DNA of 64,000 nt. It comes from a virus. Taxonomy: Duplodnaviria > Caudoviricetes. The translations under genes were made by a program, and so were the position numbers. Positions 1 to 64,000 of this stretch are shown here, piece after piece; the stretch's first letter is position 1, and every line of letters begins with the position of its first letter. Where the stretch lies: positions 1,033 to 65,032 of IMG/VR virus record IMGVR_UViG_3300017716_000997; one strand, 5' to 3'. The notes below the pieces were generated by a model. That model was not told the DNA's origin. It was given only the letters and a program-made list of their open reading frames with translations, and ran no database searches.

Positions 1-1180
1 CAATAAAGTTTACTGCGCCTTCTAAAAGATAAATATTTCCTGCTGTTGGTGTTGTTCCGCCAGAAGATCTAGTTTGAGTAAAACTGCATCCATCAGTTGT
101 TATGGAAGAAGCGCTAAATGTAAAAACGCCTGTTCCTGAAACAACTAAAATACCCGGTATTGCCCACAACGCATTTCCTACCGTTGTTACATCTGGCACA
201 CTAGGGGTGGCTCTTTTTGTTACAGAAAATTTAAATTGAGGAGTTACAAAATATGAACTTGCAGCATACATACCATAAACAGAATACAGTGTGGTTTTAA
301 TAACCTCGTAGTAACGCTGACACATAGCTAACTGAGTTGTGTAATCAACATACTCAAATCCAGTAGCAGAAGTACCTACTTCTAGTTGTACGCCTGTTAT
401 GTAGAATGTTGCGCCTGAAGTGCTGATTACATTTGTTTGTCCAGTTGGTCCATAAAATAATGTTGAACCCCAAGAACCTGCAGTTCCCAAACTGGCACTA
501 TTTGCGCCCAATGAAAAATTAACACTTATTCCAATTCCGTTTGTTGTTAGCCATGTACCTGTTGTATCACCAGCAATCGTTACACTAATTTGAGTCCATG
601 TGTTTGCCGTTGGAATTGAATAGCTAAAAACATAACATCTATTTGCTGCTGAGTTTAATAACATACCGCCAAAAGTGCCTGTTAGCGAACTCCGCACCCA
701 AAATGACAATGTAACTGTTTTAGCATTAGCTGTTCCCCAACCTAAATCGGCAGTATTTAAACCTTCAATTAATTGGTAAACACGAGATACGGTTGTTGCT
801 GATAATGAGGCTTGTGCTGTTGTTACTGTTGCGCCAATGTAATTTACAAATCCTGCTGGTGGAGTTACAGAACCAGCATTTTGTTGTGTTGTAAAAGCCA
901 CGCCTGTACTTGCCGTTGATGAATAGTTTTGTATAGCCCATCTATCAACAGAATATCCAGCATAGTTACCAGCTACTGTAGTGCTACCCCAAGCTTGACT
1001 AGCCCCAGCATTACGCTGGTCAATACGCATATCACCGTTAATAATACGGTTCTTAAAGCGTGTAGCATTACCAGCGCCAAGCGCAGTGGTCCCAATAGTC
1101 AGACCAGACGTAGTTAAAGACGTGCTGGTATCCCCGCCCGGAGATGTAATTCCAGTAGTGCCATTAATTGTTACAGGCAT
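1..1180 (-). CDS. Tail fibre/tail-associated protein, partial (runs off window start; absent from ORF track)
   Basis: Manual translation from ATG 1180: MPVTINGTTGITSPGG...FKNRIINGDMRIDQRN...TVTLSFWVRSS...ITGVQLEVGT...MCQRYY; no stop seen in the segments translated; motifs typical of carbohydrate-binding-like phage tail proteins. Confidence 0.8.
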   Translation of the reverse strand, partial: MPVTINGTTGITSPGGDTSTSLTTSGLTIGTTALGAGNATRFKNRIINGDMRIDQRNAGASQAWGSTTVAGNYAGYSVDRWAIQNYSSTASTGVAFTTQQNAGSVTPPAGFVNYIGATVTTAQASLSATTVSRVYQLIEGLNTADLGWGTANAKTVTLSFWVRSSLTGTFGGMLLNSAANRCYVFSYSIPTANTWTQISVTIAGDTTGTWLTTNGIGISVNFSLGANSASLGTAGSWGSTLFYGPTGQTNVISTSGATFYITGVQLEVGTSATGFEYVDYTTQLAMCQRYYEVIKTTLYSVYGMYAASSYFVTPQFKFSVTKRATPSVPDVTTVGNALWAIPGILVVSGTGVFTFSASSITTDGCSFTQTRSSGGTTPTAGNIYLLEGAVNFI

Positions 1181-1189
1181 GGTAGATCC

Positions 1190-1612
1190 TTAAATTGTAG
1201 GTATTTCTACCCAAGACTGAGTAGCTTCATCCCATGTATACGATTTGCCGTCATTAGGATAAGGTACTGGAGCTTCCCATAAGTAAGTAGATGTATTAAG
1301 GATCCAGCTTGGATAAGGTTGCGGTGCATAGAACACGCCAACAACGCCATCAATAGTTACTGATGAATCATATATATATCCAATGCCAGCGTAGTTAGCA
1401 CGAAGCGGAATTCCACCATCTGGAGTATGCGGTTCTGCAGGAGGAGACGGTGCGTAATGCACGTTTCCATAAGTGTTGTAGCTAGTCTGAACCCATGTTG
1501 ATGGAGATCCTACGGCACCAGAATTAATAAAGTCTTGGTCAGCCGAAATAACTTCAGTCACCATGAACTGGGTAGCTAAAGTAGTTGGTTGAATTTTTGC
1601 AAAGTATGGCAT
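1190..1612 (-). CDS. Tail fibre assembly/chaperone-like protein
   Basis: Likely start MPYFAKI at 1612 (AAGGA RBS); PLRANYAGIGYIYD, PQPYPSW, WEAPVPYP, YTWDEATQSW motifs typical of small proteins beside Gly-rich fibres. Confidence 0.6.
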   Translation of the reverse strand: MPYFAKIQPTTLATQFMVTEVISADQDFINSGAVGSPSTWVQTSYNTYGNVHYAPSPPAEPHTPDGGIPLRANYAGIGYIYDSSVTIDGVVGVFYAPQPYPSWILNTSTYLWEAPVPYPNDGKSYTWDEATQSWVEIPTI

Positions 1613-1622
1613 TTTTATTCCT

Positions 1623-2426
1623 TTAAGCTGTATATGTACCACTAGCTGTGTATTTTAATATAGTATTTAGTCCACTGGTAGTAATAGTTGGGCTACCAGT
1701 ATATGTTCCTACGCTGGCTGTTGGCACGGATATAATAACTACCCCAGAACCACCTGAAGCGCTTGTAGCGAATCCGCCACAACCTGCTCCGCCACCAGTA
1801 TTTGTTCCTCCGTTATTAGCGCTCGGACCACCTTGACCACCACCTCCAGCACCACCACCGCCACCATATTGACCACCGCCACCGCCGCCGCCACTATAAT
1901 ATGTGCCAGAACCAGTAATGGTATTGTAATGCCCCGTACCACCAGCGCCACCACCGTCTCCAATGCCTTGACCACCACCAGCACTTCCACCTCCGCCACC
2001 GCCACCAGCAAAGTTAGTACCACCTCCACCGTTATTGCCTTGTCCTGCGGTTCCAGCACCTCCACCAGTTGATCCCACGTTTGGCCCATTACCGCCACCG
2101 CCACCTGAACCACCACCACCGCCGTTTTGATCTGCACCGCCACCAGCTCCACCGCCGCTAGATGTTGCAACTCCTGTAATAGAAGAGTTAGACCCAGTTG
2201 CACCACTACCACCACCACCGCCAACAACCATCGTGTAAGTAGTATTAGGGGTAGCTACCAATGAATTTGAAATAAACCCACCACCACCACCGCCGCCGCC
2301 AAAACTATATGACGCATAGGTACCACCACCGCCAGCAATTATTAGGTAAGTCATTGTGTACTTTCCTTTACCACCTCCAAAACCGAAGGCTCTAACTGAA
2401 TCGGCACGGGCAGCTAAGAATGGCAT
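1623..2426 (-). CDS. Glycine-rich tail fibre/adhesin-like protein
   Basis: YLIIAGGGG start of Gly-rich domain, many poly-G runs, C-terminus SGSGVVIISVPT...ASGTYTA. Confidence 0.75.
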   Translation of the reverse strand: MPFLAARADSVRAFGFGGGKGKYTMTYLIIAGGGGTYASYSFGGGGGGGGFISNSLVATPNTTYTMVVGGGGGSGATGSNSSITGVATSSGGGAGGGADQNGGGGGSGGGGGNGPNVGSTGGGAGTAGQGNNGGGGTNFAGGGGGGGSAGGGQGIGDGGGAGGTGHYNTITGSGTYYSGGGGGGGQYGGGGGAGGGGQGGPSANNGGTNTGGGAGCGGFATSASGGSGVVIISVPTASVGTYTGSPTITTSGLNTILKYTASGTYTA

Positions 2427-2427
2427 A

Positions 2428-2955
2428 TTACTTAAACTGTGACTGTGACGCTAAAACAGTATAGGTAGCATTAGCGGTCTTAATTAAACTAAAAACATAG
2501 ACATCAATACTTAATGTATTACCTGAAGTTGGAGCTGATCCACCTTGCCATTTTGGAGTAACTGCTGCACCGTCAACTTGAAATACTGTTGGGTAGTACG
2601 CTACTGCGCCGTTTGTATTCATAAATACAACGCTTACTGATTGGTTATTAGCCAACATAGAGTTAAGCGTAGTTGTTGAATTACCACGGAAGTTAATAGT
2701 GGTATTAGCTGTAGCATTGGCTGTGTAATACAAAATAGGCTGTGTTAAAACATCGTATACAACGTTGGCGCCCATAGCAGTTGCTGTGGCATTAGCTTTT
2801 TCTATAACTGCCGCCGCAAATGCAGTAGTTTGGTTTGATGCTATGGTCACGGCCACGGTATTAGCGCCGCTAGTCGTAAAGACTAGATTACCAGTAGCAT
2901 CACTGTTAACAGTAAACCCTGTTGTTACGGTATTCCCAGAAGCTATTACTGACAT
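2428..2955 (-). CDS. Tail fibre-associated structural protein
   Basis: Likely start MSVIASG at 2955; AVTPKWQGGSAPTSGN...IDVYVFSLIKT...VLASQSQF C-terminal domain common in phage tail proteins. Confidence 0.65.
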   Translation of the reverse strand: MSVIASGNTVTTGFTVNSDATGNLVFTTSGANTVAVTIASNQTTAFAAAVIEKANATATAMGANVVYDVLTQPILYYTANATANTTINFRGNSTTTLNSMLANNQSVSVVFMNTNGAVAYYPTVFQVDGAAVTPKWQGGSAPTSGNTLSIDVYVFSLIKTANATYTVLASQSQFK

Positions 2956-2956
2956 A

Positions 2957-4867
2957 TTAGATAACCACCCATCTTTGTCCACTAGCTACAGTAATAGATA
3001 CACCGTTTGCTGTTGTAATTGGTCCAACAGAGAATCCGTTTTGACCAGCAGCTACTGTAGCATTTGAGGTAACGTTTACATTATTGATAATGATTGCGCT
3101 ATTACCAGCCGCTATTGCAGCGTCAACCGTAGACCACGATAAAGCATTTGCACCGTCTGTCTTAAGGTATTTGTTAGCGTTACCAGTTTGGTCTGGCAGG
3201 ATTGTATTAGAAGAAATTACTTGGGCTGCACTACCGTTAAAGCTTACGCCCGATGCTGCGCCGTTTCCAGCACTAGTAAAGGTCAAAGTACTGACTACAG
3301 AACCCGCAGAGATGTTAGCTGGAGACTGCCAAATAGGAGCAGTAGCGTTACCAGTAGACTGTAGCAGGTAGGTATTAGTACCAAAGTTTCCATTAAATGC
3401 AACCGCATTGGTTGAGTTAATAGTCATAGCATCTACGTTGCTAGCGTTGGTAACAATACGGACGCCGTTATTAGTGGTAGTACCTAGTACCAATTCACCG
3501 TTTACAGAATAGACATAGACCGCATTTGGTAGTGCAAGACTTCCATTACCAGCAAAAGTAGAGCCGTTAATACCAAAGTCACCGTAGTAAGTACCGTTGG
3601 TTCCTAAGTCATTACTAACAATATAGTCTGCAGAAGCAGCATTACCGCTGCTGGTGTTTTGTAATATCCACTGTCCGTAGCCGTTTTCTGCGTGGACAAA
3701 TGAACCAAAGATACCTGTATCGGAATAACCTAAAGTACCGTCTCTAAATGCGCCATAAGCTACGTTTGCGGAAATGTCGGCTGTAGCACTAAAATACTGA
3801 GATTCAATTGTGTTGTTTAAAAACGTCAGGTTTGCTGAAGAAGCTAATGCATTAGAGCCATCACCATAAGGAATTCGCCCAGTAGCTAAAGTTGTTAGTC
3901 CTGTACCACCCGCTACTACAGGAAGAGTGCCAGTCGTTAAAGAACTAGTAGATGTAGCATAGACTGCAGCATTAGCTGTAAAGGTAGTTAATCCTGTGCC
4001 GCCGTATGCTGTAGCAATTGTGGTGGCATTCCATGTTGCATTGGAAATAGTTGTGCCACCAAAGTTAGCGGTTGTTGTACCCCAGTTTACGGACGCTGGA
4101 AGGAGTGCATGTTTACTCCAAGTACCAGCAGTTGAGCCATTGGCTAGCAATGTAACAACGTCAATGCCACCACCCGGTATTAAATCAACTAAACCAGACG
4201 AGGTGTCAGTAACAGTTAAGTTACCAGTAGAGTCATTGTTAAATACAAAGGCAGCTCCCGCAGCTAAAGTGGTTGCATTTGGAAGTTGATATGTTTGATC
4301 TAAAGTACCAGTTAAGCGCTGGTAGTAAGTAGATGCTGCTGTTAATGTAGTCGTTGTGCCTGCTGATGTAGTAGCAGTAAAGCCGGGCAACCAATTATTG
4401 AAGTCAATATTTACATTGGCATCACGCAACACTACGCTGTTAGCGCCAGATGAAGCTGTAACTCCAGTACCACCGTAAGCAACGCCGATTGTATTAGCGT
4501 TCCATGTACCTAAAGTAATGTTACCTAAAGCCGATACATTACCGCTAGAATCTAAATAAACGGATTGCTCTGCAGGATAAGTTACAAAGACCGACTGACT
4601 GCCAGAATTAAAGTTAGCTAAACTACCGCCATTGCTAGATGAAATAACGGTGTTACGCACCACAGAGTTATTAGCACTGTAGTATGTACCAATACCAACT
4701 TCCCACTCAGCACCGCCAACTGTAGCGATGGTGTAGTAGGTCGTGTTGGAATTGCCAACGCCGTTAGCAAAGGTTTGATAGCCAGTAGTGGCACCAAGTA
4801 AAGTTACTGTACCTGTGCCGGGGCTACTCGCCGTCTCTAATACACGGTCCTTAAGCACCAGAGCCAT
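2957..4867 (-). CDS. Long tail fibre protein (636 aa)
   Basis: MALVLKDRVLETA N-terminal anchor; repeated VAYGGTG/TAYGGTG/VVAGGTG fibre repeats; T/N/A/G rich. Confidence 0.8.
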   Translation of the reverse strand: MALVLKDRVLETASSPGTGTVTLLGATTGYQTFANGVGNSNTTYYTIATVGGAEWEVGIGTYYSANNSVVRNTVISSSNGGSLANFNSGSQSVFVTYPAEQSVYLDSSGNVSALGNITLGTWNANTIGVAYGGTGVTASSGANSVVLRDANVNIDFNNWLPGFTATTSAGTTTTLTAASTYYQRLTGTLDQTYQLPNATTLAAGAAFVFNNDSTGNLTVTDTSSGLVDLIPGGGIDVVTLLANGSTAGTWSKHALLPASVNWGTTTANFGGTTISNATWNATTIATAYGGTGLTTFTANAAVYATSTSSLTTGTLPVVAGGTGLTTLATGRIPYGDGSNALASSANLTFLNNTIESQYFSATADISANVAYGAFRDGTLGYSDTGIFGSFVHAENGYGQWILQNTSSGNAASADYIVSNDLGTNGTYYGDFGINGSTFAGNGSLALPNAVYVYSVNGELVLGTTTNNGVRIVTNASNVDAMTINSTNAVAFNGNFGTNTYLLQSTGNATAPIWQSPANISAGSVVSTLTFTSAGNGAASGVSFNGSAAQVISSNTILPDQTGNANKYLKTDGANALSWSTVDAAIAAGNSAIIINNVNVTSNATVAAGQNGFSVGPITTANGVSITVASGQRWVVI

Positions 4868-4877
4868 TTACGGCTCC

Positions 4878-5471
4878 TTAACCAGCAGCGCTGAGTGTGT
4901 AAGTTACGTTTATTGTGTCGCCAGAAGTTACCGTCTTTGACCCTGCCGTGAACGCACCGATACTAAAGCAAGTACCAGTAGTAGAGTCAATAGTAGAAGA
5001 GCCGCCAATATTGATAAACGCACCATAAACAGTTCCTGAACTTGTCATGCTAAATACGACAGCAGCGGAAGTAGTTAATACTGATGGGTTAGCAGAAGTA
5101 GCAGAGCTAAATACTGGAGTCTTGCGTGTACCAGAGTAAGTAGGAGCGTTAGATCCACCAACTTCATACCAACCAACGTGGCTAGCTTGTGTATCTGTGT
5201 AAGCTGGAGTAAATGTGTTGCTAGCGTTAGCACCACCTAGACCCATTACAACAGCACCACCGCCTGTGTTAGCAAAGTATGCGTTTAATAAACTTTGACG
5301 ACCAACGTTAGTAGTCAAATTCTCAATAACGTCATTCCATTTTTCTGTACCATCAGAACCAATACAGGTGAAGGTATATACACCTGCTAAGCCTACAGAC
5401 TCAACAGAGCCTCCGCCTAGTTCTGCAGTAGCACCTACAGTATCACCAAATTTTGCAATTTCATTGCTCAT
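4878..5471 (-). CDS. Virion structural protein (197 aa)
   Basis: Position in tail operon, RBS, T/S/G-rich beta composition, SGDTINVTYTLS C-terminus. Confidence 0.6.
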   Translation of the reverse strand: MSNEIAKFGDTVGATAELGGGSVESVGLAGVYTFTCIGSDGTEKWNDVIENLTTNVGRQSLLNAYFANTGGGAVVMGLGGANASNTFTPAYTDTQASHVGWYEVGGSNAPTYSGTRKTPVFSSATSANPSVLTTSAAVVFSMTSSGTVYGAFINIGGSSTIDSTTGTCFSIGAFTAGSKTVTSGDTINVTYTLSAAG

Positions 5472-5479
5472 AAAAACTC

Positions 5480-5902
5480 CTAACTTATGCGAATAATAGC
5501 GGTGTTTGCAAGGGCCGCTGGAAAATAAATGTTAAATGTCTGGTTGTTTGTTGCAACCGTACTACCAAAGTTTAATACCGCAACTGACGCATTGTTAAAG
5601 GAACTATTATAAATCAAAGCTCCCGCAGCGCTAATTGTAGACGAACTCCACGAAGTATTGGCAAAAGAAATGAATGCCACGTTACCCGTGTTGGTAGGGG
5701 TTTGGGTTACGCTTAAGGTGTTTCCACCAGCCGTATAGCCTGTACCAGTTGTTTCACCAGTAGTTGTATATGCTGTGGTGGAATTACCAATACTTGCGCT
5801 AGCCGTGTACAACGCAATTTTAAAAGTATTAGCCGAGAAGTTATGCTGCGCATTTAAGAGCTGAACTTTGAACGAATCGGTCTGACTTTGATATATAGGC
5901 AT
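5480..5902 (-). CDS. Virion structural protein (140 aa)
   Basis: TDSFKVQLLNAQHNF...FKIALYT...GTGYTAGG...GALIYN motif pattern common in phage tail modules. Confidence 0.65.
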   Translation of the reverse strand: MPIYQSQTDSFKVQLLNAQHNFSANTFKIALYTASASIGNSTTAYTTTGETTGTGYTAGGNTLSVTQTPTNTGNVAFISFANTSWSSSTISAAGALIYNSSFNNASVAVLNFGSTVATNNQTFNIYFPAALANTAIIRIS

Positions 5903-6600
5903 TAAAGGACCTTGACTCTGGCTTGACCATCACGATAAGCATCACCACGCTCAAGACCGTCACCGAGGCGTTTGAGTTGAGCCATAGCTTCTGTGTACTT
6001 AGAGTTGTACATAGCAATCATGTCAGCCTCACCCTTCATATAGGTGTAAGCCTCAACCAATGTTCCGTATAACAGAATAGGGCTATAGTTATCCCCAAGC
6101 CATGATGTACCAGCAGTCACAATTGACTCTGGATAATAGAAGTAATGGAGTTCTACACTGTAATTGGCATCAGGAGTTGGCCCCATAATGAAAGCTAGTT
6201 CATTTATGTCGCTGTACTGTGAACCAAACAATGCGTAATAACGGGGTAATCCTGTAGCTGTTGGGCTTGGATACGCTTGGCGAATATAGTTAACATCCTT
6301 ATTCAGCAAGTATTCGTAAGTACCATCCGCTTTAATTACCGCCATGGAAAAAGTAGACAGATAATTGTCTGGGCATGATAGGTATGGGTTACCTGTTGTA
6401 GCAGTACCAGTAACGTTCTTTCGCAAGGAAGGAATCTGCACCGTATTATAAATACGCTCTTCCGCCTGCTCAATGAAGGTGTTAATCTGAGTGGTTACAT
6501 TAACCGTACTCGTATTACCACCAGACAGCTCTACAAACGTATCAGGAAAGATATTCTCTGTATACGTCTGTACTTGCTGAAATAGTTCTGCGTAATTCAT
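5902..6600 (-). CDS. Head-tail connector/adaptor-like protein (232 aa)
   Basis: FIEQAEERIYNTVQIP, LLNKDVNYIR, GPTPD, LLYGTLVEAYTYMKG; tail operon position. Confidence 0.6.
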   Translation of the reverse strand: MNYAELFQQVQTYTENIFPDTFVELSGGNTSTVNVTTQINTFIEQAEERIYNTVQIPSLRKNVTGTATTGNPYLSCPDNYLSTFSMAVIKADGTYEYLLNKDVNYIRQAYPSPTATGLPRYYALFGSQYSDINELAFIMGPTPDANYSVELHYFYYPESIVTAGTSWLGDNYSPILLYGTLVEAYTYMKGEADMIAMYNSKYTEAMAQLKRLGDGLERGDAYRDGQARVKVL

Positions 6601-6890
6601 TAGCCCATCGGCCCTCTAGATTTAATGCCTTTAGTTGCAGCACCATAACCACGCATAGTAATACCATCAGTCTTAACATCGTCACGATCTGGATCGCCTA
6701 AGCTAACACGACCTGTTGGTTTGCCTGGTTTAAAGTCACCCGCTACTTGGCGAGTTGGGTCAGGTTTACGGCTAACAGATAGCATTGCATCTTTTGCACT
6801 TAATGCAGTGCCTTTCATGGTATGTGGCTTAGCGTAGACATCAGCACTGCCTACCTCTTTACCCATAACTTTTTTAGAGAATTTAGCCAT
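6600..6890 (-). CDS. Small basic K/G-rich protein (96 aa)
   Basis: ORF with RBS; C-terminal RGYGAATKGIKSRGPMG. Confidence 0.6.
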   Translation of the reverse strand: MAKFSKKVMGKEVGSADVYAKPHTMKGTALSAKDAMLSVSRKPDPTRQVAGDFKPGKPTGRVSLGDPDRDDVKTDGITMRGYGAATKGIKSRGPMG

Positions 6891-6892
6891 GA

Positions 6893-7078
6893 TTACCCCT
6901 GATTTTTAGCACGAGCTAAGTTACGGCCAACAGCTTTCATTGCTGCTCCAGTAACGGTAGATGCACCTTTTTTGCCTTTACCAGTTTGAATGGCTAAGGT
7001 TGGACCTGTATCACCAAGGTTCTTACCTTTGGTTTTACCAGTTTTTGTTACGCCGTCTGCTGCTTTTCTGAATGTCAT
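6893..7078 (-). CDS. Small basic K/G-rich protein (61 aa)
   Basis: AGGAG RBS; RKAADGVTKTGKTKGK; strongly basic. Confidence 0.6.
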   Translation of the reverse strand: MTFRKAADGVTKTGKTKGKNLGDTGPTLAIQTGKGKKGASTVTGAAMKAVGRNLARAKNQG

Positions 7079-7086
7079 AATGACTC

Positions 7087-7515
7087 CTAAGTTATACTAA
7101 CCGTTACTGTACCCACTTGTCCCATTGCAATCAAGTCATTTTCCGTTAAAACGGTATCAAACAACCTTGCACCACCAACTGGGTTAAAGCCCCATTGGAA
7201 GATTCTACTACCCATATCTGGGTTTCCTAACCCATCTGGACCAGTTCCACCATTAATGTCAATCTGCAAACCATTGGTGCCAGATTGCCAATAACTTACA
7301 TCAGGACGTGGATCCCGAACCGCTTGCGGATCGTTCACCGGATACATACCCAATTGTAACTGAGGTTGATCGGGGTTCCAACATGATTGACAAACTTTAA
7401 TCTTGAATGGTTTAGTCTTTACAACCTCATTTTTAAGATCCGAAAGCTTGTACCTAAAACCACATCGGTCACATTCCGCAATTGCGTACTTACCTGATGC
7501 AAATTGATTGGGCAT
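7087..7515 (-). CDS. Conserved hypothetical protein with CxxC...CxxC zinc ribbon
   Basis: ECDRCGF...VCQSCW; PQAVRDPRPD. Confidence 0.65.
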   Translation of the reverse strand: MPNQFASGKYAIAECDRCGFRYKLSDLKNEVVKTKPFKIKVCQSCWNPDQPQLQLGMYPVNDPQAVRDPRPDVSYWQSGTNGLQIDINGGTGPDGLGNPDMGSRIFQWGFNPVGGARLFDTVLTENDLIAMGQVGTVTVSIT

Positions 7516-7518
7516 ATC

Positions 7519-8445
7519 TTACCTTGCGTAGAACATATTCCGAGGTACAAAACGGATTGGAGCTTTCTCTCTATCCTCCTCAGCCGCCAACCTAAATTGT
7601 TCCTCATAATCCATCTTTAACATAGGAATACGGTTCATATCTACATCAGGAAGCTTGGTAGATAACTGATAAGCCAAGCCTGCAACCATGCAAGGAATGA
7701 AGCGGAATGGGATATCTTGTACATACACGCCAGTTCCAGCATCTTGAATGCGGCGTAAGCGGTAGTAAACGAATGTATATTGGCTGCCAGGAGAGCTAGG
7801 CGTAGGCCAGACATTAATGCATGGAAGGTTCTGTACAGTAACCGTAGCGTTAGCAGTATGAGCTGCAGCAGTAGTACCGTTTTGACCACGGGCGCAGTTG
7901 ATTAACTGGTTTCCGTTGATGTTTGGATAGCTAATTGTCTCGTTATCAATCTTAATAAATCCAGAAGAAGTTAACCCGCTTGTAGAAGTGAGATCAATAG
8001 TCGTTGCTGTAGAGCTTATATTAGCGCTTAAAAGGGCGTCTGAGAGGTTTTCTTGACCTGACTGACGGTTGATGTACACCTGAATCGGGCGCCCCTGTGC
8101 GAGCTTATTAGGCAGGCTCATGTAGGTCGGCTCTGCAATACGGCTAATATTGATGTCTATTTGGTTGGAAGTACCGTTATTTTGGCGGATAACCATGTCC
8201 ATAAGATCAATGGTATCTGCTGGGTATGGGTACATAGCCTGTCCTGTAACCATTGGAATCACGCCCTGTTCTACAGTCCACAGGTTAATACCACGGTTAG
8301 CCCATTCAATAGTCAATAAATTTAAGGAACGGCGGGCAGTACGGAAATCGTATCCAGTACGCAGCTCTTTGCCGCATCTCTCGAAGGCTTCTTCGATTAG
8401 ATCATTTACATCTAGATTAAATGCGGTTGTTCCAGTTGTTGCCAT
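7519..8445 (-). CDS. Tail tubular protein A / adaptor-like (308 aa)
   Basis: LIEEAFERCG...ARRSLNLLTIEWANRGINLW; VWPTP; DIPFRFIPCMVAGLAY; contains an inserted beta domain (see findings). Confidence 0.7.
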   Translation of the reverse strand: MATTGTTAFNLDVNDLIEEAFERCGKELRTGYDFRTARRSLNLLTIEWANRGINLWTVEQGVIPMVTGQAMYPYPADTIDLMDMVIRQNNGTSNQIDINISRIAEPTYMSLPNKLAQGRPIQVYINRQSGQENLSDALLSANISSTATTIDLTSTSGLTSSGFIKIDNETISYPNINGNQLINCARGQNGTTAAAHTANATVTVQNLPCINVWPTPSSPGSQYTFVYYRLRRIQDAGTGVYVQDIPFRFIPCMVAGLAYQLSTKLPDVDMNRIPMLKMDYEEQFRLAAEEDREKAPIRFVPRNMFYAR

Positions 8446-8696
8446 TATTTTTTCTTCGCTGTTTTAGCAGATTGCAAAAATGCCGCTTTAGTAGGCGCAC
8501 CCTTAGATCCAACAGGACGCATCTTTTCACCAGAGCCAGCCGCAATGCGCTTTTGCTTCGCATGAATATTTGCATATAGTCCAACTTTCCCACCTTCAGC
8601 AAACTGAGTAAAGTCTGTATTATCTCTACGGGGTTTCTTAGTGCCTTTAGGCATTTTAGAAGGAGCGATATCACCCATGCCACGAGATGGTCTCAT
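8445..8696 (-). CDS. Small basic protein (MRPSRGMG...)
   Basis: Start 8696 overlaps upstream TGA; FAEGGKV motif; K/R rich. Confidence 0.6.
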   Translation of the reverse strand: MRPSRGMGDIAPSKMPKGTKKPRRDNTDFTQFAEGGKVGLYANIHAKQKRIAAGSGEKMRPVGSKGAPTKAAFLQSAKTAKKK

Positions 8697-8932
8697 GCTC
8701 TTGTCTTTCCACGAATAGCACAACCGTCAGCACGGGCAGAGGCGGACTTTACTGAACCACCTTTTTTCATACCAGTTACATTACCCATTGTGTCAACAGC
8801 GGGAATGTTCTGTTCGGTAGTGCCAAAGCGCTCATACTCTTGCTGTTTTTCAGCACGAATACCACGTTCTTTATTGGCTTTGTAATAAGCCTCACGCTTT
8901 TCTTTTTGCTTACCAGTTTCTTCGTATGGCAT
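8693..8932 (-). CDS. Small basic protein
   Basis: Likely start MPYEE at 8932; MKKGGSV and RADGCAIRGKTRA motifs. Confidence 0.6.
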   Translation of the reverse strand: MPYEETGKQKEKREAYYKANKERGIRAEKQQEYERFGTTEQNIPAVDTMGNVTGMKKGGSVKSASARADGCAIRGKTRA

Positions 8933-8934
8933 GA

Positions 8935-9267
8935 TTAGCACATCCCGCCAGATTTCATCTTAACCATTGTACCTTTGGTATGACCTTTCATAACGCATCC
9001 GTCAGCACGGGTTACGCCACTTTTAGCCATTTTATGCATAGACTTTTCGTGAGCCTTAACTTCTTGCTTGGCTACTTTTTTCATCATTGGCATATCTTCT
9101 TTAATATCTGAATGTTTCATAGTTCCACCTTCCTTAAATTTCTTGCCTTTATCGGCAGTCATAAAATCTTTACCTACAGTCGTTGGGATGCCCACCTTTT
9201 TTGCAAAGCTTGGCGAGTGAGCGACTGCCGCCATTAAATTGTGTTGCTTCTTAGATACGCTAGGCAT
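8935..9267 (-). CDS. Small basic protein (110 aa)
   Basis: MPSVSKKQHNLMAAVAH; FKEGG, RADGCVMKGHTKG, MKSGGMC. Confidence 0.65.
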   Translation of the reverse strand: MPSVSKKQHNLMAAVAHSPSFAKKVGIPTTVGKDFMTADKGKKFKEGGTMKHSDIKEDMPMMKKVAKQEVKAHEKSMHKMAKSGVTRADGCVMKGHTKGTMVKMKSGGMC

Positions 9268-9509
9268 TATGCTTTCCTTAACTCATCAATTTTAGATTCT
9301 AATCTAGCAATACCAGCATCAAACCGTTCCATAATCTTTTCTAAATCTCGCTGTACTTCTGAACGAGTAATGTGTTCACGAGCAATTTCTTCACGGGTTC
9401 TGTTTAACAGAATACCAAGACGATCTAACTCTTCAAATTTACCTTTAAGCATAAAACCCATTACTGCGACAATTGCACTTAAAACAACATTCCATAGCAT
9501 CATTTCCAT
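9267..9509 (-). CDS. Small protein with N-terminal TM helix and coiled coil
   Basis: Start MEMMLW at 9509 (TGATG overlap); hydrophobic WNVVLSAIVAVMGFML followed by heptad-like helix. Confidence 0.65.
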   Translation of the reverse strand: MEMMLWNVVLSAIVAVMGFMLKGKFEELDRLGILLNRTREEIAREHITRSEVQRDLEKIMERFDAGIARLESKIDELRKA

Positions 9510-9769
9510 CACGGGCATTTCCATCGTTTCAGACTGGCTGCCTTACGGGTAGGGCGACCTTTCTCATCTTTCATTGGACCCGGCATCCCAGACATACGAG
9601 CGCAAAAAGATTTCTTTCGTGCGCCGCCTTCTGGCTGTGGGGCTTTTAAATTACTACCTGTTTTTGCATTATATGCTTTTCTACCTGCCGCAGTCATGCC
9701 AGCACCCTCTTTTGTACTAAGGTAATTTCTACCTTTTCCTTTGGTTGTTTTGCGTATTGGACTAGCCAT
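9509..9769 (-). CDS. Small basic protein (86 aa), apparent HNH target gene
   Basis: GAGMTAAGRKAYNAKTGSNLKAP...KKSFCARM...KAASLKRWKC. Confidence 0.7.
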   Translation of the reverse strand: MASPIRKTTKGKGRNYLSTKEGAGMTAAGRKAYNAKTGSNLKAPQPEGGARKKSFCARMSGMPGPMKDEKGRPTRKAASLKRWKCP

Positions 9770-10338
9770 TATGCAACCTCAAAATTGTTATTTTTTGAAA
9801 TATTATCAATACCACGCATAGCTCTTAAATTGCTAGGAACATGAAGTCCTGATACTAGCTTACCTTGTAATGGGATAATATGGTCTACATGCCAAGGTTC
9901 GCCAGTAATTTTAGTCTGTAGCGCCGCCAATTTATACTCATTTTGGATACGCTCTTTATCAATATCAGTAAGCCACGCAGGAGTTCTCTGAAGTTTAAAA
10001 GCTCTACGAGCTGCTTCGTATGCGGCAACCTTATCTAATCGACCTTTTTGTCTTAGTAATTGATTTATTTTTGATTTCTCATGATCAGCATAGTAATGTT
10101 TTAATGCTTGCTCTTGGCGTGATTCTTTGTTGCGCTGATACTCTGCTGCCCAATTTCTTTTGCTATCACTAGTTATACGCTTATGTTCTCTGCTACAAAA
10201 TCTAGCATTACTGCGCATATGACCAATGTTTATTCCACATAATTCACAAGCACGGCCTTTAGCGGTGAGGCCAGCCCCTTTCGAGACTGGAAGTTTCTCA
10301 CCACGCCCAACTGCAAGAGATGGGGTTTTCTTAGCCAT
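9769..10338 (-). CDS. HNH homing endonuclease
   Basis: Start MAKKTPS at 10338 overlaps upstream stop; CELC...FCSREH zinc motif, TPAWL, WHVDHIIPLQGKLVSGLHVPSNL...NISKNN. Confidence 0.85.
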   Translation of the reverse strand: MAKKTPSLAVGRGEKLPVSKGAGLTAKGRACELCGINIGHMRSNARFCSREHKRITSDSKRNWAAEYQRNKESRQEQALKHYYADHEKSKINQLLRQKGRLDKVAAYEAARRAFKLQRTPAWLTDIDKERIQNEYKLAALQTKITGEPWHVDHIIPLQGKLVSGLHVPSNLRAMRGIDNISKNNNFEVA

Positions 10339-10618
10339 AAAATACAGTAATGCTTGAGTTAGCTGGCAATGACACATAAACGCCATTATCAAAACGAACA
10401 CCTTCGCCCGGTATCAATGTAGCAATAACAGCCGTATTAGTGGTAACGTGAAGTGTTAATCGGTTTGTTCCAGTAGCAGAATTAGAAGTTGTATCATAAA
10501 ACTGAATCTCACCAGCGGTACCGCCGGGAGCTACTTGATAGCCTTTTACTCGTGTTGGACCAGAAAATACCGTAGCATTTCCATCTAAATGCGCTGCTTT
10601 AACGTCAGTTTGCATCAT
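10331..10618 (-). CDS. Small virion structural protein (95 aa)
   Basis: AGGAG RBS; MQTDVKAAHL...GPTRVKG...IPGEGVRFDNGVYV. Confidence 0.65.
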   Translation of the reverse strand: MMQTDVKAAHLDGNATVFSGPTRVKGYQVAPGGTAGEIQFYDTTSNSATGTNRLTLHVTTNTAVIATLIPGEGVRFDNGVYVSLPANSSITVFYG

Positions 10619-10642
10619 AATTAATCTCCTAAAGATGTAAGC

Positions 10643-10658
10643 GGGGGACGAATCCCCC
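10643..10658 (-). other. Intergenic GC-rich hairpin (GGGGGA-TTCG-TCCCCC)
   Basis: Perfect 6-bp stem with UUCG loop on minus strand; no U-tract, so more likely a stabiliser/processing site than a terminator. Confidence 0.5.
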
Positions 10659-10667
10659 TAAGATTAA

Positions 10668-11180
10668 TTAAACGTTTTGCTGACCGTTGTCCGCAACGTA
10701 GTAGCGAATAGACCCAGTTACAGGACCACCAACTGCACCAGCAGTACCAATAGCAGAAGTAACAACGATTAAGTTAGTTGCGTTTGCTACGTTACCTAAA
10801 GATGAACCACCACCTGTGCCACCGATTTGGATAGCTGTACGAGCAGTTAAGTTAGCGTTGTTAGTAAATGCGTTAGGAACGTTTGTGCCTAAAGTACCTG
10901 TTTGACCAGGACCTACGCCGATTAGTGGGGTAAACCCTATGTTACAAGTAGAGTTAGCACCTGTAGATGGGTTAGTAATGTTAACAGTCAATACAACAGC
11001 GTTAGCTGGCAAAATTAAAGCTGGAGCGTTAGTAGCAGAAGAAACTACTACGTTTGCAGTTGTAGATGATGTGTTAGCGATATAAAACTGGGCAACCATG
11101 TCCATCGAACCAGCATAAGCTGTACGAGTTGAGTCACCACCTGTTGAGCGCCATACGGCTGAGGTTGTTGCTAATGCCAT
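10668..11180 (-). CDS. Virion structural protein
   Basis: Likely start MALATTS at 11180 (AAGGA RBS); immediately after the capsid gene. Confidence 0.65.
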   Translation of the reverse strand: MALATTSAVWRSTGGDSTRTAYAGSMDMVAQFYIANTSSTTANVVVSSATNAPALILPANAVVLTVNITNPSTGANSTCNIGFTPLIGVGPGQTGTLGTNVPNAFTNNANLTARTAIQIGGTGGGSSLGNVANATNLIVVTSAIGTAGAVGGPVTGSIRYYVADNGQQNV

Positions 11181-11207
11181 GATAAATTGTCCTTGCATAT
11201 AAGATCA

Positions 11208-11263
11208 GCCTATCAATCAATATGCTGTCTGCCGGGACAGTTTGATAAGCCGGTTTTCCCCGG
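11208..11263 (-). ncRNA. Candidate structured 5-prime leader RNA
   Basis: Minus strand: CCGG/CCGG hairpin, GCTTATCAA...TTGATAGGC outer stem enclosing CTGTC-CCGGCA-GACAG. Confidence 0.4.
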
Positions 11264-11271
11264 TTTCTACG

Positions 11272-11299
11272 ATATTACTACATTTCAAAATAAGTGCAA
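11272..11299 (-). promoter_or_regulatory. Possible sigma70 promoter downstream of capsid terminator
   Basis: TTGCAC-16 nt-TAATAT. Confidence 0.4.
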
Positions 11300-11306
11300 G
11301 CTTTAT

Positions 11307-11342
11307 AAAGAAAAACCCCACCGGGTAGGGTGGGGCTTTCTT
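11307..11342 (-). terminator. Rho-independent terminator after major capsid gene
   Basis: CCCCACC-6 nt-GGTGGGG stem followed by TTTTTCTTT on minus strand. Confidence 0.8.
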
Positions 11343-11360
11343 GTAGCTGGGGAGCTTTGA

Positions 11361-12269
11361 TTAAGCGCCAGCAGAGCCAAACATTCCGAGTGGATCAGAC
11401 CAACCGAAAGAATAACGCTCACGAGACTTGTAACGAACGTTACCAGTATCGAAGTCGCCGTCCATGCTGTTGCTCAAAGGAGTACGAACGAAATGCTTCA
11501 TACCGTTTGGAACATCAGTTGTCAGGAACCAAGCATTGGTGTCGGTCAAGAAGTGGTTAACAGCGTAACCTTCAGAGACAGAACCGTTGTTCTTGATAGC
11601 GTTGATGTCGTTGTCGTTTGTACCAACACGCAATTCAGTTTCGAGCAAACGAGTTGACACGAACTGTAATGCAGGAGGAACAACCAACTTCTTAGGCTTA
11701 GCAGCGATCAAGAGACCACGCTCATCAGTCCAAGCAGCGATTTGAATTACAGCGGCTTCCAAAGAAGTCTCATTCAAGTCAGCAGGAGTAGATGGAACGT
11801 TGCTGTTAACACCACCAGATACCAAAGGATGCTGAGCGCTGAACAGAGGAACGCCGTCGCCACCGTTGTAACCAGTGGTGAAACCGTTATTCAATACAGC
11901 AGCAGCTTTAACCTGCTTGGTATAAGCCATAGCACGAGCCAAAGACTTGGTATAGCGAGCTGATAAAGAATCGTAGAGGTTGTCTTCGATTGCTTCTTCA
12001 GTCAAGCTAAAGCCCAAGGCAATAGTTTCGTGGTTGTAGCGAGCTGTCCATGCTTCTTGAGCATTGTCATAAGCGATGGCTGAGCCTTCGTTTTTGACAG
12101 GAGCTGCAGAGAAACCTGACAGTTTTGTTTCTTCTTCAAATGAACGCTCAGAGGTCTCTGTTTCATAGATCTCTTTGTGTTCTTCGCCGTAGCGAGCATA
12201 CTCAAGTCCAAACAAGGCATTGAGTCCGGGTAATAGCTCTTTTAGGAGCTGCGCACGAGAAATAGCCAT
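11361..12269 (-). CDS. Major capsid protein (302 aa)
   Basis: MAISRAQLLKELLPGLNALFG, FEEETKLSGF, YSFGWSDPLG; strongly biased codon usage; followed by terminator. Confidence 0.9.
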   Translation of the reverse strand: MAISRAQLLKELLPGLNALFGLEYARYGEEHKEIYETETSERSFEEETKLSGFSAAPVKNEGSAIAYDNAQEAWTARYNHETIALGFSLTEEAIEDNLYDSLSARYTKSLARAMAYTKQVKAAAVLNNGFTTGYNGGDGVPLFSAQHPLVSGGVNSNVPSTPADLNETSLEAAVIQIAAWTDERGLLIAAKPKKLVVPPALQFVSTRLLETELRVGTNDNDINAIKNNGSVSEGYAVNHFLTDTNAWFLTTDVPNGMKHFVRTPLSNSMDGDFDTGNVRYKSRERYSFGWSDPLGMFGSAGA

Positions 12270-12279
12270 TTAAAGCTCC

Positions 12280-12906
12280 TTATAGATAATTCTGGGCGGC
12301 TGCCAACAGAATTTGTGGGTTATTCAATTTAACAATCACTTCAGTGTAAGCGTTGTTACCGGATGCTGTCTCAGGGACAACTGCTACTACACGAACAGGC
12401 AATGCCGCTGCGTTACCAGTACCTGATACAGGAGCAACAACGGATAAACCGGAGTTACCTGTAGTAGATGAACCAGTACCTTGGCGGATAGACAAGTTTG
12501 TGCCAACAACAGAAGCGTTAGCAGTAGTTACAGTAGTATTACCAGAGAAGGTAACAGCTACTTTAAATGCTGCTTGTGAATCGTCAACGATGTAAGCAAT
12601 AGCTGAAGAAGCTGAAGAATTACCTGGGTAATACTGAGCTTGTACAGTCTGTTGCTGTGAGTTAACGTACTGAACACCTACAAACACACCATAAGTGAGG
12701 TTTGCTGTGTTGTCAGTTGTAGAGTCAACAGTTACGTTTGACTTGATAATGCTACCACCCTTGACCATAACGATGTCGCCGTTGAAGATCGCAGTATTAT
12801 AAGTACTGGCAATCGGTAGCTGACGTGTAGCCCCAGCATAGGGCATAAAGTCAACACGGTTAATCGCTTCTAGACCATAGGGAGCTGAAACGGTTGGATA
12901 AGCCAT
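12280..12906 (-). CDS. Capsid decoration/minor capsid protein (208 aa)
   Basis: IASTYNTAIFNGDIV, GVFVGVQY; immediately upstream of MCP with strong RBS. Confidence 0.6.
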   Translation of the reverse strand: MAYPTVSAPYGLEAINRVDFMPYAGATRQLPIASTYNTAIFNGDIVMVKGGSIIKSNVTVDSTTDNTANLTYGVFVGVQYVNSQQQTVQAQYYPGNSSASSAIAYIVDDSQAAFKVAVTFSGNTTVTTANASVVGTNLSIRQGTGSSTTGNSGLSVVAPVSGTGNAAALPVRVVAVVPETASGNNAYTEVIVKLNNPQILLAAAQNYL

Positions 12907-12931
12907 TTAAATCTCCTAATAAGTTAAAAAG

Positions 12932-13384
12932 TTAGTTGTTACCTTTGCCAAAGCTAGTCGTGGATTTGTTCTCTTTAAAGAGTGGCATCCTTGGGTCGCT
13001 TTGACGCATCAAGTTATTGTCTACGGCATCAGTCTGAGATGCGCTTTGCTTGGCGTAATAAGCGTTACGCTGCTCCACGAACTCAGTTGGTGTCTTACAC
13101 AATAACAAGCCGCCGATCTCAATGTTGTCTTTAAAACGACTTTGAGGATCAACTAACAGTTGAAATTTGGGTTGTTCTTCAATGCGCACTGGCTCCCAAC
13201 CTTCCCGTAATTTAGCGGAAAGATTGCGTGGATCAGCAGCGTTCAAATTAGCAACACGTACCCAGCGATATGAATACCCAGCCTCTTTATCAGGCTCAGG
13301 AAGTAACTCAGGTTGCGCCCACTGTTGGGGACGTTCAAACGTTGCTCTAGTATCTACATCACGTTTAATTCTTGCTTCAGCCAT
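12932..13384 (-). CDS. Conserved head-module hypothetical protein (150 aa)
   Basis: GYSYRWVR...KLREGWEPV...IEIGGLLLCK. Confidence 0.6.
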   Translation of the reverse strand: MAEARIKRDVDTRATFERPQQWAQPELLPEPDKEAGYSYRWVRVANLNAADPRNLSAKLREGWEPVRIEEQPKFQLLVDPQSRFKDNIEIGGLLLCKTPTEFVEQRNAYYAKQSASQTDAVDNNLMRQSDPRMPLFKENKSTTSFGKGNN

Positions 13385-14345
13385 TTTGGGCCTCCAATTT
13401 AGTTAGTTCACGGGCATACTGCTCTGGGGTTAAACCCAGTTTCTTCGCTAATGCGACTTGGGTTTTACTAATACGAATCTTTTTCGGAGACGTACTTCTG
13501 GTTGCCGGAGCGACGACCGTACTAGCTTTAGGCCGATTAACCTTAGCGGGTTCATCAGTCTCTACTTCTTGTTCCCCATCAAAATTCTCAGGAAAACGTT
13601 TTCGCATCGTTTTATCAATGCTTTCGTAGTAATCATCAGATCCAGCCGGGATCCCATTACGTACTAATTTTTCGTGCAATCCAAGCGCCAAGCTGGTCAT
13701 TTCCTCATCGGATCCGAACCAATCGTTTTGCTTTTGCCATGCAATAGCCTTACGATCAGGCGCATTTACTTGCGGTTGTTGTATTTGTACATCAAATTGT
13801 TCTTCTTGAGAAGCTTTTTTAAACTGTGGTTGATAATTTTCTGCTTTATCCATCCGAAACTTCGCATTTGTCATGCGTTCTTGGGCTTCTAATAGCTTAT
13901 CAGCGTCACCAGACTCATAGGCGGACTTAAAATCTTGCTTTGCCGACTCTAATTCTGACAGTGCTGCACTTTTTACTGTATCAACATACACAGATTCACC
14001 GTTATGAAGACGTTCTTTGAGCATTTTGTTCTCAGCCAACGCTTTTTTAGCTAGGTTAATCGCTTCATGCTGCTCACGAATAGCCGCTTCCTTCTCACGA
14101 CGCTCTTGATGCCAGACTTTCTTCGCTTCCTTGAGGGCTGCGTTTTGGTCATTGTTGAATTTCTCTAGATTTTCTTCTTCTAAAGCCTCAACTACCTCTG
14201 GATCTACAGCTTTACGGTTGCGATCCTGTGGGGGAACATCATTTTCAATCTCAATCTCGAACTCTTCGCTAGATTCAGTCTCAGGCTTAGCCTTTACCTC
14301 ATCAGGAAACTCGAATTCTTCTAATTCCATCTTGTTTTCAGCCAT
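13377..14345 (-). CDS. Capsid scaffolding protein (322 aa)
   Basis: Acidic coiled coil, AWQKQNDWFG, C-terminal VALAKKLGLTPEQYA; between portal and MCP. Confidence 0.75.
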   Translation of the reverse strand: MAENKMELEEFEFPDEVKAKPETESSEEFEIEIENDVPPQDRNRKAVDPEVVEALEEENLEKFNNDQNAALKEAKKVWHQERREKEAAIREQHEAINLAKKALAENKMLKERLHNGESVYVDTVKSAALSELESAKQDFKSAYESGDADKLLEAQERMTNAKFRMDKAENYQPQFKKASQEEQFDVQIQQPQVNAPDRKAIAWQKQNDWFGSDEEMTSLALGLHEKLVRNGIPAGSDDYYESIDKTMRKRFPENFDGEQEVETDEPAKVNRPKASTVVAPATRSTSPKKIRISKTQVALAKKLGLTPEQYARELTKLEAQNG

Positions 14346-14355
14346 TTATAGCTCC

Positions 14356-14760
14356 TTAAGCACGTGTGATGCCACGTGGATCCTGTACTACGGCTTCCAC
14401 AACGTCATCATTGATCATCCTGAACTCACGACCGTGAATTAACAGGCGTGTTCCAGCGTTTGGTCTGACAATTACGAAATCACCCTTTTGACACCATGCT
14501 CCGTTGGGGAATCTTTTCTCATCTTTATAGCAATCCGGTCCCATTTCGACCACAAATAGTACTGTTGCCAGCTTTTCTTCATAGTTGATGGTTTGGTCGG
14601 ACTTTAATAGACCACTTTCGTACTCATTGTCCACTTCTGGGATAGCGCAAAGGATGCGATAGCCTGAAGGAATAGGGAGTTGCTGTGCTTTTTCTTCTGG
14701 AGCTTTATCCAGTAATGCTGATAAATCTACTGCTCTATCTAATGCTAAGTGGTCACTCAT
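14356..14760 (-). CDS. groES: GroES-like co-chaperonin (Cpn10)
   Basis: PSGYRILCAI...SGLL...VVEMGPDCY...GDFVIV...EFRMINDDVVEAVV matches Cpn10 layout. Confidence 0.8.
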   Translation of the reverse strand: MSDHLALDRAVDLSALLDKAPEEKAQQLPIPSGYRILCAIPEVDNEYESGLLKSDQTINYEEKLATVLFVVEMGPDCYKDEKRFPNGAWCQKGDFVIVRPNAGTRLLIHGREFRMINDDVVEAVVQDPRGITRA

Positions 14761-14941
14761 CGGAGTTCTCCATATTTTTCTGAAGGTCTAGGGTTATTGC
14801 GCATGCGGACTCTAGACCTCGAATCTGACCGCATGTGTACTTATATTCCTCAAAACTCGTGCAGCTACCTCTTTTCAATGCCTCACTGAGCATCTCAATT
14901 CGGTCTCTAGCTTCTTTGAGCACTACATCTAAAGGATCCAT
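14753..14941 (-). CDS. Small hypothetical protein (62 aa)
   Basis: SFEEYKYTCGQIRGLE; coupled to portal and GroES. Confidence 0.65.
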   Translation of the reverse strand: MDPLDVVLKEARDRIEMLSEALKRGSCTSFEEYKYTCGQIRGLESACAITLDLQKNMENSDE

Positions 14942-17412
14942 TAATCACCTTTCGTGGGTTTCTCCTTCTGCTTGGACATCTGTTGACTGTGCTTGCCGAT
15001 GTCCACCGCAAGCTTCGCATGTTCAATCTCACTTTGAATAGAGAGTTGAGTACGATCTTTTTCAACCTTAGTTTGATTCTGCATAGAAGCAATGCGTTCT
15101 TGAGAAGCGATACGCTCCCGTTCAATTTGCATTTGTTCTGCTTTTGCCTGTGCATCAATCTGAACTTTTTGTTGAGATGTTTGTGCTTCCTGCTGCTTGA
15201 TTTGCAATTCAGCTTGCTGGATCTGTAGCATCGGATCTTGAGCCTGCTGTTGTGCTTGTTGCTGTGCAACTTGTGATTGGCTTTGTTGCAACAGCTTCTG
15301 TGCTGCGGGCGCCGCCAAACGAGCAATTTGTAATTCAACTTCTTCTGGTACTTCGTAGTCATCTTCTTCAGAGTAAGGGATTGGAACGCCAATCATCTCT
15401 TCCATTTGACGACGATATTCGTATCCAACGTGTTCTTGGATATGAGACATCATTGCGCCTAGAATCATTTGAGCATTAGGGTTTTGCCCCATCAACTGCA
15501 TGATTTTTGGATCTTGCATTGCTGCCATATGAACAGTAATATGGGCTTGATGATCTTGATAAATAAATGCCTTCAGTGGCTCCATCTTAAATGCGGCCAT
15601 ATTCTCCGAGATTGGATCTCTTGGTTTCTGGTCGTCTGGCATTGGTACTAATTTGTTAGCGTCTTTTAATCCAAGTACATCAAGCATCTGACGGTGGAGT
15701 AGTGGCATGTTGTAAAGCTGAGGCGCAGACTGAGCTAACTGAAGAGCAGCTTGATACTGCATAATCTTCTGGCTCATCGTTGCTGCATTAGGATCGCTTA
15801 CTGGAATGACATCTACATCATCGTAGTCAGACTTCTTAGCAGAACGGCGTCCTTCAGATGGCTCATAGCTATAATCTTCAGGAGTGTAGTCAGCGATAAT
15901 TTTCTTTAATAGCTTGAACTCTTGCTTCATTGAATAATGAATACGGGCTTGTACCGCAGACATTACTTTTAACGTTCTTTCCAAGATTGCGAGGGTTGTC
16001 CCTACTGGGGTATTCCCTGACATATCCGCAACCTTCATATCGGCAGCAGAAGCAAAGCGACGACCTTCGTCAACAATCTTATCTAACAAGCCAGCCAGAA
16101 CCATTGACGGTTCTTTGTATGGCAATGGCATGATGTTGTCTTTCATCGTTCCTGATGGAACGTCTACATCACGGAACTCACCTGGAGCTATCGGTGTGTC
16201 ATCGCCTTTGACTCGCAAGCCACGGGTCTTAAAGCCACCTGGCAAATTCGAGAGTGATCCTGCATCGACAAGCTGGCGCAAAATGGAAGTACCAGATTTA
16301 GCAAAAGCGCCGATAAGATGGATAAGGCCAAAACAGTAAAAACCAAAGCCGGGAATATACCCGTAGTGAACAAAGTGCTGACGCTTTTTATTAGTCTCAT
16401 CATCTGGGTTCCAATTTCTGCGGATCGCTAAAATCGTATTCGATCCTTTTTCAATTGTTACAACATAAGGAAGAGCAATACCAGTTGGCTCTCCTTGGTC
16501 ATCGGTATGCTCGTAACCAGCTAAATCTAAGTTAACGTGCATTTCCAAGACTTTGTAACGGTCATCAGAAGTTGCTCTAAAGCCAAGCTTTTCTGCAATC
16601 TTCTTCTCTACTTCATCTAATACGTTATCTGGAGTACCTAAGTCAATATCTCGGTAGAAACCCGAATGCTGTAAACGCAGTAAATCGTTTTCAGTCTTAC
16701 GCATGACATGGGTTACACGCTCTGCCGACTCTAGGTTTGAAGCTCCATAAGGAACAACGATGTCCTCTGCAGGAACAAACATAGATACTTGGCGATTTAA
16801 AGAAGGGTCAAAGTACACCTTCTTAAATGCGTTACCAGCGATACCTAAACTCCAAAGCATTCTTTCATGCTCAGGGCGATATTCTTGCATCACATCTGTC
16901 AACTGATAGTTCATGTCAGCCGTTACACGTTCAGCAGCATCTTTCTTATCTGGTGTTTCTTTGCCGATAATCTGAGTCTTTACAGGACCAGAAGCTGGGA
17001 AAGTAGACATCATGGTTTCTGCTTGGAACTTCACTACTGCTTCAGATAGGAGTGGATGATAGACTCCGCAAGCGCCTTCCCATGGTTCAGTTCTTTCTTC
17101 AATCTTTAGACCAAGAAGTTCTAATCCATCTACGTAGGTTTGAATCCAATCTTTACGAGAAGAGATGTCATTATCAAAGTCGCCGATCAAATCACCAGCG
17201 ATAGAAGACAATTCACCCTCATCCATGAATTCGGCTAAGTTGGCATCAAAGTCATCTTCGCCTTCTTCCATTGGCTCGATTTCAATTTCAAGTCCATCTA
17301 TACCAATTGTTACTGATTCAGGATCTACAATCTCGATCTCCATCTCAGGTTCTTGTTCTGCCAGTGCGTCGATTCCGACTGGGGTTTGGTATAGTGCTTT
17401 ATCAATGGCCAT
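14941..17412 (-). CDS. Portal protein (823 aa)
   Basis: EPWEGACGVYHPLL, GNAFKKVYFDP, GFGFYCFGL, LVDAGSLSNLPGGFK; Q-rich C-terminal barrel; follows TerL. Confidence 0.9.
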   Translation of the reverse strand: MAIDKALYQTPVGIDALAEQEPEMEIEIVDPESVTIGIDGLEIEIEPMEEGEDDFDANLAEFMDEGELSSIAGDLIGDFDNDISSRKDWIQTYVDGLELLGLKIEERTEPWEGACGVYHPLLSEAVVKFQAETMMSTFPASGPVKTQIIGKETPDKKDAAERVTADMNYQLTDVMQEYRPEHERMLWSLGIAGNAFKKVYFDPSLNRQVSMFVPAEDIVVPYGASNLESAERVTHVMRKTENDLLRLQHSGFYRDIDLGTPDNVLDEVEKKIAEKLGFRATSDDRYKVLEMHVNLDLAGYEHTDDQGEPTGIALPYVVTIEKGSNTILAIRRNWNPDDETNKKRQHFVHYGYIPGFGFYCFGLIHLIGAFAKSGTSILRQLVDAGSLSNLPGGFKTRGLRVKGDDTPIAPGEFRDVDVPSGTMKDNIMPLPYKEPSMVLAGLLDKIVDEGRRFASAADMKVADMSGNTPVGTTLAILERTLKVMSAVQARIHYSMKQEFKLLKKIIADYTPEDYSYEPSEGRRSAKKSDYDDVDVIPVSDPNAATMSQKIMQYQAALQLAQSAPQLYNMPLLHRQMLDVLGLKDANKLVPMPDDQKPRDPISENMAAFKMEPLKAFIYQDHQAHITVHMAAMQDPKIMQLMGQNPNAQMILGAMMSHIQEHVGYEYRRQMEEMIGVPIPYSEEDDYEVPEEVELQIARLAAPAAQKLLQQSQSQVAQQQAQQQAQDPMLQIQQAELQIKQQEAQTSQQKVQIDAQAKAEQMQIERERIASQERIASMQNQTKVEKDRTQLSIQSEIEHAKLAVDIGKHSQQMSKQKEKPTKGD

Positions 17413-17420
17413 ATTGGTTC

Positions 17421-18908
17421 CTAGTAATACGCAGCTTTGCGTCTATAAAATTGTGGTTCGTCTTGATCATCTGAGGGTAGGGAAACAAATCCGCCTTTCC
17501 GAAAGCGAATCAATGCTTGAGTAGAGGAGTCCACTAAGTCATCGTGATCCGAGTTTGGGAAAGCAGCCATCTCTTCCATCACTTCATCAGCCCATCTTGT
17601 CCCCGGCGCCCACACTTTGCCGGAGGCAAATAAATCTGTTACAGAATTCAATCGGGCTATCTTATCATTGCCACGAGTAGGTGTAAACTCTGATACAGGG
17701 ATACCCATGCGTCTCAATTCAAATATTAGCGGGGCGCCAGACGCCTTAGCCTCTACGATAAACGCATCGGGTTCCCATTCTTTATACATTCTGATGGCTT
17801 TAGCCTTCAGTTCAGGAAACTCCATACGTTCTTTAAAGGCATCCAAAAGAATGATATGGGGGTCTCTTTCATCTTCGTCCTTGTAGAAAACTCCCCAAGT
17901 TGTACAAGCAGAGTAGTCGCTTCGCTCGTTTTTTGTAAAGGCAGTATCCCAAGATTGAATAACAAAATTGCAGTTTGGTGGTCGATCTGATTCCCAAAGC
18001 TTCCACCATTCACGTTTTACAAGGGCGCCCTCTTCACTCGTGGGGGATTGCTGATACTGCGCATTCCATTTGGAAACAGGCAATTCTTCTTTTAAGGCAA
18101 GGAGTTCAGTTAACGGCCAGAACGCAGGCCATAATGGTTTGTCATCTGGCAATATTGCAGGGAAGTTAATCACATCCCACATATCCCCGTCCCGCTCAAT
18201 GGAAGACTTTAAAATCTTGCCCGTTAAGTCCCTCAGACTCCAGCGTGTCATAACAACTACAATGGCGCCGCCTGGTTGCAGACGTTGTCTCGGTCCAGAG
18301 GAATACCATTCATAGACCTTATCGTAGACTTCTGGGTTAGTGGCTGCTATCGCCGCCTCTTGCTCCGAGTGAGGATCGTCAATAATGAGCAGATCAGCTC
18401 CCTTACCCGTAACAGTACCGCCAACACCAATAGCAAAATAATCGCCATTGGCATTAGTAGCCCAACGACCAGCAGCCTTAGAGTCAGATCTAAGAGCGAC
18501 ATTCGGAAATATCTTTGAGTATGCTTCGCTACCAACTAGGTTCCTCACTTTCCTACCAAAACCCACAGCAAGTTCTGCGGTATTAGAACACTGAATAATC
18601 TTCTTGCCAGGGTACTTTCCAAGAAACCAAGCGGGCAACAGATAGGAGGCAAACTCACTCTTGGTATGTCGTGGTGGCATATTGATGATAAGACGTTTAC
18701 ATTTACCATCGGCAATTTCTTGGAACTTCTTAGCCATAATCTTGTGGTGCGGTCCATCTACAAATCCGGGCCACATCTGATGCACAAAGTCCATAAAGTC
18801 TATTTGGGCTTTTTCCCGTTTAAGCGACTCCATGTAGTCGGCAGCCATCCGGAAGAACTCTTCCCGCTCCCCTACTGGTAACTGCTCAACGATTTTTTCA
18901 ATATCCAA
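17421..18908 (-). CDS. terL: Terminase large subunit (495 aa)
   Basis: INMPPRHTKS (Walker A), LLIIDDP (Walker B), VVMTRW, QSWDTA, HDDLVDS nuclease motif. Confidence 0.95.
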   Translation of the reverse strand: MDIEKIVEQLPVGEREEFFRMAADYMESLKREKAQIDFMDFVHQMWPGFVDGPHHKIMAKKFQEIADGKCKRLIINMPPRHTKSEFASYLLPAWFLGKYPGKKIIQCSNTAELAVGFGRKVRNLVGSEAYSKIFPNVALRSDSKAAGRWATNANGDYFAIGVGGTVTGKGADLLIIDDPHSEQEAAIAATNPEVYDKVYEWYSSGPRQRLQPGGAIVVVMTRWSLRDLTGKILKSSIERDGDMWDVINFPAILPDDKPLWPAFWPLTELLALKEELPVSKWNAQYQQSPTSEEGALVKREWWKLWESDRPPNCNFVIQSWDTAFTKNERSDYSACTTWGVFYKDEDERDPHIILLDAFKERMEFPELKAKAIRMYKEWEPDAFIVEAKASGAPLIFELRRMGIPVSEFTPTRGNDKIARLNSVTDLFASGKVWAPGTRWADEVMEEMAAFPNSDHDDLVDSSTQALIRFRKGGFVSLPSDDQDEPQFYRRKAAYY

Positions 18909-19139
18909 TTATTCGACTTCCAGCTTATGTACTCTGATATAGGAGGGGCGTATGCTTCTTGCCATGCGGGGAACCATCTTGCAATGTCCAAGGGCGACTA
19001 GCTTCTTCATGGTACGGTGTACATTCCCCCTACCCCTATCCCCTGTAATATTCATAATATCGTCTATAGAGGGAGCAAACCCATGCTCTTTCCACCAAGC
19101 ATCTATGATCCTATAGATATAGGCTTGCTTATCTGTCAT
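18909..19139 (-). CDS. LexA-type N-terminal winged-helix DNA-binding protein (no peptidase domain)
   Basis: GFAPSIDDIM...VHRTMKKLVALG...MARSIR resembles LexA PSxxEI...L..KG...RxI. Confidence 0.7.
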   Translation of the reverse strand: MTDKQAYIYRIIDAWWKEHGFAPSIDDIMNITGDRGRGNVHRTMKKLVALGHCKMVPRMARSIRPSYIRVHKLEVE

Positions 19140-19318
19140 GCTTTACAACGCTTAATCAATGCTTCTGTATGTATCTCGGCGGACGCTTGTTTACCTGCTT
19201 CTATATCTCGTAACAACTTACCCATATAAGCAATCTTATCTTCGTCATTCATAGCGTAGAACTTTACTAAGCGATCTTCTATCTGTTTAGCCACAATGTC
19301 GTTTATCTCTTTACTCAA
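19136..19318 (-). CDS. Hypothetical protein (60 aa)
   Basis: ORF coupled (ATGA overlap) to downstream gene. Confidence 0.5.
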   Translation of the reverse strand: MSKEINDIVAKQIEDRLVKFYAMNDEDKIAYMGKLLRDIEAGKQASAEIHTEALIKRCKA

Positions 19319-19330
19319 AATATATACCCC

Positions 19331-20173
19331 CTACCCTTTTGTTTTAAAACCATTGACGGGGGGTGTTTCTGTACCCAATTCTTCCCAATCAGGATGGGAT
19401 TTTTGTACCCCCTCCCCCTCTTCGTTTTCAATTCTATCTGGCAACGTTGCCAGTTGACCCTCTTGGGATGCTTGAAATGAGGTTTTTTCTGATTCTGATA
19501 TGTTTCGTTTGTCTGGATTACTATGTAGTAGGAGGGACCCGCCAATTTTGTCAGAGTCGGGGTCGGGTACCGGTGGGTTCGCCAGGCTGCTCACTTCCTT
19601 CTGATGGGAATTGCTAATCAAATCCATCAATGCTTGAGCGTCTGCATCGTCATCACTATCTATTGTTCTAATGTTATCTTGCATGGCTTTCTTTAACTGC
19701 TCCATGAGTTCGTTGCGGGCGGTTGCGCTATCCTTGATAACTGTAGTTTCGGTGCGCTGGATAAATACTCCCAGTTCTGCGACTTGTCCAAGCTTAGAGA
19801 GTGCGGATATGCGTTCACTAGCCTTAGATGTAGGATCAACTGCCTCTTTTGTTAGCTGTGATATGACTAAAGTCCTTAATTGAGCAGAAGAATATAGTGC
19901 ATTGAACTCTTTTGCCCTCTCTAGAGCATCTATTTCCGCCTGAATTCTTCCGTCTTTCATCATCTCACTTGCCTTGTTCGATATATTCTTGCGCTTGCCT
20001 GACCATTTATAGGCACTAGCATGGGCATCTACTTGATTCATTCCTTCTACTATGTTCTTACAAAAGGCTTTCTGCTTACTAGTTAAGCGTCTCTTACCTG
20101 TAAGTACAACATGAGCAGGAGTTTGCTCAAGGCTCTCTTTTATCTGTTGCTTGTTTAGCTTCTGAAGTCTCAT
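19331..20173 (-). CDS. terS: Terminase small subunit (280 aa)
   Basis: LTSKQKAFC...SAY...ASEMMKDGRIQAEI HTH, RISALSKLGQ; upstream of TerL. Confidence 0.75.
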   Translation of the reverse strand: MRLQKLNKQQIKESLEQTPAHVVLTGKRRLTSKQKAFCKNIVEGMNQVDAHASAYKWSGKRKNISNKASEMMKDGRIQAEIDALERAKEFNALYSSAQLRTLVISQLTKEAVDPTSKASERISALSKLGQVAELGVFIQRTETTVIKDSATARNELMEQLKKAMQDNIRTIDSDDDADAQALMDLISNSHQKEVSSLANPPVPDPDSDKIGGSLLLHSNPDKRNISESEKTSFQASQEGQLATLPDRIENEEGEGVQKSHPDWEELGTETPPVNGFKTKG

Positions 20174-20436
20174 TGATTGGGTATGAATTAGGAATACAGA
20201 TTGATAGTATCACAAACACTGTATAAGTATACAGCCTGGTTATCTATACAGTAGTTGCTGCCTACTATATCTCTTGTATTACTCCCTACATAAGAACGAT
20301 CCAAGCTGACCCAAGCGGAGTGATTGCGCCCTTTTAAAATTCTCAGCAATGATTGGCGATTGACCAGAAAACAACAAGGCTGCAACCCGCTGGGCCTTTA
20401 AATATAAGACCTATTGTTGAGTAAACTGTAGGGGTT

Positions 20437-20465
20437 TTGACATATACAAATATATGAGCTAGAGT
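20437..20465 (+). promoter_or_regulatory. Sigma70 early promoter
   Basis: TTGACA-17 nt-TAGAGT upstream of microgene cluster. Confidence 0.7.
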
Positions 20466-20511
20466 TCTACACATAGGTCAATTGAACCTATTAACCGAAG
20501 GAGCTTAAACC

Positions 20512-20709
20512 ATGCAACAGACTACAAACATTAACCTAGTAAAGGCATCTATTGTGATGGCATCCGTAGAAGATGCAACCAGTGTAGATAGACACTTGCT
20601 TATAGAAGATTTGGGTTTTATTGACCTGTTTAAAGATTTGTTAAACGGTAACGAGAATATGCAAACCATCACAAACACTCTTAAAGAGTATGTCTCAAAC
20701 AACTACTAG
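20512..20709 (+). CDS. Early hypothetical protein (65 aa)
   Basis: AAGGAG RBS. Confidence 0.6.
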   Translation: MQQTTNINLVKASIVMASVEDATSVDRHLLIEDLGFIDLFKDLLNGNENMQTITNTLKEYVSNNY

Positions 20710-20717
20710 GAGCTTAT

Positions 20718-21017
20718 ATGACTTATAAGAACGAATTCCCCGATTTTGCTTATAACTTGCCCGACTTGGGCAAAGGTTGGGAAGACAACTCATGGCACAA
20801 CGACTCTTGTCCTTCCTTAGATTATCCGCTTGAGGGTGGGAAGATGCTCCGCATTTGGTTTCAAGAGTCTAACCCTGAAGAGAGGGAGTGCGGTGGCAAG
20901 CAGTTTGTTTTAGTAGTTGGTGAATATGGTGACTCAGATCACCTTATGGAGTCGGACGATTTAAACGAAGTTCTAGCCTATATCAAGGCTAACAAGCTAA
21001 CCAAGGAGCAAGCATGA
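20718..21017 (+). CDS. Early hypothetical protein (99 aa)
   Basis: AGGAG RBS; WEDNSWHNDSCPS motif; ends KEQA. Confidence 0.7.
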   Translation: MTYKNEFPDFAYNLPDLGKGWEDNSWHNDSCPSLDYPLEGGKMLRIWFQESNPEERECGGKQFVLVVGEYGDSDHLMESDDLNEVLAYIKANKLTKEQA

Positions 21018-21352
21018 AACAGACACTAAACAAGGATCAATTCCGCTTTCAAATGAATCAGATTCGCCCTGATAACTTTTCATATGAGGGTCAGGGGGTT
21101 TTGTTTGATTACTTTGAGCAATTAGAGGATGACTTAGGCGAACAGATCGAGTTTGATCCTATTGCAATTTGTTGCGAGTATGCAGAAATGACAATGAGCG
21201 AGATTTTTGATGCTTATCCTGAAGTCTTAAAGCTTATCGACATGGATCGCCCAAGAGAATCAACCTATTCAATTGTTGTTGATTACCTCAACGACCATGG
21301 TTCATATTGTGGGGATACCACTCAAGGCACTTTTATTTTCCAACAATTCTAA
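21014..21352 (+). CDS. Early hypothetical protein (112 aa)
   Basis: RPDNFSYEG..VLFDYFEQLE...EFDPIAICCEY; strong RBS. Confidence 0.7.
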   Translation: MKQTLNKDQFRFQMNQIRPDNFSYEGQGVLFDYFEQLEDDLGEQIEFDPIAICCEYAEMTMSEIFDAYPEVLKLIDMDRPRESTYSIVVDYLNDHGSYCGDTTQGTFIFQQF

Positions 21353-21361
21353 GGAGCAAGC

Positions 21362-21595
21362 ATGAAAACCACTCAAGTAAATTTAAAAAAGAAAGACTTT
21401 GAAAACCTTTTATTCCATGCGAATAAAAAAGAGCCTTTGGGCTATCGCAAGCATTACGAGCAATATGGCGAGTCAACCGCTCCGATCCATCTCTACTACA
21501 CAACAGATGGAAGGCATTTAGGCACTTACCACGATGGTAAAAGCTGGTTTTTTGATGAAATTTACAACAGTTTAAAAGTGAAGGAGCAAGCATGA
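21362..21595 (+). CDS. Early hypothetical protein (77 aa)
   Basis: AAGGAG RBS; ends KEQA. Confidence 0.65.
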   Translation: MKTTQVNLKKKDFENLLFHANKKEPLGYRKHYEQYGESTAPIHLYYTTDGRHLGTYHDGKSWFFDEIYNSLKVKEQA

Positions 21596-21792
21596 AAACA
21601 TTTGAATGTTTTTGGGGGGATGGATATCGGGGTGAGGATAACAAGTCTATTCTTGCTTATCAAGATCAAGGATTTTTTGATTTATTAAAAGGTTATTCAG
21701 AGGACGATATTTGGAAAATAGATGGTTTAGAGGTTGGCGAATATGCGGAGTTTCAAGAGAGTGGCGATCATTGGGTGAGGCGGATAGCATGA
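21592..21792 (+). CDS. Early hypothetical protein (66 aa)
   Basis: AAGGAG RBS; ATGA overlap. Confidence 0.65.
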   Translation: MKTFECFWGDGYRGEDNKSILAYQDQGFFDLLKGYSEDDIWKIDGLEVGEYAEFQESGDHWVRRIA

Positions 21793-22004
21793 AAATATTC
21801 TACGCAACCGCAGAGAGTCGCAATTATTCATTTCAAGCGATTGGGGCAACCTATAACGAGGCTATAGGAACGCTCCACAAAGGCTTAAAAGCACACGCTA
21901 AGCAATACAACCTTGAGCCGAAATGGTTCGAACAATGGGCGGATATAAGGGTTCAGGAGCTAGAAAGCGGAATTACTTATAAAGATAGGGAGCCAATGCA
22001 ATGA
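21789..22004 (+). CDS. Early hypothetical protein
   Basis: Start MKIFYAT at 21789 overlapping upstream stop. Confidence 0.6.
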   Translation: MKIFYATAESRNYSFQAIGATYNEAIGTLHKGLKAHAKQYNLEPKWFEQWADIRVQELESGITYKDREPMQ

Positions 22005-22150
22005 AATACACCATAGAAGAGCTTTTTCAATCGGTCAATGACATCTATGCCCAATATGACGAGGGAGTGATCCCGTTAGATGAGGCAAACGCAATTTTAG
22101 AAAAATGCTGCAGAGCTTTTGTTAAAAATTTAGAGGAGGGGAAGGCATGA
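22001..22150 (+). CDS. Early microprotein (49 aa, not in ORF track)
   Basis: MKYTIEELFQ...LEEGKA; GGGAG RBS; ATGA overlaps both ends. Confidence 0.55.
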   Translation: MKYTIEELFQSVNDIYAQYDEGVIPLDEANAILEKCCRAFVKNLEEGKA

Positions 22151-22290
22151 ACCAAGCAAGCACAATAGAGAATAGCCTTTACTGGCAGAGAGTAGTTTTA
22201 AACGCAAGCACCGACCCAAAGCAACGGGAGCGAGTAAAGCGAGCTATTGAAAAATTAAACGCCGAACTAAAAGCAATTAAGGGGAAATAA
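22147..22290 (+). CDS. Early microprotein (47 aa, not in ORF track)
   Basis: MNQASTIENSLYW...AIKGK; GGAGG RBS. Confidence 0.55.
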   Translation: MNQASTIENSLYWQRVVLNASTDPKQRERVKRAIEKLNAELKAIKGK

Positions 22291-22601
22291 TGGAAGACTT
22301 CACAGGGCAAGGCATTCTGGAAGATGCTTATTCATACGAGCGACCCGCATATATTGTAGGGAACGCACTTTTAAACGGGATTATTAAAGCGGGATACACC
22401 AAGGAACAAGCAATAAACCTTTTCCACTCCAAGGCATATAGATGGGCCTTAGACATGGCACTGGGGGAACACTTGCACGAGATCGGCTTCCAGTATGGTC
22501 AGATCATGGCGCAAGAATACAAGCCCGAAGAGTTTAATTACCCATTACAACCAGCGCAACGCCTTGCGTTGATGGAACACAACCACAGAGAAACAGTTTA
22601 G
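22290..22601 (+). CDS. Early hypothetical protein (103 aa)
   Basis: TAATG coupling to upstream gene. Confidence 0.6.
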   Translation: MEDFTGQGILEDAYSYERPAYIVGNALLNGIIKAGYTKEQAINLFHSKAYRWALDMALGEHLHEIGFQYGQIMAQEYKPEEFNYPLQPAQRLALMEHNHRETV

Positions 22602-22612
22602 ACACCACCCTG

Positions 22613-22660
22613 AAATACCTCATTTAAGGGGGGTATTTTGGAGTAGGGTTTACCCTTACT
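22613..22660 (+). terminator. Possible terminator (two adjacent weak hairpins)
   Basis: AAATACCTC/GGGGTATTT and AGTAGGG/CCCTTACT after the first early cluster. Confidence 0.35.
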
Positions 22661-22785
22661 TGCTGACTAAAATCGGCATTAAGTACTTTTTTTGATTGAC
22701 ATTAGGATTGTTTTTTAACTTTAACTTAAATCCAGGATTACACACTAGATAGTAATTGAGGGTCAGGCTTATGAAGAGGAGTTGT

Positions 22786-23789
22786 ATGAATAAAAAAGAG
22801 CGCACAAGGATGGTTAAACATCTTTTGGATGTACAGGAATCAATAGCTTATTTGCAAGAGCGGGTCAGGCTTAGTAAGGGTATAGACCTAGAGATTTTAA
22901 ATAAGAACTTAAAGTATGCTGTTAAAAAAGAGGAGGAGTTATGCAAGAAAACTGGCTTTGGGGATTTGACCAATTCATCAACGACATTACAACGACTAGA
23001 GGGAAAAGCATGAGAATGAAAAGCTATGCAGTAAAGATTCATTACAGTGGAACTAATACTTACTTCGTAACTGCGCCCGATTATGAGGAGGCAGAGGAGG
23101 CAGCCTATGATGAATTTCAGAATGACATCGGGGATTTATCCCAATATACTGAGGTTACTGACATTGAAGCTGAAGAGGATGGTGATGAAGAATGAAAAAG
23201 AATTCTTTCAAGAACTGCTAAAGCTGGAGAAGATCCAGCCTAGCGCACCATTGACCATCAAGGAGATAGAGTCTATTTACTTTGATGTGTCGATGCAAAA
23301 GAGCATTAGCCCGCTTATCGACTTCGTTAGGCGGATTGAAAACGCACATGGAATAGGAGTACACAATGACTAGAGATGACCTTATTTGCGCTGTAATGTT
23401 TGGCCTCATGGTGGCAGCCTTATGCCTGGCATAGAGCGGGACAGGCTTATGCCGGTGATGCACAAGCTAGTAAAACAGGGGGGTTTTGCTGGTAGAATAG
23501 GTGAAGCAGCGATGTTGGCTGATGAGACTAACCTAGAACTACTGGTAAATACCTTCCCTCAGATGTTTATTGAGGGTCAGGCTTTGGAGAAACCTCGATG
23601 GACGCCACGATTATATATCTCAAAGATGGAAAAGACGGAAAGATGGAAGTAAGCATGGAGCTGATAGGCGAACCTCATCAGTCTTTTCTGGTGGGGAACG
23701 CTATCATCAACAACCTTTACAACTTGGACAATACTGTATTTGTAGAGAACGAGTTTACGAAACAGCCTCCAACAAACCTAGTGCAATAA
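22786..23789 (+). CDS. Cluster of small early hypothetical genes (about 22786-23013, 23010-23195, 23185-23373, 23422-23652, 23598-23789)
   Basis: Tightly overlapping ORFs, several with GGAG/GAGG-type RBS; starts inferred; no recognisable domains. Confidence 0.5.
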
Positions 23790-24552
23790 GAGATTTACCA
23801 GCAGTCTCTGCACCTACCCTTAATTCATAATCATTAAAGTCTTCACCACTGTTTGGTGATACCCAGTAAGGGCGGCCCGATTCTTTGGCAACTCTTATAC
23901 CTACTGGATCATGGTCAGCCACAATGACGCACTCAGGATACTTCTTAGCCATGTGCTTGATGTTGCCTGCCGAGAAGCATACATGAACTGTATAGCGGGT
24001 ATTGGTAGCCTTCAGCGCCCTTCTAACGGACAAGGCAGTAGCAAAGCCCTCGCAAAGAATGTCCACGCCCTTGGCATCAATGATAGCTTCAGCGCCCTTA
24101 GTTATTTGACCTTTGAGGAAATGCTTTTTGCCATCAGGTTTAATCATTTGAAGACCAACGAGTTTCTGATCTATACGCATAGGTATGAGAAGACTATCAT
24201 TCCATACATATCCGGTGGCATCAGGGAAACCCTTGGATGATAGGTAAGCATGAGTTTGGCGGGTAGCCTGGTTCATAATCCATGCTGCCTTGGATGCTGC
24301 CTTCTTATTGTCATCAACTCTATTATCTTGGGATACTTGAATCTTAACTCTGAATTGCGGATCATGCTTTCCCTTGTAGCTTACAGGCTTCTCATGGATA
24401 GCCCAGTTTTGTACTGCTCCAGAGTTTCCATCAAAAATGTATGCTCCATTACGGGACTGAGGCTTATCAATCGTGGGTACTCTGGTCCAGCGATCATGGA
24501 CAAGATTGCTAATTATGAGACCATTCTGCTCAGCAAATTGTTGAAAACTCAT
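23755..24552 (-). CDS. DNA primase, Toprim domain (no fused helicase)
   Basis: LVGLQMIKPDGKKHFLKG, ILCEGFATALS, IVADHD, DFND. Confidence 0.85.
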   Translation of the reverse strand: MSFQQFAEQNGLIISNLVHDRWTRVPTIDKPQSRNGAYIFDGNSGAVQNWAIHEKPVSYKGKHDPQFRVKIQVSQDNRVDDNKKAASKAAWIMNQATRQTHAYLSSKGFPDATGYVWNDSLLIPMRIDQKLVGLQMIKPDGKKHFLKGQITKGAEAIIDAKGVDILCEGFATALSVRRALKATNTRYTVHVCFSAGNIKHMAKKYPECVIVADHDPVGIRVAKESGRPYWVSPNSGEDFNDYELRVGAETAGKSLIALGLLEAVS

Positions 24553-25859
24553 GCCTCAATCTCCTTAATTCTTTTACCGATCCATCTCATTACTGGGACA
24601 GCCATGCTATTTCCCATTGATTTGTATCTCTGACCATCAGGTGATTCATCTTTGCCACGCCAAGGAATGTTTGTATAACCATCAGGGAACCCCTGTAAAC
24701 GTTCACATTCGATATGAGTAAGACGGCGAACCGCCATTGACTGGGACACGAAAGTTTGAGCGTGGTGGGATTGTACTGACGGACGCAATGCTTGTAGTGC
24801 TGGAGTTACATGTAACGGGGTAGCACTAAAGTTATTAGCTTTGGCATCTTCACGCAAACTGTATGCTTCTACAACTCCTTGCGTGGCATGAGTATCTACT
24901 GTGTAGCTAACACCATCATCGTTCCATCCTTTGCCGTTCTGCTTCTTTTCACGCCCTGATACATCTTGTAATGAGATAGCTTGGACAAGCGGCACATTGC
25001 CTCCACCTGTACCCCAGCGTGATGTAACTGTCTGTGATACATCACCCATCTCTTTTACTCGACTATCGGCTGGGTGAGTTTCATATACTTTAGCTATCAG
25101 ATCAGATGCGCTCTTGTAATCCCTTGCTGCAATGGTGCTGGCTACATCTTGAGTCCCATACTCACCGCTGGACTGACGATCAAAGGTTACTATGCACTTT
25201 CCCTCTTGAACATACTGATTGCCTACTCCTTTATAATCTCTAGCGCAGAGCGTTCCAACGCTGTCTGGAGTAGCGAAGGTAACTTCTTTCCTCTTTTCTC
25301 TGCTCGGCGGAGTATCCCTGCGCAAGCAAGAGGACTCAAATAAAACTTTTGCGGGAGATTCCCAGTCTCCAAGACATCCAACAACAAAGACACGTCTACG
25401 TCTTTGGGGTACTCCGAAGTACTGAGCGTCAAGCACCCGATAGCTGAACCCATACCCGAGTTCGACCAACGCCCCAAGGAAGGAACCAAAATCCCGTCCT
25501 CCATTACTACTGAGGACACCTGGCACGTTTTCCCATACGCACCACTTGGGTCTAAACTTGTCAAGAATGCCAACATAGGTGAGGGCAAGGTTTCCACGGG
25601 GATCTTCAAGTCCTTTGCGAAGACCGGCAACGGAGAAGGATTGGCAGGGAGTTCCTCCGACCAAAAGGTTAATTGGCTCATTCAAATTCCATTCTTTATA
25701 TTTAGTCATATCCCCCATGTTAGGGACGCTCGGGTAGTGATGCTTTAATACTTCCGATGGAAACTTCTCTATCTCGGAGAAGGCTATCGGATTAAAGCCA
25801 AGGTCATGCCACGCAACAGTGGCTGCCTCAACTCCTGAACACACGGATAAATAGTTCAT
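24549..25859 (-). CDS. dcm: C5 DNA cytosine methyltransferase (436 aa)
   Basis: Motif I (SVCSGVEA), IV (GGTPCQSFS), VI (WENVPG), VIII (QRRRRVF), IX (RRLTHIECERLQGFPD), X (GNSM). Confidence 0.95.
   Translation of the reverse strand: MNYLSVCSGVEAATVAWHDLGFNPIAFSEIEKFPSEVLKHHYPSVPNMGDMTKYKEWNLNEPINLLVGGTPCQSFSVAGLRKGLEDPRGNLALTYVGILDKFRPKWCVWENVPGVLSSNGGRDFGSFLGALVELGYGFSYRVLDAQYFGVPQRRRRVFVVGCLGDWESPAKVLFESSCLRRDTPPSREKRKEVTFATPDSVGTLCARDYKGVGNQYVQEGKCIVTFDRQSSGEYGTQDVASTIAARDYKSASDLIAKVYETHPADSRVKEMGDVSQTVTSRWGTGGGNVPLVQAISLQDVSGREKKQNGKGWNDDGVSYTVDTHATQGVVEAYSLREDAKANNFSATPLHVTPALQALRPSVQSHHAQTFVSQSMAVRRLTHIECERLQGFPDGYTNIPWRGKDESPDGQRYKSMGNSMAVPVMRWIGKRIKEIEA
25223..25681 (-). CDS. Alternative-frame ORF nested in the methyltransferase, resembling the M.EcoHK31I beta polypeptide
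   Basis: GRWSNSGM...SEYP...LDVLET...FYLSPLACAGILRRAEKRGKKLP; 152-aa open frame on same strand. Confidence 0.6.
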   Translation of the reverse strand: MSQLTFWSEELPANPSPLPVFAKDLKIPVETLPSPMLAFLTSLDPSGAYGKTCQVSSVVMEDGILVPSLGRWSNSGMGSAIGCLTLSTSEYPKDVDVSLLLDVLETGNLPQKFYLSPLACAGILRRAEKRGKKLPSLLQTALERSALEIIKE

Positions 25860-26074
25860 TCATCATCCCCAATATTGATCTTAATAGTCTCTAATGAATT
25901 AGGGTTTAATTCTGAATTAAATACGTTTTCTGTAGGAGGACCCTCTAGCTCAGGATGTAACGCAGAGTTTAAAGATACGCCATTATTATTAAATATAGCG
26001 TCCCAGTTATTGTTGAACTGTTCCTCGGATACCACTAGCGGACGTTTAAGATTGCCCTTGCCACCGTCTCTCAT
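25856..26074 (-). CDS. Hypothetical protein (72 aa)
   Basis: MRDGGKG..RPL.V..EQF..NWDAIF; AGGAG RBS. Confidence 0.6.
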   Translation of the reverse strand: MRDGGKGNLKRPLVVSEEQFNNNWDAIFNNNGVSLNSALHPELEGPPTENVFNSELNPNSLETIKINIGDDE

Positions 26075-26247
26075 ATCATTGCTCCTATAAAGTCTTCTAC
26101 TTTGAACCCACGCTTCTCTAGTTCTCTCTTGAGTTTTTGCTTTGCTTTCAATTCAATTGCTCCGACATTGCCTCTAGTCATACCCAAAACATCAGCTACT
26201 TCTTGTTGGGTCATGGCGTAGTCATCATAGGGGGTTTTCTCAATCAT
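26071..26247 (-). CDS. Small sigma70-region-4-like HTH protein (58 aa, not in ORF track)
   Basis: Manual translation MIEKTPYDDYAMTQQEVADVLGMTRGNVGAIELKAKQKLKRELEKRGFKVEDFIGAMI; ATGA overlaps both ends. Confidence 0.7.
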   Translation of the reverse strand: MIEKTPYDDYAMTQQEVADVLGMTRGNVGAIELKAKQKLKRELEKRGFKVEDFIGAMI

Positions 26248-27725
26248 GCTGCCATCCTTTCTTTTGATTTTGCGTATCTAATATTGCGACTTTGTATCCA
26301 CTTCCTTGTCTTTAAAGACGTTGGAAACATTTCTTTTGGTAGTGATATCGGCTCGGTTCCATACTTTTCACGGTACTTATGCTTTGCCCATGCCTCTTGG
26401 TATTCTTTTTCCTTGGCGTAATACAACAGCTCTGCATAGAACTGTCGGTTATCAACCATCTTCTGTTGGTTTGACGCAACAAGTTCTAACAGTTCACCAT
26501 TGACCATAGATACATCGGAACGCTTCTTCTTTTCGTATCCGCATGAACCACAGATCGGGCCTGAGAATGTCCATAGAACCTTACAGGCAGGGCAGATAGC
26601 CTCTTTCTTTTCCTTAACTGTCGGTTCTTTCTTAGCTTTCTCTGCGTTATCTTTCAATTCAGTTACGCCCTCATAAAAAACTTTATCCCAGTCATTGCGG
26701 AACCGCAGGAAGTTACCAGAATGATCTAGCCATAGACCAAAATCTTTACCCTCATGGGAGCGCATGATCCTCCCCATCTGCTGAACGTGGGAACTAAAGG
26801 ACTTGGAAAAGGGGCGGGCCGACACACCGCAGAGGACATCAGTGACGTCAAACCCACGGGTTAGGATGTCAGTAGCAATCAACCCATGGATGGTTGTATC
26901 TGGCTTACTGAACTCTTCAATCGTTTCCCGCTTAAAGTTATCATCTTCTTGGTATGAGATAGACACAAAGTTATAGCCAGCTTCAGCAAACTTTTTTACT
27001 AGCTCACGCCCATGCTCTACACCAGCACAGAAGACAATGGTTTTAACAGGCTTACCAAAAACTTGATGAACTTTCTGATGCCAGGAATGGACTACATCTC
27101 CAACGATCTTGATACCCTGAGTAGTTACATCTTCTGCTTTCCATTCGCCAGCCCGCTTTGCAATGCCTGTCATGTCAATCTCTTTAGCAACATAGACTTT
27201 AAGAGGGACAAGCCATCCCTTATCAATCAACTCTCCAGTAGGAGTAGCGCCTACAACATGGGTGTATACATCTCCAAGACCTTTGGTGAAAGGGGTTGCG
27301 GTCAATCCAATGACACGAATCTGTGGGTTTTCTTTGATGAACTTGACGACACCTCTGCGGGTAACGTGGCACTCATCAATGATTAGTAAATCTATATCTG
27401 GGAATGCATTACGCTTTTCCAAAGTCTGAGCTGAGCAAACTTGGATATGGTCATCAGGTCTTAGTCTCCAATGTCCTGATTGCATTACTCCATGGTCAAT
27501 ACCGTACTTAGTTAAACGTCTGCTTGTTTGATCGACCAGAACGATACGATCTAGAACCATAGCGCACTTCTTAAACTTATCTGCAACGGCTTTCATGATT
27601 GCCATTGCTACTTCTGTTTTACCGAAGCCAGTTGGTGCGTATAACAACTGACATCTATGACCTTGCCTGAAACCTTCTCTTAGTTTTTCAACTACTTCAG
27701 CCTGATGCACTCTTAATTCCAGCAT
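26244..27725 (-). CDS. SF2 DEAD/DEAH-type helicase with C-terminal zinc finger (RadD/YejH-like)
   Basis: APTGFGKT, IIDECH, GLTATP, LTRGFD, QQMGRIMR, CPAC...CGSC. Confidence 0.9.
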   Translation of the reverse strand: MLELRVHQAEVVEKLREGFRQGHRCQLLYAPTGFGKTEVAMAIMKAVADKFKKCAMVLDRIVLVDQTSRRLTKYGIDHGVMQSGHWRLRPDDHIQVCSAQTLEKRNAFPDIDLLIIDECHVTRRGVVKFIKENPQIRVIGLTATPFTKGLGDVYTHVVGATPTGELIDKGWLVPLKVYVAKEIDMTGIAKRAGEWKAEDVTTQGIKIVGDVVHSWHQKVHQVFGKPVKTIVFCAGVEHGRELVKKFAEAGYNFVSISYQEDDNFKRETIEEFSKPDTTIHGLIATDILTRGFDVTDVLCGVSARPFSKSFSSHVQQMGRIMRSHEGKDFGLWLDHSGNFLRFRNDWDKVFYEGVTELKDNAEKAKKEPTVKEKKEAICPACKVLWTFSGPICGSCGYEKKKRSDVSMVNGELLELVASNQQKMVDNRQFYAELLYYAKEKEYQEAWAKHKYREKYGTEPISLPKEMFPTSLKTRKWIQSRNIRYAKSKERMAA

Positions 27726-27868
27726 TGCTTCTCCTGTTCAGCCAAGTATCCGCTTGGTATCGGGTGGGGGTACTAACTTTATGTGAAGGAGCTGTGTGGA
27801 AAAACCAATAACCGCACAACCTACAGGCTGTTTATAGTCGCCGAGCCGACTTGCTTTCCCCCCGTAAA

Positions 27869-28774
27869 TTATCCGTTGATTGCTAAATGCGCCTCAGCAA
27901 GTTCAGCACGATCTTTCCATACTTTCATTTGCTTAGCCATGGCTTCTAACTCTTTCTCTGCCTTCTCATAACGGCGCTTACCGTATGTAGCCTGCTTCTT
28001 CATCTCCAAGCACTCAGCCTGGAACGAATCACGGGATGCTTTTAATACTCTGTTATCCATCTCAAGAGTCTTAACTGTAGCTTGAAGTTCAGCAATAATA
28101 CTGGCTGCCGCTTTCTTCTCCTCAGGTGTAGCTTCCATTGCAGCGACTGCGACCCTTGCTTCAAGGACCTTGTTCTCTTCCGCAAGTTCTTGTACGGTGT
28201 TCGTAAGTTCTTCAAACTCGTATGTCTCTTCAGGGGCGCTCTTTGCAACTGGCTCATCAACTGGTTCTTTCTTGTTTGTTTTTAATTGGTAATCCGAGCC
28301 ATCACGACTTACCTTAACAACATCAGGTTGTTTACCTTCAGCTTTGCGACCCTTGGATACGAAAGTATGTGAGACACCCATAATCCGACCAAGCTCACGA
28401 TCAGATAATGACGCATAGCGTGGCTCATCTAATGCAATCCGCAACTGATAGCGCTTGTCATCGTTGCTGTAATGTTCAGCATTTTTACGGTTTGCAATCT
28501 TGAATGCATAATCAAATGCATCGGCATAAGTTCCCATCTGCGTATCGGCATCAACGATTTCAAGGCCGTTCTTTTTATGGGCATAGTAGCGTTTAAATCC
28601 ATCTACTAAGTAGTTATGATCACCGTCATTAAAGACAACTACTGGCGGAAACTTATCTCCATCCAGCATTGCTTGGGCATACTCATCAATAATGTCTTGG
28701 TTGAGAGAGACCCGCATCATTAGCTTAGGGTCTAGGATTAATTGCGATAACTTCATTTGGTTCCTCTTATCCAT
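27869..28774 (-). CDS. ParB-N-like domain + HTH + coiled-coil protein (301 aa)
   Basis: IDEYAQAMLDGDKFPPVVVF...LVDGFKRYYA; LSDRELGRIMGVSHTFVSKGR. Confidence 0.75.
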   Translation of the reverse strand: MDKRNQMKLSQLILDPKLMMRVSLNQDIIDEYAQAMLDGDKFPPVVVFNDGDHNYLVDGFKRYYAHKKNGLEIVDADTQMGTYADAFDYAFKIANRKNAEHYSNDDKRYQLRIALDEPRYASLSDRELGRIMGVSHTFVSKGRKAEGKQPDVVKVSRDGSDYQLKTNKKEPVDEPVAKSAPEETYEFEELTNTVQELAEENKVLEARVAVAAMEATPEEKKAAASIIAELQATVKTLEMDNRVLKASRDSFQAECLEMKKQATYGKRRYEKAEKELEAMAKQMKVWKDRAELAEAHLAING

Positions 28775-28952
28775 ATCGTTTCAAATTTGTAAGCGCCATC
28801 CTCAGCTCATATTCACTAGCTTTGGGGTTATTTGCTACCCTCAAGGACTGCATGGCTTGCTCTTTCCATCTGATGCTAGTTTGCACCGATCCTACTTTTA
28901 CCGCATCGGGGATTACCCCAGCTTGCTTTTTTATTTCTTCTCTGATCGTCAT
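28767..28952 (-). CDS. Hypothetical protein (61 aa)
   Basis: GAAGG RBS; overlaps ParB-like start. Confidence 0.55.
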   Translation of the reverse strand: MTIREEIKKQAGVIPDAVKVGSVQTSIRWKEQAMQSLRVANNPKASEYELRMALTNLKRYG

Positions 28953-29187
28953 CGCCTTCTCTTATTATTATGTATATATACAGTCTGTATATATGGTACT
29001 CATTTGGTGGACGCACTCCGCCCTAGCAGTGCGCCTTTAACTGTACTCATTTGGAGCCACAGCACTCGCCAGTCGTTTGTAGAATCGGCACTAGCTTCGC
29101 CACCGATCTTGCGCTATTACATCTACTTCCCCAGTAGCGCTTGTATCTATCCCGCTGGTGTTTCTCTGCCGTCCAGGATAAACCGCA

Positions 29188-29316
29188 GAAAAGAAAAAAC
29201 CCCATACAACTGGAGTCTATATTGGCCATTCGCTTATGTTTATCACCTAGCAACTAAGCATAAGAAAACTATGTATAGACCCCATGTGTATGAGGTTTAG
29301 CTGGTGATTCTACCAT
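29188..29316 (-). ncRNA. Candidate small RNA/attenuator: extended -10 promoter, long stem, U-tract
   Basis: TGgTAGAAT at 29315-29307; 25-bp imperfect stem 29298-29274 pairing with 29221-29197; inner CTTATG/CATAAG helix; followed by TTTCTTTT. Confidence 0.5.
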
Positions 29317-29410
29317 AAAGGAACCGACCAAAGTCCCAATCTGCAGAGAAACTATAACACAAATAAAAAAGGGGGCAAGTAGTTTCTACTCAACCCCCAG
29401 GCTTACGCCA

Positions 29411-29518
29411 TTACTTCTTGAGCTGCTCTAGAACTGTGATAGTCCAATTGATCCACATATCGTTGTACTTCTTAACTTGAGTGGTTACTTCTTTAATCTG
29501 CTTATCAAAATCAAACAT
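29411..29518 (-). CDS. 35-aa amphipathic microprotein, phasin-like (not in ORF track)
   Basis: MFDFDKQIKEVTTQVKKYNDMWINWTITVLEQLKK; AGGAG RBS. Confidence 0.6.
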   Translation of the reverse strand: MFDFDKQIKEVTTQVKKYNDMWINWTITVLEQLKK

Positions 29519-29537
29519 AGATCTCTCCTAAATTGTA

Positions 29538-29558
29538 TGTTGCAATGCAACAATTATA
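29538..29558 (-). promoter_or_regulatory. TATAAT -10 box plus perfect palindrome TGTTGCA-N-TGCAACA
   Basis: TATAAT at 29558-29553 directly followed by 7+1+7 inverted repeat 29552-29538. Confidence 0.6.
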
Positions 29559-29562
29559 CAGG

Positions 29563-29593
29563 AAAAAGGTGGGGGCGGTATACTCACACCCCC
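29563..29593 (-). terminator. Possible terminator
   Basis: GGGGGTG-9 nt-CGCCCCC then ACCTTTTT on minus strand. Confidence 0.45.
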
Positions 29594-29767
29594 TAATGCC
29601 TAGCGAGAGGAATCACAGGCTTTATACCGAGGAAGGTATGATGCAAGTATACAACAGTTTATTCAACTGGCAACGTTGCCAGATGCGCTTAAAAAATAGG
29701 CATATGCGTACTTAATGCCGAATTTTATACATACAAGTATCAATATGTATAGAAAATTGGTACCAAA

Positions 29768-29990
29768 AGGTTCCCAAACGGAACCTATTTAAAGAGTCAT
29801 TTACTAAACCTTACAAAATGTCCCGATCAGGAATATTTGTGTAATTTATGCTACTTTTTCTTACATTATTCCCGTTCGGGAAACTTTTTGTTACACAGGT
29901 GACCTATTTTAAAAACACCTATAAGTGCATGAAATTTCAATAAAAAGTCATGCAAAAATAGGACATCATGCCATCATGCCTTCATGCCGC
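29768..29990. repeat. Intergenic cluster of related palindromes and short tandem repeats
   Basis: GGTTCCCAAACGGAACC, TCCCGATCAGGA, TTCCCGTTCGGGAA about 50 nt apart; TGCATGA...TCATGCA; CATGCC x3. Confidence 0.6.
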
Positions 29991-30347
29991 ATGAATGTAC
30001 TCCTTGATAGTCACTTGGCACCCACCGCCCTTGATCTTTGCACCACGCTCTATGGTGATCTTCCATACCTGCTGGTCATCATCAAAGACACCTGCATCCT
30101 GTAATGAATCACCCAAACACTTGAGCATATTATCTATATCCATAAGCCTGTTGTCTCGTGGAAACAACACTACATCTAATTCAACTGGAGAGCTACCAAA
30201 GCCCTTGTGGCCAGAGGCTGCATAGATTTCTGCTACGCTCTTCTTAAACTCAACACCACGCTTGGATATGTATCGGCGCTTACCTGATGCAAGCCAATAG
30301 GCATTCACGGAAACTGGATATTTGAGTGTTAGGGTAAGTCCTGACAT
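29982..30347 (-). CDS. rusA: RusA-like Holliday junction resolvase
   Basis: YPVSVNAYW, RDNRLMDIDNMLKCLGDSL...FDDDQQV. Confidence 0.85.
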   Translation of the reverse strand: MSGLTLTLKYPVSVNAYWLASGKRRYISKRGVEFKKSVAEIYAASGHKGFGSSPVELDVVLFPRDNRLMDIDNMLKCLGDSLQDAGVFDDDQQVWKITIERGAKIKGGGCQVTIKEYIHAA

Positions 30348-30376
30348 AACTATTTTAATAAATTAGGTACGACCTA

Positions 30377-30405
30377 TTTACAATTCTAATAGTTGTGATT
30401 ATAGT
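30377..30405 (+). promoter_or_regulatory. Sigma70 promoter of the rightward block
   Basis: TTTACA-17 nt-TATAGT, then GAGGAGAGG RBS. Confidence 0.7.
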
Positions 30406-30427
30406 CTTAAAAAAAGAGGAGAGGTAT

Positions 30428-31033
30428 ATGAGAGAGTATCGAGTAAAAGTAACGGTTAGAAATAACTTGTTACTGTCAGCAATTGAGGGCGCTGGCTATA
30501 AGACGCAGGCAGAGTTTGCTAGATCTTGTGAGATCCCAATGACTGCGGTTAATGAATTGGTTGCCATGCGTAAAGCCCCGATTGGAGTGGATGGTGAGTT
30601 TATTTATTCAGCCAAAGCCGTTATGGAAGCATTGGGTGCTTGTCCCACCGATCTGTGGACGGAAGAACAGTTAACAATGGAATTGCGCAGAAACACAGTA
30701 GAAAAAGAGCTTAGCAAAGAGGCGGTTATGCAGGCTCTTCAATGGGAGGGCGCATCAAACTTAGAAATAGCTCCACCAGAACATGATTTAGAACATCAAC
30801 AAATAAAGCAGGTTATTGAAACGGTTTTGGATACTTTAACCCCAAGAGAATCTAAGATTCTTAAGTTGCGTTTTGGCATTAGTAATGTTGAAAACGATGG
30901 AGCAACTTTGGAAAAGATTGGATCAATATTTAGAGTAAACAAAGAAAGAATTAGACAACTTGAAGCTAGAGCATTAAGAAAGTTAAGGCACCCATCAAGA
31001 TCAAACGTTTTATTAGAAATTATAGAGGAATAA
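30428..31033 (+). CDS. HTH + RpoD region-4-like protein (no sigma region 2 seen)
   Basis: N-terminal XRE-like helix (TQAEFARSCEIPMTAVNEL); C-terminal VLDTLTPRESKILKLRFG...TLEKIG...ERIRQLEARALRKLRHPSRS. Confidence 0.8.
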   Translation: MREYRVKVTVRNNLLLSAIEGAGYKTQAEFARSCEIPMTAVNELVAMRKAPIGVDGEFIYSAKAVMEALGACPTDLWTEEQLTMELRRNTVEKELSKEAVMQALQWEGASNLEIAPPEHDLEHQQIKQVIETVLDTLTPRESKILKLRFGISNVENDGATLEKIGSIFRVNKERIRQLEARALRKLRHPSRSNVLLEIIEE

Positions 31034-31035
31034 AA

Positions 31036-31920
31036 ATGACAGATAGACAACGCAGACTGAGGGATTACTTCGCAGCCAAGGTGATGAGTGGCATGTGTTC
31101 CGGTGATTGGAAATTTGATTTATCCAGCGGAAAGACCTGGGATGAAGTAGCTGCTAAGAGAGCTTATGAGCTGGCTGATGCCATGCTTGCTGAGCGTGAA
31201 ATTGAAAACATACCGACATCGCATTGATATGACTGAACTAATTATTGCTGCGGTTGTATTCATGGTTTGTTATGCAGTCTTCCTGTTTATGAAAGGTAGA
31301 TGATGGCTGGTAAGAAGCGAGAAGAGTTTTTCAAACTTGATAACAGTATTACTTATTACTTAAAAGATTATGTGGACGACAGAGATAAGCAAAGAAAAAT
31401 TATCCAAAGGAACAATGGCGATTTGTTCTACATTTTTAAACCAAGAGGAGAAGCAAATGAATGCAATATGGGAGACAGCTAACAAGATTAGCGAATTAGG
31501 CTACAAGGTACATAGTGCTGCAATGGTAGTGGAATTAGTAGCTACTAACATTACAGATAACGCAGAAAGCGGTGCTTGCTGGTGCGCAGTAGACGCTCTT
31601 ACAAGAGTCAGCGATGAACTAGAATCAGAAGTAGCGCATTTGATGAGTGAGAACCGTGCGCAAGAAGAATGCATTCGTAAGCTAGAGGCGGTAATAGCCA
31701 AGCATAAGCTAACTAAGGATGCAAAAAAATGAAAATTACTGAGGCTAAGATAACCTTTACGGCAGACATTGCATCCTATTGCATGGATGAGGTAGTTAAA
31801 AAAGGAAAGTTGATTGATTATTTTGTTGAAGCATTACGACAAAGCAGCGATAGAGAATACAGTTTTGTGTTTAGCAACATGGAGTTGCGAACAGAGGGAG
31901 AAGTTGAGGTATCAATATGA
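31036..31920 (+). CDS. Small hypothetical genes (31036-31227, 31300-31482, 31457-31732, 31729-31920)
   Basis: Coupled ORFs; first has LRDYFAAKVM...AYELADAML motif common in phage microproteins. Confidence 0.55.
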
Positions 31921-32774
31921 AGAAGTTATGCGTGGTGAACTTTTGGGAAGGTGGATTTGATGGAGACTTCTTTGAATACTTCTTCCAGCGGGCATTGGGT
32001 GGGTTCGAGTACACAGACAATCCATATACTGCAGACCTTATCGTAACCTCTGTCTTTGGAAATGCTCACTATGATCAGCGAAAAACTATTGCGTACATTG
32101 GAGAGAATGTTAGACCTAGCTACATGGGCTACGACCATTCTCTTTCTTTTGACTATGACAGTTACGGTGGACGTAATTTTCGATTACCTCTATGGTACTC
32201 ACGGTTAGCATGGCCCGGCTTTGAATTAAAGCCACGCAGAGCCAATGCTCATAATCATGGGTACGAACCATTGATTGAGATTGCGCCGCTGACGCAGCCA
32301 CGCATATTAGACTGGGATAAGAAAGATAAATTCTGTGCCATGATTGCTGGTAATCCTGAAGGGTTGCGCATTAACTTGTTTAACTCTATTACTAGGTATA
32401 AACCCGTACATGGGTTTGGTAATATGTTTAACAATTCTTTGCGTCAATCTAAGTTCTCTGTCCTGCCTGAGTATAAGTTCTGCCTATGCCCTGAGAACTC
32501 TGTTTACGATGGCTACATTACCGAGAAGTTATTAGACGCATATGCGGGCGGTACTATACCAATCTATAGCGGAACCATGTCGGCTGACTGCGACTTCCAT
32601 GAGGGTTCTTATTTAAACTATATGAACACCAAAGACATGAACTGGTTCGTCACAACCATTCAAGCTATTGATGAGAGCAAAGAACTCTACGAGGCTATGT
32701 ATACTAAGCCCCTACTTTGGGAAGAACCCAGTCTTGATAACGCATTAGATTTTGTACGGAATATAGTGCAATGA
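31917..32774 (+). CDS. Alpha-1,3/4-fucosyltransferase-like glycosyltransferase (GT10)
   Basis: YKFCLCPENSVYDGYITEKLLDAYAGGTIPIYSG matches GT10 YKFxLxFENSxxxGYxTEK...PIYxG; KFCAMIAGNP. Confidence 0.85.
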   Translation: MKKLCVVNFWEGGFDGDFFEYFFQRALGGFEYTDNPYTADLIVTSVFGNAHYDQRKTIAYIGENVRPSYMGYDHSLSFDYDSYGGRNFRLPLWYSRLAWPGFELKPRRANAHNHGYEPLIEIAPLTQPRILDWDKKDKFCAMIAGNPEGLRINLFNSITRYKPVHGFGNMFNNSLRQSKFSVLPEYKFCLCPENSVYDGYITEKLLDAYAGGTIPIYSGTMSADCDFHEGSYLNYMNTKDMNWFVTTIQAIDESKELYEAMYTKPLLWEEPSLDNALDFVRNIVQ

Positions 32775-35700
32775 ACCTATTTAACGGCGATGAAGATCTG
32801 CAACGGCGGTATGCTGATGCGCTCAAGACCAGCGTTGATAAGACATTTGGAGTTGAAATGAACAATGAACGCAGTCTTGCCAAAGAAATAACAGAAGGAT
32901 TTGAAGCACTTAAATCTATGAGAAACAATGAACCAGTAGCGTGGATGCTTGCAGATAAAGAAGCGGAACATATCCGTAGCATTATGGCGGTGAAACATGA
33001 TTTTGTGCCTAAAGGATGCGTTGAAATTCCACTCTATACCCATCCAGTAAAAGAACAAGACACAGACTGTCAGTATTGCAAACAAGGATGTATTCGTTGT
33101 GATGCTAGAAAGCAACTAACAGATGAGGAAATAGCAGAAGTCTTTGACAATACTTTTAAAGTGCGTGACTTTGAAGATGCGTTTTTAAAGTTTGCTAGAG
33201 CAATACTAAGAAAGGCACAAGAATAATGAACTGGATACTTGTTATTTATATTTATGCTGGCGTATTAGCTAGTGGTGATAGCGTTTCAATTACAAACATA
33301 CCTAATTTTTCAACAAAACAAGATTGCATACAAGCTGGTAGAGATGCTGAAGGGTTAGTGTCAGGAAGCACAAAAGTGTATAGGTTTGTTTGTTTAAGAA
33401 AGGCACAACAATGAACGCAAATGAACTTACTGCTTTAATTTCAGAATGTTTGAGAGAAATAGACGACCATGAGTTTTTCTTAAAACTTGAATCTGTACTA
33501 CGCCAGCAACAAGCCGAAATTGAGGCGTTGAAAAACTGGCAAGATACATGGCGACCTTTTCTTAAACAACATTTTGGGATAGAGAAATGAACAATGAACC
33601 AGTAGCGTGGCTATGGACTAAAAACGGAAAGCCACAGTCGGCTTTATTGCATGAACCTGATACTGTTCCAAGTGACCCATACTGGAAAGATAAAGGGTTT
33701 AAAGCAATTCCACTCTATACCCATCCAGTAGAACTAACAGATGAGGAAATATTAAATTTATGGTGGGATTCAGACCATACTAAAGATGAAGATGATTTAA
33801 TTCTTACTTTTGTCAAAAGAATTTTAAAAGAAAGGTAAAAAATGAGTAGCTATATAGAAGGTTTTGAAGATGGTGTTAGAGCCACTAAAGCGGAGTATTT
33901 AAAACTGCTTGAAGAAGAAAGTCATCCAGTGAAAGAACTATCAGAAGATGAAATAAAAGAAGTTGCGGATAGTGTTTGCCACGATTGGGATGAAGATGGA
34001 TTAGGTCATCTGTACATGGTAGATTTTGCTAGAGCAATACTAAGGAAGGCACAAGAAGCCGACAAAATTGAATCTTTGGGAACTGTCAATATTGGTGGTG
34101 TCCACTTTAGAAATGGAAAGGAAGTGAAATGAGTAACGAACCAGTAGCAATAGTTAAAAAAATAACTATAAGCGGAATAGACAATTTTTCAATAGAAAGA
34201 TTTACCGAATTGAAAGAAGGAACTTTGCTCTACACCAATCCAACAGACCAAACAGACGAAGAAATAGAAGAATTTGCTAAAAAAGCTGGAGTGGTTTTTG
34301 ATGAAAGATACAAAGGTGAAGTTACTTTTATTTCAAGAGAAGCATTTAAACGATTTGCTAGAGCAATACTAAGAAAGGCACAAAAATGAATAATGAACCA
34401 GTAGCGTGGATAGATTACCTAGAACATAGCGATGTATATGACCTTAATGTAAGTGGTCGTGGTATTCCACTCTATACCCATCCAGCACAAAAACCAACAA
34501 TGGTGCTTGACGGCAATCATGTTTACCCTTCTTTTAAAGAACTATCAGATGAGGAAATAATGGAAGTGATTGAGGAAATTGAATGTACTTATAACCCTGT
34601 AGAAATTGAAATGAGTTATGACTATGAAGTTAGACTTGCTAGAGCAATACTAAGAAAGGCAAGTGAGAAATGAACGCAAATGAACTAGCCGACAAAATTG
34701 AAGATGCTCGTAACGAAACTGATTTTCAAAAATGGGCAGGACAAGCACCAGATATGCTACGCCAGCAACAAGCTGAAATAGCCGAACTCAAGCACATGAA
34801 TCGTAACTGGCAGATTTCAGAAAATATCTTATTACTTGAACTGGAGAAACTACAACATCGTGAACTAACAGATGAGGAAATAGGGCAGTTCAAAGGCGAA
34901 TGGTACAGGGGTGACTATGCTTCTTTTTACGATTTAGTTAGAGCAATACTAAGAAAGGCACAAGAATAATGAACGCAAATGAACTAGCTGATGCCCTAGA
35001 CGCCATAGGTGACAAGTATCTTGTCATACTGGGTGACATACATTTTAAAGAAGCGGCTGCCTTTGTACGCCAGCAACAAGCTGAAATAGAGGCGTTGAAA
35101 GCCGTGCTAGAACAAGAAGGCATTGGCGTTGGTCGTGATTTATTAAATGGTGGTATTGCTTTGTTTAGAAAGGCGCAAAATGAACAATAAACCAGTGGCA
35201 TGGAGAAACTTATTAGCCGATGAAGAAGACCAAGACGGCACATGGTTTTACAACGAAGTTGGTCAAGGAACACCACTCTATACCCACCCAGTAAAAGAAT
35301 TAGCCCTGACTGATGAAGAAATGATTAGCATTTACGAAAAAGATTGGTCAGGAATTAAGTGTGGTTTAGGTAGGGCTGTTGAACAAGCAATACTAAGAAA
35401 GGCACAAAATGGTTGAAGCCAAACTGTTACGCAAAAAGTTAAAGAATGGCTTGATTGTTGATAAATGGGACTTAGTAACTATTATTGAAAAGCAACAAAC
35501 TGAAATAGAGGCGCTAAAGAAAGATAACAAAGAACTACACGCTATTGCGCAACGAATGGCTATGGCAGAGTCTGATGCTAGAAAGTCATTGCAATGGTTT
35601 AAGGATGTTCAGGCAATAAGTTCAGGTGAAAAAACGATACTAACAGATGAGGAAATAAATGTAGTAGCCATTCTTCAAGATGCTGAAATTGTGCCAGTAG

Positions 35701-35795
35701 GACATGAGATTTGGAAAACTGGCGAAGAATTTAACAAATACAAAAGGATTGTATTGGCTACTGCCAAAGCACTAAGAAAGGCACAAGAGTTATGA
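32771..35795 (+). repeat. Array of 11 modular microgenes built from six recurring DNA blocks
   Basis: ORFs 32771-33226, 33226-33414, 33411-33590, 33587-33838, 33842-34132, 34129-34389, 34386-34673, 34670-34969, 34969-35190, 35180-35416, 35409-35795; shared NEPVAW, PLYTHP, LTDEEI, ARAILRKAQ, MNANEL, RQQQAEI. Confidence 0.9.
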
Positions 35796-36661
35796 AAGAG
35801 AAGTATGGAATCAAACATTTTGATGGGCCAGTAATGGAGCTGACCACAATGGTTGGGTGTCCGCTGATGTGCAGCTTTTGCCCACAGGAGAACCTTCGAG
35901 ATAGCTACGGCGATAGCGAAAAGTATATGCAGCCAGCAGACTTGGTAACAGTCCTTGCACAGCTTCCAAAAGACACTAGGATCGATTTTTCAGGGATGTC
36001 TGAGCCTTGGGCTAACCCTTACTGTACGGAGATGCTAGAGACCGTTCTATACATGGGATTTAACATTGCCATATACAGCACTTTGTATGGAATGACGGAT
36101 CCTGAGCGAGTCCGTAAAGTCTTGGAAGACCATCCTAACCAAGTGGATGTCATTATGCTTCACCTTCCTGATGCCAATGGCAACATGAAAGGCTGGAAGA
36201 ATAGTGAGGAATGGCAGTACGCTGCTGCGGTAATGTCCCATACCAATATTCCCTGTGGCGTTGGTGCTATGACAATGGATAGCTCAGGTCTAGTGCATCC
36301 AGAGCTTCAGTCTATGATTGGTCGTCTTCCTGGTTGGCAAGGACATACACGGGCGGATAGTTTGAATACTGAACAAGTAGCCGGTCAAGCCATCAGCATT
36401 ACTCCAATGAATACCTTTCCACTAACCTGTAGGAGTACCCCATTCTATGATCGTAACGTTCTGCTACCTAATGGCGATGTTGTGCTTTGTTGTATGGATT
36501 ACAACCTTAAGCATATTATCGGCAATCTATTAAATCAAACTTATAAAGAGATCTTTCAGGGTAAACCCTTACTAGACCTTATTGAAATGAATGAGGCAGA
36601 TGGGTTTAACAAATGCAGTATTTGCAAATCTTGTGAGAATGTGACCGAACTAAATGTATAA
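35792..36661 (+). CDS. Radical SAM enzyme with SPASM/Twitch-like C-terminus (289 aa)
   Basis: CPLMCSFC (CxxxCxxC), FSGMSEP, VLLPNGDVVLCCMD, CSICKSC. Confidence 0.9.
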   Translation: MKEKYGIKHFDGPVMELTTMVGCPLMCSFCPQENLRDSYGDSEKYMQPADLVTVLAQLPKDTRIDFSGMSEPWANPYCTEMLETVLYMGFNIAIYSTLYGMTDPERVRKVLEDHPNQVDVIMLHLPDANGNMKGWKNSEEWQYAAAVMSHTNIPCGVGAMTMDSSGLVHPELQSMIGRLPGWQGHTRADSLNTEQVAGQAISITPMNTFPLTCRSTPFYDRNVLLPNGDVVLCCMDYNLKHIIGNLLNQTYKEIFQGKPLLDLIEMNEADGFNKCSICKSCENVTELNV

Positions 36662-36818
36662 GAACATCATAATAGCCCTACTTCTTGCCATTGTAGCTAT
36701 TTACTTTTGGGGGGATAGCCCTGCTCAAGAATGTCCTGTGGAAAAGAAAACTCCACGCTGGGAAGACAACTGCATCATTCAAAAGAGTGGTGATTCGGAG
36801 ATAAAGACATGCGGATAA
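36654..36818 (+). CDS. Small secreted/membrane protein (54 aa, not in ORF track)
   Basis: MYKNIIIALLLAIVAIYFWG hydrophobic N-terminus; three Cys. Confidence 0.55.
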   Translation: MYKNIIIALLLAIVAIYFWGDSPAQECPVEKKTPRWEDNCIIQKSGDSEIKTCG

Positions 36819-37504
36819 TGGTCATCACCCCAACTACTGGGAAAAGCGTTGTTAATGATGCTATTAATAGCGTGGCTAATCAGACAATAGAGACTGAGCA
36901 TTTATTGGTAATAGATGGCGGCACAGCAGAACTCCAATACAACTACATTGCACAGGGTGAACACTATCCAACAACCATAGTACTGCCTGAAAACGTAGGT
37001 GGTAATGGCTGGTATGGACACCGAGTCTATGCGGCTATGCCACTAATGGTAAATGCTGATTACATCCTATTTTTAGATGAGGATAATTGGTTTGAACCAA
37101 ATCATGTGGAAACCATGATTAATAAAATTAAATCTAAAGACCTAATGTGGGCCTATAGCTTGAGGAGAATATGTGATGAACGAGGACAATATGTTCTTGA
37201 TGATGATTGCGAATCACTCGGCAGATACCCGACGTTTTACGATCATCTACTCAACTTTGTTGATACTAATTGCTATTGCTTTAGGCGTGATTATTTGGTT
37301 AACGTGGCACATAATTTCTACGGTCAATGGGGCGCAGACAGACCGTTCTATAAAGCTGCCGCATCAGGTTTGCCTGCCTTCGGATGCACAGGAGAGGCTA
37401 CGGTTAATTACCGAGCGCCCGAAAGATTACTTAGCATGTTTAGAGAAGGCAACGAAGCTATGAAAAAAGCATACGGCGAAGAGCTTCCCTGGAGAAAGAA
37501 ATGA
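36809..37504 (+). CDS. Glycosyltransferase, GT2-like (231 aa)
   Basis: IMVITPT...INSVANQT...ADYILFLDEDNW (DxD)...FVDTNCYCFR...WGADR. Confidence 0.85.
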   Translation: MRIMVITPTTGKSVVNDAINSVANQTIETEHLLVIDGGTAELQYNYIAQGEHYPTTIVLPENVGGNGWYGHRVYAAMPLMVNADYILFLDEDNWFEPNHVETMINKIKSKDLMWAYSLRRICDERGQYVLDDDCESLGRYPTFYDHLLNFVDTNCYCFRRDYLVNVAHNFYGQWGADRPFYKAAASGLPAFGCTGEATVNYRAPERLLSMFREGNEAMKKAYGEELPWRKK

Positions 37505-37653
37505 AGATTCAAGTAGAAGTTACTAAAGAATATGAAGATGGCTCTGCTGACGCTACAGTCAACTTTGATAAAGAAGGGCTAGCCGTGCTAGTTGAAGTTG
37601 GAATATTAAGCATACTGCAACAATACATTGACCAAAAGAAGGAAACAAAATGA
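37501..37653 (+). CDS. Microprotein (50 aa, not in ORF track)
   Basis: MKIQVEVTKEYEDGSADATVNFD...; ATGA overlaps both ends. Confidence 0.55.
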   Translation: MKIQVEVTKEYEDGSADATVNFDKEGLAVLVEVGILSILQQYIDQKKETK

Positions 37654-38444
37654 GCTTTAAGAAAGATAACAAACCAACCATTAAATTCAATCCACAACCA
37701 CTAAAAGCAAAGCTATTTGTAGCTACCCCCATGTACGGTGGTATGTGTACTGGTATGTATGCTTCTGCGGTGATGCAATGCGTAGGAGCATTTGGTCAAG
37801 CCGGTATTCAAATGTACTACAGCTTTATGATGAACGAGTCATTGATTACCCGTGCAAGAAACAGTATGGCTTATGACTTTATGAAGTCTGATGCCACTCA
37901 TTTAATGTTTATTGATGCCGATATTGCCTTTAACCCTAACGACATTCCTCGTATGGTTGATGCAGATAAAGACATCATCTGTGGTATTTACCCCAAGAAA
38001 GAGATTAACTGGGTAGAGGTATCAGAAGCGGTCAAGAAAGGCGTACCAACTGACCATTTGCAATACCATACTGGCGCATTTGTTTTAAATCTTGCTAATG
38101 GCGAACAATCTAAAACAGGCAACATCAACGAACCAATTGAGATTGCTAATGGCGGTACAGGGTTTATGTTAATTAAGCGTAAGGTATTTGAAGACTTGGC
38201 CGACAAGGTTCCTAGCTATACTAACGATATGTACCACGCAGTAGACACGGTTCGTGAAGTTAAAGTAATTAAAGAATACTTTGCTACTTCAATTGATGAA
38301 GAGTCCAACCGTTTGTTATCTGAAGATTATCATTTCTGTAAGATTTCTAGGCAGGCTGGATTTAAAGTATGGTGTGCGCCCTGGGCTAGCTTTAGTCATA
38401 CAGGTACTTATAACTTTAGCGGTCAGCTACCAAGAAGTGCATAA
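37650..38444 (+). CDS. GT-A fold glycosyltransferase (264 aa)
   Basis: KLFVATPMYGG, ESLITRARN, THLMFIDADI (DxD), GTGFMLIKR, LSEDYHFC. Confidence 0.8.
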   Translation: MSFKKDNKPTIKFNPQPLKAKLFVATPMYGGMCTGMYASAVMQCVGAFGQAGIQMYYSFMMNESLITRARNSMAYDFMKSDATHLMFIDADIAFNPNDIPRMVDADKDIICGIYPKKEINWVEVSEAVKKGVPTDHLQYHTGAFVLNLANGEQSKTGNINEPIEIANGGTGFMLIKRKVFEDLADKVPSYTNDMYHAVDTVREVKVIKEYFATSIDEESNRLLSEDYHFCKISRQAGFKVWCAPWASFSHTGTYNFSGQLPRSA

Positions 38445-38881
38445 TGATTGGCGCCTACAAACCATATGAGCAAAGCCTCAGCGACAAATATGATACGCCT
38501 GGAAGGGCTTTTATTAAGCATGCGGCTAAGCTTAAATGGGATGTAGACGCAGAAGATTATGAAACTTATAAGGTTGATCTGCTTTGTAAACGAGCTGGCA
38601 AGGTTATTGGGTATGCAGAAGTAGAGGTGAGGGAGCCATATGGAAATGATTTTCCCTTTACCACAGTGCATGTACCAGCTAGAAAAGATAAGCTTTTGGA
38701 TAATGGATTGCCAACAGTTTACTTTGCTGTAAATAGGGACTTTACAAGGCTAATGTGGGTAAGAACTGAAAAGATTTCCCAGTACATTCCAATAGAAGTT
38801 CCAAACAAAATGGTACCAAATGGAGAATGTTTTTATGATGTTCCAAAGAATCTATTCACCGAGGTATACATTGGTAATTAA
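38444..38881 (+). CDS. Hypothetical protein, possible PD-(D/E)xK fold (145 aa)
   Basis: KVDLL...YAEVEVR spacing resembles D...ExK catalytic pattern. Confidence 0.45.
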   Translation: MIGAYKPYEQSLSDKYDTPGRAFIKHAAKLKWDVDAEDYETYKVDLLCKRAGKVIGYAEVEVREPYGNDFPFTTVHVPARKDKLLDNGLPTVYFAVNRDFTRLMWVRTEKISQYIPIEVPNKMVPNGECFYDVPKNLFTEVYIGN

Positions 38882-39086
38882 ATGGCTTGGAACAATACTA
38901 TGCTTGTGTGGTATTTTTCTTACAAGTTTTAATATTTATCCATTAAACATTGTTCTTAGTATTATTGGTAGTACACTGTGGACAGCAGCGGGAATTATCC
39001 AAAGAGATATACCGTTGTTCATAGTAGAAGCAGTAGCAGTAGCGTTTTACTTAGCAGGATTAATTAATTACACGAGGATTGTATGA
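38871..39086 (+). CDS. Small multi-pass membrane protein
   Basis: Likely TTG start after GAGG; three hydrophobic segments. Confidence 0.6.
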   Translation: MVIKWLGTILCLCGIFLTSFNIYPLNIVLSIIGSTLWTAAGIIQRDIPLFIVEAVAVAFYLAGLINYTRIV

Positions 39087-39373
39087 AAAAATTATTAGTA
39101 ACTGTATGTTTATACAGTGGTCTTGCGTCAGCGCAAGTTACCAGTTGGGAGAACTCACCATACAACTGGAAGAACTCCGATATGAATTGGGAAAACAGTT
39201 CATCTAATTGGAAGAACTCTCCGGACAATTGGAAGAATAGCGAATACAACTACAACGCTAGAGGTGGGGTTTACGATAATAGCGGCAACCGTATGGGGTA
39301 TGAAACAATGAATCCTAACGGTGTTAAAAACTATTACGATAATAACGGCAACCGCATCGGTTACAGCAGATAA
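39083..39373 (+). CDS. Secreted protein with five NW(K/E)NSxx heptads (96 aa)
   Basis: Signal peptide MKKLLVTVCLYSGLASA; GAGGA RBS. Confidence 0.7.
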   Translation: MKKLLVTVCLYSGLASAQVTSWENSPYNWKNSDMNWENSSSNWKNSPDNWKNSEYNYNARGGVYDNSGNRMGYETMNPNGVKNYYDNNGNRIGYSR

Positions 39374-39382
39374 GAGGAAATA

Positions 39383-39553
39383 ATGATTGATTACGTAGAA
39401 ACTACGATTGCATTACAAACAGGTAAGAGAAAATTGGATGACCTATTGTTAAAGAAGAAATACAAAGAGGCAGTCAACCAAACGGACGACATGATTGTTG
39501 CGTTGATTGATTTGAAATGGTGGCTGAGGAAACAAAATGAAAATAACAAATAA
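39383..39553 (+). CDS. Microprotein (56 aa, not in ORF track)
   Basis: GAGGA RBS; MIDYVETTIALQ... Confidence 0.5.
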   Translation: MIDYVETTIALQTGKRKLDDLLLKKKYKEAVNQTDDMIVALIDLKWWLRKQNENNK

Positions 39554-40418
39554 ACATAATTTACCCCAGACATTTGTAAATGTACTGGAGCGTCCTAGCT
39601 ATGACAAGGGAGTTGCACATCTATCAGCTACTGAGTTATTGGGAAGCCCGCAGATTTCAGTATTGAAGAAGCGTCATTACGAAGAGCTAGAAGAAGATGC
39701 AATGGATATGGTTTGGTCTATGTTTGGAACAGCCATTCATAACATCCTTGAGAAGGGCGCAGACGAGCATCACATTGTTGAAGAGCGTATCCATGCAGAA
39801 CTAGATGGATGGAATATTTCTGGAGCCATTGACTTACAGCACGTCCTTGAAGATGGCATTGAGGTTAATGATTATAAAACTGTTGGTGTATATGGGGTGA
39901 TGCATGAAAAGAAAGAGTGGGAAGAACAGCTTAACATCTACGCCTGGCTTGTTGAGAAGATTAAAAAGCAACCAGTTGTCGGACTCAAGATTGTCGCAAT
40001 CATTCGAGATTGGAGCCGCAGAGATGCAGAGAATAGGGCTAATTACCCAAGAACGCCTGTGGCAACTATTGATATCAACCTATGGCCTATGGAGCAACGT
40101 GAAGAGTTTATCCGTAACCGCATTCATTCCCACTCCGAAGCATTATTCGCTGCTGAAACAGGAGCAACATTACCGCCTTGTACGGCTGAAGAAATGTGGG
40201 AAAAAGAAACCGTCTACGCTCTCAAAAAGAACGGAGCCGTAAGAGCTAAGTCGTTACATGCAACTATCGAAGAAGCAGAAGCAGCACTTGAAGAAGCGGG
40301 CAAAGGTTTTTCTATTGAGACCCGTCCGGGCGAGCGTACACGCTGTAAGTACTATTGCCCAGTAAGTAACTATTGTCAGCAGTACAAACTTTATACAGAG
40401 GAGCAAGAAAATGTTTAA
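39537..40418 (+). CDS. PD-(D/E)xK exonuclease, Cas4-like (293 aa)
   Basis: MFGTAIHNILE, ISGAIDL, VNDYKT, QLNIYAW, C-terminal RCKYYCPVSNYC. Confidence 0.85.
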   Translation: MKITNKHNLPQTFVNVLERPSYDKGVAHLSATELLGSPQISVLKKRHYEELEEDAMDMVWSMFGTAIHNILEKGADEHHIVEERIHAELDGWNISGAIDLQHVLEDGIEVNDYKTVGVYGVMHEKKEWEEQLNIYAWLVEKIKKQPVVGLKIVAIIRDWSRRDAENRANYPRTPVATIDINLWPMEQREEFIRNRIHSHSEALFAAETGATLPPCTAEEMWEKETVYALKKNGAVRAKSLHATIEEAEAALEEAGKGFSIETRPGERTRCKYYCPVSNYCQQYKLYTEEQENV

Positions 40419-40623
40419 GAAATTAATGGATAGTTTGGAGAAAGAATTTATTGGTCAATTAAAAGTATGGTATCCAGTTAATGACAGTATCTATTGCGGT
40501 CGTATGTCTGATGCTGAAATTGAAGGCATGCAAGCTCGCAATGAGGCGGCTATTAAGAAGTGCATTCAAAAGATGGGTAAGAAGTGGTTGTTACATCCAT
40601 CTCATAAGGTAACCCGTCTATGA
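40411..40623 (+). CDS. Hypothetical protein (70 aa)
   Basis: GAGGAG RBS. Confidence 0.55.
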   Translation: MFKKLMDSLEKEFIGQLKVWYPVNDSIYCGRMSDAEIEGMQARNEAAIKKCIQKMGKKWLLHPSHKVTRL

Positions 40624-40838
40624 GAGCCAATGACGTTCAGGTAGGTGGAAGCCATTACAAAGATCATGCGATACAGCCTTGGGATTACATCGTTGCCAAT
40701 AACCTTGGGTACCTAGAAGGTAATGTTGTTAAATACATTACCCGCTGGAGACAAAAGGGTGGGGTTGATGACCTACGCAAGGTAGTGCATTACGCAGAAA
40801 AGTTAATTGAAGTAGCAACTAAAGAGGAAATGAAATGA
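40620..40838 (+). CDS. DUF3310/SaV-like small protein
   Basis: QVGGSHY...IQPWDY...GNVVKYITR...DDLRK. Confidence 0.8.
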   Translation: MRANDVQVGGSHYKDHAIQPWDYIVANNLGYLEGNVVKYITRWRQKGGVDDLRKVVHYAEKLIEVATKEEMK

Positions 40839-41020
40839 AAACAAGGCAAGAGTTAATTTTAGATTTTATGTTGGCGTTGGCTTCAAACCCAAAAGTGGTC
40901 AAACCATTTGACCATGAGGATGAAATTGCTCCAGATTATTATGATGTTTTTTCCTCAGATTTGTATTCATTTGCAGCCGAAATGTCAGATGTATATTTAA
41001 ATAATGGGGAAATGAAATGA
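40835..41020 (+). CDS. Hypothetical protein (61 aa)
   Basis: Coupled ORF, GAGGA RBS. Confidence 0.55.
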   Translation: MKTRQELILDFMLALASNPKVVKPFDHEDEIAPDYYDVFSSDLYSFAAEMSDVYLNNGEMK

Positions 41021-41700
41021 GTGTTTATAAGAAGTTACAAGAAGCCCGTATGAAGTTACAGAATACGGCGCTTAAGAAGTCTGGTCATAATAAGTTTGCT
41101 GGGTACTACTACTTTGAATTGGGTGACTTCCTGCCAGCTATTCAAAAGATTTGTGCTGAGATGGATCTATGCGGTGTTGTATCGTTTGATCACAACATGG
41201 CTTTCCTGCAGATCAATGACACAGAAGATGGTACTTCAGTGATGTTTACCTCACCTATGTCTAGCGCTGCTTTAAAGGGCTGCCATGACGTTCAGAACCT
41301 AGGCGCAGTACAGACTTACCTCCGTCGCTATCTCTGGGTTAATGCCTTTGAGATTGTGGAACATGACGCCTTGGATGCAGTCATGGGAGCAGACGCACCA
41401 AAAAAGTTTGATACGGTAGTAGCTAAACCTGCTCCCGTTAAACCAACACCAACTAAACCAGCAGTTAAGGCCGCCTTACCGGGTGAATGGACTCTTAAAC
41501 CAATCGGGGATGATTTTACCGAATCATTGAAGGTTGGGCTGGACGCTATGCTGCAACTAGCCACGTCACCAGATGACGTAGCAAACATCTTTAAAGTCAA
41601 TCGTTCTTCATTTGATAAGGTTAAAGAGATGAGTCCTGAAGCTTATGCAGAAATGATGACTAAATTTACCGCAACAAAAAATTCATTAACAAAGGAGTAA
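41017..41700 (+). CDS. erf: ERF-family single-strand annealing protein
   Basis: KKSGHNKFAGYYYFELGDFLP...LGAVQTYLRRY (GxxxxYxRRY ERF signature)...DALD. Confidence 0.8.
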   Translation: MSVYKKLQEARMKLQNTALKKSGHNKFAGYYYFELGDFLPAIQKICAEMDLCGVVSFDHNMAFLQINDTEDGTSVMFTSPMSSAALKGCHDVQNLGAVQTYLRRYLWVNAFEIVEHDALDAVMGADAPKKFDTVVAKPAPVKPTPTKPAVKAALPGEWTLKPIGDDFTESLKVGLDAMLQLATSPDDVANIFKVNRSSFDKVKEMSPEAYAEMMTKFTATKNSLTKE

Positions 41701-41703
41701 TAC

Positions 41704-42000
41704 ATGGAATACCCAACCGAATTTAAAGAAAAAGCTAATACTGGACGATTGATGCCATCAGTTATCCGCAAATCAGATAAAGCTCCTGACATGTGGGGTG
41801 TGATTTGTATTGATCGTGAGTATGCAAAGCATTTGCTAGAGCAACCAGGTTCAGAAGAGTTTATTACGGTAAAGCTTGGTGCATGGAAAAACGCATCTAA
41901 AAACGGCAATAAGTACTTATCCCTCAATGTAAATACATATACTGCAGAAAATGCTGCTGAACCAGCACCTAAGAAAGAGGAGAAAGATCCATGGGAGTAA
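41704..42000 (+). CDS. Small SSB-like/DUF736-like protein
   Basis: KAPDMWG...LGAWK...GNKYLSL and acidic C-terminus EKDPWE; follows ERF. Confidence 0.6.
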   Translation: MEYPTEFKEKANTGRLMPSVIRKSDKAPDMWGVICIDREYAKHLLEQPGSEEFITVKLGAWKNASKNGNKYLSLNVNTYTAENAAEPAPKKEEKDPWE

Positions 42001-42281
42001 CTAAAAAGGCAACGATAGTTGCTAAAACGGCAACGAAAAAGCGGGGCCGTCCAGCAGGATCTAAGAACAAAGCTACGTTATTAAGCAGTACTGGTTGGGT
42101 TCCACCAACGCCAGTAGATTACAAGAAGCTTTTAGATGAAACTCAGCATGCTTTGGCTATTGAAATGAAAACCAATGAAGCTCTTCAAGGACTGTTTGAT
42201 GATCTTAAAGCTAAGGTTACTTTAGATAAAGACGTTTCTATTTGGATTCGCCTTAAGTTTTTAGTAACAGGAAGGCTCTAA
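41991..42281 (+). CDS. AT-hook-containing protein
   Basis: KKRGRPAGSKNK. Confidence 0.55.
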   Translation: MGVTKKATIVAKTATKKRGRPAGSKNKATLLSSTGWVPPTPVDYKKLLDETQHALAIEMKTNEALQGLFDDLKAKVTLDKDVSIWIRLKFLVTGRL

Positions 42282-42700
42282 TGGAAACTAGTCAGTTTGA
42301 AGGCAAGAAGGTCGCTCTCAAGCAGACTAAGGAAGGCCATGTACTTACCTTATCTATTCATCCTGACGAGATCCCAGAAGAGATTCTGCGTGATTTCGTA
42401 GGTGCTAGGTATATGGTAGTCATGGTACGCCTTGGCGATGATGAGAAGCCAGCCAATCGTGAAGAGTATGCTGGAGCTTCTTATGTAAAGCTGGCTGGAA
42501 TGCTTTGTAGAGACCCAAGGTTTTGGGATTTTCTATACGACCAAGGTCATATCTTTGCAAAAAATGAGAGGGAAACAACTGAGTGGATTTATGATTACTT
42601 AGGAATTCCATCTAGATCAGAGTTAAAAACAAACCAAATAGCTCAGGAACTAATTAAAAAGATTGGTACTGAATACAAGGAGTGGTTACATGTCCGATGA
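42281..42700 (+). CDS. Hypothetical protein (139 aa)
   Basis: VGARYMVVMVRL, AGMLCRDPRFW. Confidence 0.6.
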   Translation: METSQFEGKKVALKQTKEGHVLTLSIHPDEIPEEILRDFVGARYMVVMVRLGDDEKPANREEYAGASYVKLAGMLCRDPRFWDFLYDQGHIFAKNERETTEWIYDYLGIPSRSELKTNQIAQELIKKIGTEYKEWLHVR

Positions 42701-42977
42701 ATTATTAAGGCCGTATAGTATTTATCTGCCCCAGGTTGTAATTAATAAGCTTAAGGACCTATCCAAAAGCCGAAGAGCATCGTCCTTTGTTCGTGAGGCT
42801 ATCTTGTCAGCACTAGATAGCAATGACGACTTTAATAGTGGATTTAACAAAGGTCTTCGAGAAGCTTGCAGAGTCATTAAAGATACAAAGGAAGCATCAA
42901 CTCTTTTGGTTAACAACGAACTGCTAAGCGACATTCTTATTCAAAATATTGAAATGTTAGAGCAAAATGGAAAATAA
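42690..42977 (+). CDS. Ribbon-helix-helix-like DNA-binding protein
   Basis: RPYSIYLPQVVINKLK...SSFVREAILSAL. Confidence 0.55.
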   Translation: MSDELLRPYSIYLPQVVINKLKDLSKSRRASSFVREAILSALDSNDDFNSGFNKGLREACRVIKDTKEASTLLVNNELLSDILIQNIEMLEQNGK

Positions 42978-43152
42978 AGACCGTGAGCATATGAGATTTC
43001 TAGCATCATGCTTTGCGCTAGTAAATTGTGGAAACCCAATAAATGCCGTCAAGATGGCGGATGAACTAATGGAAGAGTTATCAAATGAAAAAGTTACTGC
43101 TGGCGGTATTGTTGACATTGTCCCTAAACGCAAGCGCAGCCGTAGTAGCTGA
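42967..43152 (+). CDS. Hypothetical protein (61 aa)
   Basis: Coupled to upstream gene; basic C-terminus. Confidence 0.55.
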   Translation: MENKDREHMRFLASCFALVNCGNPINAVKMADELMEELSNEKVTAGGIVDIVPKRKRSRSS

Positions 43153-43375
43153 GATGGTTAATCAGGGCGGTGGCACTATAGCGTTAACTGACGCTAAGTG
43201 TACTAAGGTGCAGAACACTTATGTAGCCTACAGTTATATTTCCAGTGGGCAATCTTTGCTGGGTTGCTGGACATCTGAGGGCAATAGAGTCTTTATTCTT
43301 TGGAACGATAATGATCTACGGTCATATCCTTTAGAGCATTTCCGTCAGCCAGTTAGTAAAAAGAACTACATGTGA
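43085..43375 (+). CDS. Secreted protein (96 aa)
   Basis: Signal peptide MKKLLLAVLLTLSLNASA; GGTIALTD..C...LLGCW. Confidence 0.65.
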   Translation: MKKLLLAVLLTLSLNASAAVVAEMVNQGGGTIALTDAKCTKVQNTYVAYSYISSGQSLLGCWTSEGNRVFILWNDNDLRSYPLEHFRQPVSKKNYM

Positions 43376-43881
43376 ACACCATACTGTTTTGTGCTGCCTT
43401 TATGATAGCTTTATTGGCATGGGTCTTAAACACGCATATAGAGCCGTCAGTTTATGCGTGTGCTGAGGTATCAAAACAGGATCCTATTGAAGTACAAAAG
43501 CTTTGCAACCAAGCCAAAAGGAACAGACCATGGATGAAATAGAAGAGGTTATACTAGCCCTAAGAGCGGCTGGTGTACCAATGCCGCAGTACAAAATACT
43601 ACCGGATGGATCTTACTATTTCTATTATGGACAAGAAGACGCTGATACTGCATTTTATAGCGAAGAACCCAGGAGTTCAGTCGATTGATATTAATGTTGG
43701 ACTGGGAAGGGCCTCTATTGGCGCCCATACAAGGGCATTAATGGACGCTGGAATGTTAGTAAAAGATGCTAATCTAGGATGGCATCTAGCCACTGGATAT
43801 ATTCTTAATATTGAGCCTAAGCATACAACTCCAATAGACATTGCTGGTGAATTTATTCGTAAGATGATTGATGAAAAATGA
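43372..43881 (+). CDS. Small genes: TM microprotein (GTG 43372), 43530-43688, winged-HTH-like 43627-43881
   Basis: Last ORF LILHFIAKNPG...SIGAHTRALMDAGML resembles winged helix. Confidence 0.5.
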
Positions 43882-44170
43882 TCAACGAAAATATTTTTCG
43901 AGTCTTGCGGACCTCGGCTGCATACTTTGCAGACATCTCGGCTACGGACCTACACCTGCAGAGATACATCATATACGGCGGTTTGGAGGCAAGCGAGATA
44001 ACGCACCAGTTATACCACTCTGCACCGAACACCATAGAGGCAATACCGGCGTTCACGGACTTGGTCATAAAGGATTTGACAAACACTATGGTATTACCGA
44101 AATGGAACTATGGAGCAGCTCGGAGCAAGTACTACACGAGAAGACTGAGGCTTCAAGACTCTTTAAATAA
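43868..44170 (+). CDS. Ref/DUF968-like HNH nuclease
   Basis: LADLGCILC...AEIHH...VIPLCTEHHRG..GVH. Confidence 0.75.
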   Translation: MMKNDQRKYFSSLADLGCILCRHLGYGPTPAEIHHIRRFGGKRDNAPVIPLCTEHHRGNTGVHGLGHKGFDKHYGITEMELWSSSEQVLHEKTEASRLFK

Positions 44171-44216
44171 CCAAGATCTTATCTTATCGCAAGCGGAAAG
44201 AAATAGATTTACCTTG

Positions 44217-44564
44217 CTAAAGTTCTAAGGGATCGAAACCCAATTCATCCGATATAACCTTAGTACGCCGCCTGAACTCAGAGTCATGGTGGGTCCAGCG
44301 ACTAGTCTTATATCTACTCATATGGACGGCTTCATGGCATAAGACCCTGATAACAGTCGATAAATGACCGCATCTCTTATCTGAAATGGTAATGATATGT
44401 TCAAAATCCCCGCCATCATCATATAAATAACTGCCCATAACGTCTGGGTCTTGATCTACTATAAACTCAATCTCTTCAGGCAACGGCATATTCCAGCGAT
44501 CAAAAGGCTTCATGCAATAGATTGCACAATATAAGTTCTTTAAGATTGCTGGTGTTAGTTTCAT
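44217..44564 (-). CDS. SprT-like zinc metallopeptidase (115 aa)
   Basis: VLCHEAVHM (HExxH) followed by HHDSEF. Confidence 0.7.
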   Translation of the reverse strand: MKLTPAILKNLYCAIYCMKPFDRWNMPLPEEIEFIVDQDPDVMGSYLYDDGGDFEHIITISDKRCGHLSTVIRVLCHEAVHMSRYKTSRWTHHDSEFRRRTKVISDELGFDPLEL

Positions 44565-45523
44565 ACCTTATTGATACATCCCCTGAATTCGAAAGCGTCT
44601 TCCCCGCATACCTGAATAAGCTCAGGAAGCATAAGACGCCCCTCCTCAAATGATAACAGGGCGAACCCTTCCCGCCAGTCTTTAGGGTTATCCTCAATGT
44701 ATGCCATGAACTGTTCCCCATGAATGTTCGCTAGGCAGCCCGTTTGGACCCCATAGCGGGTTCCGTTGTAGTCGGTGAAGGGTTGGACAGCCAAATTGTG
44801 TGTGTGGCCTGTAATGATGTTTGTGCCTGTTTTAAGGGCATTGGCACGACCAGCACCAAATCCACCCCCTATACGGTGTTTAATACAGGTGTCTTCGTTG
44901 ACCCAATAGGACCAGCATGGTTTCCACATAGGGAAGTGGTCTTTAAGGGTAAACCCTGCTACTCCCTCATAGGTACCCATCTGAGCTGATAGGAAGGTCT
45001 CAAAGCGGGCATCGTGGTTTCCGAGGGTCCAGATAAGCTCTGCTCCTACGGCAGCCTTCTCGATGCCTGCCATCATCTCCTGACAGGCTTCTAGCTCTTC
45101 CTTAACCGTTGGGGTCTTTTCCCAGCCAATTCGAGGATGTCGGCTTGCTTGTGAGCCGTCAAACATATCTCCATTAGCTACCACTACTTTAGGTTTAAAT
45201 TCTTTAATGATTAATAAGAGGGCTTTATATGCAGTAGAAACTTCATCAGGCCAGAAGTGAGCGTCTGAAAAGACTACTACCCGACCTTTTTCCATTTCAA
45301 TGCCACGTCTTGCATGACCTGGTGTTTGTTGAAGTTTCTTAAGACTATTTATCCTAGCATCATTATGTGTAGGTAATTCTATCTTGCGTCTTATTTCTAC
45401 TGTTCGTCGTCGGTTATATACAGCCCTGACATTTAATTGATGTTTTTCAGCAAACTTTTGGGGGCTACCAAGCTTCATCCATTCTGCAATAAACTGATCA
45501 TCAGTTAAATAATATCCAGACAT
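44561..45523 (-). CDS. Calcineurin-like metallophosphoesterase (320 aa)
   Basis: VFSDAHF, NGDMFD, LGNHD, GHTH. Confidence 0.85.
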   Translation of the reverse strand: MSGYYLTDDQFIAEWMKLGSPQKFAEKHQLNVRAVYNRRRTVEIRRKIELPTHNDARINSLKKLQQTPGHARRGIEMEKGRVVVFSDAHFWPDEVSTAYKALLLIIKEFKPKVVVANGDMFDGSQASRHPRIGWEKTPTVKEELEACQEMMAGIEKAAVGAELIWTLGNHDARFETFLSAQMGTYEGVAGFTLKDHFPMWKPCWSYWVNEDTCIKHRIGGGFGAGRANALKTGTNIITGHTHNLAVQPFTDYNGTRYGVQTGCLANIHGEQFMAYIEDNPKDWREGFALLSFEEGRLMLPELIQVCGEDAFEFRGCINKV

Positions 45524-45607
45524 AGTTTCCTCTCTTATGGTTATAGGGGTTTTACCATAAGTAATTTAAGAATGCATTACATTTATATGATTTATAAGGG
45601 AATATCC

Positions 45608-48600
45608 CTATTTTTTCAGTTGTTTTCTCATGCTTTCAACTTGTTCTGCCATATCAGACATTAGTATTCTCAAGCGATTCATTTCTGCCCGCTTCTCGTC
45701 TGCTGGAATATTTGGATTATTTTCAATTAATCTAGATTGTTTACGTAACTCAGAGAATTGTTTAGAGGTTTTATCGTATACCTTAGCAAGGGCAATATCA
45801 TTACCACGCTCTTCATAGATCTTTTGAACTTTCTCAGAATCACCTAGCTCAGCATAATGGCGCATATCAGCCAAGGCAGATTGCAAGTTAACATTATTCT
45901 GATAGAACTGGGTCATATATTTAGACTGAGTTTGTGGCTCGGTTTTAATAAAGCCCATCGCTACAGTATCAATTATTGGAGGGCGAACCTTTGTACCTTC
46001 TTGGAATGGCTCTACTGCTAAGTCTGCTGTAGAAGCTGCTGTAGCACCAAGCCAACCAAAGTAAGCTTTAATAGCATAGTCCATTTGAACCGGAGAGAAC
46101 CCTTGAGCTTGTGGATTAAATGTTAGGATCTTAGCCGCACCTTCAGATACTCCACCCAAGGCAATTGCTAATCCACTAGTCTTGCTGTTGATACGCTCTT
46201 GCTTAGATAAATTCTCCATACCACCAGATTCAATTGGCGCCCCAGTAAAGCTATCTTTATTAGCATAGAGATCAATTAATGGCTTGACCATCTGCGGAGT
46301 TGGATTTAATGAGAATGTATCCATCAAGATATGGTTTAAACGATCAGCAAATACTTTGCCTTCTACGTTCTCATCAGCAATCTGTTCGTATGTACGTTCT
46401 GCAATGGTGCCTAATGCGCCAATCTCAAATGGCTTAGGAATACGATATGCAGTATCACCAATCTTAAACCACCAGAAATTATCACGATCCCAATCTTCAC
46501 GGCGCTTGAAGTCTTCATCGTCCTTGTACATGTCATACAAGGCAAGAGAAGCCAGCATTACTGCACTAGATATGGTTGCAAAACGCATAGCCTTTTGTTT
46601 ATCGCCAATCTTTAATTCTGCCCCAGTTGTTGCATTGGAAATAACTCGATATGTAGGAGCTACGCCATCACGACCAAGCTTATAGAGACCCTGCAAGCGG
46701 GCATTAAAGAATGGAACTACAGATCCAATGACCTTAACAGCACGGAACTGACCTTGCATGGAGAAGTCCATAAGGTCACGAGCTGCATAAGAAGCCTCTA
46801 GGTGGCTCTTATTGCTATCAATTAACTTCTGATAAAGGGCTAGACGGTTGGCATTCTCAAACTTGTTTCCTTGTTCGTTGTACCAATTTAACAGATCGCC
46901 TAACTTACCTTTGATCTTGTCGGTTGTATCTAGAATCTGGTTAGCATTAACACCCTTGTCAACCAAACGTTTAATCAACTTAGCCTGGTTACCTTCATGG
47001 GCAGTACCCATTTCAAAGATACCGCCGCCAGCTAATGCCGACATAAACGTAGGATTACCTTTCTTGCTCATAGCTAATCCGTTATATACGTTACTAAACA
47101 TATTAGGGCCAAGCTCAGAAATTGCAGCAGACTGGATTGAGTCACGAATTAAGTTGCGCACCTTATATGCTGGCGACATAGTGATACCGTAACGCAAAGC
47201 ATTAGTAAATCCTCTAGCAATGTCTAGGAACTGAGACTTTGGGCCAAGGTATGAGATTGTGGATATAGCGTCAACTAAGTCTGGATCAGATAGCTCATAG
47301 TGAACTGGCTTACCATCCTTCATTACTTTAACTGAACCTTTTGGATACTTGCCGTCCATTGGCTTGACTTCTGTAGCGGCGCCCATTTTTACTGCAGCAT
47401 CAATCGTTTTGACGGCAGCTTGGTTCTTCATTGCGGCAGACAGAATATGAGACCAGTTCATTAGAACGTTCTCCATCAAGTCATTCAGCTTCTTCTCTCC
47501 ACCCTTAAGTGTTTTGCTGAACTGCTGACCTGTTAGCTTAGCTGCTGCGCTTACAGACTGGACATCGCCCTCTTCCATCATCTTATAAAAAGGAATGTAA
47601 TAGATATCACTAGCAAACTTGTCATAACCAGCTTGATCAATCAAACCTAAATCTTTAGCAATCTTTAATACAGATTTGTTTAATTCATTCTCTTCACGCA
47701 ATGCTTGCTCGTAAATTGCTTTGCGTGGTTTGCCGTTTAAGTTACCTTGAGTTAATTGATCACGACCAGCCACCAAGTCCGCAGGTAAAGAGCGCTTATC
47801 TGCTGGAAGATTAGCATCACGGCTTAAAGCTTTCCAGCTCTGGTATTGATCTACCTCAGATCCTACTGGCTCAAGAATCTTTAACAATCCTTTGGTGTTG
47901 GCTTTGATATCTAATGCGCCATCTCTTACAGAAAGATGACCATGTTCTAACAATCCCTGTAATCCACCATCAATAGACTTGGAAAGACGAGCCATCATAT
48001 AGGCAGTAGGATCGTACTTTTTAATAGCACGAAACTCATCAAACAATCCGGTTACCATACGCTCAAAGAAGTTTTCTCTTAAGCCATCCATCTTTTGCTT
48101 AACGGTAGCTTTCTCTTGAGTAAATGCGTTGCGTAACTTCTCCGCATATGCGGGATCTACACTTTGCATAGGGGCTTTAAACTTCTCACGGGATGGTACT
48201 TCTGCACGAGACACTGTAGATGTTGGGGCTGTCGTTGGTTTTAATTTACCAGCAGCAGCTCTTGCAAACACATCATCAGCAGTACGGGCGCCAGTATTCA
48301 TAATGGCATTACGCAGTGCGCCTAAGAACTGTCTTACCTTATTGGCAATCGCTTTGATGAATGGTTTCTGTTTTTGGTAATCAGCAAAGGCATGAGCAAT
48401 TGCTTCTTCAATTTGAATCTCTTGAGATTCTTTTCCATAGTTTTCAGCAATGTTGTATTTTTTCAACCATTCTGCCTTAGCCTGCTTCTCTAAGATAGAC
48501 CACTCTTTATCCGAGAACATACCAAGATCTTTCATGGCATGCAATGCTTCATGGTTCAGGGTGCGAATTGGATCCGAACTGGACATAGAAACACGGATCA

Positions 48601-50986
48601 AGTTCTGAAAATAGTCTCCGCTAATTTCATCTGATTTGCCTTCTAAAGTACGGATAATCTGTTCTTCAAACTTTAGACCAACATTCTTTAAGCCCATGCG
48701 ATCTAAAGCTTTTCTAAAGTTCTTAGCCATCTTCTTACCGTCAGCCATAAACTTATCTGAATAAGGGGTGGCAACTTCAGCACGATACGATGGTTGTACT
48801 GCTGGAGCTAATTGATCTGCTTGTGCAGTAGTTGGGATCTGCGCAGTTGGAGTTGTAGCTGGAGGAATGCCTTCTGGAATTGGGGCAACTTGTTGCTCAG
48901 AAACAACAGGCTCCATATCTAAGTCAGCTAATTCTTGTTGGCGTCTGTCAATCTCAGCTTGCAGTTGTTCTTGTTGGTTGTAGAGGATATCTATCTGAGC
49001 AAGAGCGTCTCTGTTTTCTGGAGTTGCAATGGTTTCTTTGTTATACGCAGCCTCAAGCTTACTGAGAAATGCTTTAACTCCACCAGTATCGCCAACACTG
49101 TCTAGCTCTTCTTGAGTCATTACCCCATCTTCTACTGCTCTAAGGGCTAAATCATCAACTGCGCTACCGTCTTTAGAAAAGAACTTTCTAGCACCGGCTG
49201 CAATTTTAGTTCCCTTGCCACCAGCACGAACCTCAAGAGCGTTTGGTAATGTATCAGCTACCTCAGATTCTTTAATTGGATTCTTCTTAATCCACTCTTC
49301 AAAATTAGTAGCTTTCTGTGAAACAGCCTTCTCTGCATTTGTAATCTCTTTAGCAATAGTCTTTAGATCTTCTCCAAGACCACGAGTCTCAAACGCAAAA
49401 ATATCTTTTTCAGTAGGATCAATTACTACATTTGAACTGTTTGGATTGAATGTTAGGGTTTTCCCTGTGACTGGATCTTTAACATTAACCTTGCCTTTGT
49501 CATTCAGGATACCTTCGTAGATCTCTACTTTGGGACCTTTTTGTACAGCAACGGTACGCATGCTAGTAAAGCTGGCTGCCTTAGCTTCTTCTGCAAGTAA
49601 TTCATCTGGGGACGGTGGGCGAATAACACCACCTTCAAATGGTGCATTAGCAAATGCTGACTGCTGCGCTCTTAATGCATCTACTTTAGCTTGCTGTGTA
49701 GCAACCTCTTGTTTTTTCTTATCGTAGAGATTGTTGAGCTTTTGCATTGCAGGAGAATACTTACGAGCCTCTGCCATGCGAGCAGCCATGACTGCTTCTT
49801 TGTCACCAAAGGTGGCATATGCTTCAGTGTTCTTTTGGTTGGCGTAATAGTTCTTGAGATAGTCAGCTTCTTGTAGCTTTTCTAAACTATCTGAAATATC
49901 TCCAGAAGGAGATACGTACATTGTTTGTGGCTCTTGGGCATCTGCTACAGAAATGTCTACAGGCTGTGGTTCATTAGTCTGTTGTGCCAATGCCTGTGCT
50001 GCCGCTAAATCACGACCAGCTTGAGCCTTATTGGATACACGACCAAGAATACCAATTGGGCCAAGCAACGATACGGCAAACGCTGTTTCACCGTACTCTT
50101 TAAGTGCGTCATCATTAGTAAGCGCTAATCCAGCCTGCGCTCTTTCAAGCATCTGCTGGGTTACTTCCGTTGGGATCTCTGCCAATACGCCAGTTGCAGT
50201 ACCTTTAAGGATTGTTGTAAGCAATGCTTCTTCTGCTAGCTTAGCACCACCACCGCCAATTAATTTTCCTACTGATGGGCCTAGTATTTTAGAAACAATA
50301 TTACCGCCTAAAGGTATCAACGTTCCTGCAACATCTAATGCAGCCATAGGAGCAGCTACACCAGCGGCTACCCCACGATTAATATCTAAGGGTTTACCCT
50401 CATCTTGTTGTGCTGCTGCTTGGCGTTGAATGTTACCGCCATACTGTTGAATAAATGAAGGGGCAAATGCGCCACCAATACCACCAACAACTGCACCTAC
50501 TGGACCTGCTATAGATCCTGCAGCCGCACCAGTTAAACCACCAGCTAGGGTTGCTCCAATATTAGGTGCTTGTTCTGCTAGTGCTGAAGGAATTTGACCG
50601 CCAAGCTCTTTAGCTGCAGCCAATAATCCTTGTTGCTTATAGACGTCTTGTAGGCGTTCTAAGCTAGCGCCAGTACCCAACCTACGTTGAATGTCTGCTT
50701 GACGCTCCTGAGCCCGCATAGCGGCTTCTTCGCCACCTTTTGTGATGGATTCATAAGCAGTCTGACCAGACGATTTAAGTTGCTCAAACCCACGCTTAAC
50801 ATCGGTAGTTAAACTACCCTTGGGTTCTGCCTTAGCGCCACCAGTTAAGTGCGCAATAATCTCGTCATCAGAATAACCAGATGAACGAGCGGCTGCAGCA
50901 TCAAAGCCCTTTTGTTGACCTAGATAGTCTGCAACTTCATTTGGAGTATACCCAGAACTTAAAGCGGCATTTACATCAAAAGCCAT
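45608..50986 (-). CDS. Large polyvalent internal virion (ejection) protein, 1792 aa
   Basis: N-terminal GYxxxEI repeats, helical membrane-like segment, central TLNHEALH...EEAIA zincin motif, C-terminal LPD38-like FWWFKIG..YRIPKPFEIG. Confidence 0.75.
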   Translation of the reverse strand: MAFDVNAALSSGYTPNEVADYLGQQKGFDAAAARSSGYSDDEIIAHLTGGAKAEPKGSLTTDVKRGFEQLKSSGQTAYESITKGGEEAAMRAQERQADIQRRLGTGASLERLQDVYKQQGLLAAAKELGGQIPSALAEQAPNIGATLAGGLTGAAAGSIAGPVGAVVGGIGGAFAPSFIQQYGGNIQRQAAAQQDEGKPLDINRGVAAGVAAPMAALDVAGTLIPLGGNIVSKILGPSVGKLIGGGGAKLAEEALLTTILKGTATGVLAEIPTEVTQQMLERAQAGLALTNDDALKEYGETAFAVSLLGPIGILGRVSNKAQAGRDLAAAQALAQQTNEPQPVDISVADAQEPQTMYVSPSGDISDSLEKLQEADYLKNYYANQKNTEAYATFGDKEAVMAARMAEARKYSPAMQKLNNLYDKKKQEVATQQAKVDALRAQQSAFANAPFEGGVIRPPSPDELLAEEAKAASFTSMRTVAVQKGPKVEIYEGILNDKGKVNVKDPVTGKTLTFNPNSSNVVIDPTEKDIFAFETRGLGEDLKTIAKEITNAEKAVSQKATNFEEWIKKNPIKESEVADTLPNALEVRAGGKGTKIAAGARKFFSKDGSAVDDLALRAVEDGVMTQEELDSVGDTGGVKAFLSKLEAAYNKETIATPENRDALAQIDILYNQQEQLQAEIDRRQQELADLDMEPVVSEQQVAPIPEGIPPATTPTAQIPTTAQADQLAPAVQPSYRAEVATPYSDKFMADGKKMAKNFRKALDRMGLKNVGLKFEEQIIRTLEGKSDEISGDYFQNLIRVSMSSSDPIRTLNHEALHAMKDLGMFSDKEWSILEKQAKAEWLKKYNIAENYGKESQEIQIEEAIAHAFADYQKQKPFIKAIANKVRQFLGALRNAIMNTGARTADDVFARAAAGKLKPTTAPTSTVSRAEVPSREKFKAPMQSVDPAYAEKLRNAFTQEKATVKQKMDGLRENFFERMVTGLFDEFRAIKKYDPTAYMMARLSKSIDGGLQGLLEHGHLSVRDGALDIKANTKGLLKILEPVGSEVDQYQSWKALSRDANLPADKRSLPADLVAGRDQLTQGNLNGKPRKAIYEQALREENELNKSVLKIAKDLGLIDQAGYDKFASDIYYIPFYKMMEEGDVQSVSAAAKLTGQQFSKTLKGGEKKLNDLMENVLMNWSHILSAAMKNQAAVKTIDAAVKMGAATEVKPMDGKYPKGSVKVMKDGKPVHYELSDPDLVDAISTISYLGPKSQFLDIARGFTNALRYGITMSPAYKVRNLIRDSIQSAAISELGPNMFSNVYNGLAMSKKGNPTFMSALAGGGIFEMGTAHEGNQAKLIKRLVDKGVNANQILDTTDKIKGKLGDLLNWYNEQGNKFENANRLALYQKLIDSNKSHLEASYAARDLMDFSMQGQFRAVKVIGSVVPFFNARLQGLYKLGRDGVAPTYRVISNATTGAELKIGDKQKAMRFATISSAVMLASLALYDMYKDDEDFKRREDWDRDNFWWFKIGDTAYRIPKPFEIGALGTIAERTYEQIADENVEGKVFADRLNHILMDTFSLNPTPQMVKPLIDLYANKDSFTGAPIESGGMENLSKQERINSKTSGLAIALGGVSEGAAKILTFNPQAQGFSPVQMDYAIKAYFGWLGATAASTADLAVEPFQEGTKVRPPIIDTVAMGFIKTEPQTQSKYMTQFYQNNVNLQSALADMRHYAELGDSEKVQKIYEERGNDIALAKVYDKTSKQFSELRKQSRLIENNPNIPADEKRAEMNRLRILMSDMAEQVESMRKQLKK

Positions 50987-50998
50987 ACTTACTCCAAA

Positions 50999-53098
50999 TT
51001 ATTTATTGAATGTGCCGATAGGGGGTCTATTTCCTGCAGGCGCAGTTTGTGTTTGTGTTGTTGGTTGTGTATAGCCAGATAATGCAAATAACTGTTTATA
51101 CACAGGATCATTATATATCGACTGTAGTGCCGCTTGATAGTTAGGATCCTTAGGCATTGGGATTGGGAAGCGATCTTGTAACGCCTTAAGCTTGACTTGT
51201 TCGTACTGACGCAAATCATCACGAGCTGCCAATACCTGCCTTTGAGAAATCTCGGACATTCTGACGCCACGATTTGCTTCTTCAATCCTCTCCCTCTGAG
51301 ATAAAGCAAGATCTTTGTATTCTTTTTCTAAAGCACGATTAGCGGCAGCAGATTCAGCAGCAGAACCAAACTTATACATACCAAGTTGTGCAGCCATAAT
51401 ATCTTTAGCTTGATCTTGTTCTTGTTTTTTCAGGGCGCCATATGTGCTAACACCGCCAGTAAGCGTATCTCCAAGTCCTTGTCCTAAGTATCTTGATCCA
51501 CTCTTTAACCCAGATCCTGCGGCACCTAATAATGAAAGACCTAACTGCATCTTCTTATTTTGAGCAACTTCTGCAGCTTGCTGTTTGATCATGTCTCTTA
51601 GTTCTTTGGCGTACATTTCAGCTTCAGATGGCTCTCTAGGAGCAGCCGGAGTAACGGCATCTTTTTCTGGAGAGTATTTATTGGCTCCAAAACCAATGTC
51701 ATAGTTCTCAGTAGATGGAACATAAGGAACTATTGCTGTTGGTGGCAAATTTCTATTGTTTTCAGAAATAGTTGCATAACGATTGCGTTCAGCAGGCGTC
51801 ATTTCTAAAGCAGCAGAAGTATCTTTTTTAGCTGCTGGCAAAGAAGTAATACCACTTACAGCAGGAGATCCAGCTTTATATTTGCCAGTCATAGCCTGAC
51901 GAATTTCAGACGGAGTAGCCTCTACAGATGGCTTTTCATTTTTGCTATAGTAGTTCGTACCAAAGCTACTAATATAATCCCTAGCTTTTCCTAGTGTATC
52001 AAGTGGGCTTCTTATTGCGTCAAACACAGCTCTATCAATTGGTCCCATTTCATACTTGTCATCATCTTCAACTTGGCTTCTATCTGGGCCATTGCCAGCG
52101 TAGCTTTTAATTCTTCCGCCGTTAGCAAAATGAGATATATATTTTTGGGTTTCTTTTGGAATCGGCAATGTTTTATCTGAAGCTAACCACTTCTTAACAT
52201 TACCAGGACCCCAATTGTAAGCCATAGCAGCAATTCGTGGATCTCTAAATTCTCTAAGCATAGCAATACCGTACTCATCGCCAACACGTTTTAATTCTTC
52301 TGGGCTACGATCACGAGCTGGAGTTACTCCATAACCAGGATCTTTTTGCGTTTTGCGCATTACTTGCATGATGCCTTCTGCACCTTTTGGAGAAGTAAGG
52401 ATATTACCCTTGGAATCAAAGTGTCGACCACGGCTTTCCAAGTGTTGTATTTTAGATAAGAATCCTTCAACATCTGTTTCTTGTGCATCTGGTCTAGCAG
52501 ATGATGCCGTTTTTGCCTGATCAAAAGACTGTGGCATAGCTGATCTTACAGCTTGAAAAGATTGTGGTACGGCTTCTCTTACAGCTTGAACTGCTTGAGT
52601 ACCTTTGTCAGCTAAACCACGAATACCACCAGCTACGCTAGATGGAAGAGCGTCAAGTAATTGGTCAAAGCGTGAGCTGCTAGATCTTTGTGGAAACAAC
52701 CGTGCCATCTCACGATCATCTTCTTCATCATCGTCTAAGCTAAGACCACCGCCGCCAGCAAATGCTACGATACCGCCAGCAGCCATACCTTGTGGCATGC
52801 CTGAAGGCAATTGAGTTACGCCAGGCTGATTCTCTGGGAGTTGCTGTGATTGTTGCATAGCTTGCAACATACGGGGATCAACTTGTTGGGGCGCCATTTG
52901 TTGTGGCGCTGCTTGTGCTAACACATCCTCAGCAACAGTTCCTGTAGGAGCCTGAGCTGGAGCTTGTAATTGTTGACGGCGTTGAATCTCAGCTAAAGCT
53001 AAGAACTGAGGCACTACGCTATTAGGATTCTTTGCATAGCCAACAAGAGTACCTTGAGGTACATCTTTTAATTGCTCTGATAATTGTGTAATGTTCAT
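50999..53098 (-). CDS. Internal virion protein with lytic transglycosylase (SLT) domain
   Basis: IQHLESRG, SPKGAEGIMQVM, AAMAYNWGPGNV, ETQKYI. Confidence 0.85.
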   Translation of the reverse strand: MNITQLSEQLKDVPQGTLVGYAKNPNSVVPQFLALAEIQRRQQLQAPAQAPTGTVAEDVLAQAAPQQMAPQQVDPRMLQAMQQSQQLPENQPGVTQLPSGMPQGMAAGGIVAFAGGGGLSLDDDEEDDREMARLFPQRSSSSRFDQLLDALPSSVAGGIRGLADKGTQAVQAVREAVPQSFQAVRSAMPQSFDQAKTASSARPDAQETDVEGFLSKIQHLESRGRHFDSKGNILTSPKGAEGIMQVMRKTQKDPGYGVTPARDRSPEELKRVGDEYGIAMLREFRDPRIAAMAYNWGPGNVKKWLASDKTLPIPKETQKYISHFANGGRIKSYAGNGPDRSQVEDDDKYEMGPIDRAVFDAIRSPLDTLGKARDYISSFGTNYYSKNEKPSVEATPSEIRQAMTGKYKAGSPAVSGITSLPAAKKDTSAALEMTPAERNRYATISENNRNLPPTAIVPYVPSTENYDIGFGANKYSPEKDAVTPAAPREPSEAEMYAKELRDMIKQQAAEVAQNKKMQLGLSLLGAAGSGLKSGSRYLGQGLGDTLTGGVSTYGALKKQEQDQAKDIMAAQLGMYKFGSAAESAAANRALEKEYKDLALSQRERIEEANRGVRMSEISQRQVLAARDDLRQYEQVKLKALQDRFPIPMPKDPNYQAALQSIYNDPVYKQLFALSGYTQPTTQTQTAPAGNRPPIGTFNK

Positions 53099-53100
53099 AC

Positions 53101-54255
53101 TTAACCTAATAATTGATGTAGTTTAATGTCTGCCAAACTAGATCCTGAGCTTTTAACAACCCCGCCTTTTGCATACTTTTTAACTGTGCCGCCTTTATTA
53201 AATGCTTTATACAATGTATATGCACCTAATCCACCTAGACCAAGATTTAAAGCTTGATTTGCTATGTTAGGAGGAGATGTAAATTGACTGTTTGTTTGTG
53301 ATGCACTTTGGAAAGGCAAGTTAGACATCATGGATTGCGCATACTGTTGTTGTTGGTATGGAAACATCTGTTGCTGCATACCAAACTGATTTTGCAATTG
53401 AAGTTGCGCTAACCTAGCTTGTGCTTGTTGAGCAGCAATATTACCTAATGTACCCCCAGCTTGAGTAGCTCCAGCGTAACCTTGCTGAGCGCCTTGAACA
53501 CCTTGCAAACCAACTTGTGATCCTTGCATAGCAGTACCAAGACCTTGCAAACCAACTTGTTGACCTTGCATACCAGTTTGTAAACCTTGCAATCCTAAGC
53601 CAGCGCCAAACTGTTGTGCTTGTTGTGCCGCTTGGAATGCTTGTTGTTGACCTGTTGCATCAATACCAGCTAAACGATTTTGTAAACCACGGTTGGCTTC
53701 TGCTTGTTGTAGCGTTAAACGGTTACCACCAAATGCTCCAGACCCAGCAGCTTGAGCCGCCATTTGTGGTGCTTGAATTTGATAATCACGAACTGCTTGT
53801 TGCTTCTGATAGTCAACTACATTTTTCATGTAAGGAGACATATACTGTTGCATAGCTTCTGGACTAGTAGCTTGCTGTGCATACATATCACCAGCACGGC
53901 TAGCTGCAATACCCATTGAAGATCCAAGATCACCATACTTAGTGCCTTGTGCGCCGTATTGGGCGCCTTGTCTTCCGTAATCTAAAGCAATTGGAACAGT
54001 GCTTAAGGAGCCTTTTCCACCCGCTTCAGCTAACGCCTGACCAGATGCAAAGCCACCAGGTAACTGTAATCCAGAAGCGCCAACATAGGACTGATTTAAT
54101 AACTCAGGAGTTTGCTGATTAGCAATAAGGTTCTGGGTAGCATTTAAATAGTTGCTAATGTAAGGTTGCGCCCAAGGCTGAATACTGGGCGTAGATGTTG
54201 TTGTAGACTGTGATTCTGGACTTGAGGTATCAATACCTTGTGTTGGAAGTGGCAT
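53101..54255 (-). CDS. DNA ejection/transfer protein (384 aa)
   Basis: Q/G/A-rich; YMSPYMKNVVD; GAFGGNR; C-terminal hydrophobic LGLGGLGAY. Confidence 0.7.
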   Translation of the reverse strand: MPLPTQGIDTSSPESQSTTTSTPSIQPWAQPYISNYLNATQNLIANQQTPELLNQSYVGASGLQLPGGFASGQALAEAGGKGSLSTVPIALDYGRQGAQYGAQGTKYGDLGSSMGIAASRAGDMYAQQATSPEAMQQYMSPYMKNVVDYQKQQAVRDYQIQAPQMAAQAAGSGAFGGNRLTLQQAEANRGLQNRLAGIDATGQQQAFQAAQQAQQFGAGLGLQGLQTGMQGQQVGLQGLGTAMQGSQVGLQGVQGAQQGYAGATQAGGTLGNIAAQQAQARLAQLQLQNQFGMQQQMFPYQQQQYAQSMMSNLPFQSASQTNSQFTSPPNIANQALNLGLGGLGAYTLYKAFNKGGTVKKYAKGGVVKSSGSSLADIKLHQLLG

Positions 54256-54258
54256 GGC

Positions 54259-55737
54259 TTAACCTTTTGGTAAAAATTTATTTGGATCGATTTGTTTGCC
54301 CTGCTTTTCATTTCCTGTGCGGGCATGGCGAATTCTATCCATCATCTTGTATAACTGTTTAGCGCCAGCATCAGTAGAGCCATTTCCTAAATGACTTACT
54401 ACATCGGCTGGAATTACAAATTCTCCATCAGCCAAAGCTGCTGGTTGACTATCTCCAATTTGAGCAGGAATGTTGTCAGACATACCATCTCCTGGGCCTT
54501 TCAGTAGGCGCCCACCATCAGAGTATGAACCAAGTGTAGAAATTCCGCCACCATTTCCATACATCATGCCGCCTTCTGCAGCACGTCTAGGATTGTAATT
54601 GTAGATTTGCGCATCATACAGTTTGCCGTAGTTTGGCTGGGAAAGCATAGTCGGCTGAATATAAGGTTGATTTGGCATTTGAACGGGCGCAGGAGATGGA
54701 CTTCTAGTGCTACCACCTTCTTGACCAGATGAACCATTTGCTGCGCTACTAAGGGTTTTAAGAGCCATATTAGCAGCCATCAACTGTTTAGCAGTCATAG
54801 GACCAGAGCTTTTTAAACCAATTTGTGCCGCCAATTCTGGAGATATACCAGGAAAACTACTACTAGCAGGGAACGCACCAGAAGAACTGCCTAAGCCAAG
54901 CTCCGCTGCTAATTCTGGAGATATGCCAGGAAACCCACTACTGGCAACTTCGGGAGCAATTGAAGTAATTCCAAGAGATGGGCTAGCAATAGGAGCGCCA
55001 ACAGTTAAAGCAGCAGCTTCGGGTAATGCAAAAGCTGGAGCAGCAAAAGTACTTCCTGTTATTTCAGCAAGAGGTATAGCAGAACTACTTAAAGCGGCCT
55101 CACCAGCAAGTTCAGCAGCAAGTGCAGGACCAGCTATGGCAGCGGCAGCGGCAAGAAAAGGTGCGTATGGACCAATCTTATTGGCAAACCCTTGAATACC
55201 ACCAACGTCTGGTTTAGGCGTATATTTACCATAAGCGCCTTTTAATTCCGTAGCAATTTGGTTTGGGTCGTATTCAGAAGCGGCTATTGAATTGCCTTCT
55301 TCGTCTACTTGTGGCTGGGCATTTTCAGCATAAAATTTAGCAGCACTTGGATCATCAACTAATTGATCTACAATAAACGCATAAGCATCTGGGTCTCTAT
55401 TAAGTGCATCAACGTTAGCTCGTAGCTCTTCAGTTGAGGGATCACGACCTAAGGTCGCTTTATATGCTCTAGTTAGATCTGATGCAAAGTTGTTAGGATC
55501 GTTATCAAATGGAGACCCCCCTTGAGCAAAACTAGCAATACCACCCTGAGCAAAACGAGATACAGCCTGACCAGTTAAAGGGTTAGTCTCTGGATCATAA
55601 TCAGAAATAGCGGCTTGGGCGCCCAATGGCAGTTGACTTGGCGTAGAGTACTGGCTACGGTCAAGCTGACTCATAGGGTACATACCCTTGTTCATAAAGT
55701 CGTACTGCCCTAAATCGCCGATGCCGTTAGAAGCCAT
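54259..55737 (-). CDS. Internal virion/ejection protein (492 aa)
   Basis: Ala-rich hydrophobic centre; C-terminal GPGDGMSDNIPA...LADGEFVIPADVVSHLGNGSTDAGA domain. Confidence 0.7.
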   Translation of the reverse strand: MASNGIGDLGQYDFMNKGMYPMSQLDRSQYSTPSQLPLGAQAAISDYDPETNPLTGQAVSRFAQGGIASFAQGGSPFDNDPNNFASDLTRAYKATLGRDPSTEELRANVDALNRDPDAYAFIVDQLVDDPSAAKFYAENAQPQVDEEGNSIAASEYDPNQIATELKGAYGKYTPKPDVGGIQGFANKIGPYAPFLAAAAAIAGPALAAELAGEAALSSSAIPLAEITGSTFAAPAFALPEAAALTVGAPIASPSLGITSIAPEVASSGFPGISPELAAELGLGSSSGAFPASSSFPGISPELAAQIGLKSSGPMTAKQLMAANMALKTLSSAANGSSGQEGGSTRSPSPAPVQMPNQPYIQPTMLSQPNYGKLYDAQIYNYNPRRAAEGGMMYGNGGGISTLGSYSDGGRLLKGPGDGMSDNIPAQIGDSQPAALADGEFVIPADVVSHLGNGSTDAGAKQLYKMMDRIRHARTGNEKQGKQIDPNKFLPKG

Positions 55738-55771
55738 ATTAATCCCTAATAATCTGTGTGAATTTTAACAT

Positions 55772-56092
55772 TTAAACCTTGACTTTCAAAACATTAGAGC
55801 TGGCTGTGTCAAGATATACATCGCCCACCCGTAAGTAAGCCAAATCAGCTTGTGTAGGAATACTAAGCACTCTAGCCCCAGTAACCACATTTGCCTGACT
55901 AAAGTTCAAGGCAGCAATAATTCTGGGGTTACCATTGACCACATTTCGCTGGGTAGACATAGCCGAAGGACCGGGGTTGTCTAACTGATTGAAATATAAC
56001 CTTAAAACAGCATTAAGCTGTTCTTGGTACTGCTGGCTATATTCTGTTGGCGCAGCAGGTAAGTTAGGGTTTTTAGTAGTTCCAGTACTCAT
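55772..56092 (-). CDS. Small tail-associated protein (106 aa)
   Basis: PNLPAAPTEYSQQYQEQLNAVLRLYFNQLD. Confidence 0.6.
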   Translation of the reverse strand: MSTGTTKNPNLPAAPTEYSQQYQEQLNAVLRLYFNQLDNPGPSAMSTQRNVVNGNPRIIAALNFSQANVVTGARVLSIPTQADLAYLRVGDVYLDTASSNVLKVKV

Positions 56093-58242
56093 CTTCTACC
56101 GTCCGGTCTAATATCAATACGTGGGGTACCCATCTGCCAAGATACGCCTAGTCCATCAGAGTAGATTCTCATAGCCATTTGACGACCACGAAGGCGGGTA
56201 TAGACTTGCCCTGTAAACTCTTGAATTGTATATACGGGAACTGTACTAAAGTTATCCGTACTTTGAACTGGGTTTAAATCTGCATTTCCATAGTTTGTAC
56301 CACTGTTCTGACGTGGGCGCAATTGCATCGTTACCGTAGGCTGGTTTACATTTGAGCCGTTAAAGTTAATATCGGGCAACATCCGCCATACGTAACCGAA
56401 GTTATGCCCATCCCCAATGTCAAAGTCAGAAGACTGAACATAGGAAACAATAGGTACTGTAGTGGCTGTGGAAGCATCATCATTACCAACCTCGTGGTAA
56501 ATAATAGTTCCTGTTGGGTTTGCAAGCTCATCAACGCCATTAATGAATGCGCCCATAGGGTTCTGTCTAATACCAGAATCTAGCCAAGATGTACGGTTTA
56601 ATGCGCCGTAATACCATACACGGTCTAAGTAGTTATAGACTACATACTTATCTACGACTGTGCTGTTTACAGAACAGTAGAACCACCAGATTTCATTAAA
56701 TCCTTCATTGGTTCCACAAGAAACTTGCCATGATTGGTCTTTATTAATATCGGCAAAAACAAATTGGCGCAGCGCACAAGGCAGCGTTTCTACACGACCA
56801 GAATACATATAGAACTTATCAGTACCCATCCAGTAAGTAACGCCATTAATTGTAATGATAGCGTTTGGACCCATAATTGAGATGTTATCCATCAATACGG
56901 TAAAGCCCCAAACATAGGGAGGCCCAAGATACTGCATGGAGTATATGGTTGAGTCTGTCAATACTAAGATTTCTTGGCGGGTGTTAATAGACGTTACGAT
57001 GTAAGAGCCGTGCGATAAGCGGAATTCACCAGCCTGATTGGTAATATCTGGTACCCATTGGTAGGGGTTTTCTTGGTCAGACCAGCGTACCAACATAGGA
57101 TCAAACGGTGTTAATGGATCTGCGGGGTTATATGAATTAGCGCCCATAGCAATAACAAAGCGTTGAATATCAGAAGATACTACTTCATTGGTAGCATTTG
57201 GAACCCACTGCCCACTAGTAGCTACGGCTACGTTAGCTAAAGCAGCCAAAGGTTTACCTCTAACCTGTATACCTAAAGCAGCATCCCAATAATAGATTTG
57301 TCCGCCACGAGGAGCAAAAATTAAATCCTCGCCATAGTTATCGGCAGACCATAAGCGAAGTTGTGATCCTACTGTTTGCGGTGCAGCATTACCCCATCCG
57401 TAAAAACCCCAAGGAGCAGCGCCCCAACCGTTACCAAATGTATATACAGCAAGACCAACAGGAACTAAATAGTCCACAGTAATGTTACTGCCTCCACCAG
57501 CGTCTACTTTTGACGTAGTAAAAGTAATATTAGTTAAATTATTATCTGGAGTACTGATAGCGGGGGCATACCAATAGCTCGTTCCATATTCAAACACTTG
57601 ATGTTCTTGGTTAATAACGTTTGCAGCTAAACCGCCAACTGATGTAGAGTTTGACAGTATTACAAAGTCTCTAGTGTTAGAGATGTTATTGGCATCAAAG
57701 AATTGAAAGTATCCGCTTGCTATATTAGCGCCTGCAGTATGCGTAGCGGCAGTTGTGTTATTAAACCCACGAATACAATTAACAGCTACGTTTGCCGTAA
57801 TATTGTTGTAGTAAATTTGCTCACTATCAATCTTCATTACACCTGCTTGTGGTGCAAAATAAGCAGCGTTTGTTAACGAAATAGTGGTTGTATTGATTGT
57901 GACGTTAGATACTAAGGTTGTAAACCCAGTAGAGATTGTATTGTTATAGGTTGCTCTACCGATAATAGGCGTGATGTCGTAATAAAACCCACCAGACTCA
58001 ACATAATATTTAAGGTTTGTGCCAATACCAAGGTAGTTAAATCCAGCCAAAGTAGCCCAATTCCAAATAGAACGAGCAACACCTAAGAATCTATTAGCAC
58101 TTAGACGAATCCAACCACCTAACTTTTCTGGAAAGCCAGAACGAAAACGAATCTTATCCCCATCAAAGTAACCGCCTTCGTTAGAATAATCGGTGCCTTC
58201 TCGGTTTAGACCAGGTCGTAGTTGTATTTTTTGTAATGGCAT
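56089..58242 (-). CDS. Tail tubular protein B / P22 gp10-like nozzle (717 aa)
   Basis: GDKIRFRSGFPEKLGGW, VRWSDQE, GPPYVWG, VETLPC, FNEIWWFY, YTRLRGRQ. Confidence 0.8.
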   Translation of the reverse strand: MPLQKIQLRPGLNREGTDYSNEGGYFDGDKIRFRSGFPEKLGGWIRLSANRFLGVARSIWNWATLAGFNYLGIGTNLKYYVESGGFYYDITPIIGRATYNNTISTGFTTLVSNVTINTTTISLTNAAYFAPQAGVMKIDSEQIYYNNITANVAVNCIRGFNNTTAATHTAGANIASGYFQFFDANNISNTRDFVILSNSTSVGGLAANVINQEHQVFEYGTSYWYAPAISTPDNNLTNITFTTSKVDAGGGSNITVDYLVPVGLAVYTFGNGWGAAPWGFYGWGNAAPQTVGSQLRLWSADNYGEDLIFAPRGGQIYYWDAALGIQVRGKPLAALANVAVATSGQWVPNATNEVVSSDIQRFVIAMGANSYNPADPLTPFDPMLVRWSDQENPYQWVPDITNQAGEFRLSHGSYIVTSINTRQEILVLTDSTIYSMQYLGPPYVWGFTVLMDNISIMGPNAIITINGVTYWMGTDKFYMYSGRVETLPCALRQFVFADINKDQSWQVSCGTNEGFNEIWWFYCSVNSTVVDKYVVYNYLDRVWYYGALNRTSWLDSGIRQNPMGAFINGVDELANPTGTIIYHEVGNDDASTATTVPIVSYVQSSDFDIGDGHNFGYVWRMLPDINFNGSNVNQPTVTMQLRPRQNSGTNYGNADLNPVQSTDNFSTVPVYTIQEFTGQVYTRLRGRQMAMRIYSDGLGVSWQMGTPRIDIRPDGRR

Positions 58243-58247
58243 CGGGT

Positions 58248-58844
58248 TTACCCTAGTACAGATAGTGCTTTAGCAATCTTGGCTTTACGGTCTTCTAACC
58301 CGATTAAGCCACCGTTAATGCGTTTTGTCATTGTCTCAAAATCTCCAGCATCTGCCAAGGCATTTAAGCTTTTCTTATTCCAAAACCAGCCTGCACTTAG
58401 AGCCGCATATTCAGGAGTATTAAGCAGACCAGGACTACTGAGAAGATCCACACCAAGACCAGATCCACAGTTTCCATAGTTTTCCTTGCCCGTCAACTGA
58501 ATTAACCCACGACCGTGGTATTTCCAACCATCGCCTGTTTCTTCTACACCATTACCCATACGCCCACCATACACTTTATTGGCAATCATTTCTGGGTGGT
58601 AGGCATACTTCATAGCGGTAGCCGAGTCAGGAAATCTAGTAGGCCATGTACGCATTAGGGCCTGTGAGCTGTAGTTTAAGTTTTCTTCAAGAGTTTTGAA
58701 ATTATTAGATTCATGAGCGCACTGACCAATAAACGCTGCTTGACGCTCTGGTGTGTTGATGTCGTATTTAGCAAAAGTATTCTCCAAAGGATTTAACCAC
58801 TTGGAATCAATATCTAGAGCCTGTAACTTTTCATTACTTAGCAT
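58248..58844 (-). CDS. Endolysin, GH19 chitinase-like
   Basis: FIGQCAHES, ENLNYS, GRGLIQLTGKENY, TKRINGG. Confidence 0.9.
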   Translation of the reverse strand: MLSNEKLQALDIDSKWLNPLENTFAKYDINTPERQAAFIGQCAHESNNFKTLEENLNYSSQALMRTWPTRFPDSATAMKYAYHPEMIANKVYGGRMGNGVEETGDGWKYHGRGLIQLTGKENYGNCGSGLGVDLLSSPGLLNTPEYAALSAGWFWNKKSLNALADAGDFETMTKRINGGLIGLEDRKAKIAKALSVLG

Positions 58845-59253
58845 TAAAAATGCCTATCTGTTCATTTAGCCAAGCCTGAAGAGAAACAAGCTGTTGTGTA
58901 GTTATTGCACATTTTTCAATAAATTTAGGGTCGGTGGGGGTGCCATCAGTGCTGCTGGCGGTGTTGGAAATTGTGCCTGTTTGACCGCTACTGGAGAGGC
59001 GCATCCCACCATAAGTAGACTTAATAAGAGCAAGCTTGTTTTGATAATCATTTTTTACCTTTTCATTAACTTGAGTGGCTTCCTTAGCCTTGTATAAATT
59101 AATCATTTCCTGTTCTTTAGCAGCGGTTTCGGCTTTAGATACATAGGCATCATACTTAACGGACTGGTATTTGCCGTAGCCTATACCACTTATGGCCGCC
59201 AAAGATAGGGCTGCATAAATATAAAACTGAATTGGTATTGTTAAACCGAACAT
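58834..59253 (-). CDS. rz: Rz-like inner-membrane spanin
   Basis: N-terminal TM, periplasmic coiled coil; between holin and endolysin. Confidence 0.75.
   Translation of the reverse strand: MFGLTIPIQFYIYAALSLAAISGIGYGKYQSVKYDAYVSKAETAAKEQEMINLYKAKEATQVNEKVKNDYQNKLALIKSTYGGMRLSSSGQTGTISNTASSTDGTPTDPKFIEKCAITTQQLVSLQAWLNEQIGIFNAK
58902..59051 (-). CDS. rz1: Rz1-like outer-membrane lipoprotein spanin embedded in Rz (49 aa, not in ORF track)
   Basis: Alternative frame: MIIKTSLLLLSLLMVG-C lipobox, then Pro-rich ASPVAVKQAQFPTPPAALMAPPPTL; AAAGG RBS. Confidence 0.8.
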   Translation of the reverse strand: MIIKTSLLLLSLLMVGCASPVAVKQAQFPTPPAALMAPPPTLNLLKNVQ

Positions 59254-59456
59254 TATTTTTTGTCCAATGGCATAGTTGTATAAAACCGCAAGATTGCGCA
59301 GATGATGCCAATAGTCATAAATATTGGGCCGTAGTATTGAGGCTGTATGTTATCCCTGAGATATGGGAAGTACATTTCTACAGCACCAAATATCACCATT
59401 GCAAAAGAGAACCACAGGGTCTTTGAGCGCATAACACTCATAGTCTTGCGTCTCAT
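59253..59456 (-). CDS. Holin (two TM segments)
   Basis: SKTLWFSFAMVIFGAV / IFMTIGIICAILRFYTT, basic C-terminus; upstream of spanin and endolysin. Confidence 0.7.
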   Translation of the reverse strand: MRRKTMSVMRSKTLWFSFAMVIFGAVEMYFPYLRDNIQPQYYGPIFMTIGIICAILRFYTTMPLDKK

Positions 59457-59457
59457 A

Positions 59458-60852
59458 TTACGCTGTATAAGTACCAGAAACGGTGTATCTCAGGATAGTA
59501 TTTGCGCCAGAGATAGTAACTGTTGGAGCGCCTGTAGTAACATTACTATAGCTTGCAGTAGGAATAGAAACTACGATTGTTCCTGAACCACCTGTGCCAG
59601 TACCAATACCGTTAAAGAAACCACCACCGCCACCGCCAGTATTTGTGCCACCATTAGAACCACCTGCGCCTCCACCGCCACTACCTCCACTAATAGGGCT
59701 ACCACCTCCACCGCCGCCTCCACCGCCGGAATAAACAACAGTTGTGCCAGTTAATGTACTGGAATAACCATTACCGCCCGGACCTGCTAAGGAATCGCTA
59801 AAAACAGTTCCTCCAACTGCACTACCACCACCGCCACCGCCGCCAGTAAATGTTCCCCCAGTGCCACCAGCAAATCCTTGACCTGATATTCCAGCGCCAC
59901 CGCCTCCAATGCGTGTAGGATCACCAGCACCAGAAGCACCACCACCTCCTGAACCACCACTTGCACCACTAGCTTGAAACGCACCACCAGCGCCACCGCC
60001 AGTTGCTATAGCAACACCTGTAATAGATGAGTTTGTTCCCTGTCCATTAATACCGCCACCACCGCCAACAACCATTGTATAAGTAGCTCCGGGTGTTACT
60101 GATAATGAACTTGCAATGAAGCCTCCACCACCGCCACCTCCTGAACCAGAACCACCACCTCCACCGCCAGATACAATTAAGAAGTTAATGGTATATACAC
60201 CTTGTGGATAAGTTTGGAATCTAACCCATGTACCGCCTGTATAACCTTCATAAATAGATAGCTCACTGTTGTAACGGAAAATACCAACAACGCCATTTGC
60301 GGCACGGGATGCTGTATTTCCAGTTGGTAAAAAGATTTGCCCAGTACTGGTATTAGCGTAAATATTAGCGCCAAAAGTAGCCTGATTTAAAACAACTAAG
60401 TTTTGACCAATAGAAGCATTACCTGTAACCGTTAAGTCGCCGTCAATGTAGTTAAACTGTGTAGCACTGAAGAAGTTTGCGCCGTCACAAAAAATTACTT
60501 CACTTGCAGCATTGGCAATAGCAATACCGTTTCCGCCAGCCGTTTTAACGGTTACTGTAGCGTTTGAGAAGTTACGAACAATATAGGTCTTTTCTACTGC
60601 AGGAGCAATAACGTTGCAGGGGGCGCCTAACAAACCACCAAATACCAATACAGCATTACGAGCCTGGTCTGGAAGTCCATTATAGTCTGTTAAGGTGTAA
60701 TCCCCGCCAACTAAAGTGATTGGTTCAACGCCAGCAATAGCCTGTTCAAGCAGGGTTCCTAGGTTGTTATTGGTGGTTGTACCCCATGTACCGGCTTGTT
60801 CGCCGTTACCGATAAGCTCTAATCCTAGCGAGGTTGAATAGGTGGATGGCAT
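59458..60852 (-). CDS. Tail fibre with Gly-rich C-terminal domain (464 aa)
   Basis: MPSTYSTSLGLELIGNGEQAGTWG anchor; FLIVSGGGGG...SGTYTA. Confidence 0.75.
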   Translation of the reverse strand: MPSTYSTSLGLELIGNGEQAGTWGTTTNNNLGTLLEQAIAGVEPITLVGGDYTLTDYNGLPDQARNAVLVFGGLLGAPCNVIAPAVEKTYIVRNFSNATVTVKTAGGNGIAIANAASEVIFCDGANFFSATQFNYIDGDLTVTGNASIGQNLVVLNQATFGANIYANTSTGQIFLPTGNTASRAANGVVGIFRYNSELSIYEGYTGGTWVRFQTYPQGVYTINFLIVSGGGGGGSGSGGGGGGGFIASSLSVTPGATYTMVVGGGGGINGQGTNSSITGVAIATGGGAGGAFQASGASGGSGGGGASGAGDPTRIGGGGAGISGQGFAGGTGGTFTGGGGGGGSAVGGTVFSDSLAGPGGNGYSSTLTGTTVVYSGGGGGGGGGSPISGGSGGGGAGGSNGGTNTGGGGGGFFNGIGTGTGGSGTIVVSIPTASYSNVTTGAPTVTISGANTILRYTVSGTYTA

Positions 60853-60855
60853 GTT

Positions 60856-61818
60856 TTATCCTTGATAATCGTTTACGTTAATCCAGCTTGTATTTGCAGT
60901 ATTGTTAATAGTAGTCCAAGTTCCGGCATTAGCCGTTACAATATTAGCCCAATTTGGGGTTTGTCCGTCGTTGATTGTAATCCAACCACGGGTGAAAAGC
61001 GACTCATAAATAGTCATTAAATCCTCTACAACCCCTGCAAAATCAGCAGAAGCTGCCTCGGTATCAGTCAGGCTATAGGATTCAACTAAGGCGCCTACCC
61101 AGTCATAGCGGGCGGCTTGAGCGTCTGTTAGGGTAATAGTATCGGTAGTATTGCCAAGGGCTGATCTGATGCCTTCATAAACATCTAACAAGGTTACTGT
61201 TTCATCGCTGGCTACAAAGAACTGGAATTGACCCGGAGCCTCATCTGTAATATCTACGGAATCTACTACGTCACCAGCAAAGTTAGCGGTAGAGTCGTAT
61301 AAGTCGGTTAGGGTTACAGTATCTTCTGTGTTTACTGCAAAGCCTTGAGGACCCAATTCTACGGTAGTTAAGGTAACATTTTCGGCTGTAGTTGCTGTAA
61401 AGATTACTTGAGTAGACTGGGTTTCTGTAAGATTTGCAGTCTCTTCATCGGTTGCAAAGAACGCTACTTGGGTGCTAATTGTTTCTGTTAAGTCGGTAAA
61501 TTCTTCTTGAATAGCGTAGGTATCCCATGCGCCTTCAGGAGTATCGGTAAATGTAATAGTCTCGCTGGACTGGGCAGATGTATTCCAAGCGCCATTTGCG
61601 GCATCCAACAAAGAAATAGTATCGCTACTAAATACAAAGAATTCAAATACTGGACTGTCATCTGTGGATAATGCAAAGGATTCAGCCGTTACTCCAGTAA
61701 AATTAGCACTAGATGCAAAGACATCCGATAAAGTAAAAGACTCCGCTAGCGCAGCATTAAAGGTATTGCCCGCTAAAGAAGCAAATGGTGACTGGGCAAA
61801 TGCGCTTATACCAAACAT
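60856..61818 (-). CDS. Acidic 20-residue-repeat structural protein (320 aa)
   Basis: About 12 repeats of x(E/D)(T/S)hxLxD; C-terminal Trp every 11 residues. Confidence 0.7.
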   Translation of the reverse strand: MFGISAFAQSPFASLAGNTFNAALAESFTLSDVFASSANFTGVTAESFALSTDDSPVFEFFVFSSDTISLLDAANGAWNTSAQSSETITFTDTPEGAWDTYAIQEEFTDLTETISTQVAFFATDEETANLTETQSTQVIFTATTAENVTLTTVELGPQGFAVNTEDTVTLTDLYDSTANFAGDVVDSVDITDEAPGQFQFFVASDETVTLLDVYEGIRSALGNTTDTITLTDAQAARYDWVGALVESYSLTDTEAASADFAGVVEDLMTIYESLFTRGWITINDGQTPNWANIVTANAGTWTTINNTANTSWINVNDYQG

Positions 61819-61820
61819 AA

Positions 61821-63203
61821 TTAGGCCGTGTAGGTTCCAGATCCGTTAAACGTTAAAATAGTGTTAGCTCCGCTTGTGGATACAGAGGCTCCAGATTGAA
61901 CGCCAGAATAACGGGATGTTGGTATAGAAAGAATAATAACACCTGACCCACCCGCTGCGCCATATTTTAAGCTTCCCGGATCGCCACCTGAAGAGCCACC
62001 ACCGCCACCGCCACCAGTGTTAACCCCACCGCCAGAAGGACCAAAGTTCCATGTTCCACCATATCCACCACCGCCAGAACCTCCTCCTCCGTTACCTGAA
62101 GAATAGTATCTAGATCCACCACCACCGCCGGCTCTAGTTATAGAAGAACCTGTGATTGACGAAGCAAGACCTGATCCACCACCACCGGCAGGGTTTTGCC
62201 ATGCAGTTGGACTTCCGCCAGCTCCACCAGCGCCACCACCGCCTGCATTTGGATACCCACCTATTCCGCCATCATATCCTACGCAATTGGTACAGCCTCC
62301 TCCATTGCTGCCTTGTCCTGATGTGGCTGCTCCACCAGCAGAGGATGCAAAACCAGCACCACCACCTGAGCCACCGCTATTACCACCACCGCCTACACCT
62401 CCGCCACCGCCACCAACAGCCGTAATCGTGGTTAAACCAGTTCCAGAAATAGTTGAATTGCCGCCATTATTTCCGTTAGCACCGATACCTCCGCCACCGC
62501 CACCACCACCAACTGTTGCGGTATATACAATGCCGGGAGTAACCGTAGCTGTAGAAGTAAGATACCCACCACCGCCGCCTCCAGCTCCGCCAGCGTTAAA
62601 GTTGCCAGCAGGGGATCCACCGCCACCACCACCAGCTACAGCTAGATAGGTAATTGTGTATTCATTTACAACTGGACCCAGCGAGTTAGATGTGACGGCA
62701 TTAGCAGTTCCAGCAGCATTAGTAGCAGTAACGTTACATGTAAGGTTTGCGCCAGCCTGCGTAACCGTTAATACAAATGTGTTGGATGTTGCGTTTGTAA
62801 TGTTGGTTGCATTAGCCCTCCATTGGTATCCGTAGCTAGTTGGAGAGTTTGACCATGTACCAGTTGTAGACGATAATGTTGCGCCCACAACAGCGCTACC
62901 CGAAATAACAGGAGCAACAGAATTGACTGGCAAAGAAACGGTAGTTGGAGCAACCCATGCGCCAGCAAAATAAAATTCAACCTGTGCAAGTGCGTTGTTA
63001 TATCGCATTGATCCTAAAGATGTAGACACTCTTTGGGCAGTATTTCCTGTTGGCAAAATAATTGCGCCAGTAGAGTTAAATGTAACATTTTGAGCGTTAC
63101 TAATTGTGACTGCCGTTGTATTAGCAGTCTGTAATTCAAGAGACGCAGTAGTATCTACAGTTTCAACTAGTCCACTAGCGTTGGCGTTAAATATAATGCT
63201 CAT
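61821..63203 (-). CDS. Tail fibre with Ig-like module and Gly-rich C-terminus (460 aa)
   Basis: PVNSVAPVISG..VGATLS.TTGTW..SPTSYGYQW Ig-like; YLAVAGGGGG...SGTYTA. Confidence 0.75.
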   Translation of the reverse strand: MSIIFNANASGLVETVDTTASLELQTANTTAVTISNAQNVTFNSTGAIILPTGNTAQRVSTSLGSMRYNNALAQVEFYFAGAWVAPTTVSLPVNSVAPVISGSAVVGATLSSTTGTWSNSPTSYGYQWRANATNITNATSNTFVLTVTQAGANLTCNVTATNAAGTANAVTSNSLGPVVNEYTITYLAVAGGGGGGSPAGNFNAGGAGGGGGGYLTSTATVTPGIVYTATVGGGGGGGGIGANGNNGGNSTISGTGLTTITAVGGGGGGVGGGGNSGGSGGGAGFASSAGGAATSGQGSNGGGCTNCVGYDGGIGGYPNAGGGGAGGAGGSPTAWQNPAGGGGSGLASSITGSSITRAGGGGGSRYYSSGNGGGGSGGGGYGGTWNFGPSGGGVNTGGGGGGGSSGGDPGSLKYGAAGGSGVIILSIPTSRYSGVQSGASVSTSGANTILTFNGSGTYTA

Positions 63204-64000
63204 GCTGTGTATGATCCGCTTGCTGTAAATTTTAGTACAGTATTGGCGCCATTGGTTGTTACTGTTGGGCTTCCTGTAGTGGTACCTGTGTAGTTTGTAG
63301 TAGGTATGGAAATAATAACCACCCCAGAACCACCAGCTCCACCAGCACCAGTGTATGAACCACCACCACCGCCACCGCCAGTATTAGCAGTACCAGAAAT
63401 AGCCGCTGGAGTATTTACGGTTCCGCCAGAAGTATTTCCGCCACCAGCGCCACCACCACCATTACCTCCGGGTCCTACAGTACCATTGTTATAAATACCA
63501 CCACCACCGCCACCTGCATAAAAAACTGATGATCCAGTAATACTAGACGCTAAACCAACACCACCAAATGCGCCAACTGTTCCATTTGTTTTTCCATTTC
63601 CTCCGACACCACCAGCACCACCACCGCCGCCATGAGAATAATTTGGAGTACCAGTGTCAGTAGAACCACCAGTTCCGCCACCAAAGCCTTGGCTTGCTTT
63701 TGCAGCGCCACCAACAGCGCCAGCTTGATTGTTGGAGTTTCCACCTCCGCCGCCAGATCCTCCATCATTGCCTACATTGCCACGATATGCTGTAGTTGAT
63801 GATGCTCCAAAACGAGTACCCCCACCACCACCGCCATATGATGTAAATTGAAATACTGACGACGGATTTCCGTTAAGTCCGTTAATTCCAATATCGGACG
63901 TTACCGCTCCAGCGCCTCCAGCGCCTACAGTTACTGGATAAACAATGCCTTTGTAGATGGTTGTATTACCAGTTAGGAACCCTCCAGCACCGCCGCCACC
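63200..64000 (-). CDS. Gly-rich tail protein, partial (start beyond window end)
   Basis: Frame begins GGGGAGGFLTGNTT at the window end and finishes GGSGVVIISIPT...ASGSYTA, TGA overlapping ATG at 63203. Confidence 0.75.
   Translation of the reverse strand, partial: GGGGAGGFLTGNTTIYKGIVYPVTVGAGGAGAVTSDIGINGLNGNPSSVFQFTSYGGGGGGTRFGASSTTAYRGNVGNDGGSGGGGGNSNNQAGAVGGAAKASQGFGGGTGGSTDTGTPNYSHGGGGGAGGVGGNGKTNGTVGAFGGVGLASSITGSSVFYAGGGGGGIYNNGTVGPGGNGGGGAGGGNTSGGTVNTPAAISGTANTGGGGGGGSYTGAGGAGGSGVVIISIPTTNYTGTTTGSPTVTTNGANTVLKFTASGSYTA

Follow-up and report, generated by a model that had tools for sequence, protein, structure and literature searches.

An HNH nuclease reading frame that appears to use the old start of a freshwater phage gene and to bring a replacement: a candidate intron-less homing element

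The window analyzed here is a 64,000-nucleotide stretch from a virus of the class Caudoviricetes (IMG/VR record IMGVR_UViG_3300017716_000997). At the locus under study, all genes lie on the minus strand, and an HNH open reading frame (ORF) is found between a gene of the structural module and a DUF6321 gene. Two kinds of 5' end of DUF6321 genes are distinguished throughout, the A-type (MAKK...GAGLTAKGRA) and the B-type (MASPIRK-type). The features of the locus are as follows.

10331-10618, minus strand: upstream structural-module gene of 95 aa (phrog_28102), the stop of which overlaps the captured start
10332-10338, minus strand: ATGGCTA at the old start, 7 bases that are repeated at the new start (9763-9769)
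10249-10338, minus strand: A-fragment, the first 30 codons of the resident DUF6321 gene (MAKKTPSLAVGRGEKLPVSKGAGLTAKGRA), serving as N-terminus of the HNH ORF
9769-10248, minus strand: HNH nuclease body, 159 codons plus stop (CELCG...WHVDHIIPLQGKLVSGLHVPSNL...DNISKNN...FEVA), recognized by PHROG profiles and motif
9769-10338, minus strand: fusion ORF of 189 aa, consisting of A-fragment and HNH body in frame
9777-9780, minus strand: GAGG Shine-Dalgarno of the DUF6321 gene, located in the final codons of the HNH (F-E-V) and 7 nt ahead of the ATG at 9767-9769
9677-9769, minus strand: B-type replacement 5' end of the DUF6321 gene, 31 codons (MASPIRKTTKGKGRNYLSTKEGAGMTAAGRK), recognized by identity among HNH-bearing loci
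9509-9676, minus strand: DUF6321 gene body (...TGSNLKAPQPEGGARKKSFCARMSG...RWKCP), common to A-type and B-type alleles (Pfam PF19846) and presumed to be the right-hand homology arm

The fusion ORF starts at an ATG (10336-10338) that overlaps the stop of the upstream gene (ATGGCTAA, 10331-10338), and its N-terminal segment is followed by CELCG...WHVDHIIPL...N...N, an HNH motif. At its other end, the TAA overlaps the ATG of the downstream gene (TAATG, 9767-9771). This downstream gene (9509-9769) is a complete DUF6321 gene of 86 aa with a B-type start (PF19846 at E 1.5e-22, 80.4 bits against a cut-off of 28.5, residues 23-83) and is present as a single copy in the 65-kb genome. Of 25 HNH relatives, 17 have a Shine-Dalgarno-like core (GAGG or GGAG; TGAGGT in 15) located 6-9 nt ahead of the start of the downstream gene, and an 18th such site follows the stop. 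The nuclease and the host-gene codons adjoin with nothing inserted between them. No Rfam match at E <= 1 was obtained for positions 9300-10700, in a search that a novel ribozyme could escape; with no such match, and with a downstream gene that has its own Shine-Dalgarno and ATG, an intron or intein was considered unlikely. An assembly chimera was ruled out, since no fewer than 17 distinct contigs, together with contigs from three further studies, have the same architecture.

Profile searches with the HNH body gave the strongest match to phrog_26577 (function unknown; E 3.2e-17), and the nuclease-annotated matches were phrog_1035 (endonuclease VII; E 3.7e-10) and two HNH endonuclease families, phrog_8660 (E 3.9e-4) and phrog_1271 (E 4.4e-3). 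The Pfam HNH profile PF01844 matched the ORF at E 0.032 with 14.8 bits, below the 21.4-bit cut-off, and neither the NCBIfam search nor the PDB sequence profile search returned a match. Residues W149, H150, V151, D152, H153, N170, and N179 are invariant in 26 relatives. An AlphaFold2 model (mean pLDDT 73.6) has strands at residues 149-153 and 171-175 and a helix at 176-180, with a pLDDT below 50 for residues 1-27, the captured head. A Foldseek search gave nothing at E <= 0.001, its top rows being HNH domains (ZRANB3, Cas9 HNH, and Gme) at E about 2, and a wide VIA-align search, in which long helices dominated, returned coiled-coil-like rows with Z below 5. The assignment as a putative HNH nuclease is thus based on the PHROG profiles and the motif. 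The HNH body always comprises 159 codons and, with dN/dS values of 0.06-0.25, is under purifying selection. In a phylogenetic tree, the HNHs of the cassettes form one clade (99/98 support) beside free-standing relatives. A packaging-type HNH acting as a terminase partner was ruled out, since the gene is sporadic among close relatives and is located in the head-tail module, not beside terminase.

An earlier note on this DNA, made from the window alone, had proposed that the HNH ORF consists of the start of the neighboring gene fused to an HNH domain, and that the ancestral gene was split after TAKGRA. Both claims were borne out by two HNH-less siblings (L090 and L091), in which the upstream gene is 99-100% identical at the nucleotide level and the first 30 codons are identical to those of the window at 89 of 90 nucleotides. 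These siblings carry the uninterrupted gene, MAKK...GAGLTAKGRA joined directly to KYN...TGSNLKAP, as the earlier note had predicted for HNH-less relatives, and the homology of the window to them ends exactly at codon 30 and restarts approximately 572 bases later. The intact A-type gene was found in 25 distinct HNH-less loci, these siblings included. Since the right flank of the window is 84% identical to that of L090, this sibling is not isogenic with the window. The duplicated N-terminus, which had also been read as the sign of a split gene, needs some qualification: the split itself stands, but the two N-termini of the window are only weakly alike when compared directly (BLASTP E 0.013, 8/14 identities), and this comparison is insufficient by itself for the claim of a captured start. 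The proof comes from other phages, in which intact DUF6321 proteins have N-termini with 70-85% identity (tblastn E 2e-6 to 2e-4) to the 30-residue N-terminal segment of the fusion ORF. At the DNA level, the 5' codons of A-type and B-type genes are ~46% identical. Between the A-type gene of L090 and the B-type gene of the window, 14 of 36 nucleotides are identical in codons 25-36, and the central 40 bases of the two allele consensuses agree at 23 positions; by codons 41-50, A-type and B-type genes are identical at 29 of 30 nucleotides. The replaced tract extends past the 31 B-type codons through AYNAK to approximately 9654-9661, as the near-identity of the window with another HNH-bearing locus (L223) stops near 9654 and the break in A/B homology in a metagenome contig falls at 9661|9662.

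The cassette behaves as a discrete block in comparisons among HNH-bearing loci. In four of these (L223, L010, L011, and L013), the HNH body and the B-type start are each 97-99% identical to the window at the nucleotide level, whereas identity is 74-81% in the A-fragment and 83-88% in the gene body; the upstream gene of other HNH-bearing loci is only 75% identical to that of the window or undetectable. The high-identity block, ~572-590 bp in size, stops exactly at both cassette edges in the four backgrounds. The B-type start thus travels together with the HNH and the native 30 codons are kept upstream, which agrees with the proposal that the diverged new 5' end moves with the nuclease and not with the host gene. 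A B-type gene follows the HNH in every one of the 17 cassettes found, and an A-type gene in none; among close relatives the HNH is present or absent sporadically at this one site. Three further studies yielded DNA contigs with the cassette, differing from the window at few positions (11 over 710 nt in one contig, 5 over 467 nt in another). A second contig (run X2) had a window-like gene body joined directly to ...AKGRAKYNKA, which is the uninterrupted A-type allele, and so the HNH-bearing and uninterrupted alleles coexist in one independent lake metagenome. Among cultured phages, a nucleotide search with the region found only short matches of 70-75% in cyanophages, within the DUF6321 body, and nothing closely related.

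As noted, the ORF of the window begins with the old start of the host gene. The same architecture and frame are kept in fused HNH variants down to 58-63% amino acid identity, the captured piece has undergone two independent internal deletions (L173 type and L183 type) that both preserve the frame, and the fused form offers no alternative start ahead of the first CxxC; from these three observations we infer, with good support, that the HNH is translated from the captured old start. At the same site in L207 and L231, the HNH has its own N-terminal segment of ~41 residues with its own ATG or GTG, and this N-terminus is of the MP(Y)KD.E.RK type, resembling the sister clade. Fusion to the old start therefore looks secondary, as far as these comparisons go. 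The HNH tree places the unfused L231 together with the fused L226 (96/95), so that a simple order from unfused to fused needs two fusions or recombination between cassettes. Among 71 further HNH relatives screened for N-terminal similarity to the downstream gene, there was one clear case, L082 (z 8.5), and no other case above z 3.2. In L082, which belongs to the same HNH family, the first 10 codons of a 746-aa gene appear to have been captured, hinting that this is an independent second start capture and that the strategy may be general.

Overall, the locus is probably best explained as a homing element that uses neither intron nor intein, sits inside a coding gene, and carries a replacement gene start. 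The mobile unit would consist of a start-less HNH ORF of 159 codons and the first 31-36 codons of a B-type DUF6321 allele, with the last HNH codons encoding the GAGG ribosome-binding site and overlapping the ATG of the next gene. Landing after codon 30 of a resident A-type DUF6321 gene, it would leave these 30 codons behind, from which the nuclease would gain an ATG, coupling of its translation to the upstream gene, and a disordered tag at its N-terminus, and the imported B-type codons together with the resident gene body would yield a full-length DUF6321 protein. During co-infection, the nuclease is predicted to cut or nick the uninterrupted A-type allele near codon 30, and repair would copy the cassette from the HNH-bearing genome, with homology arms provided by the first 90 bases of the gene, together with DNA upstream of them, and by the conserved body. 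The B-type stretch would escape cutting and protect the carrier, since its DNA is only ~40-55% identical around the junction. As to history, a free-standing HNH with its own N-terminal segment and start may have inserted at the site, a state kept in L207 and L231; loss of this segment and in-frame fusion of the HNH to the 30 captured codons would then have given the form seen in the window, and the captured piece may have been shortened in frame in some lineages. Recombination between the two ATGGCTA copies probably deletes the A-fragment together with the HNH, which would leave an HNH-less, immune B-type gene.

The polarity of the event could also be the reverse, with a resident B-type gene at whose start codon the A-fragment and HNH entered together. 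The 30 A-type codons would then be baggage from the donor, and the target of the nuclease would be the B-type start region or the upstream junction. A degenerate DNA pattern scan for B-type starts bears on this, as it found them on HNH-less DUF6321 genes of more distant phages at 28 distinct loci. The earlier note had named such a MASPIRK version in HNH-less relatives as counter-evidence to its own proposal; it is present in distant relatives but absent in close ones. B-type alleles are thus widespread without the HNH, and the replacement is a natural allele and not an invention of the cassette. In addition, an HNH-less B-type locus (L191) and an HNH-bearing one (L200) share the upstream gene and the TAATGGC coupling, and two further HNH-less B-type loci (L233 and L230) share the upstream gene and the TAATGGC/ATGGCTA coupling with HNH-bearing L222, so that in those lineages the gain is equally readable as insertion of an A-fragment and HNH before a B-type gene. 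For the window, the identities point the other way: its A-fragment follows the HNH-less sibling and is far less similar in the loci that share its HNH, while its B-type start follows those HNH-sharing loci. The A-fragment thus appears to be resident and the B-type start imported, at least in the recent spread, and the contig of run X2 has the A-type allele on a window-like gene body. We regard the reversed polarity as unlikely.

Replacement-carrying homing also has to be weighed against an HNH that entered once and has since been inherited passively, shuffled by ordinary homologous recombination between co-infecting phages, and that is inactive or kept for another use such as interference with competing phages. 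The phage genomes of this group are highly mosaic, with abrupt changes of flank identity, and an intron-encoded endonuclease has been reported to serve phage-phage competition (PMC11620839). However, random recombination predicts otherwise than block edges that match the cassette edges in four backgrounds, and the intact HNH motif columns, the constant length, the low dN/dS, and the sporadic distribution speak against a relic; homing and a role in competition could well go together, so that the latter would be no substitute for the former. Such a relic is, in our judgment, quite improbable. Finally, the HNH could have destroyed the first of two tandem DUF6321 copies, the downstream gene being the second paralogue. 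Two N-terminal types do exist in nature and small basic genes of this kind are often clustered, but none of about 220 loci has two full DUF6321 genes in tandem, the HNH-less siblings carry just one DUF6321 gene, of the A-type and with a body continuous with the gene body of the window, and of the supposed first copy just 30 codons exist, the body being present once. With no tandem pair in any locus, this reading was rejected as having hardly any chance of being correct.

The closest parallels to the proposed homing element come from fungi. The WHO ('weird HO') elements at FBA1 in Torulaspora and Lachancea yeasts are described by their authors as a third category of homing element (PMC7282813; bioRxiv 10.64898/2026.08.13.744650). 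A WHO element likewise combines an endonuclease gene with an alternative copy of a host-gene segment, which upon integration takes the place of the resident segment so that the gene is not disrupted; the alleles differ in sensitivity (presumably also here), and neither intron nor intein is involved. WHO elements carry a LAGLIDADG nuclease in the eukaryotic nucleus, in contrast to the putative HNH nuclease of a phage, and the two nuclease families are unrelated; in our element, it is the first 31-36 codons that would be replaced, and the displaced 5' piece is apparently reused as the start of the nuclease. In fungal mitochondria, the mORF 'gene hybrids' (atp6 of Allomyces macrogynus; atp6, atp9, cox2, and nad3 of Glomus) comprise an endonuclease ORF that moves with a foreign copy of a host-gene end and is in some cases in phase with the host gene (PMC3630166). 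There, too, the displaced native end is closest to the sister species and the inserted end is divergent, the same identity logic as used here (PMC3630166). The mORFs are mitochondrial, belong to other endonuclease families, and replace the C-terminal end, with the native piece downstream (PMC3630166), whereas our locus is the mirror image, with a captured host start codon and a cassette-borne ribosome-binding site. Given the HNH-type nuclease and the tailed-phage host, the element would work like the WHO/mORF class without being a member of those families.

Among phages, the T4-like group has free-standing seg (GIY-YIG) and mob (HNH) genes that spread by 'intronless homing', as well as the mobA / gene 60 bypass cassette (PMC2988022; bioRxiv 10.1101/2022.08.31.505936). 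These, too, are promoter-less nuclease cassettes that overlap their neighbors, use upstream signals, and spread by cutting element-less alleles, cutting being what we likewise suppose here; some split host genes, and mobA travels with sequence altering the host gene. In T4, the host gene is either intact beside the endonuclease gene or split into two polypeptides, whereas here it is whole owing to the substitute 5' end contributed by the cassette, with the nuclease as a translational fusion to the old start. The T4 review among these sources makes no mention of duplicated or replacement gene ends. In a limited literature search, we found no published example of a phage homing endonuclease with a replacement gene end, and DUF6321 was not found in any paper. 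The replacement-end layout is known from fungal mitochondria and yeasts, and what appears to be new is its setting in a freshwater phage.

In phages, homing endonucleases are generally believed to depend on an intron, an intein, or an intergenic site in order to spare their carrier. The element described here would represent a third route into a coding gene, in which a substitute gene start is imported and the original start is taken over for the nuclease. It is conceivable, with the chances somewhat short of even, that this HNH family is the phage counterpart of the 'third category' (WHO/mORF type), specialized for the 5' ends of genes and driving allele replacement. If so, the conserved C-terminal F-E-V codons would double as the ribosome-binding site and start region of any next gene, the element would take over the start codon of its victim, and loss of the nuclease between the two ATGGCTA starts would leave a population with the immune B-type allele. 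Because alleles with and without the element, exact block edges, an earlier stage without fusion, and later stages of decay are all at hand, the homing hypothesis is directly testable. For annotation, the 30-aa head would mislead domain calls and chimeric 5' ends would distort gene phylogenies, and for phage mosaicism, the cassette would mark where genetic exchange has a boundary. If the family does drive allele replacement, the two forms (A and B) of the DUF6321 N-terminus among freshwater phages would be the footprint of past drives, and dimorphic N-termini of small conserved phage proteins may be the scars of such drives.

The phage, placed by its capsid protein in the freshwater HTVC023P / Pag-Yong1-like podovirus group (64-71% amino acid identity), carries a single DUF6321 gene in its 65-kb IMG/VR genome, arranged as follows.

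10331-10618, minus strand: 95-aa structural-module gene; its terminal TAA overlaps the ATG of the 189-aa ORF
9769-10338, minus strand: 189-aa ORF (30 captured codons plus HNH); its TAA overlaps the ATG of the 86-aa gene
9509-9769, minus strand: 86-aa DUF6321 gene (PF19846, 80 bits, residues 23-83)

Compared directly with the N-terminus of the DUF6321 gene in the window, the head of the HNH ORF showed a marginal likeness (E 0.013). The 30-aa head alone matched the N-termini of intact DUF6321 proteins of unrelated phages at 70-85% identity (among others DSL-LC05, Venkman, Manatee Spring contigs and S-CRES3, and also the C-terminal DUF6321 domain of S-CRM01 g34), bearing out the earlier note, which took it for a piece of the target gene. 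These proteins run ...GAGLT(A/E)KGR(A/R/K) and then directly into a linker rich in K/R and ...GSNLKAP; DSL-LC05 and Venkman, for example, read ...AKGRAKYNR.TGS. Since the head matches intact N-termini elsewhere, it is the canonical start of one N-terminal kind of the family (A-type); the DUF6321 gene in the window has a different one (B-type).

A set of 80 IMG/VR loci was retrieved via the upstream 95-aa gene. The closest relatives, L090 and L091 (upstream gene 99-100% identical in nucleotides), lack the HNH and have one unbroken gene at this position, MAKKTPSLAVGRGEKLPVSKGAGLTAKGRA|KYNKATGSNLKAPQPEGG..., as the key prediction of the earlier note required; an intact A-type gene was present in 25 distinct loci without HNH. 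The DNA of L090 and L091 tracks the window through the end of codon 30 (89/90 bases identical over this stretch), and homology returns after ~572 bases. The A-type gene of L090 and the B-type gene of the window agree at 29/30 nucleotides of codons 41-50, but at only ~46% of those in codons 1-36 and at 14/36 in the 12 codons on either side of the junction. Near the junction, 27 distinct A-type alleles are conserved at codon positions 1 and 2 and variable at position 3; a conserved coding site with variable third positions is the usual kind of homing endonuclease target. The resident sequence in the window stops no more than 4 bases short of the junction, which suggests that the break, or the place where conversion began, is near the insertion point. 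The nuclease would be expected to cleave the A-type target, and the B-type start to confer immunity. Contigs from three metagenome runs (X2, X3 and X4) connect ~10345 to 10598-10602, so that ~252-256 bases (window 10346-10597), most of the 95-aa gene, are missing, with one-side support of 20 bases only; they may derive from relatives in which this gene is absent or replaced.

The filled architecture (A-type head, HNH, stop/start overlap, B-type start) was found in 17 distinct loci, with HNH proteins from 99% down to 58% identical and a B-type consensus of MA(S/N)(P/Q)I.KTTKGKGRN(Y/F)LSTKEGAGMT..GRKAYNAK.... Segment identities were measured in four backgrounds.

Nucleotide identity to the window in L223, L010, L011 and L013
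95-aa gene farther upstream: 75%, or no alignment
30 A-type codons, just upstream of the HNH body: 74-81%
HNH body: 97-99%
31 B-type codons: 97-99%
DUF6321 gene body, just downstream: 83-88%

By base-level alignment, the left edge of the shared block is the junction between the A-type codons and the HNH, and the right edge lies ~15-23 bases past the B-type codons (window ~9654-9661). By these identities and edges, the mobile element includes the replacement start, and the 30 codons of the head are those of the invaded genome. The cassette also occurs with few differences in contigs from three other lake-metagenome studies (710 nt with 11 differences; 467 nt with 5). Another X2 contig joins a window-like gene body at 9661|9662 directly to ...AKGRAKYNKA, the uninterrupted allele; as both alleles are on X2 contigs, they coexist in one community.

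The main rival explanation is that the A-fragment plus HNH was inserted ahead of a B-type gene. B-type genes without any HNH do occur, in 28 distinct loci and several genomic contexts (a degenerate DNA pattern for KGKGRNYLSTKEGAGMT recovered 66 loci), and some lie behind the same upstream gene as HNH-bearing relatives (L191 vs L200; L233 and L230 vs L222) with the same TAATGGC/ATGGCTA coupling, as the rival would have it. In the lineage of the window, however, the rival is contradicted by the divergence of the A-type codons next to near-identical HNH and B-type segments. The proposal that the HNH captured the N-terminus of its target and brought a replacement is supported, with the correction that the replacement is a pre-existing allele type. 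ATGGCTA opens both starts in the window (10332-10338 and 9763-9769), and if the stretch between the two copies were deleted, the A-fragment and HNH would be lost and the remaining B-type gene would be free of the HNH yet immune. The B-type start of HNH-less L191 is 97% identical to that of HNH-bearing L186, with flanks at 76%. A cycle of gain, fixation and loss of the cassette would fit, its direction being inferred.

The 189-aa ORF matched HNH / endonuclease VII profiles of PHROG from ~residue 29 on (phrog_1035, E 3.7e-10; phrog_8660, E 3.9e-4), the Pfam HNH score falling under its cut-off, and it has the WHVDH...N...N columns that are invariant in its family. Every cassette HNH body has a length of exactly 159 codons; dN/dS is 0.06-0.25 (diverged pairs, window as reference), and the bodies form one clade (support 99/98) adjoining free-standing relatives. 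In an AlphaFold2 model built from a 26-sequence alignment, pLDDT was <50 for residues 1-27, block means were 67-93 over 31-180 and the overall mean was 73.6; given the low values for residues 1-27, the captured piece is predicted to be a floppy tag on the nuclease. Fold searches with the model returned nothing informative. In the window the captured ATG is the sole ATG/GTG/TTG ahead of the first CxxC, the frame is intact in all fused variants, and two different internal head deletions are both in frame (MAKKTVSLAVGRG|CELCG and MAKKNPSLAVNRI|CELCG), pointing to translation of the nuclease from the captured start. In L207 and L231, the A-type gene is severed at the same place and stops after a few stray codons, and the HNH that follows has a start codon of its own (GTG or ATG) and ~41 native N-terminal residues (MPYKD.E.RK...) that resemble the N-terminus of the sister clade. 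The unfused form is probably the earlier, and fusion a later deletion; use of the old start, as first proposed, thus stands as a probably secondary state. Since unfused L231 groups with fused L226 in the HNH tree, either cassettes recombined or fusion would have happened more than once.

At the 3' end of the HNH gene, the last codons F-E-V (TTT GAG GTT) set GAGG (9777-9780) 7 bases ahead of the downstream ATG. Across the terminal 30 bases of the HNH ORFs in relatives L010-L089, 17/25 family members have an SD-like core (GAGG/GGAG; TGAGGT in 15) 6-9 bases before the next start, which always overlaps, or sits within, the HNH 3' end, so that the family supplies translation signals (SD and start region) to the neighboring gene. 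Most of these relatives lie directly 5' of homologues of the window gene at 7087-7515 (MPxKYASGKxxIAECDRCG...). A related HNH (L082:2728-3300, IMGVR_UViG_3300032224_000353; 35% identity in the family alignment; also in L074 and L081) opens with MAYDQSSMNI, the first 10 codons of the following 746-aa gene (27/30 nt, 3 synonymous changes), which starts inside the HNH 3' end; this is a second, independent start capture in the same HNH family. In L131, L133 and L149 (at 3.0-3.5 kb), a second, more distant HNH of this family (33-40% amino acid identity) lies ~1 kb ahead of the homologue of the 95-aa gene and the DUF6321 cassette is absent, so the structural module has several alternative HNH insertion sites.

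In Synechococcus phage S-B28 (L008:2408-2761), the annotated DUF6321 protein has an unrelated 60-aa N-terminal part (...LGPGIYFWVDSP...) that meets the body of the family at the equivalent position (..ARE|KYNRETGSNLKAP), so codon 30 may be a recurrent module boundary of these genes. Fusions of the small basic neighbors at 8445-8723 and 8935-9267 (GLYANIHAKQ.RI..GSGEKMR.PGSKGAPT; MPS.SKKQH..M) occur elsewhere (L024, L178): the two are found fused to each other, and one 131-aa ORF of L024 joins the first, GLYANIHAKQ type to DUF6321. Some large proteins (phrog_10346, phrog_3477, S-CRM01 g34) likewise end in DUF6321. All these look like modules that have been shuffled among virion-associated proteins.

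The phage cassette is a functional mirror image of two known systems. In mitochondrial mORF gene hybrids, an endonuclease ORF comes with a foreign C-terminus that displaces the native one (PMC3630166), and yeast WHO elements pair an endonuclease gene with an alternative FBA1 3' half and were described as a third class of homing element, next to introns and inteins, by the authors who reported them (PMC7282813; bioRxiv 10.64898/2026.08.13.744650). Because its nuclease is an HNH and its host a phage, the cassette belongs to neither family. Like the seg and mob genes of T4, it is promoter-less, overlaps its neighbors and is free-standing in style; for the T4 genes a review mentions no duplicated or replacement gene ends, and our literature search found no phage homing endonuclease with a replacement gene end. 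Overall, the layout is confirmed and the homing interpretation supported with the two corrections made here, and the locus is a particularly clean natural example of the replacement-end homing layout.

Follow-up and report, generated by a model that had tools for sequence, protein, structure and literature searches.

The window analysed here, a stretch of 64,000 nucleotides from IMG/VR record IMGVR_UViG_3300017716_000997, belongs to a complete, uncultured, podovirus-like phage of about 65 kb from a freshwater metagenome. In its early operon, a GT10 glycosyltransferase gene on one side and a radical-SAM gene on the other enclose an array of microgenes (Table 1), adjacent members of which overlap by 1-11 nt, the single exception being a 3-nt gap. 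The phage also encodes a PD-(D/E)XK nuclease and an ERF-family protein, whose genes lie 4-5 kb downstream of the array. The original prediction, made from this sequence by itself, described the eleven ORFs as mosaics of six DNA-identical blocks, here called A to F. Both parts of this description hold: 21 out of 21 predicted block positions are exact matches, and the block architectures agree with those listed at the time, once degenerate block copies are counted. In the whole window, exact copies occur on the + strand only and in the array only, against a chance expectation of at most 0.1 matches per block (mononucleotide shuffles of the window, up to 3 mismatches allowed); a repeat search recovered the same block families, several of which run past the cores given in Table 1. 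The segments between the blocks had been regarded as unrelated, and indeed they cannot be aligned among the paralogues of the window.

Table 1. Features of the microgene array, its flanking genes and its sequence blocks (coordinates of the window)
Feature	Coordinates	Strand	Size	Composition or copies
GT10 fucosyltransferase-like gene	31917..32774	+		left flank, outside the array; anchor in relatives
Microgene array	32771-35795	+		interval filled by eleven ORFs (ORF list)
ORF1	32771..33226	+	151 aa	leader, pre-A cassette, A, A-B cassette, B, Cys-rich B-C cassette, C, C-D cassette, D
ORF2	33226..33414	+	62 aa	unrelated hydrophobic microprotein; D-lite tail (LRKAQQ); sits between two D junctions
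ORF3	33411..33590	+	59 aa	E-F module alone
ORF4	33587..33838	+	83 aa	A, B, C, then degenerate D (RILKER)
ORF5	33842..34132	+	96 aa	without A-B head; degenerate C; D with 1 mismatch; extra C-terminal tail
ORF6	34129..34389	+	86 aa	A, B and C degenerate; D intact
ORF7	34386..34673	+	95 aa	A-B-C(1 mismatch)-D; A-B head is the commonest of the family
ORF8	34670..34969	+	99 aa	E-F-C-D
ORF9	34969..35190	+	73 aa	E-F, then D-lite tail (FRKAQ)
ORF10	35180..35416	+	78 aa	from family-type start; variant A and B, C-like block, D
ORF11	35409..35795	+	128 aa	coiled-coil head with variant F, C, C-D cassette, variant D; overlaps radical-SAM start
Radical-SAM/SPASM gene	35792..36661	+		right flank, outside the array; anchor for 60 related loci
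Block A (NEPVAW)	32927..34409	+	18 nt	exact at 32927, 33593, 34392; variants at 34135, 35186
Block B (IPLYTHP)	33026..34485	+	22 nt	exact at 33026, 33707, 34464; variant at 35270
Block C (LTDEEI)	33116..35657	+	18 nt	exact at 33116, 33734, 34865, 35640; 1 mismatch at 34542; variants at 33938, 34249
Block D (AILRKA)	33200..35404	+	18 nt	exact at 33200, 34363, 34644, 34943, 35387; 1 mismatch at 34034; lite forms at 33395, 35166, 35769
Block E (start codon + MNANEL)	33411..34985	+	17 nt	copies at 33411, 34670, 34969
Block F (within RQQQAEI)	33499..35081	+	16 nt	copies at 33499, 34758, 35066; variant at 35485

Block D, together with the stop codon and the following start, forms a gene-boundary junction of 35-50 nt (38-53 nt for D with the next start in the repeat search), in which a purine-rich stretch lies 7-11 nt ahead of the next start; this combination of gene end, purine-rich stretch and start agrees with the proposal that D also serves as the ribosome-binding site of the next gene. 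The junction also links genes unrelated to the others, namely ORF2 and the radical-SAM gene, and it precedes the radical-SAM start in several relatives in which a microgene is located upstream. Promoter- or terminator-like sites showed no excess in the region, with none on the + strand at the junctions, and a search against Rfam gave no match in the array region.

The identity of the blocks at synonymous positions, already noted in the source sequence, proved to be real and to reach well past that genome when codons were compared between genomes. A single DNA version of block A accounts for 60 of 73 context-distinct copies across contigs; the Leu of block B is encoded by CTC in 94% of copies, versus 6% in the genome background, and the block Ile by ATA in 97-100%, versus 21%. 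At identical residues, codon identity to the window is 0.94 in the blocks, compared with 0.49 in the flanking radical-SAM gene of the same genomes. Of the 401 block copies in DNA, 398 keep the expected frame and sit in open stretches of 45 codons or more.

The inter-block cassettes of the window recur in other contigs and in other lakes at 84-100% nucleotide identity, next to different partners. Since related phages hold the same segments in other combinations, the blocks are the joints of cassette shuffling, and the in-frame shuffling at short blocks that had been predicted is directly visible between genomes, including those from other lakes. A gene of L141 joins the A-B cassette of ORF7 (~95% identity) and the B-C cassette of ORF1 (~97%) to a C-D cassette of its own, while a gene of L143 has only the B-C cassette of ORF7 in common (1 mismatch); in both, the switches of identity fall within blocks. 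As for ORF1, L019-L021 contain its pre-A cassette plus block A (32856-32945) at 100% identity, the stretch from B to D shows 84% identity with L141/L142, and the C-D cassette is found at 87% identity in L083, L123 and L139, with a different head in each. The ORF7 A-B cassette has 93-96% identity in L062, L063, L070 and L141, and its B-C cassette 98% in L143-L145, between unrelated flanks. Positions 33923-34056 of ORF5 have 78-81% identity with genes of L012 and L099 that do possess A-B heads; the C-D cassette of ORF10 (35306-35404) is 96% identical in L101, there behind an A-B-A-B head, and that of ORF11 (35630-35788) 92% identical in L097, behind an A-B head, whereas the ORF11 head (35415-35520) is 93% identical in L111, where the tail is different. 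Matches also cross gene boundaries: the D-ORF2-D segment (33188-33408) is 87% identical to positions 946-1166 of L080, and the C-D-E stretch leading from the end of ORF8 into the next start (34862-34995) is 94% identical in L111. In ORF10, an ATG upstream of the family-type start, at 35147, is also open.

The same C-D cassettes are found behind differing heads, including heads of the E/F type and of the A-B type. The 151 distinct proteins with ABCD architecture resolve into 50 A-B, 37 B-C and 114 C-D cassette clusters, paired many-to-many, with cassettes of 17-41, 2-69 and 15-43 aa, respectively; of 26 termini of high-identity matches, 21 lie in block zones, versus 39% expected. In three other freshwater runs, obtained in other studies and with block bins at depths in the thousands, single cassettes recur with 0-1 differences, joined to other partners. 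The recombinant gene P0090 is present on 6 contigs, and P0007 on 9 contigs, in different neighbourhoods. The source run exhibits a single arrangement with an even depth of ~64-71 in its Logan contigs, which cannot reveal rare variants, and its Logan k=31 unitigs break exactly at the D junctions. The mosaic structure of the genes and the location of the breakpoints at the blocks are thus established, by comparison of assembled contigs.

The microgenes constitute a very large, unnamed family of small, acidic early-region proteins, so far recorded only in uncultured freshwater phages. Two members of the array have 339 and 335 database relatives; many of the 335 relatives of ORF8 contain one common cassette alone, at >90% identity. 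Pattern matches in IMG/VR number at least 600, of which 358 were confirmed. In most relatives the slot between the GT10 and radical-SAM genes holds one 240-aa gene or nothing, and microgenes occur at 0-3 per locus in varying positions. A fixed collinear array, which the original prediction had named as evidence against itself, is absent from the relatives, and block conservation includes synonymous sites. The family profile has 8 matches in the source genome versus 2-4 in three other complete genomes, and the source array is probably a local expansion of the microprotein family. Searches of GenBank phages (blastn, and tblastn with a family member; 50,697 records) produced a single weak match, the metagenomic record MW202753, and no cultured phage with a family member; neither motif-string nor keyword searches of the literature gave a relevant paper on the family. 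Seven matches in GTDB genomes are in MAGs labelled cyanobacterium, Bacteroidetes, Micrarchaeota, Nitrosotalea and Flavobacterium; mis-binning of phage contigs is the most likely cause, and the labels therefore name no host. The nearest cultured terminases, those of pelagiphages HTVC027P/023P, share 52-55% identity, which is too distant for a host inference.

Comparison with known proteins was negative throughout. A Pfam scan of ten array ORFs gave nothing above any cut-off, and PHROGs, NCBIfam and PADLOC contained no family match for the microproteins; in the case of PADLOC, which did not match any of the array ORFs, the library consists of defence proteins, not of counter-defence ones. Searches of the PDB by sequence, and of the PDB and BFVD by Foldseek, returned nothing usable, and the ESM Atlas gave no more than viral clusters without a name and a model of low confidence. 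A link to Ea22/Eaa-type proteins had been suggested from short motifs; Ead_Ea22 is absent even from the weak Pfam matches of the ten ORFs at E values up to 1, and the link is unsupported. The AlphaFold model of ORF7, of moderate confidence (pLDDT 71.5, pTM 0.44), places strands at blocks A and B, and helices at blocks C and D, which is compatible with the proposed organisation of a scaffold with variable loops. A guess as to function is that the microproteins are binders of variable host or defence targets, with variable loops on a fixed mini-scaffold; this architecture is typical of arms-race molecules, thus the family is a reasonable place to seek new host-takeover or counter-defence functions.

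The pN/pS values of the cassettes (0.10-0.30) show that these are coding and indicate purifying selection. In pairs of related cassettes, synonymous codon differences amount to 9.3% in the flanking blocks versus 14.3% in the cassette interiors; this moderate reduction suggests that much of the block uniformity may be due to recent shared ancestry and exchange, rather than to selection for a recombinogenic sequence. A permutation test on the likeness of block variants within genomes was negative for five of the six blocks; block B alone was more alike within genomes (p = 0.0135), an effect partly driven by the window. As block variants are not generally closer within than between genomes, intragenomic conversion is unsupported. 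Within the viral set, the common A-B head is represented by 5 distinct versions of its DNA.

Nothing observed points to a known diversification device. The ORFs scanned, a part of those in the window and each at least 100 aa long, did not include a reverse transcriptase, an invertase or an integrase. A diversity-generating retroelement was discarded, given that no reverse transcriptase domain occurs in the scanned ORFs and that the variation consists of unalignable cassettes of differing length, not of point substitutions. Shufflons or other invertible segments do not fit, because the exact blocks are all direct, on the + strand, with no such recombinase in the scanned ORFs; integron-like cassettes were rejected as well, no integrase being present in those ORFs, and the region being free of Rfam matches and structured elements. 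The suggested dependence on ERF is not supported either: three complete carrier genomes are without an ERF, RecT or AAA_24 profile match, which does not mean that they are without a recombinase, and hence no phage recombinase is tied to the family.

The most probable explanation, to which we assign a probability of about 0.7, is ordinary homologous recombination, acting at the population level, at short in-frame blocks that also encode the scaffold. The proteins would be assembled from independently assorting cassettes, i.e., pre-A, A-B, B-C, C-D, E-F and, between D junctions, entire genes. Each block would have a double task, being a constant scaffold element (A and B as predicted beta-strands, C and D as predicted helices) and, since copies throughout the phage population differ in hardly any nucleotide, supplying the homology for recombination that swaps the intervening segments, always in frame. 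Exchange would occur between co-infecting phages, and probably between paralogues too, with a common cassette pool across lakes and phage lineages as the outcome. Recombination would keep the blocks uniform, and the cassettes would persist under purifying selection as ancient alleles that do not align with one another, probably with diversifying selection between alleles. The ERF and PD-(D/E)XK pair would be a candidate for the recombination enzyme, not a requirement.

The array had been proposed as an undescribed diversification system. A dedicated device, currently active, would have blocks that are handles under second-order selection and would reshuffle the array on ecological time, through ERF/exonuclease or an unrecognised factor, yielding a library of binders. 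The blocks are uniform in nucleotides, rare codons included, and diverge somewhat less at synonymous sites than neighbouring cassette interiors; near-identical cassettes in different combinations in different lakes point to recent exchange, and the largest array seen is the one 4-5 kb upstream of the nuclease and ERF genes. However, the lack of a reverse transcriptase, invertase or integrase in the scanned ORFs, of general homogenisation of blocks within genomes and of ERF, RecT or AAA_24 in three complete carriers, as well as the one arrangement with even depth in the source-run contigs (where rare variants are invisible), leave such a device unsupported and make it unlikely. It is also rather unlikely, slightly more so, that the blocks are kept mainly for a function of the RNA or DNA, such as ribosome binding and translational coupling, codon choice in start regions or a regulator or nuclease site, with recombination as a side effect. 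This would suit D, E and the start-proximal A, found at gene junctions with ATGA/TAATG overlaps, the purine-rich stretch of D before the next start, and the presence of the D junction ahead of unrelated genes, but not B, C and F, which are internal with no start close by; moreover, the region has no Rfam match and no excess of promoters or terminators, block copies follow the peptide frame of open ORFs with the 3 exceptions among 401, and none is on the opposite strand or outside genes.

Two further readings, both very improbable, deny that cassettes are exchanged. Ordinary tandem paralogues, born from recent duplication in the source genome and with blocks as plain conserved protein motifs, would account for genes in tandem with common motifs and for the slight within-locus excess of identical B variants. 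Without exchange, however, this reading is contradicted by the reassorted cassettes, their many-to-many pairing and the identity switches in blocks: cassettes of the window stand beside unrelated neighbours in other genomes, the window paralogues have nothing in common between blocks, and block codons stay uniform between genomes in which core genes have the codon in common at only ~49% of identical residues. An assembly artefact, in which reads of different phages joined at short repeats produce false mosaics and perhaps the array itself, is suggested by the breaks of the k=31 unitigs at D junctions and by the extreme abundance of the blocks in the same metagenomes. Usual reads and the final k-mers of common assemblers exceed ~50 nt; the block cores measure 16-22 nt, with ~50 nt for the longest junction, the array has even depth in the source run, and recombinant genes (P0090, P0007) recur in independent assemblies, all of which argues against an artefact.

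Short linkers or boundary sequences as sites of phage mosaicism were reportedly proposed by Susskind and Botstein, and by Clark et al. for HK620. The array resembles this model in that mosaic joints lie at short common sequences and homology-driven exchange is proposed, the source phage having ERF and PD-(D/E)XK. The cases of the linker model concern gene-sized modules of temperate enterobacterial phages, whereas the joints of the array are 16-22 nt long, inside reading frames, and reused hundreds of times in the population; besides, its carriers have no recognisable single-strand annealing protein in common. Homology has been described as the driver of phage mosaicism, through relaxed homologous recombination by Rad52-like recombinases (PMC3945230). 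In the gp38 adhesins of T-even phages, according to PMC3157838 (citing Tetart et al. 1996, 1998), glycine-rich motifs (GRMs) separate hypervariable segments; the structural core is believed to consist of the motifs, and the recognition loops of the variable segments, and chimeras arise from exchanges in the motifs or close to them. The microproteins share the alternation of invariant motifs and hypervariable segments in one protein, with exchanges at motifs, but only as a design: there is no family or fold match indicating homology to gp38, and gp38 acts in the virion as an adhesin whose role in host range is known, whereas the microproteins, of 60-150 aa, are encoded in the early operon and not among tail genes. 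Unlike in gp38, their cassettes vary widely in length, whole heads are swapped (A-B versus E-F type), the genes are in tandem arrays, and one block doubles as the gene-to-gene junction.

The PeSL cassettes of T4-type phages are short conserved repeats between small non-essential early genes in hyperplastic regions, and their recombination inserts, deletes or replaces whole small genes (PMC2839356, PMC4122927). Similarly, D junctions bound small early genes, with gene gain, loss and replacement (ORF2 in L080, the radical-SAM start, the variable slot). However, PeSLs are non-coding, consisting of a promoter and a stem-loop terminator, whereas the repeats of the array are coding, in frame and mostly inside genes, with no such signature, and the shuffling is sub-genic as well as genic. 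In Neisseria pilE/pilS, variable minicassettes lie between short conserved in-frame sequences that guide recombination; that system works within one genome, with donor loci that are silent, a single expression site and cis elements of its own, whereas the copies of the array all appear to be expressed genes of one operon, and exchange is seen between genomes. A tentative and rather doubtful extension of the preferred reading, homologous recombination at the blocks, is that these are kept as nucleotide sequence for the sake of evolvability: the genes would form a combinatorial library of scaffolded microproteins, similar in logic to the cassettes of immune receptors or antigenic variation, any head, insert or loop of which could be recombined during co-infection through in-frame handles of uniform synonymous sequence, with tandem arrays as donors and products, possibly through excised mini-circles such as those described for PeSLs, giving a new class of variable binders against fast-evolving host factors or defences.

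Phage mosaicism has long been debated, between homologous recombination at short linkers and random illegitimate joins followed by selection. For the linker model, the microprotein family is a natural data set of unusual clarity and abundance, at sub-gene resolution: gene variants number in the hundreds, breakpoints are resolved to blocks of 16-22 nt, and several lakes have cassettes in common. The array thereby also reveals a large group of early phage microproteins that combine a constant mini-scaffold with hypervariable inserts, and for these the searches returned neither a family match nor a paper. In practice, assembly graphs break at the junction repeats, and members of the family appear in bins assigned to unrelated bacteria and archaea.

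The window covers almost all of the 65,032-base virus record, and parts of it occur in sequencing runs that are freshwater or lake metagenomes; the closest cultured terminases are those of the pelagiphages HTVC027P/023P (52-55% identity). A domain scan of the ORFs distinguished a structural arm (terminase, portal, capsid, SU10-type adaptors and large internal/tail proteins) and, in the middle, a divergent early/replication region coding for a C5 methylase, helicase, Toprim, RusA and a sigma-70 region-4 protein, besides a GT10 glycosyltransferase, a radical-SAM/SPASM enzyme, GT2 glycosyltransferases, a PD-(D/E)XK nuclease and an ERF protein. The microgene array fills the interval between the GT10 and radical-SAM genes with eleven ORFs (ORF1-ORF11), joined by ATGA/TAATG-type overlaps and, at one point, by a 3-nt gap instead. 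The array region has neither Rfam matches nor an excess of promoter- or terminator-like sites, and thus appears to belong to a single rightward operon.

The original prediction of six DNA-identical blocks in this interval, A (NEPVAW), B (IPLYTHP), C (LTDEEI), D (AILRKA), E (MNANEL) and F (RQQQA), proved accurate. All 21 of the 21 block coordinates matched exactly; exact copies lie on the + strand only and are confined to the array, and shuffled windows gave at most 0.1 matches per block, even at 3 mismatches. A repeat search recovered the same families, in which D with the next start reaches 38-53 nt, while between the blocks the array paralogues are unalignable. ORF2 is an unrelated hydrophobic microprotein between two D junctions (block D, stop and next start), and recurs together with them in the related locus L080; in relatives, the D junction abuts the radical-SAM start when a microgene precedes that gene. 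ORF1 contains, 84 nt downstream of its ATG, a copy of the start junction GAAATGAACAATGAAC, near which its homologue in L019 begins; it therefore looks, from sequence, like a family gene to which an upstream leader of 28 aa has been fused, the internal start junction being a fossil.

Coordinates of the array and of other features of the window
Feature	Position	Strand	Description
ORFs with KEQA ends	20718-21017; 21362-21595	+	unrelated small early ORFs, '...KEQA' tail right before the next start
96-aa early ORF	23083-23373	+	'IKEIESIYFD' mid-protein; C-terminal part '...DFVRRIENAHGIGVHND'
Promoter-like site	30377-30405		best rightward site; the 212-aa protein gene is the first after it
212-aa protein gene	30395-31033	+	strong match to sigma-70 region-4 only
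Microgene array	32771-35795	+	ORF1-ORF11
Start junction	32855-32870; 33584-33599		16 nt, GAAATGAACAATGAAC
Recurring cassettes	32856-32946; 33942-34049; 35641-35775		found singly in other freshwater runs
Cys-rich B-C insert	33048-33115		at least 4 Cys in CxxC-type spacing
D junctions at unitig ends	33196-33231; 34354-34390; 34945-34968		Logan k=31 unitigs, probable source run

No array ORF passed a curated threshold or could be given a named function from Pfam, PHROGs, PADLOC or NCBIfam; the proposed link to Ea22 is unsupported, as is any function for the proteins. Neither motif strings nor keywords retrieved papers on the family. Relatives are numerous in the protein collection (339 for ORF7, of A-B-C-D order, and 335 for ORF8, of E-F-C-D order) and in IMG/VR (at least 600 pattern matches, 358 of them confirmed); among GenBank phages a weak relative was found in one record only, a metagenomic assembly. 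The few matches in GTDB genomes fall in MAGs of mutually unrelated taxa and are most likely mis-binned phage contigs contaminating the bins; seven such contigs (L146-L152) carry labels including cyanobacterium, Bacteroidetes, Micrarchaeota, Nitrosotalea and Flavobacterium. With a median pI of 4.86, and a pI below 5.5 in 84%, the proteins are acidic. In the consensus of 122 aligned members, a head of 42 nearly invariant residues (start, A, the common A-B segment, B, a 3-residue linker and C) is followed by about 20 positions having no majority residue and by an invariant tail around D; other heads and inserts also occur. Parsing of the 252 distinct proteins that have two or more blocks showed the A-B-C-D order in 151, whose inter-block segments (cassettes) formed 50 A-B, 37 B-C and 114 C-D clusters, of 17-41, 2-69 and 15-43 residues, respectively, paired in a many-to-many fashion.

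The AlphaFold2 model of ORF7, built on the 122-sequence alignment, is of moderate confidence (pLDDT 71.5, pTM 0.44). Blocks A and B are modelled as short strands (residues 7-9 and 27-29), the B-C insert as a small hairpin, and two helices are predicted, one (55-68) starting at C and the other (78-93) covering D; the model is compatible with a fixed mini-scaffold bearing variable loops, and a structure search returned no known fold matching it. Some B-C inserts, one in the window and others in L019, L118 and L141, contain 4 or more Cys with CxxC-type spacing and resemble a zinc knuckle or ribbon; of the 44 long B-C cassettes, 3 have at least 3 Cys. A small, putatively metal-binding insert can apparently be accommodated by the scaffold.

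Comparison of the array by blastn with 145 related loci revealed that the high-identity pieces are bounded by the blocks. In L141, one gene consists of the ORF7 A-B cassette (about 95%), the Cys-rich B-C cassette of ORF1 (about 97%) and a C-D cassette of its own; in L143 the B-C cassette alone is common to ORF7, with 1 mismatch, the A-B and C-D cassettes being unrelated. Base-by-base alignments of these two genes placed the switches of identity inside blocks A, B, C and D. Likewise, the C-D cassette of ORF11, preceded in the window by a coiled-coil head, follows an A-B head in L097; that of ORF10 is preceded by an A-B-A-B head in L101, and that of ORF1 has a different head in each of L083, L123 and L139. 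The pre-A cassette of ORF1 recurs at 100% identity in L019-L021, and in L050 an unrelated protein is attached to it. Among matches of at least 88% identity and 75 nt, 21 of 26 ends lay no more than 10 nt from a block, where 39% would be expected (p ~1e-5, the ends not being fully independent). In three other freshwater runs, from other studies, the single cassettes listed in the table recur with 0-1 differences, other sequence beginning at the blocks, and the bins containing blocks have a summed depth in the thousands. These comparisons support the predicted in-frame shuffling of cassettes at the blocks, at the level of the population.

Assembly chimeras might mimic such mosaics. In the probable source run, Logan unitigs end exactly at D junctions; such repeats break up assembly graphs, and the array order depends on how the original assembler resolved them. 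Against chimeras are the even depth of the array in the source run (about 64-71) and the repeated recovery of recombinant genes: one (P0090) is present on 6 contigs and another (P0007) on 9, in two different neighbourhoods. As for the route of exchange, a dedicated or active diversification system, as originally proposed, is unsupported, since the window ORFs scanned include no reverse transcriptase, invertase or integrase; the array repeats are all direct. The genes for ERF, at 41017-41700, and for a PD-(D/E)XK nuclease, at 39537-40418, lie 4-5 kb downstream of the array, and proteins of these types promote mosaicism where homology is short or diverged (PMC3945230). The suggested dependence on ERF, however, found no support, as three complete carrier genomes have no ERF, RecT or AAA_24 match. 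Shuffling is therefore attributed to general homologous recombination, which during co-infection would swap cassettes by means of whichever phage or host enzymes are present.

Identity of the blocks at synonymous positions, also predicted, was confirmed: at identical residues the codon of the window is kept in 94% of block positions (n=556) vs 49% in the radical-SAM gene (n=5403) for the same genome pairs. Across 28-108 context-distinct copies per block the codons are almost fixed, rare ones included (Leu CTC 94% vs 6% in the background, Ile ATA 97-100% vs 21%, Ala GCG 82% vs 15%, Arg CGC 97% vs 17%), and 398 of 401 distinct DNA copies are in frame with the peptide, inside open stretches of 45 codons or more. 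Purifying selection acts on the cassette interiors (pN/pS 0.10-0.30), which hence encode real peptides. An explanation by strong selection on block nucleotides as such is tempered by the modest, if significant, gap in synonymous codon differences between related cassette copies (14.3% in interiors vs 9.3% in flanking blocks) and by the lack of a general trend for block variants to be more alike within than between genomes. The pattern fits blocks kept young and uniform across the gene pool by recombination, with cassettes persisting as old, distinct alleles.

No fixed collinear array was found in relatives: the 60 loci anchored on the radical-SAM gene (L001-L060) carry 0-3 family microgenes each, upstream of GT10, between the two genes or downstream of radical-SAM. 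In most of them that interval holds 0-9 nt only or a 240-aa gene (L001:6282-7004 and about 25 other loci) with a weak FkbM-type methyltransferase match (E 0.002), in place of which the window has the array. The closest relative, L001 (radical-SAM identity 96%), has no family microgene within 7 kb, and the genome of the window has 8 family profile matches vs 2-4 in three other complete carriers. The array of the window is therefore unusually expanded and lies at a variable hot spot.

The closest design, by analogy, is that of the gp38 adhesins of T-even phages, whose hypervariable segments are set apart by conserved glycine-rich motifs, in or close to which exchanges take place (PMC3157838). 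At gene boundaries the array is similar to what is found in T4-type phages, where small early genes undergo PeSL-mediated modular shuffling (PMC2839356, PMC4122927). It departs from both in that its repeats belong to the coding sequence, keep the frame and mostly fall inside genes; modules of unlike kinds replace one another; the genes, in tandem arrays, encode early microproteins; and one set of 16-22 nt joints serves hundreds of times throughout a freshwater phage gene pool.

Elsewhere in the early region, the 96-aa ORF, which has no Pfam match, is similar to the C...D tail (LTDEEI ... FARAILRKA) and may be distantly related to that module. The KEQA ends shared by two unrelated early ORFs indicate that the gene-boundary linker theme extends beyond the array.
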